Shown piece by piece: positions 1-58,153 of a DNA stretch of 58,153 bases (the stretch's first letter is position 1; every line of letters begins with the position of its first letter). The DNA lies in the NCBI GenBank assembly GCA_039630345.1, contig JBCNVD010000035.1:1-58153 (forward strand). The letters are read 5' to 3'. A program made the translations under genes and the position numbers. This DNA is from Aquificaceae bacterium (GTDB taxonomy: Bacteria; Aquificota; Aquificia; Aquificales; Aquificaceae). Under the pieces are notes generated by a model. It searched no databases, was not told where the DNA came from, and was given only the letters and a program-made list of their open reading frames with translations.

Positions 1-2
1 CA

Positions 3-464
3 AATTTTGTAAGAGAGAGAGAAAACAACCCTTTTTTGATAGATTTTGAACTTCTTGCAGACAGGGCAAAAAAAGTGCGTCAGTATTCTTCAAAGATTGA
101 GTTTGTCCTATCTCAGGGCAAAGAGGAGTTTTGCAAAAATCCCATGTATTTTGACAGGGCAAGGTATTTTTATTTTGTGGTTTTTGATAGTTTATTTGAT
201 ATTTGCAAGCACATGGCAAACAGACTCGGGGTAAAAAAACTAAATCACGACTGCTTTAGCTCTCTGATCGAAATCGGGGTTTTACCCAAAGAGCTTTTGG
301 AAGTAACTTCTAAAATGCTAAATCTTAAAGACAAACTCTCCTCAAGCTGGGAAATCAAACAGGAAGAGCTATACAGCTCGCTTTCTGAGCTTTTACCACA
401 CTTTGAAGAGGTTTTAAAATCTCACTCTCACGGACTTAAAAAAGCGCTTATAATTCAAAAGTGA
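3..464 (+). CDS. HepT/DUF86-like (HEPN) domain protein, 5'-truncated by the window edge
   Basis: Frame is open from position 3 (NFVRERENNPF-LIDF...). Helical DUF86-like pattern (FDICKH...L.E.GVLP.EL); no RX4-6H motif. Confidence 0.55.
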   Translation, partial: NFVRERENNPFLIDFELLADRAKKVRQYSSKIEFVLSQGKEEFCKNPMYFDRARYFYFVVFDSLFDICKHMANRLGVKKLNHDCFSSLIEIGVLPKELLEVTSKMLNLKDKLSSSWEIKQEELYSSLSELLPHFEEVLKSHSHGLKKALIIQK

Positions 465-1105
465 CAATAGCGGTTTTGGTATCAGGCAGAGGTAGTAACC
501 TTCAGGCTATCATAGACGCAATAGAGTCCAAAAAGCTAAAGGCCAAAATCGAGATAGTTATCTCAGATAGAGAAGCGCCTGCAATCGATAGGTGCAAACG
601 CCACAATATCAAAAACCTGATAATCAAACCCTCTGACTTTAACTCAAGAGAAGATTACGAAGAGGCTCTAGTAGAAACTCTCAGTGGTGAAAAAATACAG
701 CTTGTCGTGCTGGCAGGTTTTATGAGAGTACTTGGCGAGAGGTTTTTAAAAGCCTTTAGCTTAAAAGCAATAAACATCCATCCTGCCATTACGCCTGCGT
801 TTCCCGGTATAAGAGCCCAAAAAAAGGCGCTTGAGTTTGGCGCTTTAATAACCGGCTGTAGCGTCCATTTTATTCAGAAAGAGGTTGATATGGGTCCTGT
901 CATAATCCAGGCCTGCGTAGCGATTGAGCCACAAGATAGCGAAGAGAGTCTGTCTCAAAAAATTTTAAATCTCGAGCATAGATGCTTATTGCAGGCTATA
1001 AGCTGGATTTTAGCAGGAAGGGTAGAGATAGAGGGAAGAAAAGTCCTTGTAAAAGGCGCAAAATACGGCACTTTGCCGTTTAACCCAGCCTTAGAGGAGT
1101 TTTAA
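461..1105 (+). CDS. purN: phosphoribosylglycinamide formyltransferase
   Basis: VLVSGRGSNLQAI, LAGFMRVL, NIHP, GCSVHF, VDMGPVI motifs. Confidence 0.97.
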   Translation: MTIAVLVSGRGSNLQAIIDAIESKKLKAKIEIVISDREAPAIDRCKRHNIKNLIIKPSDFNSREDYEEALVETLSGEKIQLVVLAGFMRVLGERFLKAFSLKAINIHPAITPAFPGIRAQKKALEFGALITGCSVHFIQKEVDMGPVIIQACVAIEPQDSEESLSQKILNLEHRCLLQAISWILAGRVEIEGRKVLVKGAKYGTLPFNPALEEF

Positions 1106-2490
1106 TGAAGACTCTGGAGCTTATATCAGAAAAGTTTGTCGCAGACACTGAAACAGCACTTTCACTCTATTTAAAACTTAGAAAAAGCTGGAAGTATAGC
1201 GCGCTATTAGAGAGCGCTCAAAACACCGGAAGCTGGGGAAGGTATTCCTTTCTCGCCTTTGGCGAAAAATCCATAAAAGACTCAAAAAAACCACTTGAGA
1301 CTTTGCAAGAGACTCTCAAAGACATAACCATTCAGGAAACTTTTCACAAATTTCCGGGCGGGCTTGTAGGCTTTTGCACATATGAAACCGCGACCCACTA
1401 TGCAAAAGTCAAAAGACCCAAGGATCAACTATACGATTGTGAAGATATCTTTTTCTTCCTAACTGACCTAGTAGTAATTTATGACAATTTTAGCTCTACC
1501 ATAGAGATAATAGCTACGACAGAAGACACCAAAAGAGCAAAAGAAATCATCAAAAATGTCAAAGAGACGATATTTAAAACCCCGGTCAGACCGGCGGAAA
1601 TTCCGCTACATTCTTTAAAAGAGCTTTCCTTTGACTCAAGCATCACAGACGAGGAATTTATAAAAACAGTCAAGATAGCAAAAGAATACATCAAAGAAGG
1701 CGACATCATTCAGGTGGTTCTCTCAAGGGCTTTTTACATAAACAGAGAAATAAACCCCCTTAATCTCTATAGAGCTTTAAGGCACATAAATCCTTCGCCT
1801 TACATGTTTTTCCTAGAGCTTGAAGATATAACCCTTGTTGGCTCATCACCTGAAGCTTTGGTAAAATTGGAAAACAAAAAAGCCTACACAAGACCCATTG
1901 CAGGAACTCGCCCAAGAGGAAAAGATGACTTAGAAGATAGAGAGCTAGAAGAGGAGCTCTTAAAAGACCCCAAAGAGAAGGCAGAGCATGTTATGCTCGT
2001 AGACCTTGCTCGCAACGACCTATCAAGAGTTTGCACCCCAGGGAGCATCAAAGTCTCCTCTCTTATGCACATAGAGAAGTTTTCCCATGTTATGCATCTT
2101 GTAAGCGATGTAGAAGGAGTATTAAAAGAGGAAATCTCGCCCCCGGAGGTTTTAAAGGTGATGCTCCCTGCAGGAACTGTCTCAGGAGCCCCAAAAGTAA
2201 GGGCTATGCAAATAATCAGCGAGCTTGAGCCTCACAAAAGGGGAATATACGCAGGTGCAGTTGGATACATATCTTTTAACCGCAATATGGATATGGCAAT
2301 AGCCATTCGCACCGCAATAATTAAAGAAGGCAGCGTTTTCATTCAGGCAGGCGCGGGCATAGTCGCCGATTCTTTGCCAGAGAGAGAGCTTAGAGAAATT
2401 CATAGCAAAGCAGGTGCGATTATGAAAGCTATAAAGATTGCCATGTCAGTCAATGTAGAGGCTGAAAGGGCGTATGCCAAAGAGTTTTAA
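1105..2490 (+). CDS. trpE: anthranilate synthase component I
   Basis: LLES, NPSPYM, RPIAGTRPRG, EHVMLVDLARND, PAGTVSGAPK, AIAIRT motifs. Confidence 0.9.
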   Translation: MKTLELISEKFVADTETALSLYLKLRKSWKYSALLESAQNTGSWGRYSFLAFGEKSIKDSKKPLETLQETLKDITIQETFHKFPGGLVGFCTYETATHYAKVKRPKDQLYDCEDIFFFLTDLVVIYDNFSSTIEIIATTEDTKRAKEIIKNVKETIFKTPVRPAEIPLHSLKELSFDSSITDEEFIKTVKIAKEYIKEGDIIQVVLSRAFYINREINPLNLYRALRHINPSPYMFFLELEDITLVGSSPEALVKLENKKAYTRPIAGTRPRGKDDLEDRELEEELLKDPKEKAEHVMLVDLARNDLSRVCTPGSIKVSSLMHIEKFSHVMHLVSDVEGVLKEEISPPEVLKVMLPAGTVSGAPKVRAMQIISELEPHKRGIYAGAVGYISFNRNMDMAIAIRTAIIKEGSVFIQAGAGIVADSLPERELREIHSKAGAIMKAIKIAMSVNVEAERAYAKEF

Positions 2491-2952
2491 AACCTCTCTT
2501 CTTAACAGGTCTTTATAAAGTTCAGGAGAATCTCTAAAGGCGCTAAAGGTTTTAATAATCGATGCTCTCTTTTTTTCATCCAGTTTTTTAAATAACTCCA
2601 TGGCAAGTTTTTTTTCAAGTTCTATTAAAAATTTTTCCGCCTTTTCCTCATCTGATGGTTCAAAAGATTCAGGGTTTAAACCAACTGAAATCGCATATTC
2701 TAGCTTTTTTTCAAATCTTTCCCGCCAGAAAGGTAAGCCTCTTCTCATCTTAAGAAGGTTTTTATAACAAAGGTATATAGGCACTTTTGAGCGCCTCTTT
2801 TCTGGCTGAGAGGCTAAAAATTCAGAAACAGCCTCAAATACATCCTGAGGTGAATAACCTTCTTCAATTGCACGGTTTATAAACCACTCTTCGCGAGGTG
2901 ACAAAAACGCAATGCCTTTGAGAGTTTTTATCTTATTTATTAGCTCTTCCAA
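2446..2952 (-). CDS. hypothetical protein (168 aa)
   Basis: Protein-like ORF whose start overlaps the trm1 stop region; no recognised motif. Confidence 0.7.
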   Translation of the reverse strand: MEELINKIKTLKGIAFLSPREEWFINRAIEEGYSPQDVFEAVSEFLASQPEKRRSKVPIYLCYKNLLKMRRGLPFWRERFEKKLEYAISVGLNPESFEPSDEEKAEKFLIELEKKLAMELFKKLDEKKRASIIKTFSAFRDSPELYKDLLRREVLKLFGIRPFSLYID

Positions 2953-4043
2953 CTGCTTAGTCTCCTTATTATCTCAATGGGGCTTAAATCTGTTCTTAGA
3001 CCCTGAGGGTGCATGTGGGTCTTGACCCCTTCTAAAGTATCAAGAGCCCACTTAAGTGGCGGGGGCTTTGGGATCTTTAGCCTTTTGCAAAGCGCAGGAA
3101 TTGTGTAAAACCAGGCAGAACTCTTTTGAGATTCAAGCTCCAGAGTCTTTAAGAGCCTTAAGGTCTCTTCAGAAAGCGTAAGAACAGAGCTCTCCATAGA
3201 TAGAAATTCTCTATCGGACAGAGGTCCAATCCACAAAGGCCCGCAAATTCTAAGGTGGGAAGAGCAAACAGGGCAATGAGTATAAAGCTCTTCGAGTCTG
3301 GCGCTGGCCCTATAGATGCAAGAGGGACAAAATAGAATGTATCCGATGTTTTTAATTTGCGCGATAGCGCGCTTTGAGCCAATATCTTTAATAAAAAAAG
3401 CTCTCATATAGTGAAGGTGGGAATAGGATAGGATGGGTCTAAGTGAAAAATCGAGCTTTGCACCCTCTTCCACAACTTTTTTTATTAAAATCCTTAGCCC
3501 TATTTCGTGATAAAACTCAGCATCAAGCAAAGGAGAAGAGCCGTATCTTATCTGGCATGTTTCCGGATATGTGCCTGAGAGCACCGAGGTATCCGTTGCG
3601 GAAATTGCCAAAATTCCGTATCTATTTAAAGAATTTATAGCGCCATTTAAAAACCCAACAGGGGAGCCAAACGGGTCAATATCAACATAATCAAGTCCTC
3701 TTAGTTGACATAGCAAAGAGCTTGCATCGTTGCAGTAAATCTTAACAGGGGCATTATTTAAACCATTTAAAAATAGCATTTTCCTGAAAAATTCACAGGC
3801 TTTTGGGTCTATGTCGTTGTAGATAAGCTCTTTTATGTTGCCAAGTTCTAGAAGCATCCTGAGGCTTCTTATACCGCTTGCGCCAAGAGGGTCGCAAACT
3901 CTTAAATCTTTCCTAATTTTTGAAAGCAGGAAGATAGTTATGTCTCTATTTGTTCGCATCTTTGGATTGTAAAAAACTTCCATTTTTGAAGAAACTATCT
4001 GAGGAACATCTATATCTAAAATTGCTTTTCCTTCTTTTATCAG
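2940..4043 (-). CDS. trm1: tRNA (guanine-26/27 N2,N2)-dimethyltransferase Trm1; probable CTG start at 4043 (first ATG at 3983)
   Basis: VFYNP.M..NRD, DPLGASGIR, DIDPFGSP, ATD...LSG, E.GLRIL, CxxC..CxxC zinc site, GPLWIG. Confidence 0.93.
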   Translation of the reverse strand: MIKEGKAILDIDVPQIVSSKMEVFYNPKMRTNRDITIFLLSKIRKDLRVCDPLGASGIRSLRMLLELGNIKELIYNDIDPKACEFFRKMLFLNGLNNAPVKIYCNDASSLLCQLRGLDYVDIDPFGSPVGFLNGAINSLNRYGILAISATDTSVLSGTYPETCQIRYGSSPLLDAEFYHEIGLRILIKKVVEEGAKLDFSLRPILSYSHLHYMRAFFIKDIGSKRAIAQIKNIGYILFCPSCIYRASARLEELYTHCPVCSSHLRICGPLWIGPLSDREFLSMESSVLTLSEETLRLLKTLELESQKSSAWFYTIPALCKRLKIPKPPPLKWALDTLEGVKTHMHPQGLRTDLSPIEIIRRLSSWKS

Positions 4044-5185
4044 GATGTAAAAATCCCCTCTCTATGTTGCATTCTTTCAAGAACTCTGGTTTTAAAGCTC
4101 TCAAAGGTGTTTGAAATTATAGCTTCTCTGGCGCTGTCCATAAGGCGCTTGTAAAAGTAAAGGTTGTGAATGGTTGCTAAAACGTAAGCGGTTATCTCCT
4201 CTGCCTGAAATAGATGCCTTAAATAAGCCCTTGAGAAGTTTTTGCATGTATAACAATCGCAAAGGGTATCTACAGGTCTTTCATCGCGCGCAAAGACCGA
4301 GTTTTTTATATTAAGCCTTCCAAAACTCGTAAACAAAGTCCCGGTGCGAGCCATTCTGGTAGGCGCTACGCAATCAAACATATCAATCCCGAGCGCGACG
4401 GCCTTTAGAACATCCTCAGGCATCCCAACGCCCATAAGATACCTTGGTCTATCAAAGGGTAAAATCTCACAGCTTAATGATACCATCTCGAGCATCTCTT
4501 CCTGAGACTCTCCCACCGATAAACCCCCTATGGCATAGCCAGGAAGATTTCTCTCTATAGTCATAAGCGCGCTTTCGCGCCTTAAATCCCCAAAAACGCC
4601 CCCCTGAACAATTCCAAAAAGCGCCTGAGAGGGGCTAAGCTCGACACTAAGGCTTCTATCAAGCCATCTTATGGTTTTTTCAAGCGCCTCTTTTACCAAA
4701 GCCTTATCAGCCCCATACTCTATGCAAACATCAAGGGGCATAACAATCTCAGATCCAAAGACCTTTTGCATATGGATGACTCTCTCCGGGGTAAAGAGGT
4801 GCAAATCACCCGCAAGATGGTCGCGAAACTCAACCCCCTCTTCTAGAACTTTTACTCTCGATTCAAAACCGCGCCTTTTGCGCGAAAGAGAAAAGACCTG
4901 AAAGCCCCCGCTATCTGTCAAAATAGCCCCTTCAAAACCTATAAACTTATGAAGCCCTCCGAAAGAGCCTATAATCTCAAGCCCGGGCCTTAGATAAAGA
5001 TGGTAAGTGTTGGCAAGGATTATTCTAAAGTCTATTTCCTTAATTTCTTTCCAAGTTAAAGCCTTGATAGTGCCCTGAGTGCCAACAGGCATAAAAACGG
5101 GGGTTTTTATCTCACCCCTTGAGGTTTTTAAAACCCCCGCACGCGCAAGAGAGCTCGTTGCTTCTAACTTAAAGTCTATTCCCAA
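4040..5185 (-). CDS. tgt: queuine tRNA-ribosyltransferase
   Basis: TPVFMPVGT, ILANTYHL, TDSGGFQVFSL, GIVQGG, PRYLMGVG, CDCYTC zinc motif. Confidence 0.98.
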   Translation of the reverse strand: MGIDFKLEATSSLARAGVLKTSRGEIKTPVFMPVGTQGTIKALTWKEIKEIDFRIILANTYHLYLRPGLEIIGSFGGLHKFIGFEGAILTDSGGFQVFSLSRKRRGFESRVKVLEEGVEFRDHLAGDLHLFTPERVIHMQKVFGSEIVMPLDVCIEYGADKALVKEALEKTIRWLDRSLSVELSPSQALFGIVQGGVFGDLRRESALMTIERNLPGYAIGGLSVGESQEEMLEMVSLSCEILPFDRPRYLMGVGMPEDVLKAVALGIDMFDCVAPTRMARTGTLFTSFGRLNIKNSVFARDERPVDTLCDCYTCKNFSRAYLRHLFQAEEITAYVLATIHNLYFYKRLMDSAREAIISNTFESFKTRVLERMQHREGIFTS

Positions 5186-5187
5186 TA

Positions 5188-5442
5188 TCAGGAGAAGTTA
5201 AAGGGCATTTCCATATTTATGTCTTTGACCTGTGTAATTTCCGGAAAGCGAGATTTAAGGACTCTTTCGATGCCCGCCTTGAGGGTAAGAACGGACATGC
5301 CACAGCCAGAGCAAGCACCGACCATCCTCACAAGCACCGTGCCGTCTTCTTTGATGTCAATTAACTCAACATCGCCCCCGTCAAAGCGAAGGGCAGGGCG
5401 AACCTCGTCAAGCACTGCTTCAATCTCTTCTCTTTTGGGCAT
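5188..5442 (-). CDS. NifU-C/Nfu family Fe-S cluster carrier
   Basis: VRPAL..DGGDVEL, GACSGC, TLKAGIE; GGAGG ribosome-binding site. Confidence 0.92.
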   Translation of the reverse strand: MPKREEIEAVLDEVRPALRFDGGDVELIDIKEDGTVLVRMVGACSGCGMSVLTLKAGIERVLKSRFPEITQVKDINMEMPFNFS

Positions 5443-5476
5443 TTTAAAACCTCCTGCATATTAAAATTTAACCCAC

Positions 5477-5959
5477 TTGGACGAAGTGGTAATAGGCAAG
5501 GTAATATCTACCTTTGGGCTTGAGGGCGAGATAAAGGTCTTGCCCTATTTGCCTCCTAAAAAGTGGCGCGCGATAGCGCGCGTTTTTTTTAAAAGGAAAA
5601 ACACGGGAGAGTTAGTCGGCTTTGATGTTTTAAAAGTTAAAAGAGCGGGAAAAGGGATTGCACTCAAACTAAAAGGTGTTGATAGAGCCCAGGATTTTGT
5701 TGGGGCAAAGGTCTTTGCGCTTGCCAAAGACATCCCAAGAGACAAAGGGGAATATTTTGCCTTTGAGCTTGAAGGGCTTGAGGTTCTAACAGAGAGCGGA
5801 AAACTGGTTGGAAAGATAAACTCCATAGTTGACGGAAAGGTCTATTCTTTTCTTGAAGTTAATGAGATGCTGATTCCTTTTATTGATAGATTCGTAAAAG
5901 ACATTGATTTAGTATCAAAAAAGGTAATCATCAGCAAAGACCTTGAGGAAATACTATGA
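5477..5959 (+). CDS. rimM: ribosome maturation factor RimM
   Basis: IGKV...FGLEGEIKV, EYF..ELEGLEV, LIPFI..FVK.ID. Confidence 0.93.
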   Translation: MDEVVIGKVISTFGLEGEIKVLPYLPPKKWRAIARVFFKRKNTGELVGFDVLKVKRAGKGIALKLKGVDRAQDFVGAKVFALAKDIPRDKGEYFAFELEGLEVLTESGKLVGKINSIVDGKVYSFLEVNEMLIPFIDRFVKDIDLVSKKVIISKDLEEIL

Positions 5960-7863
5960 TAGAGTATGGATTTTCGCTCTTTAGCGACTATGATATTTAT
6001 CTTTTTAGAAAAGGCTCTCACACAAGGCTTTATAAAAAGTTTGGATGTCATCTTTTTGAAAGCGGGGCTTACTTTGCCCTCTGGGCTCCTAACGCAAGAG
6101 AGGTCTATGTATTTGGGGACTTTAATGGCTGGGATAAGTTCTCTTTACCACTTAAAAAGAGAGAAGACGGCTCTGGAATATGGGAAGGGTTTGTAAAAGG
6201 AGTTAAGGAGTTTGACAAGTATAAGTTTTACATAAAAGGCGGTTGGGGATACGAAGGGGAAAGGGCAGACCCTTTTGGCTTCTGGCACGAAGGGCCCCCG
6301 GGAAATGCTTCGTTGGTAAAGAGCTTAAGCTATAGCTGGCAAGATAGCGACTGGATGGAAAAAAGAGCCTTTAAAAACTTAAGAGAAGAACCCCTTAGCA
6401 TCTATGAGGTTCACCTAGGCTCCTGGAAAAGACAAAACGGGCGATTTTTAAATTACAGAGAGCTAGCTATAGAGCTCGCAAGCTACTTAAAAGATATGGG
6501 CTTTACGCACATTGAGCTTATGCCCGTTATGGAGCATCCTTTTTATGGCTCCTGGGGGTATCAAATAACCGGCTACTTTGCGCCAACCTCTCGCTACGGA
6601 ACTCCTCAGGATTTTATGTTTTTCGTTGATTATATGCATAAAGAAGGCATAGGGGTGATTTTAGACTGGGTTCCTTCGCACTTTGCGACAGATATGCATG
6701 CGCTGGCTTTTTTCGATGGCGGGTGTTTGTATGAATACCTTGATTGGCGAAAGGGCTGGCATCCAGACTGGAAAAGTCTGGTCTTTGACTATGGAAGAGC
6801 GGAAGTGAGGTCGTTTTTACTAAGTTCTGCGCATTTTTGGCTGGATGTTTACCACATAGACGCTCTTAGGGTTGATGCAGTTGCGAGTATGCTCTATCTT
6901 GACTATTCAAGAAAAGAGTGGATTCCAAATGTCTTTGGCGGTAAGGAAAATCTGGAAGCTATAGAGTTTATAAAAGAGCTAAATGAATCGGTTTACAAAG
7001 ACTTTAAAGGCATAGAGACCATAGCGGAAGAATCCACCGCCTTTCCAATGGTTAGCAGACCCGTATACCTTGGGGGTCTTGGATTTGGCTTTAAGTGGAA
7101 CATGGGCTGGATGCATGACACTCTAAGGTATTTCTCAAGAGACCCAATTTATAGAAAATACCATCAAAACGAGATTACCTTCAGCATATGGTATGCGTTT
7201 TACGAAAACTTTATATTGCCACTCTCTCACGACGAAGTGGTGCATGGAAAGGGCTCTTTGATAAGTAAAATGCCCGGAGACTATTGGCAAAAGTTTGCAA
7301 ATTTGAGGCTTTTATACACGTATATGTGGACTCATCCCGGGAAAAAGCTCCTGTTTATGGGAGGGGAAATTGCCCAGTTTGACGAGTGGAATCACGAAAA
7401 CTCTATCCAGTGGCATCTTCTTGAATTTGATATGCATAGAGGTATCAAAAGACTTGTCAAAGATCTAAATATGCTCTATTGCTCTTACAGGGCTTTTTAC
7501 GAACTTGATTGCGAAAGCGAGGGCTTTGAATGGGTTGACTTTGCAGATGTTGATTCGAGCATAGTTTCTTACCTAAGAAGGTCAAAAGACGGCTCTTTGG
7601 CGCTGGTGGTTCTAAATTTTACCCCCGTGCCAAGATTTAACTATAAAGTCGGCGTCCCAAAAGGTGGCGAATGGATTGAGGTCTTTAATAGCGACTCAGA
7701 ACACTATGGCGGAACTAACCTCGGAAATTTCGGCAAGGTTCTGGCAATAGACGAAAGCTGGCACTACAGAGACCATCACCTTGTTTTAACCTTGCCACCG
7801 CTTGCAGGAGTTGTGCTTATACCGAAAGACGCTCAAGCTCACGCTTTTTCAAAATCTCAATAA
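5956..7863 (+). CDS. glgB: 1,4-alpha-glucan branching enzyme
   Basis: WAPNA, IYEVHLGSW, SWGYQ, LRVDAVASMLY, AEEST, LSHDEVVHGK. Confidence 0.97.
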   Translation: MIEYGFSLFSDYDIYLFRKGSHTRLYKKFGCHLFESGAYFALWAPNAREVYVFGDFNGWDKFSLPLKKREDGSGIWEGFVKGVKEFDKYKFYIKGGWGYEGERADPFGFWHEGPPGNASLVKSLSYSWQDSDWMEKRAFKNLREEPLSIYEVHLGSWKRQNGRFLNYRELAIELASYLKDMGFTHIELMPVMEHPFYGSWGYQITGYFAPTSRYGTPQDFMFFVDYMHKEGIGVILDWVPSHFATDMHALAFFDGGCLYEYLDWRKGWHPDWKSLVFDYGRAEVRSFLLSSAHFWLDVYHIDALRVDAVASMLYLDYSRKEWIPNVFGGKENLEAIEFIKELNESVYKDFKGIETIAEESTAFPMVSRPVYLGGLGFGFKWNMGWMHDTLRYFSRDPIYRKYHQNEITFSIWYAFYENFILPLSHDEVVHGKGSLISKMPGDYWQKFANLRLLYTYMWTHPGKKLLFMGGEIAQFDEWNHENSIQWHLLEFDMHRGIKRLVKDLNMLYCSYRAFYELDCESEGFEWVDFADVDSSIVSYLRRSKDGSLALVVLNFTPVPRFNYKVGVPKGGEWIEVFNSDSEHYGGTNLGNFGKVLAIDESWHYRDHHLVLTLPPLAGVVLIPKDAQAHAFSKSQ

Positions 7864-8515
7864 ACCCGCGCTCTGTGTTTATTATCCCTAGTTTTTTCCA
7901 CCTGCTCATGACCCTTATGGTGGTCTCTACAGTTGTTCCTGTCATCTCGGCAATATCAAGGCGGGTCAGAGGCGCTTCTATAACTATGCTGCCCTGAACT
8001 GATTTGCCTATCCTGTTTGCAATCTCTATAAGGACTCTTGCTATGCGTTCCTCGACCTTTCCGCCTGCTATGCTTTTGAGAGTTTCATAAGTTTGTAGTA
8101 AAAGCGTGGTGGTTTCACAAACCATCTTTACGCCAATAGCGGGCAACTTTACCGCAAGAGATATAAAATCAGCGTTTGAGATATAAAGGGTCTTGCTCTC
8201 TATCATCGCCTTTGCACAGTAGGTATTTTTAGGATGCTTTTTGCCAAACTCTATCCACCCAAAGATGTCCTTTGGATAAACAAGTCTTACTATAACCATC
8301 TTTGCATCGTTGGTTTCTTTAAGGAGCTTTATAAGACCACTAAGCAGGATATAAATTCCGGGTTCTGCCTCTTCTTCAAAAAACAGATACTCGTTTTTCC
8401 CAAAGTCTTTAAACTTTGCAAACTTTGATATTTCTTTGAGTTCTTCTTCAGGAAGGTCTGAAAATAAAGGGATCTGAGATAGTATCTCAACTTTAGAATC
8501 TATTCTAAGCGTCAT
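7817..8515 (-). CDS. Crp/Fnr family transcriptional regulator (DNR/NnrR-like, no FNR Cys cluster)
   Basis: cNMP-binding domain followed by the HTH LTRLDIAEMTGTTVETTIR. Confidence 0.92.
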   Translation of the reverse strand: MTLRIDSKVEILSQIPLFSDLPEEELKEISKFAKFKDFGKNEYLFFEEEAEPGIYILLSGLIKLLKETNDAKMVIVRLVYPKDIFGWIEFGKKHPKNTYCAKAMIESKTLYISNADFISLAVKLPAIGVKMVCETTTLLLQTYETLKSIAGGKVEERIARVLIEIANRIGKSVQGSIVIEAPLTRLDIAEMTGTTVETTIRVMSRWKKLGIINTERGFIEILKKRELERLSV

Positions 8516-8554
8516 AAATGCCTCCTGAGGGTCATAATTAATTTAAGATAAAAC

Positions 8555-10054
8555 TCAAGGAAGTGGAAGTCTAAGCGTTCCGAGGAGATACTTAAGGTCA
8601 TTGTCGGTGAATAAAACGCCCGCAGAGCCATAAGGACCTCTAAGGTTTTTATTGAGAATTTCATCAGCGCCGACTCTTACAAAAACAGGACCGTAAATTC
8701 TATATCGCAAAGACATCTGAAGGTTTGGTCTTATGTCCTTACCTTTAAGGTCTTTTCTGCCAAAGTCAAATAAATCAGCGCTAAGAGCAAGTTTGCTCCC
8801 AAAGCTCAAATCCGCACCAACTCCGCCAGAGGACTCTTTAAGACCCGCACGAAGGGTCAGAGCTCTATCCATGTGGTGAAAGCTCCTTGCATACTGCGCG
8901 GTTATCTCAGGACGAAACTCTCTTTTTATAATCTGGCGGTCTTCCACCCTCTGTTGTTTGATAGAGCCTCTAGAATCCCCAACTATCTCAAGAAGGTAGT
9001 ATTTATCTCTGTTTGGCTGGATTTTAAAAGAGAGAATGCCTTTGGTGCCCCCGCTTTCATATAGTTCTGTCGCAAAACCCAGATACAGATTGGTCTGCTC
9101 GGCTAAATCACCCGCGCGCCTAAGAGCTCTGGTGCCAGAGACGATGTTTTTATAAACCTCTTCGTCTTTGAGGAGTTTCCCGATTGTCCCTTCACCTCTT
9201 TCAATTCTCTGGGTAATTTCGCTTATGGAGCGGGTTATATTTGAAATATTTTCTCTATTTTGATCAAGAGTTTGATTGAGATTTACAGAAAGAGCGTTAA
9301 GATTTTTAGTAAGCTCTGGAAGAGTAGACCTAAGTTCCTGAGATATTACTTTTAAATTTGCAATCGTTTCTTTTATGTCAGCTCTGTTTTCGCTAGCGCT
9401 TGCCTCAAGCTGTGCGGTAAGTTTTTCAATATTTTCAAGGGTTTTGGGAAGGCTTTTATTTAAAGCAGTTGTAATCGCAGTCAGGTTTTGAATTGTGAGG
9501 TTGATGTTTTGGCGATTCTCCTCGGAGATTTCGCTGAGAGTTTTTGTAAGCACCTGAAGGTTTTGCAAAGTTAGCCTAAGACTCTCTCTATTTTCCTCAA
9601 GAAGTGCATTCAGGCTCTTGGTCGTCACTATAGCCTCTCTTACAAGAGAGTCTATATCAGAGCTCTCTTTGGTTATTAAAATCCTGGAAGAGGGAGAGAG
9701 CTCTCCGAAAGATGGGCTTCCGGGGTCTATATCAAGATACTTATCGCCCAAAAGCCCAAGAGTTCCAATCTGAGCACTGGCATTTTTAAAAAGCTTTACA
9801 TCACCTGATATCTCAAAGCTAACCAAAACCCCGTCTTCTGTGAGGGTTAAAGACCTTACCCTACCTGCTTTTATGCCCGCAACTCTTACCTCTGCGCCCT
9901 TTGAGAGCCCGCTGACATTTTTAAAAACTACCTGATACTCCTTGCCCCTGGCCATAAATGGTCTAAACTCACCAAATAACAAACTAAGGATTGCAAAAGC
10001 AAAAGAGGCAAGTAAGACCAAAGCCCCTACTTTTGCTTGAGGAGATAAAGTCAT
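8555..10054 (-). CDS. MlaD/MCE family protein with long coiled coil
   Basis: N-terminal TM (KVG), GL..GA.VRVAG...G.V, GLLGDKY..I.PG, GEGTIGKLL.D. Confidence 0.9.
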   Translation of the reverse strand: MTLSPQAKVGALVLLASFAFAILSLLFGEFRPFMARGKEYQVVFKNVSGLSKGAEVRVAGIKAGRVRSLTLTEDGVLVSFEISGDVKLFKNASAQIGTLGLLGDKYLDIDPGSPSFGELSPSSRILITKESSDIDSLVREAIVTTKSLNALLEENRESLRLTLQNLQVLTKTLSEISEENRQNINLTIQNLTAITTALNKSLPKTLENIEKLTAQLEASASENRADIKETIANLKVISQELRSTLPELTKNLNALSVNLNQTLDQNRENISNITRSISEITQRIERGEGTIGKLLKDEEVYKNIVSGTRALRRAGDLAEQTNLYLGFATELYESGGTKGILSFKIQPNRDKYYLLEIVGDSRGSIKQQRVEDRQIIKREFRPEITAQYARSFHHMDRALTLRAGLKESSGGVGADLSFGSKLALSADLFDFGRKDLKGKDIRPNLQMSLRYRIYGPVFVRVGADEILNKNLRGPYGSAGVLFTDNDLKYLLGTLRLPLP

Positions 10055-10080
10055 GGATTAATTATATTATTTATTTTATT

Positions 10081-11469
10081 ATGATAAGAGCGCGCTTCGC
10101 GCCGAGCCCCACGGGGTTTTTGCACCTTGGAAATGCGCGAACCGCAATTATTAACTACTTATTTGCAAAATCTCAAAACGGAAAGTTTATTTTAAGAATT
10201 GAAGACACAGACAAAGAGCGCTCAAAAAAAGAATTTGAAAACGAACTCTTAAGAGACCTTCAATGGCTGGGAATTGAATGGGACGAATTTTACCGCCAGT
10301 CTGAAAGATATGGCATTTATAAAGACTTTGCCCTTGGTCTATTAAGAGAAAATCTCGCCTATAGATGCTTTTGCACCCCTGAGGAGATAGAAAAAGAGCG
10401 CTCTATGGCTTTAGCTAAAGGAGTGCCATATAAATACTCAGGCAAATGCAGGGCTTTAACCCCATCTATGTCTGAAAGTTTGGCAAAAGAACAAAAGCCA
10501 TTTACCATAAGATTTAAAACCCCTCCGGACTTAAAAATTAGCTTCATAGACGCTATAAAAGGCAGGGTTGAATTTAGCTCAGACGAGCTTGATGATTTTG
10601 TAATCTTAAGAAGCGATATGTCGCCGACTTACAACTTTGCCGTGGTCGTGGATGATGCTTTAATGGATATAACCCATGTAATAAGGGGGGAAGACCACCT
10701 TTCAAACACCCCAAAGCAGATACTTATATATAAAGCCCTGAAGTTTAAAGAGCCAACATTTGCCCATCTTCCTGTAATTCTGGGTCAGGATAGGTCAAAA
10801 CTCTCAAAGCGCCACGGAGCTGTCTCTATAAGTGCCTTTCGTGAAGCCGGATATCCGCCAGAGGCGGTTTTTAACTACCTTGCACTCCTTGGATTTGCCA
10901 TCCCCGAGGGGCAAAAAGAAATTCTGAGCAAAGAAGAGCTCATTAATAACTTTGACCTTTCAAAAATTGGCTCTTCGCCTGCTATTTTTAGCTACGAGAA
11001 GATAAAGTGGCTAAGCGGTCAATACATAAGAAACTATCTACCCATTGAAAGAGTCTGTAAAGACATTAAAGAGTTTTTAAACGAAGAATTTGACGAGGAA
11101 TATCTATGTAAAGTCATTTCAAAAATCAGAGACTCTTTTGAAACTTATGCTGAAGGGGTGCAAAAACTAAGAATTTTTAGCCTCAGTGAAATAGAGCTTA
11201 ACGGAGAAATCACAAATGAACTAAAACCTCTATCCGGACTTTTGCAAGAAACAATAAAACTTCTCGAAAAAGAAGGCTTTTCTAAAGAGGGGGCGAAAAG
11301 GGCGGTAAAAACACTTCAGCAAAACCTTGGAATAAAGCAATCAGAGATCTGGAAAGCTCTAAGGCTTGCGCTAACAGGCGAGCGTCAGGGCATATCTATG
11401 GACATAGTTTTTGAACTTTTGCCAGAGAGGATAATAAAACTCAGGCTAGAGGGAGCTTTAAGATGCTAA
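10081..11469 (+). CDS. gltX: glutamate--tRNA ligase
   Basis: RFAPSPTG.LHLG, LRIEDTD, RGEDH, KLSKR. ATG at 10081 chosen; the upstream extension overlaps mlaD. Confidence 0.95.
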   Translation: MIRARFAPSPTGFLHLGNARTAIINYLFAKSQNGKFILRIEDTDKERSKKEFENELLRDLQWLGIEWDEFYRQSERYGIYKDFALGLLRENLAYRCFCTPEEIEKERSMALAKGVPYKYSGKCRALTPSMSESLAKEQKPFTIRFKTPPDLKISFIDAIKGRVEFSSDELDDFVILRSDMSPTYNFAVVVDDALMDITHVIRGEDHLSNTPKQILIYKALKFKEPTFAHLPVILGQDRSKLSKRHGAVSISAFREAGYPPEAVFNYLALLGFAIPEGQKEILSKEELINNFDLSKIGSSPAIFSYEKIKWLSGQYIRNYLPIERVCKDIKEFLNEEFDEEYLCKVISKIRDSFETYAEGVQKLRIFSLSEIELNGEITNELKPLSGLLQETIKLLEKEGFSKEGAKRAVKTLQQNLGIKQSEIWKALRLALTGERQGISMDIVFELLPERIIKLRLEGALRC

Positions 11470-14024
11470 GGCTGAGTGTCTACAGGGTCGGGAGTTCTCC
11501 GCGCGCAAGCGCGGGTTTGGTATTCTATCCAGGCCCTGAAGATAAGATAGACGAGCTAAGGGCAAGGCTTTTGCCCTATGAGCCAGAGGCAAACATAGTG
11601 TTTGTCTCTGCAGGTGGAGGGGTCATAGAGCATGGGAAAATCCACAAAGACAGGGCAATAGCGATTTTTTTCCATCAGCCTGTTGAAATCCTTTGCATAA
11701 ATAGCGAGGAAGAGTTTTCAAAAGCCTATTTGATGTTTGAGCGTGCAAAAGCGGTGCTGGTTTTTTCCGACTATTTAAGAGGAGAACTTCTGGAAAAGCT
11801 CGTAAACGAGGTTGAAGACATAGGAGTGATGATTTCAGGGGCAGTGGCTTCGGACGATCTTAGTTTTAAGGGTAGCTTCGTCTATCTAAACGGCGAAAAG
11901 GTGCAGGGCATTGTCGCGATGCTCTTTAAGAGCAAAGACAACATATTCACAGACTGGTTTAGCACCACTTATCCGCTCGGAGTCAGAATACAGGTTTCAA
12001 AAAGCAAGGGCAGGGTAGCAACGATAGTAAACTCAATGCCGGCAAAGGTATATTTTGAGCTGTTTCTTGAAGAATTTGGTTTTAACTTTTTAAACTCGTT
12101 CTTTGTAAGCGGAAACGAATCGATTCCACATAAGCGTCAACCTTATGCAAGCCTTAGCCTCAACGAAGACGGGCTTTACTTTGCAAAAAGGGTAGAGAGC
12201 GGGCAGGAGCTTGAGCTTGCCGTGCATAACCTCCCCTTAAGTCAAGCAATCGCACAACTTCTGGAAGAATTTTTTGAAAAAACAGACTTTGATCTCTGTC
12301 TTGTTTTCATGTGTATAGGAAAAGTCTTAACAATAGGAGAAGAAAACCCCGAGTTAGGAGCTTTTGCACTAAGAGGCGCCGTTGGAATGTTGACTTTTGC
12401 GGAAATCAGTATGAGTGGAACCAGGCCAACTTTCCTGAATTTAACAACCACTCTATGTATTTTTAACCCAACACAACCTCTTTTACTCGAATCAAATTAT
12501 TCTCTAAACATGCAGGAGTCTGCAATAAGAAACCTCGCTATTAAAATGACAAAAAGACAAGAAGAACTCTTAAACGCTCTCATAAAACAGTTTTCCATAG
12601 CTATACTGGACGAAAACAGCAAGGTTTTGTTTTATGATAAAAAACTCCTTTTACATTTTGATTCTGAAGAAGAGCTACTAAAGAGTCTATCTGAGTGGAG
12701 TTATAATTGCAAGAAAAATCCCATACCTGAGTTTAAACTAAGAGTTCATATTCAGGGAGGAACAATCAGATATTTCAGAATAATCTGTATGAAAGGAGGA
12801 AGTCAGCATTATTTAATAATAGAAGACTTTACCCGTTATGCTTCTCTTGAATATCTGGAGAGAAACATAACATCTCATCCAGTGACTGGTCTTCCAACTC
12901 AATACTCAATAACAAAGACGCAGGAAGCCTGGTGTATCAGCATAGATATTGCTTTCTTAAGCTGGATAAAGGTAAACAACCTGGGAGAGATAGCAAAAGA
13001 AATATCAGAAGAGCTGGCGGATTACCTGTCAGGCTTTGCAAAAGAGCAAGATATGGAAATCTATCACTCTCTCGAAGAGACCTTTCATCTCATATCACCC
13101 TCTGGCTCAAAAGAAGAAATGGTTAAAATAGCAAAAACTCTTCAGGAGAACCTAACATCAATGCAGTTTACTTCCAACGGACTGTATCTTGACTTTCACA
13201 TAATGGTATCTTACGGTAAGTTACCCGAGGTTATACAGCTCTTTACGGAGTTTGTCCGTCAGCAACAAAACTTTGAAGATATTGTCGTGCTTAACGATTC
13301 AAAAGAGATGCTCATTAAAACACCTGCAGAATTTTACAAATCCACAAGAGCGGTAGATGCAAAGCGCATAGCAGTTGCTTACCAACCAATAGTTGACTTA
13401 AATAGCGGTAAAATATTTGCATACGAAGCACTTGTTAGGTTATTTTCTTCAAACGGAGAAAAAATAGCGGTCCCCTGGCAGGCTTTTAGAAAGACCTCTC
13501 ATTACAGAAAGCTAACCAAAGAAGTCCTTAGAAAAGCCCTCTCGCTAGCAAGAGAAAAGAACATAAAAGTCCATGTAAACTTCTGCTGGGAAGACATTCT
13601 TAATTTAGAAAGAATAGAAGAAATCAAAAAATTAATAAAAGAATTTAACCTAAAAAGGGAATCAATAAGTCTGGAACTCGTTGAATGGAGCAACTACCCT
13701 CTCAATAAGCTAAAAGAAGCCTTTAAACATCTAAGAGAGTTTGCTTTTGTAGGAATTGATGACTTTGGAGTAGGAGTTTACGACCTTGCGACATTGATAG
13801 GTCTAGACATTGACTATATAAAGTTCGATAGAGCCTTTATAGCATTTTTGCAAAACGAGAGAACTTTTAACTTCGTAGCAGGTCTTGTAAGGAGCTTTAG
13901 AGAAATCAATATAACAACCGTTGCCGAAGGTGTCGAGTCCGCCCAAGAGCTGGAAATGTGTAAAAAATCCGGATTTGAACTTGCTCAGGGGAAGTTCTTC
14001 GGCGAACCAACAACAGAGGTATAA
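11463..14024 (+). CDS. FIST-like sensor + degenerate GGDEF + EAL c-di-GMP phosphodiesterase
   Basis: FIST-like GAVASDD and C..K...GMLTFAEI; HPVTGLP; YQPIVD, YEALVR, IDDFG, IKFDR, VAEGVES. Confidence 0.8.
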   Translation: MLRLSVYRVGSSPRASAGLVFYPGPEDKIDELRARLLPYEPEANIVFVSAGGGVIEHGKIHKDRAIAIFFHQPVEILCINSEEEFSKAYLMFERAKAVLVFSDYLRGELLEKLVNEVEDIGVMISGAVASDDLSFKGSFVYLNGEKVQGIVAMLFKSKDNIFTDWFSTTYPLGVRIQVSKSKGRVATIVNSMPAKVYFELFLEEFGFNFLNSFFVSGNESIPHKRQPYASLSLNEDGLYFAKRVESGQELELAVHNLPLSQAIAQLLEEFFEKTDFDLCLVFMCIGKVLTIGEENPELGAFALRGAVGMLTFAEISMSGTRPTFLNLTTTLCIFNPTQPLLLESNYSLNMQESAIRNLAIKMTKRQEELLNALIKQFSIAILDENSKVLFYDKKLLLHFDSEEELLKSLSEWSYNCKKNPIPEFKLRVHIQGGTIRYFRIICMKGGSQHYLIIEDFTRYASLEYLERNITSHPVTGLPTQYSITKTQEAWCISIDIAFLSWIKVNNLGEIAKEISEELADYLSGFAKEQDMEIYHSLEETFHLISPSGSKEEMVKIAKTLQENLTSMQFTSNGLYLDFHIMVSYGKLPEVIQLFTEFVRQQQNFEDIVVLNDSKEMLIKTPAEFYKSTRAVDAKRIAVAYQPIVDLNSGKIFAYEALVRLFSSNGEKIAVPWQAFRKTSHYRKLTKEVLRKALSLAREKNIKVHVNFCWEDILNLERIEEIKKLIKEFNLKRESISLELVEWSNYPLNKLKEAFKHLREFAFVGIDDFGVGVYDLATLIGLDIDYIKFDRAFIAFLQNERTFNFVAGLVRSFREINITTVAEGVESAQELEMCKKSGFELAQGKFFGEPTTEV

Positions 14025-14027
14025 GTT

Positions 14028-14537
14028 ATGCGCTTTATGCTCTCTTTTTTTGGAGAAGATAGACCAGGCATAGTAGCCAAAGTAACCAAAGAGCTATATA
14101 AACTTGGTCTAAACCTTGAAGACTCTTCTATGACGCGCCTTGGGAATCAGTTTGGTATTTTGCTAATGCTAAGCGGAAACTCAAGTAGGGATATAATAGA
14201 AAGAGCTCTGGAAGAACCTGTCAAAGAACTGGGACTTTCGTTTTTATGCAGAGAAATCTCAAAAGAAATTAAAAACGCGGAATATCAAAAGAGCTATAGA
14301 ATCATCCTTCACGGCGAGGATAAAACAGGGATAGTTTACAAAGTCTCGGAGCTAATAGCATCGCTTGGGCTAAATATCTCAGACCTTAGAACTATGAGGC
14401 GCTCTGAAATTTATCTTATGACGATGGAGGTTCAGGGAGACATAGACCAGACAGAGCTTAGAGAAAAGCTCAAAGCCCTCTCTGGCGAACTTGAGCTATC
14501 CTTTGAACTTGAAGAGGAAGAAGAAATTGGAATTTGA
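14028..14537 (+). CDS. GcvR-like tandem ACT domain protein
   Basis: GEDRPGIVA...NLEDSSM and GEDKTGIV...NISDL. Confidence 0.85.
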   Translation: MRFMLSFFGEDRPGIVAKVTKELYKLGLNLEDSSMTRLGNQFGILLMLSGNSSRDIIERALEEPVKELGLSFLCREISKEIKNAEYQKSYRIILHGEDKTGIVYKVSELIASLGLNISDLRTMRRSEIYLMTMEVQGDIDQTELREKLKALSGELELSFELEEEEEIGI

Positions 14538-15039
14538 AATATTAAAATATCCTGACAAAAGACTGTTAATTCCCTCAAAAGAGGTAAAAGACTTTGACCA
14601 GAGTCTCAAAGAACTATCAGAGTCTCTAATCAGGATAGTTTATTCAAACCCCGGCTGTGTTGGGATAGCCGCCCCTCAGGTGGGAATTAACAAAAGGCTA
14701 ATAATAGTAGATGTAAGTAAAAGCAATCACAGACTAAAAACAACATGCAACGGCACTCTCACGCTTGTAAATCCGGAGATCATAAAATCAGAGGGTGAGA
14801 TAGTTTTAAGAGAAGGATGTTTAAGTGTTCCTGAATTTACAGGTAATGTAAAGAGGTTTTTTAAAATCCAAGTAATTGCAAAAGACATTAACGGAAAGGA
14901 TATAGAGCTTGAAACAGAAGGCTTTGAAGCAGTTGTTATCCAGCACGAAATTGACCATCTAAATGGCAAGGTATTTCTCGATAGGCTAATATCCCCAAAA
15001 GAGCTCTTTAGAAGAAAAAACATCCATGGCAAAGTTTAG
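14527..15039 (+). CDS. def: peptide deformylase
   Basis: GIAAPQVG, EGCLSVP, QHEIDHLNG; TTG start at 14527. Confidence 0.96.
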   Translation: MEFEILKYPDKRLLIPSKEVKDFDQSLKELSESLIRIVYSNPGCVGIAAPQVGINKRLIIVDVSKSNHRLKTTCNGTLTLVNPEIIKSEGEIVLREGCLSVPEFTGNVKRFFKIQVIAKDINGKDIELETEGFEAVVIQHEIDHLNGKVFLDRLISPKELFRRKNIHGKV

Positions 15040-15310
15040 AAAGTCAGGGGTCAAATTAGAACATAGCATCTTAGAAGGACTTGATAAACACCTAAAAGCC
15101 CTCTCACAGCTAAGCTCAGTTAGCGCAATTATCCCGGGGCGTATCTTTAGAGCTCAGAAAGGTCGAGGCTCTCACGGCATTTTTTTAAAATACCAGACAA
15201 AAAGCGGTTATAAACTCCTTTACAAAGCAGGTACCAGCGTTCAGGAAGTTTTCATAGTCTGCAAAGACAAAGATGAATTTCTGAAAGCCTTTAAAGACCT
15301 ATACCCTTAA
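15026..15310 (+). CDS. DUF2103-like small protein
   Basis: HS.L.G, IIPGRI, GYKL......SVQEVFIV pattern. Confidence 0.7.
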   Translation: MAKFRKSGVKLEHSILEGLDKHLKALSQLSSVSAIIPGRIFRAQKGRGSHGIFLKYQTKSGYKLLYKAGTSVQEVFIVCKDKDEFLKAFKDLYP

Positions 15311-15326
15311 AGTTTATAATTTCATA

Positions 15327-16751
15327 GTGTTTAAAAAGGTCCTTATCGCCAACAGGGGCGAGGTAGCCCTCAGAATCGTAAGAGGCTGTGAAGAACTTGG
15401 GATTCCAACCGTGGCAATCTATTCTCAGGCAGACGCTCGCTCTTTGCATGTTAAAAAAGCCCAGGAAGCATACTTAATCCCCGGAGACCCAATCAAAGCC
15501 TACCTTGACTATTTTAGAATCGTAGAGCTCGCAAAGGCAGTCGGCGCAGATGCAATACACCCAGGGTATGGCTTTCTTGCGGAAAATGCGGACTTTGCAA
15601 GATACTGCGAGCAAAACGGCATAACCTTTATAGGTCCAAAGCCCCAGCACATAGAGCTCTTTGGCGACAAAGTAAGAGCAAAAAAAATCATGAAAGAGCT
15701 TGGACTCAAAACCATCCCCGGCTCAGAAGAGCCCCTAAGCGACTATAAAAAAGCTCTCAAAATAGCAAACGAAATTGGCTATCCGGTTTTGCTAAAATCC
15801 GCCTTCGGCGGCGGAGGAAGAGGCATGAGACTTGTAAAATCCCCCGAAGAGCTCCCGTCCCAGTTTGAATCAGCCTACAGAGAAGCAAGTGCCTTTTTCT
15901 CGCGCGGAGAGCTCTTTGTGGAAAAATACCTAAGAAACCCAAAGCACATAGAGGTGCAAATCCTTGGCGATAAATTTGGTAATGTAGTCCATCTTGGCGA
16001 GAGGGACTGCTCAATCCAGAGAAAGCACCAAAAGGTAATAGAAATAACCCCCTGCCCGGTTTTGCCAAAGGACCTAAGGAGCAAAATTCTGGGCCAGAGC
16101 CTGAGAGCCATGATGCAGGTAGGCTATGAAAGCGCGGGCACCATTGAGTTTCTGGTAGATTTAGACTCCGGGGAGTTTTACTTTATCGAGATGAATACCC
16201 GCCTTCAGGTCGAGCACACCATAAGCGAGATGGTAACGGGCATAGACATAGTCGAAAACATGCTAAGAATCGCAATGGGAGAGCCCCTTATGTTCTCTCA
16301 GGCGGATATCACCTTCAGAGGCTACGCGGCGGAATTTAGAATAAACGCGGAAGACCCACTTCGTGGCTTTGCGCCATCGCCCGGGAAGATAACAGCCTAC
16401 TACTCACCTGGCGGACCGGGAATTAGAATGGACGGAGGAGTTTATAAAGACTACATCATACCTCCCTATTATGACTCAATGATATCCAAGCTAAGCGTCT
16501 GGGCTCTAAGCTGGGATAGACTCATAGCAAGGGCAAGAAGAGCTCTGGATGAATTCATAGTCCGGGGGGTTCCCACAAACATCCCACTCCATCGCGAAAT
16601 TGTCAGAGACCCTGACTTTATAGAAGGACACTTTGGTATACACTTTCTTGAAGAAAAACTCAGCCTTTATGACCTATCACAACCAGACCAGGATCCAGAG
16701 ACCACAGCCCTGGTTCTTGCAGCCGCAATAGCATATTATTATGGACTATAA
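15327..16751 (+). CDS. biotin carboxylase subunit (pyruvate/2-oxoglutarate carboxylase small-subunit type)
   Basis: IANRGE, HPGYGFLAEN, GGGGRGMR, ERDCSIQR, EMNTRLQVEH, YYDSMISK; C-terminal AAAIAYYYGL tail. Confidence 0.9.
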   Translation: MFKKVLIANRGEVALRIVRGCEELGIPTVAIYSQADARSLHVKKAQEAYLIPGDPIKAYLDYFRIVELAKAVGADAIHPGYGFLAENADFARYCEQNGITFIGPKPQHIELFGDKVRAKKIMKELGLKTIPGSEEPLSDYKKALKIANEIGYPVLLKSAFGGGGRGMRLVKSPEELPSQFESAYREASAFFSRGELFVEKYLRNPKHIEVQILGDKFGNVVHLGERDCSIQRKHQKVIEITPCPVLPKDLRSKILGQSLRAMMQVGYESAGTIEFLVDLDSGEFYFIEMNTRLQVEHTISEMVTGIDIVENMLRIAMGEPLMFSQADITFRGYAAEFRINAEDPLRGFAPSPGKITAYYSPGGPGIRMDGGVYKDYIIPPYYDSMISKLSVWALSWDRLIARARRALDEFIVRGVPTNIPLHREIVRDPDFIEGHFGIHFLEEKLSLYDLSQPDQDPETTALVLAAAIAYYYGL

Positions 16752-16782
16752 AGCGCGGGGGGAATTCCCCCCGCTACCCCCC
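16750..16782 (-). repeat. GTAG-hairpin dispersed repeat (REP-like), copy 1
   Basis: Minus strand reads GGGGGGTAGCGGGGGG-AATT-CCCCCCGCGCTTT; matches 22472-22505. Confidence 0.75.
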
Positions 16783-16811
16783 TTGACAGGTTATTAAAAA
16801 GGCCTTAAACT
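16783..16811 (+). promoter_or_regulatory. sigma70-type promoter of the surface protein gene
   Basis: TTGACA(16783)-17 bp-TAAACT(16806), followed by a GGAGGT SD before ATG 16843. Confidence 0.75.
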
Positions 16812-16842
16812 TAATTTATTCCTCAAAGGGGAGGTTTAATTT

Positions 16843-18177
16843 ATGAAGCTATTTGGACTTTCCTTGGCAATATTAGCCCTTGCAATGGCGCAGGATTATC
16901 ATCAAGCAGCCTGCACCGCAACTGTTAGCACGGCAGAGGAGCTAAGAAATGCCGTAAACGAAGCACCAGGCAGGTCAGCCGATACTGTGGTTTGCATAAG
17001 ACCAGGCACCATACGCCTAACTGGAGGACTTGCAGAGCTTGCTGTTGCTCCTTCATACTCAGCTACCTCACCAGGGTGCACCAGAAACCTGATTATAAGA
17101 CCAGCAGGTGGAACCGTAATTTTAGAGAGCGACAGGGGTTATGTTATTGACATCAATAAAAGCGCATGCACTACAGATACTGGCACTGTTAGAATAGAGG
17201 GCATAACCTTTAGAAACACCTCAAACAACAGGGGCAGTGGAGGAGGTGCTTTAAGAATAAACGCAGATAACATAGAACTCATAAGAAATGCGTTTTTAAA
17301 CAACATAGCGGACAACTTCGGCGGGGCAGTAAATATCACGGTAGGCAGGAGAGCATTTATCTTTAGCAACCTCTTTGCAAACAATCAGGTCAACAGGTCC
17401 CCAAGTCCAACCAATGCAGTAGGTGGCGGTATGTATATTCGTCTTGGCGCTGCTTCAGCTTTTGTGGTAAATAACACCTTTGTCAATAACAGAGTCCCAA
17501 ATAGAGGCGGGGGACTTTTTGTGCTTCTTAACGAAAATGCTTCAACTGTCTCTATAAGCAACAATATCTTTTGGCAAAACGAAGCACGCGAAGGTGGGGC
17601 TGACGGCGATGACTTATTTGTGGATAGAGGCTCTGCAAACGGCACTACAGAGCTCTTTAACAACCTCTTTACGACAGGTCCTTCCATAGACTTCTCAAGC
17701 GCCCCAAGAACTGAAAAGGTTGCATTCTCAGACCGTCCAACTGCACCCTACAGCGCAGGTCAAAATATTCAGCAAGACCCAAGATTTGTCTCAGCAAGCG
17801 ACTTTAGACTAACCGCAGGCTCACCTGCGATAGATAGAGGGGATAATGGCAGAATAGGCGGTCTTGGTGATCTGGACCTTGACGGCAACCCAAGGGTGGT
17901 AGATGGCGATAGAAACGGCAGTGCTATAGTTGACATGGGTGCATACGAGTTTAGACCTGACGCTGGCGGTGGTGCTGGAGGTGGTGGCACAGGCGGTGGT
18001 GGAACCGGTGGCAGTGGTGGAACCGCAGGTGGTGGCACTACAGGTGGTGGCACGGCCGGCGCAGGTAGCACAAGCTCTGGCGGCGGTGGCGGCGGTTGCA
18101 ACGCAGGTTATGGCTTTTCCACATTCTTTGCGCTCTTTGGGGCTCTCTTTGCCCTTGCAAGACGCTTAAGGAAATAA
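16843..18177 (+). CDS. secreted beta-helix / choice-of-anchor Q-like surface protein with Gly/Thr linker and GGC-TM-basic C-terminal anchor
   Basis: Signal peptide; F.NN...GG(A/G) repeats; DFRL..GSPAID.G...DLDGNPR...DMGAYE; ends GGGGGGCNAG-hydrophobic-RRLRK. Confidence 0.85.
   Translation: MKLFGLSLAILALAMAQDYHQAACTATVSTAEELRNAVNEAPGRSADTVVCIRPGTIRLTGGLAELAVAPSYSATSPGCTRNLIIRPAGGTVILESDRGYVIDINKSACTTDTGTVRIEGITFRNTSNNRGSGGGALRINADNIELIRNAFLNNIADNFGGAVNITVGRRAFIFSNLFANNQVNRSPSPTNAVGGGMYIRLGAASAFVVNNTFVNNRVPNRGGGLFVLLNENASTVSISNNIFWQNEAREGGADGDDLFVDRGSANGTTELFNNLFTTGPSIDFSSAPRTEKVAFSDRPTAPYSAGQNIQQDPRFVSASDFRLTAGSPAIDRGDNGRIGGLGDLDLDGNPRVVDGDRNGSAIVDMGAYEFRPDAGGGAGGGGTGGGGTGGSGGTAGGGTTGGGTAGAGSTSSGGGGGGCNAGYGFSTFFALFGALFALARRLRK
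17964..18096 (+). repeat. imperfect GGN-rich coding repeat (Gly/Thr linker)
   Basis: Repeated GGTGGTGGCAC-like units encoding GGGT/GGGA. Confidence 0.8.
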
Positions 18178-18178
18178 C

Positions 18179-18210
18179 AAAAAAGCGCCCTCTTTTGGGC
18201 GCTTTAAAAA
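18179..18210. terminator. probable bidirectional intrinsic terminator
   Basis: AAAGCGCCC-TCTTTT-GGGCGCTTT between two convergent genes. Confidence 0.75.
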
Positions 18211-19034
18211 ACATCATAAAGAAAGCCCATAAAGGCAGAGAAAAAGACCCAGAAAACGGCATAGGTAAAAACTAGCCTTTTTGGTAAAAACTTCAAAACG
18301 CCCACAAAAGTAGGAATGCAAACTCCCGCAGCACCAAGCATAAAACTAAGGGCACTACCTTGGCTAAATCCAATCTCTGATATAGCCTTTGCTATGGGCA
18401 CTTCTTCGCCGGAGCAAACATAAACGGGCGTGGATATCAAAGACATAGCTAAATATGAAAAAGAACTCTTTGAGAGAAACAGAACCTGCTCTGGCTTTAT
18501 CAATGTTTTTAAAATAGCCGCAATCAAAACACCAATAACGAGATACTTACCAATTCCTATGAGATTATCCAGAAAAATCTTATAAAATTTCTTCCCATTT
18601 TGTCCTCTGTAAAAGGCTGGTAATACTGGTGGCTTTTTAAAAACTAACCCTACAAAGTATGAAAAAGAAAGTGCAAAAATGAAAGTGCCAAATAGTCTAA
18701 ATGCGGTCATCTTGAGGTCAAAATAGCCATATGTGAGAAAAATAGTGAGCGGAGAGACTATGGGGGCGACTATTAAAAAAGCCATAGTTGGCGCATAACT
18801 TCTGGAAAGACTGTTTATCAAATATGCAAATGGAATCATAGAACACGAACAAAGTGGCAAAGCCCCTGCAATAAAACCTGCATAAATTGGTCCAAAATAT
18901 GGGCTTTTTAGAGGCTTTCTAATGAAAACTCCTGCGTTAAATACCTGCAAAAATGACGATACTGTAATGCCAATTAAAAAAGGAATTGTCATTTCTTTAA
19001 CATATATGTAAAAATTTACAAAAAACTCATCCAT
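18204..19034 (-). CDS. DUF318/ArsP-family permease
   Basis: LPLCSCS..P and P.YVCS...VP motifs, multiple TM segments. Confidence 0.85.
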   Translation of the reverse strand: MDEFFVNFYIYVKEMTIPFLIGITVSSFLQVFNAGVFIRKPLKSPYFGPIYAGFIAGALPLCSCSMIPFAYLINSLSRSYAPTMAFLIVAPIVSPLTIFLTYGYFDLKMTAFRLFGTFIFALSFSYFVGLVFKKPPVLPAFYRGQNGKKFYKIFLDNLIGIGKYLVIGVLIAAILKTLIKPEQVLFLSKSSFSYLAMSLISTPVYVCSGEEVPIAKAISEIGFSQGSALSFMLGAAGVCIPTFVGVLKFLPKRLVFTYAVFWVFFSAFMGFLYDVF

Positions 19035-19051
19035 GAGGTTTAATATATATC

Positions 19052-20233
19052 ATGCTCAAGAATTTGCTTAAAGAAGGGATAAACTCAAAAATACTCCTTA
19101 TAGTCCTTGACGGTCTTGGTGGGCTTTCAGTAAAAGATAATATGACGGAGCTGGAACTTTCAAAAACCCCTAATTTAGACGCTCTTACAAGGGTAAGTGC
19201 AACTGGCTGTCATATCCCCGTGGATTTTGGAATAACCCCAGGGAGCGGTCCTGGACATCTTGCGCTTTTTGGATATGATCCTCTTAAGCTAAATGTGGGA
19301 AGAGGGATTCTGGAAGCTCTTGGACTTGGACTTAAAGTAGGTCCAAACGATGTGGCTGTAAGGGGAAATTACGCCACCATTGATAGCTCTGGAAAAGTAG
19401 TAGATAGGCGCGCAGGCAGAATCAAAACAGAAGAAAACATAAAAATCACTAGCGAGCTTTTAAAAGCCCTGAAAGACTTTCCAGTTTCGATAAAATCAGG
19501 TAAAGAGCACAGGTTAGGTCTTGTTTTCCACTTTGATAAAGATGTTGAAGTCAGTGTTCAGGATACAGACCCACAAACAGAAGGCAGATTTCCAAAAGAG
19601 CCAGAGGGAAACGACGAGCTATCAAAAACAGTTAGAGAGTTTTTATCCATAGTAAAAAATGCACTAAAATATAACGATAGAGCCAACTACATCCTCCTTA
19701 GAGGATTTACAAAACCTCCAGATATTGAAAGCTTTAATAGCAAATACAATTTAAAGTCCTGTGCGGTTGCCTTATATCCAATGTATAAAGGCATTGCAAA
19801 GCTTGTTGGAATGGATGTATTGGAAGTAAGTGGAGATAGCTTTAAAAACCAGATAGAGACATTAAAATCAGCGTGGGAAAGTTATGATTTTTTCTTCCTT
19901 CATTATAAAAAAACAGACTCTGCGGGAGAAGATGGAAACTATCAGATTAAAATTTCAGCAATAGAGGAGTTTGACTCTTATTTACCGGAGATTTTAGAAC
20001 TTAATCCTGATGTTATTGCAATAACTGGAGACCATTCAACCCCATCTTTGATGAAATCCCACTCCTGGCATTTTGTGCCTGTTTTGATCCATTCAAGATT
20101 TGTCCTTGGAGGTATTTCCAAAAGGCTAACCGAAAGAGAATGCCTAAAAGGTGAACTTGGCATATTTCCGGCATATAAACTCATGAACTATCTACTTGCT
20201 CATTCTTTAAGACTTGAAAAGTTTGGAGCTTAA
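19052..20233 (+). CDS. apgM: 2,3-bisphosphoglycerate-independent phosphoglycerate mutase (archaeal ApgM type)
   Basis: LDGLG, TPNLD, PGSGPGHL.LFGYD, DRRAGRI, KKTDSAGEDG, ITGDHSTP. Confidence 0.9.
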   Translation: MLKNLLKEGINSKILLIVLDGLGGLSVKDNMTELELSKTPNLDALTRVSATGCHIPVDFGITPGSGPGHLALFGYDPLKLNVGRGILEALGLGLKVGPNDVAVRGNYATIDSSGKVVDRRAGRIKTEENIKITSELLKALKDFPVSIKSGKEHRLGLVFHFDKDVEVSVQDTDPQTEGRFPKEPEGNDELSKTVREFLSIVKNALKYNDRANYILLRGFTKPPDIESFNSKYNLKSCAVALYPMYKGIAKLVGMDVLEVSGDSFKNQIETLKSAWESYDFFFLHYKKTDSAGEDGNYQIKISAIEEFDSYLPEILELNPDVIAITGDHSTPSLMKSHSWHFVPVLIHSRFVLGGISKRLTERECLKGELGIFPAYKLMNYLLAHSLRLEKFGA

Positions 20234-20248
20234 TTATATTTTTAGCTT

Positions 20249-21301
20249 GTGCTTAGCAAGGTGCTAGAGTCAAAGCGAATATCGCAAGAAGAGGCACTTG
20301 ATTTATTTAATTTAGACCTATCTAAGCTTGGCTTTATGGCAAACAAAGTAAGACAGAGATTTCATCAAAATATAGTAACTTTCGTTATAGATAGAAATAT
20401 CAACTATACAAATGTCTGCGTAGCAGGTTGTAAGTTTTGCGCATTTCAGAGAAAGCCCGGCTCAAAAGATACTTACACCCTATCCAAAGAGGAAATTCTG
20501 GAAAAAGTAAGAGAGCTGGTAAATCTTGGCGGCACGACCCTTCTTATGCAGGGGGGATTAAGTCCATATTTGAGGTTGGATTACTATTTAAATATCCTTT
20601 CAGAAATAAAGAGCAAATTCCCTCAGGTTCAGATACACTCCTTTTCAGCTCCTGAAATTGTTTATCTTTCAAGACTAGAGAGAATGAGCATAAAAGAGCT
20701 CTTAAAGCATCTAAAGCAGGCGGGTCTTGATTCAATCCCCGGAGGAGGAGCTGAAATCCTTTCAAGCGAGATAAGACCTATCTTGAGCCCAGGTAAGTGC
20801 ACAAAAGAGCAATGGAGAGAAGTTCACATAAGCGCCCACGAGCTTGGTATGACTTCCACCGCCACCATGATGTTTGGACACATAGAGAAAGATCATCACA
20901 TAATTGAGCATCTTGAATTTATCCGCTCTATTCAGGACCAGACAGGTGGCTTTACCGCATTTATTCCTTGGACTTTTAAACCGGGAAACACAGAGCTTGA
21001 TGAAATTGGAGAAACCTCAAGCGTTAGATATTTAAAGGTTTTGGCAATCAGCAGGATTTATCTTGATAACTTTAAAAACATCCAGAGCTCTCATGTAACC
21101 CAGACGATGAGTATAGGCACCATTGGTCTTTACTTTGGTGCAAACGACATAGGTAGCATGATGATTGAGGAAAATGTAATATCCTCCACAGGGTTTAATG
21201 TAAAAATCCCAAAGCTAGATATGATGGTAAATGCAATAAAAGACGCAGGCTTTATCCCGGCTCAGAGAGATACTTACTATAACATCATCAAAACTTTTTA
21301 A
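20249..21301 (+). CDS. mqnC: cyclic dehypoxanthine futalosine synthase (radical SAM)
   Basis: DRNINYTNVC...CKFCAF, LMQGG, PGGGAEIL, ATMMFGH, FIPWTF, GAND.GS.MIEENV. Confidence 0.9.
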   Translation: MLSKVLESKRISQEEALDLFNLDLSKLGFMANKVRQRFHQNIVTFVIDRNINYTNVCVAGCKFCAFQRKPGSKDTYTLSKEEILEKVRELVNLGGTTLLMQGGLSPYLRLDYYLNILSEIKSKFPQVQIHSFSAPEIVYLSRLERMSIKELLKHLKQAGLDSIPGGGAEILSSEIRPILSPGKCTKEQWREVHISAHELGMTSTATMMFGHIEKDHHIIEHLEFIRSIQDQTGGFTAFIPWTFKPGNTELDEIGETSSVRYLKVLAISRIYLDNFKNIQSSHVTQTMSIGTIGLYFGANDIGSMMIEENVISSTGFNVKIPKLDMMVNAIKDAGFIPAQRDTYYNIIKTF

Positions 21302-21312
21302 AATAAACCTTC

Positions 21313-22308
21313 ATGGACTGGGAAAAGACACTTTATGAGATACACTTAAAAGCATTAGAGTATAAAGAGCTCTTGGATGAAGAAGCTCTTACTATCCTAA
21401 GTGCCCCTATAGAGCTCTTGCCATATTTGGTGCATCTTGCACAGAAAGTTAAGTTAGCCTTTCATAAACCCGGAGAATATGAATTTTGCTCTATAATCAA
21501 TGCAAAAAGCGGGGCATGTTCTGAAGATTGCGGATTCTGCGCTCAATCAAAGTTTTATAAAACTCCAATAAATGTCTATCCTTTAGTTCCGAAAGAAGAA
21601 CTCATAGAAGGGGCAGAAAGAGGCGTTGAATTTAGCGCAAACAGATACTGCATGGTCCTTAGCGGAAAGGCGGCAACTTATGAAGAGATTCTAAAGCTAT
21701 CAGAAGGGGCAAAGGAAATAAAACAAAAGGGTATTCCTATAAGGCTATGTGTATCCGCGGGAACCATCGGGGAAAAGGAGCTTGAGATTCTAAAAGTGTC
21801 AGGCGTTGAGAGGATAAATCACAACCTTGAGACCTCAGAGAGGTTTTTCCCGAACGTTGTTACCACTCACACATGGAGATCGAGATTCGAAACCATAAAG
21901 AGAATCAAAGAGGCTGGATTATCAACCTGTTGCGGGGGGATATTTGGAATGGGTGAAACCCCTGAGGATAGAGTAAGTCTTGCAAAAACCTACAGAGAGC
22001 TTGAGGTTGATTCAATACCTCTTAATTTCATCATGCCGATAAAGGGCACTCCAATGGAGAGAGCTCCGGGAATAAGCGCCACAGACGCAATAAAGGTTAT
22101 TGCGATGTTTAGATTCACCAACCCCAAAGCCCAGCTAAGACTATGTGGGGGAAGAGAGGCAACGCTTGGGGATTTTCACGCTATGGCGATGTTTATGGTC
22201 AATGCAATGATGGTAGGAGGATACCTAACAAGAGCAGGCAGGGACTTTAAAAAGGATATCAGATTAATAAACGAACTTAATGGAAATATATTAAGGGATT
22301 CTTATTAA
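21313..22308 (+). CDS. bioB: biotin synthase
   Basis: NAKSGACSEDCGFCAQS, NHNLETS, CCGGIFGMGE, SIPLN, GYLT. Confidence 0.96.
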   Translation: MDWEKTLYEIHLKALEYKELLDEEALTILSAPIELLPYLVHLAQKVKLAFHKPGEYEFCSIINAKSGACSEDCGFCAQSKFYKTPINVYPLVPKEELIEGAERGVEFSANRYCMVLSGKAATYEEILKLSEGAKEIKQKGIPIRLCVSAGTIGEKELEILKVSGVERINHNLETSERFFPNVVTTHTWRSRFETIKRIKEAGLSTCCGGIFGMGETPEDRVSLAKTYRELEVDSIPLNFIMPIKGTPMERAPGISATDAIKVIAMFRFTNPKAQLRLCGGREATLGDFHAMAMFMVNAMMVGGYLTRAGRDFKKDIRLINELNGNILRDSY

Positions 22309-22322
22309 GTTTATATATAGCA

Positions 22323-22466
22323 AATTGTCACGTGACAATTCATGAAACCCAGATTTATCAGGGGTTTCGTAAGCTCTGCCTTGATTAAATTGTCACATTT
22401 TTGTCACATATCAGTGGCTAAATCTTATCTAAAGTGTGACAAAACTGTGACAAAAGTGTGACAAAA
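22323..22466. repeat. array of 7 GTGACAA/TTGTCAC motifs; candidate oriC or other protein-binding platform
   Basis: Palindrome AATTGTCACGTGACAATT (22323-22340); TTGTCACA at 22390 and 22401; TGTGACAAAA at 22435, 22446, 22457. The repeats are certain; the function is inferred. Confidence 0.85.
22342..22370. other. imperfect inverted repeat (possible bioB terminator or nucleoid-protein site)
   Basis: ATGAAACCC-N11-GGGTTTCGT; contains TATCAG-N4-TT resembling an IHF-type site. Confidence 0.4.
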
Positions 22467-22471
22467 CTTCC

Positions 22472-22505
22472 GGGGGGTAGTGGGGGGCTTAGCCCCCCAC
22501 GCTTT
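22472..22505 (+). repeat. GTAG-hairpin dispersed repeat (REP-like), copy 2
   Basis: GGGGGGTAGTGGGGGG-CTTAG-CCCCCCACGCTTT; inverted homologue of 16750-16782. Confidence 0.75.
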
Positions 22506-22514
22506 TGGTATAAT
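22506..22514 (+). promoter_or_regulatory. extended -10 promoter for tRNA-Asn/minCDE
   Basis: TG-G-TATAAT ending 10 nt before the tRNA 5' end. Confidence 0.7.
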
Positions 22515-22524
22515 TTAAAAAATA

Positions 22525-22597
22525 TCCGGGGTAGCTCAACCGGCAGAGCAGGCGGCTGTTAACCGTCAGGTTGGGGGTTCGAGTCCCTCCCCCGGAG
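22525..22597 (+). tRNA. tRNA-Asn (GTT), CCA not encoded
   Basis: Cloverleaf: acceptor TCCGGGG/CCCCGGA, D stem GCTC/GAGC, anticodon arm GGCGG-CTGTTAA-CCGTC, T loop TTCGAGT, discriminator G. Confidence 0.97.
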
Positions 22598-22606
22598 CTT
22601 TGAGCA

Positions 22607-23158
22607 ATGATTGAGTTAAAGGGCGTTACTATTCCTGTAGTCCAGGTTAATGTAAAGTCGAGAGTATCTGTTGAGGAGCTGGTATCTTTTTTGCGTGAGA
22701 AGCTATCTGGTAAGCTCTTTGATGGTTTTCACATCCTTATAAAGTCAGACGGGCATTTATCCCAGGAGGAGCTGTCAAGAGTTTATAGCCAGATAAGTTT
22801 GCCTTCTGTTTTATCAAGAGAGGCAAAAGATAGTCAAAGACTTTTAATACTTCATCAGATTTTAAGAGCGGGCACAAAAATAGAGCATAACGGGGACATT
22901 TTGGTGCTTGGGGATGTAAACAAAGACGCACAGCTTATTGCAACGGGTAACATCATCGTAATTGGCAGGTTAAGGGGGGTTGCTTTTGCAGGTGCTCTTG
23001 GTGATGAGAGCTGTGTGGTGGTTTCTACTATTATGGAGCCTCAGCATATAAGAATAGGTAAAAAGATAGCTATTATGGATGATTTAGATAGAATGTCACC
23101 AGGATATCCTGAAATGGCAAGAGTTGAGGGTGATGGTATAATTTTAGAAAAGGTATGA
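22607..23158 (+). CDS. minC: septum site-determining protein MinC
   Basis: LRAG..IEH.GD..VLGDVN..A...A.GNI.V.G.LRG...AG; first gene of minCDE. Confidence 0.93.
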   Translation: MIELKGVTIPVVQVNVKSRVSVEELVSFLREKLSGKLFDGFHILIKSDGHLSQEELSRVYSQISLPSVLSREAKDSQRLLILHQILRAGTKIEHNGDILVLGDVNKDAQLIATGNIIVIGRLRGVAFAGALGDESCVVVSTIMEPQHIRIGKKIAIMDDLDRMSPGYPEMARVEGDGIILEKV

Positions 23159-23940
23159 CAAAAGTTATTGTTATAACCTCCGGAAAGGGGGGAGTTGGAA
23201 AAACAACCATAACTGCAAATCTCTCTGTCGAGCTTGCGCTAAGGGGTAAAAGGGTATTGTGTATAGATGCGGATATAGGTCTTAGAAATCTTGATATGAT
23301 CCTTGGTCTTGAAAACAGGATCGTTTACGATGTGCTTGATGTACTTGAATCAAGAGTTCCGCTCAGTAAAGCCCTGGTAAGGGACAAAAGAGGTCTTCAG
23401 CTTTGGCTTTTGCCAGCAAATCAGACCAAGAACAAGGACGCGGTTGACGAAAACTCCTGGAACCGCATGATAAGAGATGCGTCTGAAGATGGTTCTTTTG
23501 ACTACATTATGATAGACTGCCCTGCCGGTATAGAGCAGGGATTTAGGATAGCCGTTGGTCCTTCACAGCAGGCTCTTGTTGTTGTAAATCCTGAGGTTTC
23601 TTCTGTAAGGGACGCAGATAGAATTATTGGTCTTTTGGAAAATATGGGTAAAACCAAATACCAGCTAATTATCAATAGAATAAGATGGGATAGCGTTAAA
23701 AGGGGAGAGATGCTGTCAGTAAGCGATGTGGTTGATATTTTAAAAGCCCCCCTTATAGGAGTAGTTCCGGATGAACCAAAGCTGGTGGATTACACCAACA
23801 GAGGAGAGCCAATAGTTTTTTCAAAGTTACCAATATCAAGTGCTATTAAGGACATAGCAGCAAGGCTGGATGGTGAAGCACGCCAGATGATATTTCACGG
23901 CGATAGAAAGAGTATTTTTGACAAGCTATTAGGAAGGTGA
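23155..23940 (+). CDS. minD: septum site-determining ATPase MinD
   Basis: TSGKGGVGKTT, DIGLRNLD, PAGIEQG, SSVRDADR, C-terminal amphipathic SIFDKLLG. Confidence 0.97.
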   Translation: MTKVIVITSGKGGVGKTTITANLSVELALRGKRVLCIDADIGLRNLDMILGLENRIVYDVLDVLESRVPLSKALVRDKRGLQLWLLPANQTKNKDAVDENSWNRMIRDASEDGSFDYIMIDCPAGIEQGFRIAVGPSQQALVVVNPEVSSVRDADRIIGLLENMGKTKYQLIINRIRWDSVKRGEMLSVSDVVDILKAPLIGVVPDEPKLVDYTNRGEPIVFSKLPISSAIKDIAARLDGEARQMIFHGDRKSIFDKLLGR

Positions 23941-23946
23941 TTTGAT

Positions 23947-24177
23947 ATGCTTAGGTTTTTTTCAGGTAGAAGTAAGGAACAAGCTAAAAATAGGTTGATG
24001 CTGGTTTTGTCTTATGAAAGATTGGGTATTTCTCCTAACCTTCTATTTCAGTTGAAGCAAGATCTTGTAGGTGTTTTTCAAAAGTATCCTCAATTTGATT
24101 CGGTTAACATAGAGGTTGAGATAAAAAATCAGGATAGGACTTCAGAGCTCTGGATAAGTATTCCATTCAGGCAATAA
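23947..24177 (+). CDS. minE: cell division topological specificity factor MinE
   Basis: AKNRL.LVL..ER; position after minD. Confidence 0.9.
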   Translation: MLRFFSGRSKEQAKNRLMLVLSYERLGISPNLLFQLKQDLVGVFQKYPQFDSVNIEVEIKNQDRTSELWISIPFRQ

Positions 24178-24179
24178 AG

Positions 24180-25022
24180 TTATAGCATAGTTTTTATAAT
24201 GGAATTCTTCCTTAGCCTGTTTAGTATAGATTCTTTTCTCTCATTTACTTTTCTCTCTGTTATGATGAGTTTATAGTATTCGTCATTTTTGTCCTCTACC
24301 TCTACCCTTTGAGAAAGGATTTTTGCTACATATATATTTTCTTTGTCTTGAGAAAAGACTATGCTATTGATATCTGCTTTCCAGACCTCTTGGTCAAGCG
24401 ATGGTATGAGGTCTCCCTTTTTAACAGAGAGTTTTTCGAGATTTTCATTTAGGGCTTTTGAAAGCTCTTGCATAGAGATATCCGGTTTGAATATTTGCTT
24501 TAACCTCTGGGATTTTTCATTTGGCAAGATTATTAACTCTATTTCTCTTATTGTTACGCTTTGGCGGGATTTTAGTTTCTCTAGCTCTATTTCTTTATCA
24601 CTAACTGTAATTTCTTTTTGTATCAGGAAGTTAAATCCTTCTCTATTTAAAAGGTCTATTTCTATCAGTCTCATTAGTTGCTGGATTGAAAATCCAGAGC
24701 GATTGAGCTGTTTACTCAGTTCATCAACTGTTAGTTTATTGTTTCTTGCAACTATTTGTAGGGCTTCTTCTTTTGCCTGTTGAGGGGTTTGTAAACCTCT
24801 TGCAGTTAAAAACTGATATAGAAGCATTTCATCTATAAGGCGATTAAGTGCTACTTTTTCGTTATCAATTTGATAATAAAGCATTGCCAGCTTTAAATCA
24901 CTAAGAAGGATAGGTTCTGTGTTAACTGAGGCAACAACCCTGTCTACAAGGGTTTGTCCACTTGCTGTAATCGCCCAAAGTAAAACTCCACAGAGTATCT
25001 TGAATATGTTTCCTGGAACCAT
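24180..25022 (-). CDS. SurA N-terminal-domain periplasmic chaperone
   Basis: Signal-like N-terminus, VDRVVASVN.EPILLSD, L..LID..LL.Q; start uncertain. Confidence 0.75.
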   Translation of the reverse strand: MVPGNIFKILCGVLLWAITASGQTLVDRVVASVNTEPILLSDLKLAMLYYQIDNEKVALNRLIDEMLLYQFLTARGLQTPQQAKEEALQIVARNNKLTVDELSKQLNRSGFSIQQLMRLIEIDLLNREGFNFLIQKEITVSDKEIELEKLKSRQSVTIREIELIILPNEKSQRLKQIFKPDISMQELSKALNENLEKLSVKKGDLIPSLDQEVWKADINSIVFSQDKENIYVAKILSQRVEVEDKNDEYYKLIITERKVNERKESILNRLRKNSIIKTML

Positions 25023-25783
25023 TTTTTGAATACCTCCTGTCTTTTCTCTATTAGAAGTTTATCTCTTACTATGTTTTTAGCTTCTGAAAATGGTATTATA
25101 CCGCTTCCCCTTGTATCAATTACCTGAAGAATAAGGTATTCATCGCCTACTTTGATAGGTTTTGATATCTTTCGCCTTTCAAAGGGATATAGCTGCCTTT
25201 TAATCTGCTCTGGTAGAGTTTGTATTGAATACCAGAAAGCCCTGCCTTGATAATTTCTTAGTTTCTCTGATTGTCCCGTAGTTGAGAGAATAGATATAAT
25301 TTCGTTAGCGGATTCTAGGTCCGGGGCTTTGTAGTGCTTAACTAAAACCTGCGCTGGGGTTAGAAATTCCCGCATATTTACATAGTAGTATGCTTCTATT
25401 TCTTTTTCATCTATTTTAATTTCTTTGCTTATATGGTCTATCAGCTTTACAGATATGATTTCATATTCTAAAAGTTCCTTTATAGTTGGATTTAAGTCTT
25501 TATTTGACACTCTTTTTATTATGTATTCTGATATTTCTTGATTGCTTACAGTGATTCCAAGTTTTTTAGCTTCTTGTTTTATTATTTTTGCTCTTACCAT
25601 CTCCAGTAAAAAGTCTTGGATATCCCTTCTTGTTGCACTTGCGAGAGGTAGATGCAGAATGTCATTCCAGTAAGTATTGAATTTACTCCTTAGCTCAGCT
25701 GTTGTTATGGTGTCTTTATTTATTCGAACTACCACATCTGCCATGCATATTCCGGAAAAAACAAGCGCATAAAAGAGCTTCAT
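24944..25783 (-). CDS. SurA/PrsA-like parvulin-type chaperone (degenerate PPIase)
   Basis: Signal peptide, VV.IN...IT, I..YY......F, ISKPI.......I..V. Confidence 0.75.
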   Translation of the reverse strand: MKLFYALVFSGICMADVVVRINKDTITTAELRSKFNTYWNDILHLPLASATRRDIQDFLLEMVRAKIIKQEAKKLGITVSNQEISEYIIKRVSNKDLNPTIKELLEYEIISVKLIDHISKEIKIDEKEIEAYYYVNMREFLTPAQVLVKHYKAPDLESANEIISILSTTGQSEKLRNYQGRAFWYSIQTLPEQIKRQLYPFERRKISKPIKVGDEYLILQVIDTRGSGIIPFSEAKNIVRDKLLIEKRQEVFKKWFQETYSRYSVEFYFGRLQQVDKPL

Positions 25784-25802
25784 CAGAAGATATTATATTT
25801 CA

Positions 25803-26459
25803 GTGCTTAAAAGTACTTTGTTGGCGCTTAGGGAAATTGGCTTTGACGAGGTTTTTGTCTTTGATGTTTCACAAAAGCCAGATAGGTGCAGGGAAAACCT
25901 TCTTAGGTTAAGAGAGCTATACGACAGGATGTCAAAGGAAAGAAAGTGCGTCTTATATAGCCCATTGGAAGATTATGTCTTTGGTGAGGGTAATCCCTGT
26001 GCAAGTGTGGTTTTTGTAGGCGAAGCACCAGGTGAGGAAGAGGTCTTGCAAAAGCGACCTTTTGTTGGAAAAGCAGGTAAGTTACTGGATAAAACCTTGT
26101 CAGTAGCAGGTATAAAAAGAGAAGATGTATATATAACCAATGTAGTAAAATCCAGACCTCCCCAAAATAGAAAACCATCACAAAAGGAAATACAATCCTG
26201 CGTTGATTATCTTAGAAAAGAAATCTTAATAATAATGCCAAAATTAATTGTTTGTCTCGGTGCTACTGCAGTTGAAGGAATAATAGGCAGGCAAATGTCT
26301 GTTACTAAACTCAGCAAGAAGCTATTTGACTATCCACTTAAGTCAGGGATAAAAGTATTTGTAACTTATCATCCTGCGTATGTTTTGAGAAATCAAGGTG
26401 CAGAGGCAGACTTTATTAATGATATCAAGACTGTCGCTGAGCTTCTTTCAAACTTATAG
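25803..26459 (+). CDS. uracil-DNA glycosylase, family 4
   Basis: VGEAPG.EE.....PFVGKAG.LL, YITNVVK.RPP.NR.P, TYHPAY.LRN. Confidence 0.92.
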   Translation: MLKSTLLALREIGFDEVFVFDVSQKPDRCRENLLRLRELYDRMSKERKCVLYSPLEDYVFGEGNPCASVVFVGEAPGEEEVLQKRPFVGKAGKLLDKTLSVAGIKREDVYITNVVKSRPPQNRKPSQKEIQSCVDYLRKEILIIMPKLIVCLGATAVEGIIGRQMSVTKLSKKLFDYPLKSGIKVFVTYHPAYVLRNQGAEADFINDIKTVAELLSNL

Positions 26460-27624
26460 TTAAATATCCGTTTTCTATCCTTGCTCCATCTGGTTCAAGC
26501 TCTCTTACCCCCCTTGGGAGAAGGATAGTGCTTTTAAAATTGCCCCATCTAACCAAAAGCTCGTCGTCTGACTTTATGACAGATAATCCCTCTTTTGTTA
26601 TAAAGGGGACTTTTATTTTAATTAAAGTTTTATCGTTTTCCTTTAAAAACTCGTATGGTTTTCCGTCATATAAGATATCAATCGGGTTTATTTCCCTGAA
26701 TATAGCCTCTGAAAGGGCGTTTAATCTATCTTTTCCCACAACCTCGTCTGACATTAGAGGGACTTTAATAAGTGGCACTGGGGAGAAAAGACTTTCGACT
26801 TCACTTAAGTGCTTGCTTTGGGTCTTTATCCAACCTGATAGCTTTGGACAGTCTGAGAGTGTTTCTTCATAAACTCTATTTATAAAAACACAATCTACAT
26901 TCATTCCAAACATGCTAAAGTACATAAAAGCTCTTTGGGTTTCGCGAATCACCATCTTTTCTGGATTTGCAACAAGTCTGACAGAGGTAGTTTTAGTATC
27001 CAAAAGTACATTTTCTATACCCTCTATCTTTTTGTAAAAGGATTCTATTGCTCTAAAGTAGCTATCTTCAGGCACAGGTATGTCTGTAAGTCTTTTTACT
27101 ATGGGCCTTACTATGCCGGTTAAAGTCCTTTCTGTTTTAAAGACACTTTTCATATACCATCTTAAAATCCAAGGCATTGCTACAAACCTTAGAGATTCGC
27201 CTGTGGGTGGTAAATCAAGAACTATTGCATCATAAGATTTTTCCTGCATGTATTTTTTTACATATAAAAGACTGGTTACCTCTTCCATTCCGGGCAAAAC
27301 CGCAAGCTCTTCAGACAGGAAGGAGTTAAAGCCGGTTCTATTAAATAAAAGTTCAAGAAACTTATATACATCTCCCCAGTGGCGCTGGAGTTCTTCCTGA
27401 ATGTCTATTTCCTGAATGAAGAGATTTGGTAAGACCTCTTTTGGTAAACCTTTGGTCTTTAGTCTTTCGATTTCTTGCAAATCAAAAGCGTCTGAGACAC
27501 TATGGGCAGGGTCAAGGGATATAAGTATCACTCTATATCCAAGACTTGCCAGTCTTATAGCGCTTGCACATGCTATGGTGGTTTTTCCAACACCGCCTTT
27601 TCCTGAGTATAGAATCACCCTCAT
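26425..27624 (-). CDS. ArsA/GET3-family ATPase with C-terminal HSP20-like domain
   Basis: GKGGVGKTT, S.DPAHS..D, PGMEE, D.PPTG, NPEKMVI.E; ATGA overlap with the ubiD-family gene. Confidence 0.9.
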   Translation of the reverse strand: MRVILYSGKGGVGKTTIACASAIRLASLGYRVILISLDPAHSVSDAFDLQEIERLKTKGLPKEVLPNLFIQEIDIQEELQRHWGDVYKFLELLFNRTGFNSFLSEELAVLPGMEEVTSLLYVKKYMQEKSYDAIVLDLPPTGESLRFVAMPWILRWYMKSVFKTERTLTGIVRPIVKRLTDIPVPEDSYFRAIESFYKKIEGIENVLLDTKTTSVRLVANPEKMVIRETQRAFMYFSMFGMNVDCVFINRVYEETLSDCPKLSGWIKTQSKHLSEVESLFSPVPLIKVPLMSDEVVGKDRLNALSEAIFREINPIDILYDGKPYEFLKENDKTLIKIKVPFITKEGLSVIKSDDELLVRWGNFKSTILLPRGVRELEPDGARIENGYLTISLKEAQRQS

Positions 27625-29072
27625 AGGTTTAGTTTGCTCCAAATTTTAGATATTTTTTCTTTTACCTCACTTGACATCTCTATCACTTCTGGCCATATGC
27701 GGGTATAATTCTCTTGCTTTAATTTGCTGGTTGCGTCTATAATCATTTTTCCACCAAAACCAACCTCATTCGTGCTATGATCAAGTACATCTATTGGACC
27801 TTTGGTAATTAAAACATCCCTTGAAGGGTCGACATTGTTGCCCCAGGCCCATAGAACTTCTCCAAAGTCATGGACATTAATATCTTCATCAAACACTATT
27901 ATATGCTTTGTAAGAGACATAAGACCAAGACCAAGGAGTGCATAAGCTACCTTATAAGCATGACCGGGGTATCTTTTCTTTATAGAGACAAAACAGAAGT
28001 TATGAAAGCAGCCTTCCGCAGGCAGGTGATAATCAACAACTTCTGGCAGGTTAAATTTAATAAGGGGCAAAAATATTCTTTCTGTGGCAAAGCCAAGATA
28101 TTTATCCTCCTGAGGCGGTTTTCCGACTATAGTTGCAAGGTATATAGGCCTTTCTCTACTTAAAATTGCGGTTATTTTCATTCTGGGATATTTATCAACG
28201 GGTGTATAAAAGCCAGTATGATCTCCAAAAGGACCTTCATCGACTAAAGGTTCTGAAGGGTCAACATACCCCTCTATCACTATCTCTGCACTTGCGGGAT
28301 ATTCAACCTCAACAGTTAAACCTTTGATGAGCTCTACCCCACTTTCTTTTATAAGCCCTGCAAAGAGATACTCGTCCACCTCAGGTGGCAGTGGTGCAGA
28401 CGCGACATATGGTAAAACAGGGTCTCCGCCTATAACAATTGCCACATCAAGGCGCTTATTGAGTCTTTTTGCCTTCCAGTAGTGGTGATTGCCGTCTTTG
28501 TGAATTTGCCAGTGGATTATAAGCTCATTTGGTGAAAGAACCTGTATTCTATAGAGCCCTACATTTCTCACAGAGCTCTCCGGGTCTCTGGTAACAGTCT
28601 GGGCAAAGGTTATGTACCTTCCGCCGTCTTTTGGCCAACACTGAAGAATGGGAAATTCAAGAATATCTATTTTGTCCTTTTTTATGATTTCCTTTATAGG
28701 CCCATCTTTTACCACTCTTGGCAGGGAATCGTTGAGTTTTTTAAGCTCTGGAAGTTTTTTTAACTTCTCAAGGAATGTGTTTGGTATCTCGGGCCTTAAT
28801 AGTTTATATAGCTTCCAGCCAATGTCTTCAAGGTTTTCATAACCAAGGGCTAGTTTGATTCTTCTTTCAGAGCCATAGAGGTTTGTCAGAACGCTACTTT
28901 TATAACCTTTTACATTTTCAAATAGCAAAGCCTTTCCGCCGCCTGGCATTTTACAGACTCTATCTGTTATCTCTGTAATTTCCAGTATCGGGGATATTTC
29001 TTCCTTTATCCTTGCGAGTTCTCCGATGCTCTCTAGAGCTTTTATAAACTCTCTCAGGTCTTTATAGCCCAT
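27621..29072 (-). CDS. UbiD-family decarboxylase (menaquinone/futalosine pathway type)
   Basis: DLREFI..LE..GEL, CWPKDGG.YIT, EGPFGDHTGFY, GKPP.ED, LDHS. Confidence 0.92.
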   Translation of the reverse strand: MGYKDLREFIKALESIGELARIKEEISPILEITEITDRVCKMPGGGKALLFENVKGYKSSVLTNLYGSERRIKLALGYENLEDIGWKLYKLLRPEIPNTFLEKLKKLPELKKLNDSLPRVVKDGPIKEIIKKDKIDILEFPILQCWPKDGGRYITFAQTVTRDPESSVRNVGLYRIQVLSPNELIIHWQIHKDGNHHYWKAKRLNKRLDVAIVIGGDPVLPYVASAPLPPEVDEYLFAGLIKESGVELIKGLTVEVEYPASAEIVIEGYVDPSEPLVDEGPFGDHTGFYTPVDKYPRMKITAILSRERPIYLATIVGKPPQEDKYLGFATERIFLPLIKFNLPEVVDYHLPAEGCFHNFCFVSIKKRYPGHAYKVAYALLGLGLMSLTKHIIVFDEDINVHDFGEVLWAWGNNVDPSRDVLITKGPIDVLDHSTNEVGFGGKMIIDATSKLKQENYTRIWPEVIEMSSEVKEKISKIWSKLNL

Positions 29073-29092
29073 TTTTTAAGAATCTAAATTAA

Positions 29093-29139
29093 GCGCCTGT
29101 TAAGGCGCCAAAACTTTTTGCCCGCAAAGCGGGCGTTTT
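29093..29139. terminator. two short GC hairpins downstream of clpB
   Basis: GCGCCT-GTTA-AGGCGC and GCCCGC-AAA-GCGGGC with flanking A/T runs. Confidence 0.45.
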
Positions 29140-32058
29140 TTACAAAACAGAAAAATCCAGCTTCCCGTCTTTTAAATCTACCAGAACCTTCTGCCCTTCA
29201 GAGAGCTTTGAGCTAATTATCATGTTGGCAATCTGGTTTTCCAGGTGTTTTTGAAGGGTTCTTCTTAGAGGTCTTGCGCCAAAGGCAGGTTCAAATCCAA
29301 GGTTTATCAAGTGTTCTTTTGCGCTTTCAGTTAGCTCAAGGGATATGTTTTTTTCTGATAGTCTTGAGCGAATTGAATTTAGCATAAGCTCAAGGATTTT
29401 CTCAAGTTCTTCTTTGCCAAGCGGTTTAAACACCACGATTTCTTCAATTCTATTGAGAAACTCTGGTCTAAAGTAAAATCTTAGCTCTGAAAGGACTTTT
29501 TCCTGAGCGATTTCAAAGTCTTTTTCTCCTTTTATCTCAAGCAGATATTGAGAGCCTATGTTTGAGGTCATAATTATCACAGAGTTTCGAAAATCCACCG
29601 TCCTTCCCTGAGAGTCTGTAAGTCGTCCATCGTCCAAAACCTGCAAAAACAGGTCAAAGACCCTTGGATGAGCCTTTTCCACTTCATCGAGCAATATCAC
29701 GCAGTATGGGTTTCTTCTAACCGCTTCTGTTAGTTTTCCACCCTCTTCGTATCCAACATATCCAGGCGGTGCACCAATTAGTTTGGCAACGCTATGCTCC
29801 TCTTTAAACTCAGACATATCAAGCCTTATTAGAGTATCTTCGTCGTTAAATAAGAGCTCTGCTAAAGCTTTAGAAAGCTCTGTTTTACCAACGCCCGTTG
29901 GTCCAAGGAACAGAAAGCTCGCTATTGGTCTTTTAGGGTCTTTCAGTCCTGCCCTTGCCCTTCTTATGGCCTCTGCAACGGACTTTACAGCATGCTCTTG
30001 GTTTATTACTCTTTTGTGAAGCTCTTCCTCGAGCTTTAATAGCTTTTCGCCCTCTTCCTGTTTGATTTTGTTAACAGGCACTCCGCTCCAGCGAGAGACA
30101 ACAGCTGCAATGTCTTCCTCGTCAACTACAAGCTCTTTTGCCCTTTTGGTTTCTATGGCTTTTAGCTCCTTTTCCAGGTTTATTTTCTGGATTTTTAAGT
30201 TTGCTTCTGTTTCGTAATCGCCCCTTTCAGAGGCTTTAATAATTAGTTCGTCAAGAGCGCTTAGTTTTTGCCTGATTTCTTCCACCTTTGGCACAGATTC
30301 TTTTTGCATGACTTCTTTTTGTCTCTGAAGGTTTAGCATCTGGGATTTTAAAGACGCTTCAAGCTCGTAGTCTCCGCTTAAAAACGCCCTGTTTATTTGC
30401 TCCTGAAGCTGTTTGATTTTACGCTCAAGCTCCTGAAGTTTTGGGTCTGCTACATTTAAAGCTAGTTTCTTTCTTGCGCATGCCTGATCTAATGCGTCAA
30501 TTGCCTTGTCAGGAAGTTTTCTAAAGCTAATGTAGCGCTTTGTTAGTTTGACAGCTGCCTCTATGGCTTTTTCGGATATTGTAACTTTGTGGTGGCGCTC
30601 AAGTCTTGGTCTTAAGCCGTATAAAATCTCCTTTGCGTCTTCTTCCGAAGGCTCTTCAACCATTATTGGCTGAAATCTTCTCTCAAGCGCGGGGTCTTTT
30701 TCTATGTGTTTTCTGTATTCTTCGAGAGTTGTTGCACCAATGAGTCTTATCTCTCCGCGCGCAAGCGCGGGTTTTAGCATATTTCCCGCATCCATTGCCC
30801 CTTCTGATTTACCTGCACCCACAACTGTGTGAATTTCGTCTATAAAGAGGATAACTTCTGGCTTTGACTTTACCTCTTCAAGAAGACTTTTTAGTCTCTC
30901 TTCAAACTCGCCTCTGTATTTTGAGCCCGCAATCATTGAAGAGAGGTCTATACTTACTATTACCCTATCTTTTAAGTCCTGAGGGACTTCCTCGTTTATT
31001 ATTCTCTGGGCCAGTCCTTCGACTATTGCGGTTTTCCCAACGCCCGGGTCTCCAACAAGCACCGGGTTGTTTTTGCTCTTCCTTAGCAAAACCTCTATAA
31101 GCTGGTTGATTTCTTCCTCTCTTCCAATTACCGGGTCTAACTTGCCCTCTCTTGCGAGTTTTGTTAGGTCAGTTCCAAAGCGCTCAAGCGCGCTCTTTTC
31201 CTGCTCTTTTAGCTCAGACTCTTTCATATTTTCTCCTCCAAGGATTTGAGTTAGAAGTTTGCCACCAACAGAATTTTTTTGTTCTATTAAACTCGAGACT
31301 ATATGGTATAGTTCTACTCTTGATAAGCCTTCCGCTATTGCCTTTTCCTGAGCTTTTTCTAAAACATCAAATAGTTTTTTTGAGTAATCAAATACTGGCT
31401 CTTTGCCAAAGAGCTCTTTGTAAATTAAGTCAAAGTATCTATCCTCGCTTATGCCAAGCTCTGAGATTTGCCTAAGCACATCTGAGTTTTCCACATATTT
31501 TTTCACAAGGGCGTCTATGCCGATTTTTCCATTTACAAATGCCTGAGCGTCTTGAGTGCTAAACTGTGCTTCAAGAGCCTTTATAAAAGACTCGATTCTT
31601 GCGTTTATGTGAGCTTTTTGTTGCTCAAGCCTTGCTCTTTCTAGTTTTAGATTTTCAGCATACCATACATCCATGTATCTTGAAGCTCTTAGATATTCCT
31701 GATTTAGCTTCTCTATCTCTGATTCTATTTTTGATAGCTCTGATGTAATTTGACCCAGGTTTGATTTTAGCTCTATTAGCTTTGCTCTTAGTTCTATTAG
31801 TCTTTTTGCCTCCTGAGAGGCGACCCTCCTTATATCGGAAGATATTTTTTTTACGTATTCTTTTACTTTCTGTTTTAGTTCTGATGGGTCAATGCCTTTG
31901 CTTTTGAGTAATTTTGAAAGGGTTGAGGTTTCATCTTCTAAAAGTGCAATCAGAAGATGCTCTGTATCGACCTTGGTTTCATTTAGAGCTCTGGATATTG
32001 CTTCTGCGCTTTGCAGTAAATCTAATGCCCTCTTAGAGAGCATGTTCTTGCTAAACAT
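29140..32058 (-). CDS. clpB: ClpB-like Hsp100 AAA+ chaperone
   Basis: [50 protein letters not shown]; no IGF/LGF ClpP-docking loop. Confidence 0.85.
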
Positions 32059-32104
32059 CTTAAAAAATATTTTAGTTCAAAGCCAGCATGATAAAATCTA
32101 AAGA

Positions 32105-33268
32105 ATGCTTGAGCTTGCAGAGAGGATAAAGGCTCTTCCGCCTTATCTTTTTGCCCAGATAGATAGTCTAAAGCGTCAAAAACTCGCTCAGGGCGTTGAT
32201 GTTATAGACCTTGGGGTTGGTGACCCTGACCTTCCAACGCCTGAGGCCATTCTAGAGGCTATGATAAAGGCGGTTAAAAACCCAGCCCATCACAAATACC
32301 CTTCTTACGAAGGCATGATTGAATTTAGATGGGCAGTTGCCAAATACTACAAAAGGCGCTTTGGGGTAGATTTAGACCCTGATAAAGAAGTCCTTGCCCT
32401 GATTGGCTCAAAAGAGGGAATTGCCCATTTGCCCCTTGGGATTTTAAACCCTGGCGATTTGGTCCTTTGCCCTGACCCTTGTTATCCGCCATATAAAAAC
32501 GGGGCGATCCTTGCAAGCGCGGATATTTACAACCTTCCGCTTAGGTGGGAAAATGACTTTTTACCGGACCTTGAATCAGTGCCTAAGCAGGTCCTAGAGA
32601 GGGCAAAACTCATATGGATAAACTACCCAAACAACCCAACATCCGCAGGCGCAACCCTTGACTTTTACAAAAAGCTCGTGGCTTTTGCAAAAAAACACGG
32701 CCTTTATATTGCCAGCGACCTTGCTTATTCGGAAATCTACACAGGCTTAGAAAAACCCCCTTCGATACTGGAAGTTGAGGGCGCAAAAGACATAGCCATA
32801 GAGTTTTATTCATTTTCAAAAACCTTCAATATGGCAGGCTGGCGCCTAGGCGCTGCCGTTGGCAACACAGACCTTATCAAAGCCCTTGGCAAGGTCAAAA
32901 CCAACATAGACTCCGGGCAGTTTCAGGCAATCCAGGAGGCAGGAATAAGAGCTCTTGAGCTCCCTGAGGAAGAACTCAATCAAATAAGGGCAGTTTACAG
33001 AGAGAGAAGACAGAGTATGCAATCCGCCCTTCGGGCGATAAATATAGAGGTATACCCTTCAGAATTTACCTTCTATCTTTGGGCAAAAGTCCCCAAAGGG
33101 CACGATTCAGCCGGGTTTGTAAGTCTTTTACTAAATGAGTGCGGCATTGTTTGCACGCCCGGAACTGGTTTTGGTCCATCCGGTGAGGGGTTTTTTAGAA
33201 TTTCTCTAACCTTACCTACTACTAGACTCCTCGAAGCCTGTGAGCGTATAATGAAGCTAAAAATATGA
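32105..33268 (+). CDS. class I/II PLP aminotransferase, probable LL-diaminopimelate aminotransferase
   Basis: LPPYLFA, DLGVGDPD, GSKEG, NYPNNPT, SFSKTFNMAGWR.G, K.NIDSG.F. Confidence 0.85.
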   Translation: MLELAERIKALPPYLFAQIDSLKRQKLAQGVDVIDLGVGDPDLPTPEAILEAMIKAVKNPAHHKYPSYEGMIEFRWAVAKYYKRRFGVDLDPDKEVLALIGSKEGIAHLPLGILNPGDLVLCPDPCYPPYKNGAILASADIYNLPLRWENDFLPDLESVPKQVLERAKLIWINYPNNPTSAGATLDFYKKLVAFAKKHGLYIASDLAYSEIYTGLEKPPSILEVEGAKDIAIEFYSFSKTFNMAGWRLGAAVGNTDLIKALGKVKTNIDSGQFQAIQEAGIRALELPEEELNQIRAVYRERRQSMQSALRAINIEVYPSEFTFYLWAKVPKGHDSAGFVSLLLNECGIVCTPGTGFGPSGEGFFRISLTLPTTRLLEACERIMKLKI

Positions 33269-34737
33269 GAGAAAACTGGCAAAGCCAGATTGGCCTTATT
33301 TTCTCCGCCGCAGGCAATGCAATAGGTCTTGGAAACTTGCTCAGGTTTCCCTCAAAGGTTGCACTCTATGGTGGCGGGGCCTTTATGGTTCCTTACTTTT
33401 TAGCGCTTCTCCTGGTTGGAATACCCTTAATGATTCTTGAGTGGGTTGTTGGAAAGTTTGCAGGTCAGCGTGGGAAGGGCTCTATGGTGGGAATTTTCGG
33501 AGAGCTCTTTGATCAAAACCCCGTTGCAAGAGTGATAGGCTCTTTGGGGGTTGTTATCCCTTTGCTTATTGCATGTTATTACATTTACATAGAGTCCTGG
33601 ACTTTGGCTTATGGAATCCTTTCGCTATTTGGCTCTTTGCCAGAAGGGACCACAAGGATGGAACCATTCCTGGAGTTTTTTAAATCCTTTATAGCACCTT
33701 CTTTGACGGCTGTTTTTTTTCTGATAATAACGCTTTTGATAAACTGGATTATCCTGCAAAGGGGAGTGGTAAAAGGGATTGAACTTACCGCAAAGTTTGG
33801 AATCCCTGCGCTTTTGATGATGGGAATATTTCTCTCTATTATCACGCTCTTACTGGGTGGTGGAAAGGGCTTTCAGGGGCTTTTATACACTTTTACACCT
33901 GACTTTTCGGCACTTAAAAACCCTCAGGTCTGGCTTGAAGCTTCAGGGCAGGTGTTTTTTACGCTCTCTCTCGGTATGGGTGCTATAGCCACTTACGCAA
34001 GCTATGTAAGGCAAAATCAGGATGTTTTAAAAGCAGGGCTTATGACCGCGGGTTTAAATGAGTTTGTGGAGGTTGTAATAGGTGCAAGTATTGCCTTGCC
34101 TGCCGCGTTTGCACTCTTTGGCGCAGCTTCTATTAATGAGCTTGCAAAAGAAGGAACTTTTAGAATTGGATTTGTGTCAATGCCCGCAGTTCTTACCTCT
34201 TTACCCCTTGGAGAGCTCTTAAGCGCCATATGGTTTTTTCTCCTTTTTCTTGCTGCTTTGACCTCCTCGCTTGCACTTGCCCAGCCTGTTATCGCATTGC
34301 TTGAAGAGGAGCTAAAGCTCTCTCACAGCGCTTCTGTCAATGTTACGATGATAATAATCTCAATAGGCGCATTTTTATCTGCATATGTTCCTAACTTTAT
34401 AGACGAGCTTGATTTCTGGGCAGGCACTTTTATGCTTGTTTTGTTTGCCCTCTTGGAGGTTCTTCTGTTTGTGTGGATTTTTGGACCCTCTAAGTTTCAT
34501 GCTGAGCTTGTTCGTGATGCTTTTATCCAGATTCCAAAGCCTGTTTTGTATTTTTTTGGTGTAGTATCCCCGCTATTTCTCGGGATGCTTTTATATCAGT
34601 GGGGTATATCAAAAGCCCCTGATGTTTTATCAAATGCAAATAAAGGGGTTACTATTGCCCGGATTTTTATAGTTTTGATTTTCGCTTTGGTCATCTCAGT
34701 AGCTATATTTAAAAGAAGTGCCAATCCTCGTAGCTAG
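33265..34737 (+). CDS. sodium-dependent transporter, NSS/SNF (LeuT-like) family
   Basis: AGNAIGLGNLLRFP, GGGAF.VPY, GQVFFTLSLG.G, AALTSS. Confidence 0.93.
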   Translation: MRENWQSQIGLIFSAAGNAIGLGNLLRFPSKVALYGGGAFMVPYFLALLLVGIPLMILEWVVGKFAGQRGKGSMVGIFGELFDQNPVARVIGSLGVVIPLLIACYYIYIESWTLAYGILSLFGSLPEGTTRMEPFLEFFKSFIAPSLTAVFFLIITLLINWIILQRGVVKGIELTAKFGIPALLMMGIFLSIITLLLGGGKGFQGLLYTFTPDFSALKNPQVWLEASGQVFFTLSLGMGAIATYASYVRQNQDVLKAGLMTAGLNEFVEVVIGASIALPAAFALFGAASINELAKEGTFRIGFVSMPAVLTSLPLGELLSAIWFFLLFLAALTSSLALAQPVIALLEEELKLSHSASVNVTMIIISIGAFLSAYVPNFIDELDFWAGTFMLVLFALLEVLLFVWIFGPSKFHAELVRDAFIQIPKPVLYFFGVVSPLFLGMLLYQWGISKAPDVLSNANKGVTIARIFIVLIFALVISVAIFKRSANPRS

Positions 34738-35848
34738 CTCTATATATAAATCCTTCCCATACCCTAAAAATCATCCTCTCAGGGTGCCAAGGGTGAGTGC
34801 TTTTGTTGACTTTCTGTTTGCTATGGAACTTTTAAGACAGGACGAATTGCTTGAGCCAAGAATGGCTAAAGAGGAAGAGCTGTTACTGTTTCATCAAAAA
34901 GATTACATTCAGGCACTTAAAGATGCGTCTGGAGGATATTTTAGGTCATATTTTAGAGAGCGATTTAACATAGGTAGTTTTGAAAATCCGGTCTGTCCTG
35001 CGAGCTACTGGGGGTCTTTGTATGCAACAGGTGCGTCTATTCAGGTAGTTGAGCTTTTTTTAAATTCAAAAATAGGCTTTAATCCCGCAGGAGGTATGCA
35101 TCACGCTTATCCTGACCGTGCAAATGGCTTTTGCTTTATCAATGACCCTGGTATAGTATTATCTTATCTTTTAAAAAAGGGCTTTGAGAGGGTTTTATAT
35201 ATAGATCTAGACGCGCATCATGCAGATGGAGTGCAGGATTTTTTTTATGAAGACAGAAGGGTCTTTGTCCTGTCTTTTCACCAATCACCGTCTTATGCCT
35301 TTCCTTTTAACCGGGGCTATCTAAGAGAGCTCGGCAGTGGTCCTGGGTTTGGTTATAACCTTAATGTAGAACTGCCCAAGAATACAAACGATGAAGAGTA
35401 TATGTTTCTCTTTGAGAGGATTTTATACACTGTCGTTGAGAGATTTAAGCCCGAAATTTATGTTCTGCAACTTGGAACAGATGCACTTAAAGAGGACTAT
35501 CTTTCTAAGCTATCTATATCTAACCTTGCCCTCCTTGAGGCTTTTAGATATGTAAATAGTCTCTTAGGTAGTGGGATTTATCTTGGAGGTGGTGGGTATA
35601 ATCCTATCTCAACCATAAGGGCATGGACAGTAATTTGGTGTGAAATAAGCAAAAGAAGACTGCCCGAAACTATCAATCAAAAAGGAGTAGAACTCTTAAA
35701 GTCTCTGGAATTTACCGATTTTGACGAAAATGATTTCGAGCATCTTTTTTTAGCTCTTCTTGATAAACCCCAAAGCGGGGGCATTCGCCCCCATTTTCAT
35801 AATATCCTGAGAGATACTCTTGAGGCTTTTCTCAGCGCTTTCTGCTAA
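34718..35848 (+). CDS. acuC: histone deacetylase-like protein (AcuC/HDLP)
   Basis: GGMHHA, GFCFIND, IDLDAHHADG, LG.D, GGGGY. Confidence 0.88.
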   Translation: MPILVASSIYKSFPYPKNHPLRVPRVSAFVDFLFAMELLRQDELLEPRMAKEEELLLFHQKDYIQALKDASGGYFRSYFRERFNIGSFENPVCPASYWGSLYATGASIQVVELFLNSKIGFNPAGGMHHAYPDRANGFCFINDPGIVLSYLLKKGFERVLYIDLDAHHADGVQDFFYEDRRVFVLSFHQSPSYAFPFNRGYLRELGSGPGFGYNLNVELPKNTNDEEYMFLFERILYTVVERFKPEIYVLQLGTDALKEDYLSKLSISNLALLEAFRYVNSLLGSGIYLGGGGYNPISTIRAWTVIWCEISKRRLPETINQKGVELLKSLEFTDFDENDFEHLFLALLDKPQSGGIRPHFHNILRDTLEAFLSAFC

Positions 35849-36077
35849 AGCGTATCAGTTTGCCGTCCTTTGCATCTATAAGGGCGGTCCCCTCAGAACC
35901 TCTTACTCTGTAAGCGCACTCGCCGGTTTTTTTGCTTTGAGATAGAGTCACTCCCTGAACTGTGCCTACCTGTGCTTTTGCGGCGTTTATTGCCTGTTCG
36001 ATGCTAATTGCCGGTATGCATTGTTGCTCCTGTGCAAAGCCAGCAGAGATTAGCAAAGCTAAAATAACAGCTTTCAT
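35832..36077 (-). CDS. small exported PepSY-domain protein
   Basis: Signal peptide, IS.EQAI..A, IDAKDG; two Cys. Confidence 0.75.
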   Translation of the reverse strand: MKAVILALLISAGFAQEQQCIPAISIEQAINAAKAQVGTVQGVTLSQSKKTGECAYRVRGSEGTALIDAKDGKLIRFSRKR

Positions 36078-36292
36078 GCTCTTACCTCCTTTTTCATTTC
36101 CTTAACTACCTCCTCTAGCGTTTTGAGAAAGGCGTCGAGTCTGTCTTCAAATACCATCAGCCTGACTTTTTTATCATCTCTTTGCTCGGATATTACAAGA
36201 TATGCCGAGCCATCCCTGCCTCTTTTTACATCAAAATAATAAGTGCGTTTACCTGCCAATAGTCTTTTGGAGAAGACCTTACCGTTCTCCAC
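36074..36292 (-). CDS. PUR-family (DUF3276-like) nucleic-acid-binding protein
   Basis: FSK.L.AGKRTYYFDVK......YL.ISE. Confidence 0.85.
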   Translation of the reverse strand: MENGKVFSKRLLAGKRTYYFDVKRGRDGSAYLVISEQRDDKKVRLMVFEDRLDAFLKTLEEVVKEMKKEVRA

Positions 36293-36316
36293 CTTGCTCC
36301 CTCTCCTTGGAAAATT

Positions 36317-36826
36317 TTAAAGAAGTTCTTTTACCTTTTTAAGCGCCTGTTCGTAGTCTGGCTCCTGAGTAATTTCGGGCACAATTTCCTGATAGTGAAT
36401 TTTGCCATCTTTTGAGATTACAAAAACAGCCCTTGCCAAGATACCTTTCAATGCGCCTTCTGCTATTAAAACGCCATACTTTTCCATATCCCTGTAGCGA
36501 AAGTCAGATGCGACTATTATTTTGTCTATATTAAAACTTTCGCAAAAGCGCTTTTGGGCAAAGGGAAGGTCCATAGAAACAACTGTAAGCTCAATATTAT
36601 CCACTCCTGCTATTAGCTCGTTGAACTTCTTGGTCTCTGTTTCGCAAACTGGCGTATCCAGAGAGGGGACAGATACTATTATCTGAACCTTATCCTTTGA
36701 GCCTCCTGCTATATGCTCTTGGAGGTCTTTTGTAACCAAAGTAACATAAGGTGCAACATCACCCTCTTTGAGTTCAGGACCGCACAAAGTAATGGGATTT
36801 CCCTTTAAGTTTACCTGCTTTGCCAT
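36317..36826 (-). CDS. tpx: thiol peroxidase
   Basis: VPSLDTPVC, SMDLPFAQKRFC, LARAVFV, EPDY. Confidence 0.96.
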   Translation of the reverse strand: MAKQVNLKGNPITLCGPELKEGDVAPYVTLVTKDLQEHIAGGSKDKVQIIVSVPSLDTPVCETETKKFNELIAGVDNIELTVVSMDLPFAQKRFCESFNIDKIIVASDFRYRDMEKYGVLIAEGALKGILARAVFVISKDGKIHYQEIVPEITQEPDYEQALKKVKELL

Positions 36827-36852
36827 GGCTTACCTCCTTCCCCTATTTTAAC

Positions 36853-38061
36853 CTAGAAAAGGTGCCCTAGCTTTTCTTTTTTGGTTTGCAGGTATTTTTG
36901 ATTGTGCTCGCACGGCGGTATTTTAAGAGGAACTCTCTCTACAACTTCAAGCCCATAACCTTCAAGAGCTATAATTTTGCGAGGGTTATTGGTAAGGAGC
37001 TTCATTTTTCTTACCCCAAGGTCAAGAAGGATTTGAACCCCTATCCCATACTCTCTTAAATCTGCCGGGTAACCAAGGGTTTCGTTTGCCTCTGCTGTAT
37101 CATAACCCTGGTCTTGCAGATGATAGGCCTTTATTTTGTTAACTATCCCTATGCCCCTGCCTTCATGACCCATTATGTAGACCAAAACCCCCTTTCCTGC
37201 GCTTGCTATAGCTTCCATCGCGCTCTCTAGTTGACCTCTGCAGTCACATCTTAGAGATTTAAATACATCTCCTGTTAGGCACTCAGAGTGTACCCTTACA
37301 AGAACCGGCTCGTCTTCTTCCCACTGACCCATTGTTAGAGCTACCTGCTCTTCTTTTGTGATTTTGTGCTTATATGCATGTATGTAGAAAAGTCCATGGC
37401 GCGTGGGCAAAGATGCGGTTGCTTCTCTAACAACGAGTCTTTCGCGCTTTAGACGATATCTGATAAGGTCTGCAATGGTTACTATCTTTAGATTAAATCT
37501 CTTTGCAAATTCAATCAGGTCTGGCACGCGTGCCATCGTGCCGTCTTCTTTCATAATCTCGCATATCACCCCTGCAGGATAGCACCCTGCCAGCTTTGCC
37601 AGATCAACAGATGCTTCTGTATGACCTGCTCTTTGCAAGACTCCTCCCGGCCTGGCTCTTAAGGTAAAGACATGACCGGGTCTTACAAAATCTGTCGGTT
37701 TGACTTCTGGGCATACCGCAAGTTTTATCGTTTTTGCCCTGTCAAAGGCTGATATGCCGGTTGATGTGCCAAATCTTGGGTGAGCATCTATAGGAGTGCA
37801 GAATGCGGTCCCTTTCTGGTCTGAAGGATAGCTGCTAAGGAGTTCAAGCCCGAGTTCCTGGCATCGCTCCTGAGTTAGAGAAAGGCATATCAAACCTCTT
37901 CCATACTTTGCCATGAAGTTTATGGCTTCGGGGGTTACCTTCTCCGCAGCCATAACCAAATCCCCTTCGTTTTCACGCGAAGGGTCGTCTACAACGATGA
38001 CCATCCTGCCTTCGGCGATATCCGCTATTGCTTCCTCTACTGAGTTAAATTCAAAAGTCAT
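36853..38061 (-). CDS. ribBA: bifunctional DHBP synthase / GTP cyclohydrolase II
   Basis: RENEGD, RAGHTEA, VRVHSECLTGD, RCDC, EGRGIG, LLTNNP.K. Confidence 0.97.
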   Translation of the reverse strand: MTFEFNSVEEAIADIAEGRMVIVVDDPSRENEGDLVMAAEKVTPEAINFMAKYGRGLICLSLTQERCQELGLELLSSYPSDQKGTAFCTPIDAHPRFGTSTGISAFDRAKTIKLAVCPEVKPTDFVRPGHVFTLRARPGGVLQRAGHTEASVDLAKLAGCYPAGVICEIMKEDGTMARVPDLIEFAKRFNLKIVTIADLIRYRLKRERLVVREATASLPTRHGLFYIHAYKHKITKEEQVALTMGQWEEDEPVLVRVHSECLTGDVFKSLRCDCRGQLESAMEAIASAGKGVLVYIMGHEGRGIGIVNKIKAYHLQDQGYDTAEANETLGYPADLREYGIGVQILLDLGVRKMKLLTNNPRKIIALEGYGLEVVERVPLKIPPCEHNQKYLQTKKEKLGHLF

Positions 38062-38309
38062 TGTCCCTCTTTGGATTGCTTGTTTTTGTCTCCCTGAACT
38101 GTGTTTTTTATGGTCTTATATATGTTGTCTATTATGCTCTCTCTGTGAGCTTGCTGGAGCTCTACAGCCTTGGCATCCCCAAGCCCTTTCTTGAGATCTT
38201 CTCTGTATTCACTGCGGGCTTTTTCTGCGTATTTGCCACCATAGTGAACCCAGAAGTGGTCTATAAGTAGCATCGCTATCAAAAGCCCTACAATCCACTT
38301 AAATACCAT
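38058..38309 (-). CDS. small single-TM hypothetical protein
   Basis: ATG at 38309 followed by a hydrophobic helix; stop overlaps the ribBA start (ATGA). Confidence 0.65.
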   Translation of the reverse strand: MVFKWIVGLLIAMLLIDHFWVHYGGKYAEKARSEYREDLKKGLGDAKAVELQQAHRESIIDNIYKTIKNTVQGDKNKQSKEGQ

Positions 38310-38333
38310 AATGCCAGATAAAATATTACCCGC

Positions 38334-40001
38334 ATGGAAGATGTCAAGTGGGTAGTTAGAAGAGTTTTGACCCACTGGCATCTGATTTTGCTTGCGCTCT
38401 TTGGCTCTTTGCTTGAAGGTATAGGCACTTCAGGTATCAGCCTTCTTATGAAGTCTCTCTCAGAGGCTCTTTTGCAAAAAAAGAACACCGGGCAGGTCCT
38501 GGGGGCTGTCGGGCTTTTACTCGTTTTTGTATTTCTTGCCCAGATTGGTAGCTTTTTTGTGAGGTTTTTTACATCTCTATACGCAGAGAGAGAAATGCTG
38601 AGAATCAGGTCAGAAGTATTTAACGTCCTCTTAAATGGTGATTTTAGTAATACACTGAAGCAATCTTCAGGGGATTTTATATCAAACCTGATTTATGACC
38701 TTGGACTTATTCGTAATTTACTAGGGTTATGGGTTATAAAATTGCTGAGAGAACCCATAGTCATAATCGCATTGCTGGGGGTTTTGATTTACAGAGATGC
38801 TATTTTTACGCTTTTTCTTTTGCTATCTTTGCCGGTTATAGTTTTAAGTGTATCCTTTTTTGGCGAAAAGAGGTCAAGGAGTTTAAAAAAATCTCAAACG
38901 GCTTATTCAGAAATATCACAGCGCGTTTTTAGTGCCTTTTCCGGTTTTGAAACCGTCAAATCAATGCAGGCAAGCAAGGCTTTTGAGAGGTTTTTTAACC
39001 ATCTTAGTAAAGAGCTCCAGAGAGCTGGTTTTCGCTCAGAGTTTTATTTTGCTCTCAACTCTGTTTTTAACTTCACTACAGGCTACTTGATAGTTGCGCT
39101 GGTGATAGTTTTTGGTAGCTATCGACTGGCTAGCAATCAGCTAAGTGCAGGCGAGTTTGTATCGTTTTTAATGGCTTTGGTGCTTTTGCAGATGCCACTT
39201 ATGGAGTTTCAAAAAGGACTTCTTGAACTTCGCTCTAATATGCCTGCGATACAAAGAGTTCGCAGGGTTTTAAGTCTCCAGCCTGAACGAAAAGATGGTA
39301 TTATTCTCAGTAGCTCCCCCCTGGATTTTGAAATAACCTCTCTGAGCGTGAATCTTGAGAATTTAGCAGCTTTAAAAGATATCAGCTTAAAAATTCCCTA
39401 TTCGGATCATCTTATAGTGCTTGGAGAGACCGGCTCTGGCAAGAGCACGCTCCTTAGGGTGCTTTCTGGCCTTTTGCCATACAGAGGAAGCGTCCTCATA
39501 GGAGGGTTAGAACTCTCAAGCGTACTCTTATCAGACCTGCGAAGCAGGGTTTTTTTAGTTCCTCAGGAACCTTTCGTCTTTGATGGGACGCTTAGAGAGA
39601 ATCTGACCCTTGGAGAGGATTTTGACTCTATAGAGATTGTCAAAGCCACAAAGCTCGCAAAGTGTGACTTTCTTGGCCTGGAGGATAGATTAAAGCCCTC
39701 TGAGCTATCAGGTGGGGAAAAACAGAGAATCGCGCTTGCGCGCATTTTTTTGAAAAACCCGGATGTTTTATTGCTTGATGAGGCGACCTCTGCCCTTGAT
39801 GAGAAGACTCAGGAGGAGATTCTTCTTAACATTATCAAAGCCTTTGAGAAAAAGACCATCATTGCAGTAGCCCACCGGCTTTCCTTGCTCCGTTACTTTA
39901 AAAGGGCGATAGTTTTAAGAAACGGGAGATTAATTTACGATGGAGATGTTGAAGGCGCAGCATCCGCATTGCTTGATAGACCAAAAACTGCGATACAATA
40001 A
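38334..40001 (+). CDS. ABC exporter, fused permease/ATPase (MsbA-like)
   Basis: TM domain followed by GETGSGKST, LSGGEKQR, LLLDEATSALD, AHRL. Confidence 0.92.
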   Translation: MEDVKWVVRRVLTHWHLILLALFGSLLEGIGTSGISLLMKSLSEALLQKKNTGQVLGAVGLLLVFVFLAQIGSFFVRFFTSLYAEREMLRIRSEVFNVLLNGDFSNTLKQSSGDFISNLIYDLGLIRNLLGLWVIKLLREPIVIIALLGVLIYRDAIFTLFLLLSLPVIVLSVSFFGEKRSRSLKKSQTAYSEISQRVFSAFSGFETVKSMQASKAFERFFNHLSKELQRAGFRSEFYFALNSVFNFTTGYLIVALVIVFGSYRLASNQLSAGEFVSFLMALVLLQMPLMEFQKGLLELRSNMPAIQRVRRVLSLQPERKDGIILSSSPLDFEITSLSVNLENLAALKDISLKIPYSDHLIVLGETGSGKSTLLRVLSGLLPYRGSVLIGGLELSSVLLSDLRSRVFLVPQEPFVFDGTLRENLTLGEDFDSIEIVKATKLAKCDFLGLEDRLKPSELSGGEKQRIALARIFLKNPDVLLLDEATSALDEKTQEEILLNIIKAFEKKTIIAVAHRLSLLRYFKRAIVLRNGRLIYDGDVEGAASALLDRPKTAIQ

Positions 40002-40753
40002 CGGGCACATAATCTTATTACCTGCTCTTTTTCCAAAATAAAGAGTTTATTAGCTTCCAAAAAAATACCGTCAGCCCCTGATTTTGACATCACTTTTATT
40101 GTTTCAGGACCTATTACTGGCATATCTACTCTTGGATCCTGGGTCTTTCTGGCAACTTTTATGACTCTAAAGCCTCTACCAGCTAATTTTGTAGACCTTT
40201 TTATAGTCTCCTGAGTTCCTTCCATTGCCTCCACTGCAACTATTGACTTTTGCTTCACAGTTATGGTCTGACCTATATCCATCTGAGCCAGCTCTTTTGC
40301 GATTTTAAAGCCCCATATACCATCTTCCATGGCCTCAGGTGATGGCTCGCCAGCTATAGTGCCAGATGGGCAAAGGAGCTCTTTCAAAAAGGGCGTCGGG
40401 TCAGGAAAGCAAAAACCAAGAGACTCAAGCCTTTTCATAAAAGTCTCTATCAAACTCCTGGCTCTTCTATCCGGGCTAGAACTCAGAATTTCCATCGCCA
40501 GAGAGTCAAGCTTTAAAGACGGCAAAAATAAATACCCTGGTTCAAACTTTCCTAGCAAAACCAGCTCTCTGCAACCTTCTTTTTCTGCTATATCCACGAG
40601 CTTCTTTACCTCTCCCGGGGCTATTTTGATGCTGGATTTGATACTGGTAATTCCTCTAACGCCAATAACCAAAACCTCTGCCCCAAGGTCTTTAGCACCC
40701 TTTAAAAAAGCCTTTGGAAGGTCCCCTTTGCCCGCAATCAGGGCAATCTTCAT
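39935..40753 (-). CDS. lpxI: UDP-2,3-diacylglucosamine diphosphatase LpxI family
   Basis: [37 protein letters not shown] overlap with folE. Confidence 0.88.
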
Positions 40754-41301
40754 CTGCCTATTAGCTTGAGAAATTCCTCTCTGGTTCTTAAGTCTTTCAA
40801 AAAGGCACCTCTGAGGGCAGAGGTTGTGGTAAGATGCCCGGGCGACATCACCCCCCTCATGGACATACACAGATGCTCCATCTCCATAACAACTGCAACC
40901 CCTTTTGGCTTTAGCTTCTGCTCAAGAAAGTCTGCAATCTCGTCAGTTAATCTTTCTTGCACCTGCGGTCTTAAGGAAAACGCTCTTATGGCTCTAACAA
41001 GCTTCGAAAGCCCACATATATAACCATTTGGTATGTAAGCAACATGGGCCTTGCCAAAAAATGGCAAAAGATGATGCTCGCAAAGGGAATAAACCCGGAT
41101 GTCTTTGACCAATACCATCTCGTTATAACTTCCAAACTCTTCAAAAACCTTGAAGTCAAACTCTCGCTGTCTTTCAAATTCTTGCCAAAGACGCACTATT
41201 CTATCTGGGGTTTCTCTAAGGCCCTCCCGATCTGGGTCTTCGCCTATACCTTCTAAAAAAAGTCTTATCGCAGCCCTTATCTTTTCCGGGTTTAATGGCA
41301 C
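40750..41301 (-). CDS. folE: GTP cyclohydrolase I
   Basis: [41 protein letters not shown]. Confidence 0.97.
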
Positions 41302-41339
41302 TTAAGGTATTATAAGTCGCTTATACTTTATTTTTAGCA

Positions 41340-42140
41340 ATGATAGAACTAACTCATCGCGACTATGTGGAGAAACTGGCCATTGAAATCTTTGACGATA
41401 TGTCAAAAAAAGAGCATCTTTTCTATCTGGTTTGCTATATCCAGATAGTAAGGAAAGAGGGGCGATTTCTGGTAGAGCTCAATAGATTTCTCTCCTGCGT
41501 TCGCACTCACATAAAACACGGCAAGTTTAACTGGCGTGATGTCTTGGTTGAACTTGACTTTTTTGTCTTCTGTGACATCTCCGGCAATCAGTTTCTTGGC
41601 AAAGACATCTACTCAATGCCCTCGGACGGGATTATCCTGATTTCAATAAAGACAGAGCTAAGACCTCAGTTTGAGCTGCTTAGCTATAGACTTTTAAAGC
41701 TATGGAGTGTTCTCTCCCGCTGTTTTTTTACAAAAACCCCTCCAGGAATACAGGAATCTCTGACTCTATGCGTCAGTGCATTTAACGAGGGGCTTTACAA
41801 AGAAGCTCTATCTTATGCCAAGATATGCTCAGACAGGTTTAGAGAAGAACCTGAGCTTTTCAGAGCTATTGCAGAACTATGTGAGTTTTATATATTTGGC
41901 TCTGAAGAATCTCTCAGGAGGGCTTATTCCCTTTTAGAAAGCTTTAAGCCTATTTATTTCAGGATAAACACCCGAAGTCTTCGTGAAAATATCATTACTC
42001 TTATAAGGGATATCAACCGTGGGAGACCATGCTGGCCATTAAAGATAGAATACTATACCCAAAGAGAGAGCTTTTTCAAGAAAATAATTGGATACCTGAG
42101 GTATCTTTTTAAAAATGCCCGTAATAAAAGACTTTTCTGA
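41340..42140 (+). CDS. hypothetical protein (helical, possibly DUF309/TPR-like C-terminus)
   Basis: 266-aa ORF leading an overlapping three-gene run; AFNEGLYKEA helix motif. Confidence 0.65.
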   Translation: MIELTHRDYVEKLAIEIFDDMSKKEHLFYLVCYIQIVRKEGRFLVELNRFLSCVRTHIKHGKFNWRDVLVELDFFVFCDISGNQFLGKDIYSMPSDGIILISIKTELRPQFELLSYRLLKLWSVLSRCFFTKTPPGIQESLTLCVSAFNEGLYKEALSYAKICSDRFREEPELFRAIAELCEFYIFGSEESLRRAYSLLESFKPIYFRINTRSLRENIITLIRDINRGRPCWPLKIEYYTQRESFFKKIIGYLRYLFKNARNKRLF

Positions 42141-43233
42141 CCCTATTTATTCCTCTATCAGGGCTTTTGATTGTGAGATAAAGCTAATAGACCATCCTGT
42201 ATTGCAAAGACTCCGCTTTGTAAAGCAGCTGGGACTTGCTTTTTTAGTCTTTCCTTCAGCTCAGCACACTAGGTTTGAGCACTCTTTAGGGACTATGGAA
42301 CTATCTAGCAAGATGGCTCAGCTTGCAGGCATAAAAGACAGGAGAGTAACCTCTTTTCTTAGAATCGCGGGACTTTTACACGATATTGGACATGGACCAT
42401 TTTCTCATACCACAGAAGTCCTCCTTGGTGATAAAAGCCACGAAGATATAGGTCTGAAAGTCTTTTACGAGGAACTTTCGGATCTTTTAAAGAGCTGTGG
42501 CTACAGTGACGAAGAGCTCTCAATAATTGCCTCGCTGGCTTTTAAAAAAGAAGCGCCTTCTGGTATCCCGAGGCTCATAACCGGCGAGTTAGGAGCTGAC
42601 AGGATGGATTATCTAAGGCGCGACGCTTATTTTTGTGCCACTTCGTATGGGTTTTTTGACTATCAGAGAATGCTTAATAACCTGCATGTTATAGGAAATG
42701 GCCTCCTTGGAGTTCATAGTTCAGCCCTTAGAGCTCTTGAGAGTTTTGTGGTTGGTAGATACTTTATGTACTCTCAGGTTTATTTTCATAAAGTTGTGAG
42801 AATTTTAAACCTGCATTTAAAGGAGCTTCTTGAAGAACTATTTAAAGAGGGTATTTTGGACCTTTTGAGTTTTCACAGAATGACAGATGTTCAGGTTTTT
42901 GCCATCTTTTTAAAAGACCTTAACAGAGCTGGCGTTAGGAGAGTGCTCTTTAGAGAGCACTTCAGGCAGGTTTTTGCAACCAGCTCTGATGCGGAGTTTG
43001 AATATACGCGCTCGAGGATGCTTGAAAGATACGACGAAAAAGACCTGCGCTTTGACTTTGCAAAAAAGAGCGTTTTGGACGAGGATATTATGATAATAGA
43101 CGGCAAGCGAACCTCAAGCGTTCGTCAAACTTCCGATATCCTTAGAGGTCTTCGCGATATTTCGGTTTTTAGAATTTACATAAAGCCGTCTCTAAAGGAG
43201 GAGGCGAAAACTTTTGTTCAAAAGCTCTCTTGA
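42115..43233 (+). CDS. HD-domain phosphohydrolase (SAMHD1/dNTPase-like)
   Basis: QRLR.VKQLG, HTRFEHSLG, LLHDIGHGPFSH, ADRMDYL.RD, MY.QVYFHK. Confidence 0.92.
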   Translation: MPVIKDFSDPIYSSIRAFDCEIKLIDHPVLQRLRFVKQLGLAFLVFPSAQHTRFEHSLGTMELSSKMAQLAGIKDRRVTSFLRIAGLLHDIGHGPFSHTTEVLLGDKSHEDIGLKVFYEELSDLLKSCGYSDEELSIIASLAFKKEAPSGIPRLITGELGADRMDYLRRDAYFCATSYGFFDYQRMLNNLHVIGNGLLGVHSSALRALESFVVGRYFMYSQVYFHKVVRILNLHLKELLEELFKEGILDLLSFHRMTDVQVFAIFLKDLNRAGVRRVLFREHFRQVFATSSDAEFEYTRSRMLERYDEKDLRFDFAKKSVLDEDIMIIDGKRTSSVRQTSDILRGLRDISVFRIYIKPSLKEEAKTFVQKLS

Positions 43234-45133
43234 TAGCAACAGGGTAATAGCTCTATTGCTGGTCCACTCGGCCTGTGCGATAGGTCTTTTTTCGCTTTTT
43301 TGGTTTTTAAAAACTGGCTTTTTCCTGCCTTTTGTTGTTCTTTATGCTATTGGTGTTTTTTTTGATTACAAAAACACATATCCAATCAGGAGATTCATTC
43401 TAAATGTTTTGGCTGTTGTTTTGAGTCTTTATTTTATCTCACAAGCCAGCCTGGAGGATTTGATAACCCCTTTTGCTAGCTTGATTACTCTTATGCTCTC
43501 GATTAAAAGCCTTGAGGAAAAAAGACCGAGAGATTTATATCAGATGTTGCTACTTAGCCTGCTTGCTGTTGCCACTTCTACTGCCCTTAGCATCAGTATA
43601 TCTTTTCTGCCTATTTTTTTAATGCACGTTTATGTTAGTATACTCGCACTTATTTTCATAAATTTATATCGTGAAAATCCTAAAGGTAAATTAAGCACTT
43701 CAGAGCAAAAACTTTATGTTCTGGCAGGTTCTATTTTATTTGTAGCAGTTTTTATAGGTTCTGTTCCGTTTTTTTATCTTTTGCCAAGGACACAAACTCC
43801 ACTTTTTAATTTAGTTTCTCAAAAAGGTGGTCTAAAGTCTGGTCTTAGTGAGAATGTAGAGCTTGGAAAGGTTGGTGAAATTCAGGACGATAACAGCGTG
43901 GTTATGAGAGTGTTTGGCTTGTCCCAGACGCTAAAAGACCCATACTGGCGAGCTTTTGTTTTTGACAGCTTCGATGGAAAGATGTGGCTAAAAACTAGTG
44001 AGGAAGTGGCTCAGCTACCGGCTAAATTTGAGGCAGAGATTACTTACAGTGTTATTCTCGAGCCCGGGTATTCAAACATTATCCCTGCACTTGATTATCC
44101 TGTGATGGTTGAATCCATTCAGGGAGTTCCTGCCAAAGGATTTCTTGTGACTGGCAATAATCTGCGTTTTGATAGAGAAATCTCAAGGAGTGTTAAGCTA
44201 AGTATAAGGTCAAGCTCAAGATTGCCTCTTCAGGAAAGCCCTGAGAGATACATAGCTGTTCCTGAAAATACGCCAAGAGGTATAAAACTCCTTGCAAACG
44301 AGCTATCTGAGGCTACAAAGAGCGATGAGGAAAAGCTAGGGCGAGTAATTGAGTACTTTTCAAAGGGTTTTTCCTATAGCAAGGATTTAGGACCATACCA
44401 GGGAGATCCTCTCGAGCATTTTCTTTTTGTCTCAAAAAGGGGAAATTGTGAGTATTATGCAAGCTCTACAGCACTCCTCCTTAGACTTATGGGAATTCCT
44501 GCCAGAGTTGTTGGTGGGTTTAAAGGGGCTCTTTATAATCCATACGGCAATTATCATGTCGTTACTAACTCCATGGCGCATGTGTGGGTTGAGGCTTATA
44601 TAAATGGTCAGTGGCTTAGAGTGGATACCACACCTGCTTATTCACCGCAGGCGCTTAATCAGATATCGACTTTCGCCCTTTTACACGATTATCTGGTGAA
44701 TTTTTGGTACGAAAATGTTGTAGGTTTTGATACAAAGCGTCAGATTTCTCTCTTTAGAGAATTAAGACAGAGTCTTACTGGATGGCGTTCTTTTGAAGGC
44801 GCAAACCAGGCTTTTGAAAACTTGATGGTTATTCTTTTAATCCCTGCAGGGTTTTATCTAATCTTGCAAACTTATTTAAAGAGCAGAAAGACGCCGGAGA
44901 ATTTATATAGAGAGCTAAAGCGCTTTTTAAAATCAAGGGGTCTAATCACAGACGAGCTTTTGCCAGAGCACCTTCTTGCTAAAGTTTCCAAAAGCCCTTA
45001 TTACGATGGGTCTTTGTATATTGTTAGGTTATATCAAAAAAAGCGTTTTTCTCAGTATAAAGTTTTCAAAAGCGAGGTTATAGAAGGTTATAAAATCCTT
45101 AAAAGCCTCAAGAATATTTCTGGTCGCTCCTGA
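43214..45133 (+). CDS. membrane transglutaminase-like protein (TgpA/DUF3488)
   Basis: N-terminal TMs, [37 protein letters not shown]. Confidence 0.9.
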
Positions 45134-45488
45134 CAGTGATAACAGTGTGGACATTTCCCCTGGGGTTAAAATCCCCTACAACTTTTAAAAACCTGGGGTT
45201 TAAGAGCTCATACAGTGTTTTGTATATTTGATTCGTTGCTTCTTCGTGCGATATGTAAACTTCCCTGAAAGAATTCAGCCATAATTTAAGTGATTTAAGC
45301 TCGACGATTTTTTCGTCTGGAATGTAACTTATTTTTATAGTTGCAAAGTCTGGATATCCCGAGCGAGGGCAAAGACATGTAAACTCCGGGTATGAAATCT
45401 CTATCATGTAATCACGCTCTGGTGCTGGATTTATCCAGCTCTCAAGTTTTGCATTCCTTATAAGGGCTTCTCCATACTTTTCCTGCAT
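45108..45488 (-). CDS. queF: NADPH-dependent preQ0 reductase
   Basis: [30 protein letters not shown]. Confidence 0.96.
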
Positions 45489-45533
45489 AATTTAAAATTT
45501 AATATCGCCCGAAGGGCGGTTTATAATCTTTAT

Positions 45534-45863
45534 ATGGGTGTTTATTTGGGGGCTTTAATTACCTGCCCGGCTAATAAAGCCCAGGAGATCGCTACGCTAA
45601 TAATCGAGGAAAGACTCGGAGCCTGCGTTAATGTTATTGAGAGAGTGCACTCTATCTATAGATGGCAGGGCAAGGTCGTAAGAGACGAGGAGAGCCTTCT
45701 GATTGTCAAAACAAGCGCCGAGCGCTTTGACGAGCTTATAAAAAGGGTCAAGGAGGTGCACCCTTACACAGTTCCGGAAATCATAGCCTTCCCGCTCGTT
45801 GGGGGAAATTTAGATTATCTTAATTGGATTGACGAATGCGTGGCTCGCCAGAGCTCCGCCTGA
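45534..45863 (+). CDS. cutA: divalent-cation tolerance protein CutA
   Basis: LGACVN, SIYRWQG, HPY.VPEI, YL.W. Confidence 0.94.
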   Translation: MGVYLGALITCPANKAQEIATLIIEERLGACVNVIERVHSIYRWQGKVVRDEESLLIVKTSAERFDELIKRVKEVHPYTVPEIIAFPLVGGNLDYLNWIDECVARQSSA

Positions 45864-47317
45864 TAGACGAAGTTTCGACAATCCTTGGACGCACACCTGA
45901 GTTTGAGAAAGCCCTCGAGCAGGTTTTGAAGGTTTTGTATTCTTACTGGAATGTGCGCTATAGCTATGTTGCGTTCGTGGAGAGCTCTGAAAAGCTAAGA
46001 ATCATTCGCTCTTTTGGAATAGATAAGGAGCTTGCCAAAAGGATAGTCTTTGCCCGTGGCGAAGGTGTTGTCGGGAAGGTCTTTAAAGACGGCGTGCCTG
46101 TTGTTCTTTCTGATATGAGCCTTGGGGTTTTTCTAAACAAAACTGGTATGAAAGACCGCCTTAGAGAAGGAGAGGCGTTTGTGGCAATTCCGATAATCGT
46201 TGAGGGTAAGGTAGCAGGCGTTCTGGCAGTCTTTAAGGATTTTTCAAAAGAGAGTATTGAAAAGGCAGTCGGAGTTTTGAAAGTCATAGCCTCTATGCTT
46301 GGTATGCTATATAGACTCGAGCAATTTCTAAAGAGCGAAAAAAGTCTCTGGGAAGAGGAAAAGCAGGCTCTAAAGACCACCATTCTTGAAAGAGAGCGCT
46401 TTGATGCAATTATCGGTAAAAGCCCCGCTATAGAGAGACTTCTTGAGATAATTAATAAACTTGCCAAAACTGAGGCAAATGTTCTTATAACCGGGGAGAG
46501 CGGCACCGGAAAAGGACTCGTTGCCAGGGCTTTGCACTTTCTTGGGCCCAGGAGAGAAAAGCCTTTTTTGACAATCAACTGCAGTGCAATTCCTGAAGCC
46601 TTGCTTGAGGCAGAGCTCTTTGGATTCGAAAAGGGTGCTTTCACAGGCGCTTACACTACCAAAAGGGGCAAGTTTGAGCTAGCAAGCGGAGGGACTATAT
46701 TCCTTGACGAAATAGCAGACATGCCTCTTAATTTGCAGCCCAAACTCCTAAGAGTTTTGCAGGAGCGAGAGTTTGAGCGCCTTGGCAGTGAAAAGACTAT
46801 CAAAGTAGATGTAAGGGTAGTTTCTGCCACCAATAAAGACCTTCACAGACTTATTGCCCAGGGGAGCTTTAGAGAAGACCTTTACTATCGCCTGAATGTA
46901 GTGCCTATTAGAGTTCCGCCACTAAGGGAGCGAAAGGAAGACATACCACTTCTTATAGAGCACTTTATAAACATCCACAATAGGCGCTACTTTAAAAAAG
47001 TAAGTATATCCTCTGCGGCTATTGAGGCCTTTATAAACTATCCCTGGCCGGGAAATGTCAGAGAACTAGAAAATATAGTAGAACGCCTGGTGATTTTAAA
47101 AGACGGCATTATTCAGCCTTCGGATTTGCCCTCTTATATGCAGTCTTCTCTCTCCACTGGTGGTTTTTCTGGTTCTTTAGACCTTAATGAAGTAGAGCTT
47201 ATTAAAGTAGCCCTGGAAAAAACAGGCTTTGTGAAATCAAGAGCTGCAAAGCTCCTTGGTATGACCCTTCGCCAGCTTGACTACAGGATAAAGAAGTATC
47301 GCATTGAGATAAAGTAG
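45836..47317 (+). CDS. NifA-like sigma54 enhancer-binding protein (GAF-AAA+-HTH)
   Basis: GAF domain, GESGTGK, GAFTGA, FLDEI, WPGNVREL, C-terminal Fis-type HTH. Confidence 0.93.
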   Translation: MRGSPELRLIDEVSTILGRTPEFEKALEQVLKVLYSYWNVRYSYVAFVESSEKLRIIRSFGIDKELAKRIVFARGEGVVGKVFKDGVPVVLSDMSLGVFLNKTGMKDRLREGEAFVAIPIIVEGKVAGVLAVFKDFSKESIEKAVGVLKVIASMLGMLYRLEQFLKSEKSLWEEEKQALKTTILERERFDAIIGKSPAIERLLEIINKLAKTEANVLITGESGTGKGLVARALHFLGPRREKPFLTINCSAIPEALLEAELFGFEKGAFTGAYTTKRGKFELASGGTIFLDEIADMPLNLQPKLLRVLQEREFERLGSEKTIKVDVRVVSATNKDLHRLIAQGSFREDLYYRLNVVPIRVPPLRERKEDIPLLIEHFINIHNRRYFKKVSISSAAIEAFINYPWPGNVRELENIVERLVILKDGIIQPSDLPSYMQSSLSTGGFSGSLDLNEVELIKVALEKTGFVKSRAAKLLGMTLRQLDYRIKKYRIEIK

Positions 47318-47334
47318 TATCTTTTTAACATTCT

Positions 47335-47783
<449 letters not shown>

Positions 47784-47796
47784 AAGGAGGTAAGTT

Positions 47797-49206
47797 ATGC
47801 AAAAATTCACCCCAGCTGATATCCTCGAGCTAATCAGGCGAGAGGACATTAAATTTGTAGACCTTAGATTCACCGACCTCTTTGGTCAGCTCCAGCACCT
47901 AACTGTGCCTGCTTATGAAATCTCAGAAGAGACTTTCGAGTCAGGAAGAGGTTTTGACGGCTCTTCTATAAGAGGCTGGCAATCTATAAACGAATCTGAC
48001 ATGCTTGCAGTTCCAGACCCCTCTACCGCCTTTATAGACCCATTTTACGCTGAAAAGACCCTTGTTATGTTTTGCGACATTTATGACCCTATTACTCGCC
48101 AGCGCTACCTGAGAGATACAAGATATGTCGCCCAGAAGGCAAGCGAATATCTAAAGCAAACAGGCATAGGGGATGTCGCATACTTTGGGCCAGAAGCCGA
48201 GTTTTTCATCCTTGATTCTATCGCCTTTGGCACAAGTGGTCGCTCTGCTTTCTGGGAGGTTGATTCCGAGGAGGGCTGGTGGAACAGAGAAGTCCCTTCA
48301 GCGGGGTATAAAATACCCAACAAGCGAGGCTATTTCCCCGTGCCCCCCTTGGATAAGTTTCAAGACATAAGAAGCGAAATGGTCCGCCATATGTCCCAGA
48401 TAGGCATCCATGTAGAACTCCACCATCACGAGGTAGCCTCCGCAGGTCAGGGTGAGATAGACATAAGATACGACGAGCTTATCTCCCAGGCTGATAAGCT
48501 ACTTATTTACAAGTATGTCGTTCGCTCGGTAGCTGCCAAATATGGCAAGTTTGCAACCTTTATGCCAAAGGTCTTGCCAAACGACAACGGCTCTGGGATG
48601 CACACTCACTTCTCCATCTGGAAAAACGGTCAAAACATCTTTGCAGGTAATAACTACGCAGGCCTTTCTGAAACTGCCCTTTTTGCAATAGGGGGAATTC
48701 TAAAGCACGGGCCTGCACTCACTGCCCTTACAAACCCGACGATTAATTCCTACCACAGACTCGTCCCGGGCTTTGAAGCGCCCGTAAGACTTGCATACTC
48801 TGCAAGAAACCGCTCTGCAGCTATACGCATCCCGATGTATTCAGCCTCCCCAAAGGCAAAGCGCATAGAGATCCGATTCCCGGACCCTACATGCAACCCC
48901 TATCTTGCCTTTTCCGCAATTCTAATGGCAGCAATAGACGGCATTCAAAACCGAATCCATCCGGGTGAGCCGCTTGATAAGGACATATACTCTCTCCCTC
49001 CCGAAGAGCTTGCAAATGTAGCACAGCTCCCTGGCTCTTTAGAGGACTCTCTCAAGGCCTTGCAATCCGACAGCGACTTTCTCCTGCGCGGCGGGGTCTT
49101 TACCGAAGAACTCCTTTCGGTCTGGATAGACTCTAAGAAAAAGGAAATAGACGAACTTAGGTTCATCCCCCATCCCAAGGAATTTGAGCTCTATTTTGAT
49201 ATGTAA
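47797..49206 (+). CDS. glnA: glutamine synthetase type I
   Basis: FDGSSI.GW, HHHEVA..GQ.EI, TFMPK...DNGSGMH.H, RLVPGFEAP, NRSA.IRIP. Confidence 0.98.
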   Translation: MQKFTPADILELIRREDIKFVDLRFTDLFGQLQHLTVPAYEISEETFESGRGFDGSSIRGWQSINESDMLAVPDPSTAFIDPFYAEKTLVMFCDIYDPITRQRYLRDTRYVAQKASEYLKQTGIGDVAYFGPEAEFFILDSIAFGTSGRSAFWEVDSEEGWWNREVPSAGYKIPNKRGYFPVPPLDKFQDIRSEMVRHMSQIGIHVELHHHEVASAGQGEIDIRYDELISQADKLLIYKYVVRSVAAKYGKFATFMPKVLPNDNGSGMHTHFSIWKNGQNIFAGNNYAGLSETALFAIGGILKHGPALTALTNPTINSYHRLVPGFEAPVRLAYSARNRSAAIRIPMYSASPKAKRIEIRFPDPTCNPYLAFSAILMAAIDGIQNRIHPGEPLDKDIYSLPPEELANVAQLPGSLEDSLKALQSDSDFLLRGGVFTEELLSVWIDSKKKEIDELRFIPHPKEFELYFDM

Positions 49207-49217
49207 AACTTCAAAGC

Positions 49218-49236
49218 GCGCCCCTTTCAGGGGCGC
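49218..49236. terminator. GC-rich hairpin after glnA
   Basis: GCGCCCCT-TTC-AGGGGCGC; no U-tract on the + strand. Confidence 0.5.
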
Positions 49237-49256
49237 AAAGATGTTAGAATTAGCCT

Positions 49257-50006
49257 GTGATTAAAATAGACTTAAGCGATAAAGTTGCCCTAATTACCGG
49301 AGCAACCCGCGGAATTGGTTATGAGATTGCAAAAACTTTAATGTCTGCCGGCGCAAGCGCAATAATCTCTGGCACAAATCAGGAAAGTGCTTCAAATGTG
49401 GCAAAAGAGCTCTCGGATCTAACAGGCGCCAAAGCATTTGGCTTTAGATTAGACCTCTCAAATTTAGAAAGCGTAAGTGAGTTTGTGTCTTTGGTTGAAA
49501 CATCTGTCGGGTTTCCAGACATTCTTGTAAATAACGCCGGTATAACGCGCGATACTCTGATGCTTAGAATGAGCTTTGAAGATTGGAAAAAGGTTATAGA
49601 TGTCAACCTAAATGGAACTTTTTTAATAACCTCAGCGGTTATAAAAAGCATGCTAAAGCGTCGCTGGGGAAGGATAATAAACATCTCTTCAGTAGTTGGC
49701 TTTACGGGCAATTTTGGTCAAACTAACTACTCTGCAAGCAAGTCAGCCCTTATTGGCTTTACCAAAAGTCTTGCCAAAGAACTAGCAAGCAGGAACATCA
49801 CTGTCAACTTAGTTGCGCCGGGGTTTATACAAACCGACATGACCAAAGACCTGCCTCAGAACTTAAAAGAGCAATACCTTTCTCAAATACCTCTCGGACG
49901 CTTTGGAAAGCCAGAAGATGTTGCCCCCTTGATTGCTTTTCTCTGCTCTGATTTTGCATCCTATATAACCGGTCAGATTTTTCATGTAAATGGTGGCATG
50001 TACTAA
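49257..50006 (+). CDS. fabG: 3-oxoacyl-ACP reductase
   Basis: [40 protein letters not shown]. Confidence 0.93.
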
Positions 50007-50502
50007 GATCTATCTTGCTCTTGGTAGCAATCTTGGAGATAGGATAAATTACATAATTCAAGCAATTGACGCTCTAAGCAGCTTTTTAAAGCTTAAAAAA
50101 GTCTCAACAGTTTACAAAAACCCCCCCTGGGGCATAACTTCTCAGCCCGAATTTCTAAATTGCGTGGCTGAATTTGAAACTACTTTGCCCCCTTTTGAGC
50201 TTCTTAAAGCTTTAAAAGAGCTTGAAAAATCCCTTGGCAGGATAGAAAGAGAGCGCTGGGGACCAAGAGAGATAGATATAGATATACTCCTCTATGGTGA
50301 GACTGTTGTCAATCACGAAGAGCTTAAAATTCCGCATCCTTACCTTAACTCAAGAGACTTTTTCCTCATTCCTCTTGTTGAAATCTCAGAAGATCTTTAT
50401 CATCCTGTGAGTAAAAAGCCCTTAAAGAGCTATATAGACAAAAACTCTCTTTGTGAGCCTTTTGCGTGCATTTACCAGCGAAGTTCGTTGCGTTTTGTAT
50501 AG
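49990..50502 (+). CDS. folK: 2-amino-4-hydroxy-6-hydroxymethyldihydropteridine diphosphokinase
   Basis: [28 protein letters not shown]. Confidence 0.95.
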
Positions 50503-51500
50503 CTTTGCGGTTTTGCCTGAAAGAAGTCTGTTTTTGTATCGTTTATGGTTCTGAAAGTGTCAATCCACTTCATCGGATTTTCAGTTATTTCCGGATATAG
50601 AGGTTTATAACCAATTTGTCCAAGGCGCATGTTTGCCAAGTATTTGATGTATCTATCTATCAAATGGTCGTTAATTCCAAGTATCTGATTTTGAGTTACA
50701 TATTTACCCCACTGAATTTCCATATCAGTAGCGTGTGCAAAAAACTCATAAACCCACTTTTCAATCTCAGAACTAAATAAATCTCTTGATTCTTCTTTAA
50801 GAGAGAGAATTATGTTTCTAAAGAGCGTAACATGAGTAAGCTCGTCTCTGTTTATGTATTTTATTTGCTGAACGGTGTTTCTCATCTTGCCCTGACGGGC
50901 AAGGGTGTAAAAGAACGCAAACCCTGAGTAAAAGTAAAGACTCTCTAAAACATAGTTTCCAAAAACAGCCTTTATAAAGTTCTCTTCGTTTGGGTTTTTT
51001 ATAAAATTGTTGTAAACTTCCGCTATAACTTTGTTTCTTTCCATAAGGAGTTTATCCTGGCGCCAGTAGTTATATATCTCTTCCGCAACCCCTGGGTCTA
51101 CGACGCTCTCGAGTATAAACTGATAAGAATAGCTATGCAAAGCTTCCTGAAATTCCTGAGAAGTAAGAGCCATCACTATCTCTGGCGCGGTTATGTACCT
51201 TGCAAACTCTTTAAGCATATTAACCTGATATGAATCAAGCGCTATTAAAAAAGAGAGCACCAGCTCGTATGCCCTCCTTTCGTGTGGAGAGAGCTCCCTT
51301 TCGTATTGTTTTTTATCTTCGTGCATTGGCACTTCTTCAGGAATCCAGAAGTTGCTAAAGCCCATGGTTTTATAAAGGTCATAAGCCCACTGGTATTTGA
51401 CCCTGTTTAGCTCCATTATGTTGGTGGAATTACCGCCGAGAATTCTTCTGTGGCTTGCTTCTCTGTCGCCTTCCGGGTTAAAAATTACCGTCCTTTCCAT
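50472..51500 (-). CDS. nrdB: class I ribonucleotide reductase beta subunit
   Basis: FWIPEE, LD, E..HS.SY, LE..YFYSGF, INRDE..H; dimetal ligands and radical Tyr present. Confidence 0.93.
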   Translation of the reverse strand: MERTVIFNPEGDREASHRRILGGNSTNIMELNRVKYQWAYDLYKTMGFSNFWIPEEVPMHEDKKQYERELSPHERRAYELVLSFLIALDSYQVNMLKEFARYITAPEIVMALTSQEFQEALHSYSYQFILESVVDPGVAEEIYNYWRQDKLLMERNKVIAEVYNNFIKNPNEENFIKAVFGNYVLESLYFYSGFAFFYTLARQGKMRNTVQQIKYINRDELTHVTLFRNIILSLKEESRDLFSSEIEKWVYEFFAHATDMEIQWGKYVTQNQILGINDHLIDRYIKYLANMRLGQIGYKPLYPEITENPMKWIDTFRTINDTKTDFFQAKPQSYTKRNELRW

Positions 51501-52024
51501 GTGTTTTTTATTATATCCTCCATATTGTCTATTAATGGGTCATAACAGACATTTCTTTGTGCCTTTATGCATAGTTCCTGAGCCTGTTTTAACATTTGTA
51601 AGCCTTTTTGCTCTGAGCCTACTTCAAATTCCAGCATGCCTGCCTCAAATAGTAAAATTTCTCTCTGGTCAGATGATAATTTTTGAGTGTTTATTAGCTG
51701 TTTATACTCTTTAAGTAGCTCCTTTTCCTTCTTTATAAACCTTGAACTACTACTTAACTCAGAAGCTGCGTTTTTGAAACATCCGCTATATAGCGTTAAA
51801 AACTCCCTAAGAGAGCTAATTCCAAGTTTGTAAGACTGTTTTGCCAATCCTGCCCTGTTTAAGCGAGACATTAACTCAATACTTATTGCAAGAGCTCTCT
51901 CTTTGCTTAGCTCTTTAGCTCTGCTCTCTAAAAACCTTATCGCCTCGGCATCTTTTAATTTCCTCGAGTGCTGAACTATTTCTTCTACTCTGTAGTATTC
52001 GTGGCAGGTAGGTGTATAGTGCAA
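51485..52024 (-). CDS. helical/TPR-like hypothetical protein
   Basis: 179-aa ORF with TTG start preceded by AAGGA; in frame with the upstream ORF. Confidence 0.55.
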   Translation of the reverse strand: MHYTPTCHEYYRVEEIVQHSRKLKDAEAIRFLESRAKELSKERALAISIELMSRLNRAGLAKQSYKLGISSLREFLTLYSGCFKNAASELSSSSRFIKKEKELLKEYKQLINTQKLSSDQREILLFEAGMLEFEVGSEQKGLQMLKQAQELCIKAQRNVCYDPLIDNMEDIIKNTWKGR

Positions 52025-52621
52025 TTACTTTTTCCTTACGGGATTTTGGAGCATTTTATTAAGGATTTCTCTTTGCGCATTTGCTTCGTCTGAAAATCCA
52101 GCTTTGGAGAAAATCTCTATTGCCTGCCTTCTGGCTTTTAGAGCCTCGTCGTATCTGCCAGATTCATACAGGTGACTTGCCATCAAGCCAACCGCAGTGC
52201 CATAAATGTATGGGTCTTTTTGCGCAGAAGGGTCTTTTGAAACCTCTGAGAAAAAGCTAACTGCGCTGCCGTGATTATCCTGAGACCTTAAAACATCGCT
52301 CATTAAATACAGTGCCTGAGCTGAATAAGACCTGTCAGAGTGTTTAAGAAATACAGGCATTGTCTCCTTTATTAGCTGAGAGCTTAGCTCTTTGCTGCCA
52401 AGGTTAAAGTAAGCATGAGCCATATGGAGCTTTACCTGAGCTTTTCCTATTTCGGTTCTTTGAGCCTCGAGGGCTTTTTTGAGAACTTCAAGGGCCTCGC
52501 CGGGTCTATTGGATTTATTGAGGCTAACTGCTTTATCTATAAGCGCCTGCTGAGGATTTGGCACTGTATCCTTGGCAATTGCAAAAGACAGCACAAAAAC
52601 CGCCAGAATTAGCTTGTGCAT
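52025..52621 (-). CDS. exported TPR-like protein
   Basis: Signal peptide [19 protein letters not shown]-like helices ([16 protein letters not shown]....QAIEIF). Confidence 0.75.
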
Positions 52622-54897
52622 GATTCACACTCCTCTATATCTGTTATGCTTTTGCTTCTACAATAATAAACCGTCTTTAAGCCAACCTGCCATGCAAGTT
52701 GATACAGAGAAGACAGCGTAGGACCGTCGACCTTGTCAGGGTCTATAAAAAGATTCAGAGATTGAGCCTGGTCTATCCACATTTGGCGAATTCCCGCAGC
52801 TCTTATAACCCATGTCTGATCTATTTGATGGGCGCTTTTATAGTGCCAATAGAGGGTATCTACCTCTGGGGGCACTTGCGGTAATATCCCTGACATGTTT
52901 TCTTCTTTGTAAAAGCGTGAAAATATAGGGTCTATCGAAGGCGTTGCCCCAACTATCAAAGAGGTCGAACCCGTTGGCATAAGCGCAATTAAATATCCGT
53001 TTCTTAATCCATACTGCTTTACTCTCTTTGATAGCTCTTCCCAGTCAAAGCCGTTTTTTGAAATTGCTGAGTTTTCCTCTGCGCTCCTTCCAAAGAATAT
53101 CCCCTTTTCCCATTCAGAACCTCTAAATAGCTCGTAATGACCCCTCTCTTTTGCAAGCTCGCAGGAAGAATCAATTGCCCAGTATGCGATTCTTTCAAAA
53201 AGAGCATCTGCAAAATCAAGATGCTCCTGAGACTCAAATGCTATCCCCTCTTTTGCAAGTCTGTAGTGGTAATTGCTTACCCCTATTCCTATGGCTCTAT
53301 ATCGCCTGTTGGTCCACTCGGCTTCTTTTATTGCGTAAAAGTTCATTGATATAACGTTGTCAAGCATCCTCACCAAAATAGGCATAACCCTTTTTATATC
53401 CTCGTTTTTGTAAACCTTCCCCAGATTTATAGAGCCAAGGTTACAAACAACCACATCCCCGGGGCGTTTTTTATGCACTATTAAGCCATCTTCAAAAGAA
53501 TGCTCTAAATGAGAGCTTGCAGACATATTTTGCACTATCTCGTGACAGAGGTTTGAGCTATAAACTATTCCGCAATGCTTGTTTGGATTGAGTCTGTTGG
53601 CAGTATCTCTAAAAAACACATAAGGCTCACCGGTTTCAAAAATGACACTTAATAATCTTTTCCAGAGTTCAAAGGCTTTTATGGTCTTTTTGCCGTCAGG
53701 CGGAACGCTCTTTTCCAGCTTTAAATAAGCCTCTTCAAACTCTTCACCGTATAGGTCTTCAAGGTTTTTCTCACCCTTGACATTTTTGCAATAATAAGGG
53801 TCTAAGAGTGTCCAGTATTCGTCTTTTAAAAGTCTTTGCATAAAAATGTCTGGTATAGAGACCGCAGGGTGTATGTCGTGCGCTTTTTTGCGCTCATCAC
53901 CTACATTGGTCTTTACCTCAAGAAAATCCTCTATGTCTCTGTGCCAGATATCCAGAGTGATGCTCGCCGAGCCTTTGCGCATCCCAAGCTGGTCAACATA
54001 TACCATCACGTCATTTAGAATCTTGACAACCGGTAAAACCCCGGAGCTTGCTCCTTTGAACTTCCTGATTGGTGCACCTGCCGCTCTTATCTTACCAAGG
54101 TATATCCCAAGACCGCCTGCAAACTTTGAAATCTGCCCTGCCTTTTGCACGTTATCAAAAATGTCATAAAGGTCGTCATCCACCGTCAGGACAAAGCAGG
54201 AGCTTAGTTGCGTATGCGGTCTTCTTGCGTTCATCATAGTAGGCGTTGCAAGTGAAACCTCGTGGTTGCTTATAAGCTCGTAAAACTCCTTTACATAGCT
54301 TATTCTTTCGGATTTTTTCTCGGGTATTGCCAGTGTCATTGCGATAAGCAGGTACATCTCCTGCGGGAGCTCTGTAATAAAACCCTCTTCGTTGCGAACC
54401 AGATATCTATCTGCCAGAATTTTTAAGCCTGTGTATGTAAATAACAAATCCCTCTTTGCGTCAATTAAACCTGCAAGATAGTCAAACTCTTCTTTTGAAT
54501 AATTTTCCAGAAGATAGCTTCCATAAATGCCCCTGTTTGCCAAATTTAAAACATTCTCATAAAGGCTATCCGGTCTATATGGCGTATAAGAGCCGTTTAT
54601 TTTGTCCTTTACTTCGTAGTTTCTCTGATGTCCTACTTCTTTATAAAGGTCGTATAAGAGCAATCTTGCAGCGACATATTGCCACTGAGGCGCTGAAGGG
54701 CTGATTTTGTCCGCTGCAGTTCTTATCAAAAGAGCCTGGATTTCTTTTGTGCTTATGCCCTCGCGAAATTGAATCCTGGCGTCCGCTTCAAGCTCTAATG
54801 GGTCTACATCCAGCCCTTCGCAGGCAAAGTCTATAACTACCCTGATTTTTGAGATGTCCATGGGCTCTTTCTCACCGCCTCTTTTCAGGACAAACAT
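52609..54897 (-). CDS. nrdA: class I ribonucleotide reductase alpha subunit with ATP cone
   Basis: VLKR.G..E ATP cone, [36 protein letters not shown]-terminal CESC. Confidence 0.96.
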
Positions 54898-55000
54898 CGA
54901 AAAACCTCCCTGATACCTAAGCTAAAGCCTAAGGCCCGGGTTTACAATTTCTGGTTTTATTTAATAAAGGGCTAAAAAGAGCGCACTTTCTCTAAGGCTG

Positions 55001-56206
55001 TTAAGTGCCGTCCAAAAAATTCACGCTTTCAATGTGATATGTGTGCGGGAAGTTCTCTATAAGCCTTGACCACCTTAGTCTATATCCGGCTTCTTTTAAA
55101 GAGTTTATGTCCCTTGCAAGTGTTGCGGGATTGCACGAAACATAGATAATCTTTCTTGGCTTTTTGAGCTTTATTGCCTTTAGCTCTCCCTTATCCAGCC
55201 CACCTCTTGGAGGGTTTACAAAAAGCGTATCTGCATCTATGCTCAAAATCGCTTCTGCACCTTTCATCACCTGAACCTGAGCATCTACACCATTTAACCT
55301 CAGGTTATACCTCGCATCCTCTACCGCAAATGGATTTATGTCAGAAGAAAACAAAAAATCCGCCCTTCGGGCGAGAAAGACAGAGAAAAAACCAGCTCCG
55401 CAATGTAGCTCCAATACTCTTCCTTCGATTTCTTCTCCCACCGAGGCATTTATAAAATCGTCCCAGGTTTTGTAATTTATTTGCAAAAAGCTATCAAGTC
55501 CTATTTTATACTTTGCACCGCAAACTGATATAAAACCAAATCCGCGCCCTATTAGTTTGAGTCTTTCCCCGCTAACTGAATAAATACCTGCCCCCACGAC
55601 ATTAGCAGGTAAATCTGGTTCTTTTTTTACACTTATGAGTTTTAGAATGATTTCGTTTTCTCCGGGATAAAAAGTCGCGTGGCACTCTTTCAGGGATTGC
55701 TCTTTTAAAGACAGCTCTCTAAGCCATGGCAAGAGCTTTTCTAAAGAGGGATGTAAAACAGGGCAACTTGATATATCTACCAGCTTTCTGCTTGCTCTCA
55801 TAAAAAAACCCGCCTTTCCTGAGAAGACTTTAAATTGTGCTCTTATTCTATATCCCCAGGGGGATTTAAACACGGGGCTTTTTAATTCAAAATCTTCTGT
55901 TTTACCTATTCTCTGGAGGTTTTCAATAAGGATCGACTCTTTTAGCTTTATCTGACCTTCCTGTGAAACATGTTGAAGGTTACATCCGCCGCAGACATAG
56001 TAATGGGGGCATTCTGGTTCTTTTCTGTATTCTGAAACAGAGATAATTTCCTCTATAGTCCCAAAAGCGTGGTCCTTTTCCCTTTTCTGGATTCTTATTT
56101 TTACCTCTTCTCCCGGCAAGGCAAAGGGAACAAAGATTTTCCTGCCATCTTTTGCAGTTCCAAGACCAAGCCCGCCCTGCACGAGCTTGTCAATAAATAT
56201 TTTCAT
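55001..56206 (-). CDS. RNA (uracil-5)-methyltransferase, RlmD/RlmC/TrmA family with TRAM domain
   Basis: ALPGE, CPHY..CGGC..QH, F.Q.N, NPPR.G, YVSCNP.TLARD, FP.T.H.E. Confidence 0.92.
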   Translation of the reverse strand: MKIFIDKLVQGGLGLGTAKDGRKIFVPFALPGEEVKIRIQKREKDHAFGTIEEIISVSEYRKEPECPHYYVCGGCNLQHVSQEGQIKLKESILIENLQRIGKTEDFELKSPVFKSPWGYRIRAQFKVFSGKAGFFMRASRKLVDISSCPVLHPSLEKLLPWLRELSLKEQSLKECHATFYPGENEIILKLISVKKEPDLPANVVGAGIYSVSGERLKLIGRGFGFISVCGAKYKIGLDSFLQINYKTWDDFINASVGEEIEGRVLELHCGAGFFSVFLARRADFLFSSDINPFAVEDARYNLRLNGVDAQVQVMKGAEAILSIDADTLFVNPPRGGLDKGELKAIKLKKPRKIIYVSCNPATLARDINSLKEAGYRLRWSRLIENFPHTYHIESVNFLDGT

Positions 56207-57168
56207 TTTAGTTTAACCAGTTTTTCAAAGTCCTCCAGAGACATAATATCAAGATGCCAGCCTGTTATTTTATTGGCGAGTTTAACATTTACCCCGCCCT
56301 TGCCTATTGCCAGAGAGAGCTTGTTTCTATCGACTGCTATCTCTGCCTTTCTTTCTTTGCTATTTAACCTCAGCTTTAAAACCTGTGCTGGCTGAAGACT
56401 TTTTCTAATCAGCTCTTCTGGCTCGTCGCTCCAGGAGAAGACATCTATCCTCTCTCCACAGAGCTCCTCGCTTATTGTGTTGATTCTTGAGCCTCTAAGT
56501 CCAAGGACTGCGCCAACAGGGTCTAGCTTGCCATCTTTTGACAAAACTGCCAGCTTTGCTCTCTCTCCGGGTTCTCTCGCCAGTGCTTTTATTTGCACCT
56601 CGCCACTTGCCACTTCCGGCACTTCCTGCTCTATCAGGCGTTTTAAAAACTGCGGGTGAGTTCTTGAGAGCGTTATTTCGTGTTTGCCTCTTTGTTTTTT
56701 AATGCTTAAAAGGAGCGCTTTTATACCGCTCCCCTGCTTGAGGCTTTCGCGCTTTATTTGCTCTCTCTTTGGCAAGATAGCTGAAACTTTCCCAAGGTCA
56801 ACCAGAGCGTCCCCTTCCGGGGTTATTTTGCGCACTATACCGACAACCAGCTTATTCTCAAGCTGTAAAAATTCTAAAAAGCCCCTTTCCTCTTCTGCCT
56901 TTTCGAGCTCTTTTAAAAATTCCTCTCTTGCCGCGTAAGCGGCGATTCTGTTTATATCCTCAGGGGATATATCAAGTGGCTCTCCGTTTCTTGTGGTAAC
57001 TTTTATCGAATCGTCTCCAAGTTCTATCTCAAGAGAGGCAGTTTTGATACGTCTATCTTTTTTTATAGCCAGGGCTATGGCGTTTTTCAAAGACCTCTCT
57101 ACTATCCACTCTGGCAGGTTTTTTTCCTTGGCAACCTGTTCTATCAGGCGCCTTAGGTTTTTGACCAT
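56203..57168 (-). CDS. nusA: transcription termination/antitermination factor NusA
   Basis: SRTHP, EVPE, AREPG.R.K.AV, G..GSRI, AIGKGG.NV.LA...TGW..DI. Confidence 0.96.
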   Translation of the reverse strand: MVKNLRRLIEQVAKEKNLPEWIVERSLKNAIALAIKKDRRIKTASLEIELGDDSIKVTTRNGEPLDISPEDINRIAAYAAREEFLKELEKAEEERGFLEFLQLENKLVVGIVRKITPEGDALVDLGKVSAILPKREQIKRESLKQGSGIKALLLSIKKQRGKHEITLSRTHPQFLKRLIEQEVPEVASGEVQIKALAREPGERAKLAVLSKDGKLDPVGAVLGLRGSRINTISEELCGERIDVFSWSDEPEELIRKSLQPAQVLKLRLNSKERKAEIAVDRNKLSLAIGKGGVNVKLANKITGWHLDIMSLEDFEKLVKLK

Positions 57169-57629
57169 GGGTCTGAGTTTAGGTTTGCCCTTGCAATTGT
57201 CGAGACAGGAATGTGATATAGCTTTTGATCTTCTTTTATCTGGACTATCCCGTCTTTTGTCCCAAGGATTATACCTTTTATCTCCCTCTTTTGTTCTATA
57301 GGTTCTCTTAATATTACCCTCACCTCTCTTCCTGAGAAAAACTCAAAGTGTTCTGGTTTTGACAGCTCGCGATTAATACCGGGGGAGCTAACCTCAAGCG
57401 AATAGGAAAATGGGATTATATCCTCCACATCCAGAAGCGGGCTTAGCCTTTTGCTGACCTCTTCGCAATCTCCTATGTTAACGCCTCCTTTTTTGTCAAT
57501 TATTACTCTTAAAACCCACCCTCTTTCCGCCTTTAGCTCTACATCGAAAAGTCTATAACCTAGCTTTTCAACAATTGGCTTTGCAAGGCTATAGACCCTT
57601 TCTGAGAGAGCTTTGACATCCAGCTTCAT
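57153..57629 (-). CDS. rimP: ribosome maturation factor RimP
   Basis: LRV.ID..GGV...DC..VS..LS..LD, Y.LEVSSPG..R. Confidence 0.95.
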   Translation of the reverse strand: MKLDVKALSERVYSLAKPIVEKLGYRLFDVELKAERGWVLRVIIDKKGGVNIGDCEEVSKRLSPLLDVEDIIPFSYSLEVSSPGINRELSKPEHFEFFSGREVRVILREPIEQKREIKGIILGTKDGIVQIKEDQKLYHIPVSTIARANLNSDPWSKT

Positions 57630-57647
57630 CTTTTAAAAATTATAGCC

Positions 57648-57677
57648 TTGACATAATTCAAGGCGCAGTGGCAAAAT
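57648..57677 (+). promoter_or_regulatory. sigma70-type promoter of the yebC-family gene (probably leaderless)
   Basis: TTGACA(57648)-18 bp-CAAAAT(57672) with TG extension, 6 nt before the ATG. Confidence 0.55.
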
Positions 57678-57683
57678 AAAACC

Positions 57684-58153
57684 ATGGCAGGTCATAGCCA
57701 CTGGGCTCAAATAAAGCACAAAAAAGCCAAAGTCGATGCTCAAAGGGGTAAGCTCTTTACCCGTATCATTAGAGAAATCACCGTAGCCGTAAGAGAAGGA
57801 GGCCCAAATCCTGATAATAACCCGCGCTTAAGGAGCGCCATAGAGTCTGCCAGAAAAGTAAATATGCCTATGGAAAATATTGAAAGAGCAATCAAAAAAG
57901 GCAGTGGGGAGTTAGCAGGCGAAAATTTTGAAGAGGTAATTTACGAGGGCTATGCACCCGGGGGCGTTGCCCTGATGATACTTACCCTTACTGACAATAG
58001 AAACCGCACAACCTCTGAAGTAAGACATGCCCTGACCAAGCATGGCGGGAACCTAGGCTCCGCAGGGTGCGTATCTTATCTCTTTGAGAGCGTTGGTCTC
58101 ATAGAAGTTAGCAAAAACTCAATTGATGAGGATAAACTCTACGAACTATCCAT
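57684..58153 (+). CDS. YebC/PmpR family protein, 3'-truncated by the window edge (absent from the ORF track)
   Basis: Hand translation: [25 protein letters not shown]...NPRLR...YEGYAPGG...TDNRNRT. Confidence 0.95.

Follow-up and report, generated by a model that had tools for sequence, protein, structure and literature searches.

The array of GTGACAA repeats that lies between bioB and a tRNA-Asn gene is, with a probability of about 0.9, the chromosomal replication origin (oriC) of a genus of Aquificaceae, and its repeats, of the form WTTGTCACA, are predicted from their sequence to be that genus's own DnaA boxes. The repeats and their phasing, their conservation in a second species, a switch in strand asymmetry at the site and residue changes in DnaA were observed directly. 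A sequence-only reading of this DNA had proposed that an oriC lies here, apart from dnaA and with a box peculiar to the lineage. We now find this proposal backed, because four independent lines support it: the skew switch, an anatomy and a linkage to bioB shared with relatives, a published 9-mer, and changes in the DnaA recognition helix.

The genome analyzed (G000; 1.16 Mb in 41 contigs, 96% complete) belongs to a genus, g1, whose only other genome is G001. The array stands on contig C29; the window is the whole 58,153-nucleotide stretch under analysis.

The array and its surroundings

Seven copies of GTGACAA occupy about 140 bp of intergenic DNA (22325-22464), and make up 7 of the 9 copies in the window and 7 of the 45 in the genome. 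Across the 41 contigs, no further two copies are spaced by 200 bp or less; the genome-wide check on clustering that had been suggested thus leaves this array as the sole cluster. No other 7-mer of the genome, homopolymers aside, is as clustered as GTGACAA (Poisson, about 2e-15). Every coordinate described earlier was verified: the seven copies, the head-to-head pair, the 11-bp spacings, and the 26-bp spacer that separates TTGTCACA at 22390 and 22401 from TGTGACAAAA at 22435, 22446 and 22457. The head-to-head pair forms a perfect 18-bp palindrome (22323-22340) in this genome, but the perfect form is absent from G001, where the right half carries one change. To the left, the AT-rich stretch that had been noticed corresponds to 22256-22322, overlaps the last codons of bioB and is 79% A+T, a value equalled by 90 of 231,275 windows of that length, this window having been chosen post hoc. 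The IHF-like site between palindrome and arrays is also there, at 22356-22368, with one mismatch to the IHF consensus. Array and intergenic position were thus borne out, but not the size of the gap: its non-coding part measures 216 bp rather than 298, because it also holds a tRNA-Asn gene (22525-22598) that had been missed.

TTTGTCACA matches TTATCCACA at 6 of 9 positions, as previously stated, yet it is just one mismatch away from the relaxed consensus TTWTNCACA. The genome has, as expected of a bacterial oriC, a unique intergenic cluster of seven DnaA-box-like 9-mers adjoined by an AT-rich predicted unwinding element. The features are as follows.

21313..22308, + strand: bioB, biotin synthase (NCBIfam TIGR00433 over cut-off; synteny)
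22256..22322, no strand: AT-rich tract, predicted DNA-unwinding element (79% A+T; 70% in G001)
22324..22332, + strand: predicted DnaA box 1, ATTGTCACG, unwinding-proximal (identical in G001; orientation as in sister genera)
22331..22339, - strand: overlapping opposite predicted box, CGTGACAAT on the + strand (position of the box listed for A. aeolicus; one change in G001)
22344..22368, no strand: imperfect palindrome with IHF-consensus match, predicted IHF/HU bending site (one mismatch)
22389..22408, + strand: two predicted DnaA boxes, ATTGTCACA and TTTGTCACA, 11-bp period (the first 65 bp from box 1)
22409..22434, no strand: spacer between the opposed arrays, 26 bp (25 bp in G001), sequence unconserved
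22435..22465, - strand: three predicted DnaA boxes, TTTGTCACA on the - strand, 11-bp period
22480..22500, + strand: G/C-rich hairpin then a T run, terminator-like (shuffle mean 0.4)
22525..22598, + strand: tRNA-Asn(GTT), intact
22607..24177, + strand: minC, minD and minE, neighbors outside the element (NCBIfam TIGR01222, TIGR01968 and TIGR01215 over cut-off)

Three HU/IHF-family genes are present in the genome. The hairpin sits between the array and the tRNA promoter, and may stop bioB transcripts that have passed the origin. The minCDE genes do adjoin the site, but their link with it is incidental, since the tRNA-Asn and the gene behind it are conserved in members of the family that lack the array. 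Elsewhere in the window, 16843-18177 is higher in G+C than the DNA around it and encodes a protein that looks secreted, has a choice-of-anchor Q domain and carries a glycine-rich tail.

Relatives' arrays and strand asymmetry

The array recurs in G001 at the same place after bioB, where the contig ends at the array, and all 54 box bases are identical, compared with 50 of 88 spacer bases. Conservation, which had been proposed as a check, goes no further at the level of letters: the exact TGTGACAA pair at 11 bp occurs in none of the other 59 relatives, and no array lies upstream of tRNA-Asn in the 17 other relatives whose region was read, so that the element is genus-specific in sequence. The full array pattern was found in no metagenome contig and in a single genome contig, L092, whose letters are those of L004 and which was counted once; protein searches returned no further genus members beyond the two DnaA types of the genus.

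Intergenic box arrays are nevertheless present in other Aquificales. Pattern searches, followed by delimitation by eye, placed them in 29 of 60 relatives. The captured boxes number 9 to 16 and mostly form two groups that face opposite ways; there are IHF-like spacers, the 11-bp period is frequent, and the end box often stands 52 to 55 bp from the next. Their consensus tracks clades: TTATCCACA in family f3 and the sole f2 genome, TTTTCCACA/TTATCCACA in Aquifex-type genera, AATTTCACA in genera g2, g7, g10 and g12 (g3 being mixed), and WTTGTCACA in g1. A DnaA tree nests g1, whose branch is long (1.38), inside the AATTTCACA clade (support 100/99). As in G000, the g12 arrays directly follow bioB in three of four genomes (L202:1149-1790, L203:1667-2304 and L248:330-1000); the array of the fourth, G035, was unmatched by the patterns used. 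For Hydrogenobacter thermophilus, a row in the table of PMC8287927 puts the unwinding module close to position 1800, at a low score; this placement may be mistaken.

The arrays of G057 and G015 coincide with the coordinates of published origin predictions, as given in rows of PMC8287927 Table S1. The DnaA C-terminus of G015 is that of PDB 1L8Q. The G015 array opens with AT-rich DNA, which is followed by TGTGACAAA, by an IHF-like spacer and by two boxes at an 11-bp period, and it aligns with 22310-22410. Moreover, the A. aeolicus row of that table (Pelliciari 2021) gives AAACAGTGT (3'-5'), that is, TGTGACAAA, as the predicted unwinding-proximal (downstream) DnaA box, and the corresponding region aligns with 22310-22370 of the window.

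A skew minimum or coverage peak at a canonical DnaA-box cluster elsewhere had been named as an observation that would speak against the site, and no such cluster was found in this assembly: boxes within one mismatch of TTATCCACA never exceed two per 300 bp, there is no AATTTCACA-type pair, and the 187-bp gap before dnaA holds no box cluster, canonical or other. The array gap ranks first of 166 gaps for box-like 6-mers. Another origin could lie in unassembled DNA, because the assembly is in 41 contigs and 96% complete. A single degenerate box-like stretch opens the gap before dnaA in both genomes (L002:1081-1100), possibly, though weakly, an autoregulation site.

Strand asymmetry was followed as the T-A skew of fourfold-degenerate sites after correction for gene strand; most contigs are uniform in this skew, and its sign varies from contig to contig. 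On C29, which has 51 gene boundaries, it reverses, with the cumulative minimum exactly at one of them, the bioB stop at 22308, and in a blind change-point scan of the 31 contigs with at least 12 genes C29 came out top, with a score of 603 (0 of 2,000 permutations). C13 carries an opposite switch that is diffuse and weaker (score 171, 0 of 2,000 permutations), and C20 another weaker one (p 0.005); the C13 switch, near 11.5 kb, is a candidate terminus. The asymmetry switches with origin polarity for T-A, but G-C does not flip: the GC-skew flip expected at an oriC is absent after gene-strand correction (p 0.72). Of the G/T richness that had seemed to begin right of the site, the G part does not begin there, raw GC skew being positive on both sides; T-A skew flips. 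Raw GC skew was discarded as an origin signal; it is uninformative because gene direction drives it.

A skew switch alone cannot separate an origin from a terminus, and we therefore calibrated its polarity over about 200 kb on each side of the arrays of three relatives. At canonical-box arrays T-A shifts in the same direction as in G000 in G057 (0 of 5,000) and in G015 (p 0.018), while the syntenic relative G021 has no T-A switch at its array (p 0.34). G015 also shifts C-richer, and G057 has a weakly opposite G-C shift. The T-rich strand of G000 is also C-rich genome-wide (C 208,317, G 201,428), so that its inferred leading strand is C-rich; leading strands are usually G-rich. A clear, replication-type asymmetry with T and C enriched on one strand is unusual for Aquificota; the surveys PMC2099444 and PMC4070872, where they touch on A. 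aeolicus, describe its skew as very weak.

The even spread of genes over the two strands of G000 (463 versus 459) counts against the origin reading. Other orientation signals did not decide: the KOPS-like GGGNAGGG occurs 34 times on the T-rich and 44 times on the A-rich strand, tRNAs are oriented 14 versus 11, and no 16S from which rRNA orientation could be read is assembled. A dif-like pattern scan was too loose and was discarded with its hundreds of matches. Read depth, available at contig level from one metagenome run that is possibly the source sample, is 76-85 at the site, about 10% above the 71-73 of long contigs at C13; these values are not copy number and were left out of the evidence.

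DnaA and the alternatives

The single dnaA of the genome lies on contig C36 (L002:1273-2445). Its product exceeds the Pfam Bac_DnaA cut-off and scores 221 bits against NCBIfam DnaA, below the cut-off of 344. It has the family's Walker A and B motifs, sensor 1, arginine finger and domain IV helix-turn-helix, and in alignment with E. coli DnaA it keeps K178, D236, D269, R285, R399, H434 and T435, with Q in place of P423. Domain IV specificity residues, whose inspection had been advised, do carry a genus-specific change, D433G in the recognition helix: it occurs in 2 of 30 DnaA proteins, both from g1, the other 28 having D (27) or N (1), and in none of 25 further homologues, all of which keep the DH dyad. 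According to the parts of PMC5043019 and 10.1101/2020.07.08.193532 that bear on this, residues 399, 423, 432-435 and 438-439 read box bases, D433 being a base-reading residue in the former. Of the 14 captured g1 9-mers, 13 have G at box position 4, the fourteenth being the G/C hairpin, versus 5 of 383 elsewhere. It is likely that G at this position goes with D433G. The link is suggestive and amounts to one event rather than statistical covariation, because it concerns a single lineage of two species, whose long branch carries many other changes.

The same two proteins lack the sensor-2 arginine (E. coli R334), which is Ile in both and Arg in the other 28, and they alone of the 30 carry R281K and R245K, both positions being R in 28 of 28 others. 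The section of PMC5742627 concerned with R334 presents it as needed for ATP hydrolysis by DnaA and not for initiation complexes; a DnaA without R334, and with R281K and R245K, is predicted to hydrolyze ATP poorly.

Four other explanations were weighed against an origin. Since a skew switch marks origin and terminus alike, the site could be a fork trap or chromosome-resolution site whose repeats bind a terminus protein, with the origin at the C13 switch. If the usual rule of a G-rich leading strand applied, the polarity here would fit a terminus, and on C26 the ribosomal-protein genes do occupy the A-rich strand. However, the T-A polarity is that found at the canonical DnaA-box arrays of G057 and G015, the anatomy fits the published origin rows, and C13 lacks a box array and has a diffuse switch; in addition, the two species do not share the same central palindrome, as they would be expected to at a recombinase site, and FtsK-family matches are short and partial only. 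We regard a terminus as very unlikely. Still less probable, in our view, is an attachment region of a tyrosine integrase beside tRNA-Asn, of which the array would be the relic arm-type sites and IHF site, as the sequence-only reading had allowed. In its favor, TGTGACAAAAnTGTGACAA occurs at the end of Pfam-confirmed tyrosine integrases at 12 of the 44 viral loci that carry the 19-bp pair (phmmer matched 11 of the 12 integrases at these pairs), an IHF-like site and a tRNA are at hand, and the repeats have the period of about 11 bp typical of arms. But no integrase, element or cargo lies nearby, the array is 5' of one intact tRNA whose end is not duplicated, and G000 and G001 each have a sole tyrosine recombinase, Xer-like and 284 aa long, which is encoded on a different contig and in G000 adjoins trmD-like and ribosomal-protein genes. 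All 54 box bases are kept, moreover, between species whose DnaA proteins are 82% identical, and a relic leaves unexplained both the skew switch and the absence of another origin candidate.

The earlier suggestion of PhoB/OmpR-type repeats, here an operator array controlling tRNA-Asn-minCDE, draws on the 11-bp direct repeats, on the three OmpR-family genes of G000 and on TGTCA at an 11-bp period, which resembles the pho box. The repeat of such an operator is to be expected before other genes of the regulon, pstS among them, but the only exact intergenic TGTCA-N6-TGTCA pairs are those of this array, the 9 other TGTGACAA being all intragenic, and the pstS promoter has no such repeat; tRNA-Asn does without an upstream array in the 17 other relatives, and the skew switch is unaccounted for. 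We give this explanation hardly any weight. Least credible of the four is a parS-like centromere: there is an 18-bp palindrome, which shares TCACGTGA with the parS core, and parS sites lie near origins, but no ParB N-terminal domain (PF02195) was found in this 96% complete genome, the palindrome is imperfect in G001, and 5 of the 7 copies are unpaired direct repeats.

Further repeat arrays were seen at other loci. TTAAC-like repeats at a period of about 11 bp precede pstS on C17 (L263), a probable pho box distinct from the array motif. On large phage contigs (L328, L338, L347, L350, L351, L357 and L371), GTGACAA is densely arrayed in several places, at 27-35 copies per 3 kb, in the manner of homologous-repeat origins or promoters. 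In G058, a CRISPR-like repeat array has a leader (L043:1500-900, - strand) that holds a TGAGACAA pair with an 11-bp period and IHF-like sites. On a 164-kb replicon (G054 C2), a TGTAACA/TGTTACA array with an 11-bp period (L085:2000-2110) directly precedes an ATPase gene of ParM-type appearance; with longer direct repeats upstream, it is a candidate plasmid centromere.

Proposed initiation at the array, and known origins

If the array is oriC, initiation might proceed as follows, by analogy with E. coli and Thermotoga. ATP-DnaA would occupy two box pairs, 22324-22339 and 22389-22408; a bend made by IHF or HU in the spacer at 22344-22368 would join the two pairs, which stand 65 bp, or about six helical turns, apart, box to box; and the joined complex would open the AT-rich tract at the bioB end. 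A second DnaA oligomer, seated on the opposed triplet at 22435-22465, would aid helicase loading for the second fork. Having lost the sensor-2 arginine, this DnaA would hydrolyze ATP poorly and still be able to initiate. The DnaA-trio pattern, which the passages of PMC10721633 on the basal unwinding system describe as part of it, is present beside many relatives' arrays and absent in both g1 genomes: by eye, 4 of 6 triplets fit, with a longest run of 2, short of the at least three trios within 16 bp of a DnaA box set out for that system in PMC8287927.

It is conceivable, although we hold this only tentatively and at clearly less than even odds, that the genus has re-coded and simplified its own initiation, with a 140-bp origin, D433G switching box position 4 from T to G, a DnaA without R334 (and with R281K and R245K) that is not switched off by ATP hydrolysis, and a pyrimidine-rich leading strand; once-per-cycle initiation would therefore be enforced by some other control.

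Species-specific DnaA boxes are known from Thermotoga, from Caulobacter (the W-box) and from Epsilonproteobacteria, so that the kind of system is not new; a literature search, outside DoriC and the subscription journals, found nothing relevant on the TTTGTCACA box or on the clade. Aquifex DnaA is a structural model for bacterial initiators, and Aquificota origins are hard to place because the genomes are almost without skew. Here, a compact probable origin is placed by an independent signal, one that origin finders relying on TTATCCACA would miss. Together with its relatives it provides graded natural box spellings across one order (TTATCCACA, TTTTCCACA, AATTTCACA, WTTGTCACA), offers a single-residue hypothesis pairing D433 with box position 4, and includes a wild DnaA without the sensor-2 arginine, which bears on the need of ATP hydrolysis by DnaA for once-per-cycle control.

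The closest counterpart is the predicted oriC of A. aeolicus VF5 (DoriC ORI97017010; basal unwinding system row NC_000918 166854-166906 in PMC8287927 Table S1). Both have an AT-rich tract, a TGTGACAAA box, an IHF-like spacer, an 11-bp box pair and a distal opposed 11-bp array, and both lie far from dnaA. They differ in that A. aeolicus has the variant 9-mer once, its other boxes being of TTTTCCACA/TTATCCACA type (16 captured), whereas all boxes of G000 are WTTGTCACA; in size, about 450 bp versus about 140 bp; and in the poor trios, D433G and R334I of G000.

In E. coli, oriC consists of a DUE, R1, an IHF region and opposed left and right DnaA-box arrays, and the minimal oriC of Thermotoga maritima has 149 bp and five boxes, with HU between boxes 1 and 2, in the accounts that PMC10325909 and PMC13643167 give of them. 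On those accounts, both share with the array an unwinding element, a proximal box, a bending-protein spacer and two opposed phased arrays, and the array is close in size to the T. maritima minimal origin. Unlike that of E. coli, it uses another box sequence and its post-spacer arrays run opposite to the left array; E. coli DnaA needs for its inactivation the sensor-2 arginine that DnaA of G000 lacks. Epsilonproteobacteria, whose boxes as characterized in PMC5043019 have T at position 5 alongside altered residues 435, 438 and 439, resemble g1 in combining a lineage-specific T5 box with changes at the start of DnaA helix 5, but they keep T4 and the D433-H434 dyad, whereas g1 has G4 and G433. Phage integrase arm-type sites, finally, offer the same identical 11-bp direct pair, at those 12 of 44 viral loci beside integrase genes; unlike them, the array has no integrase, is conserved across species and lies on a replichore boundary.
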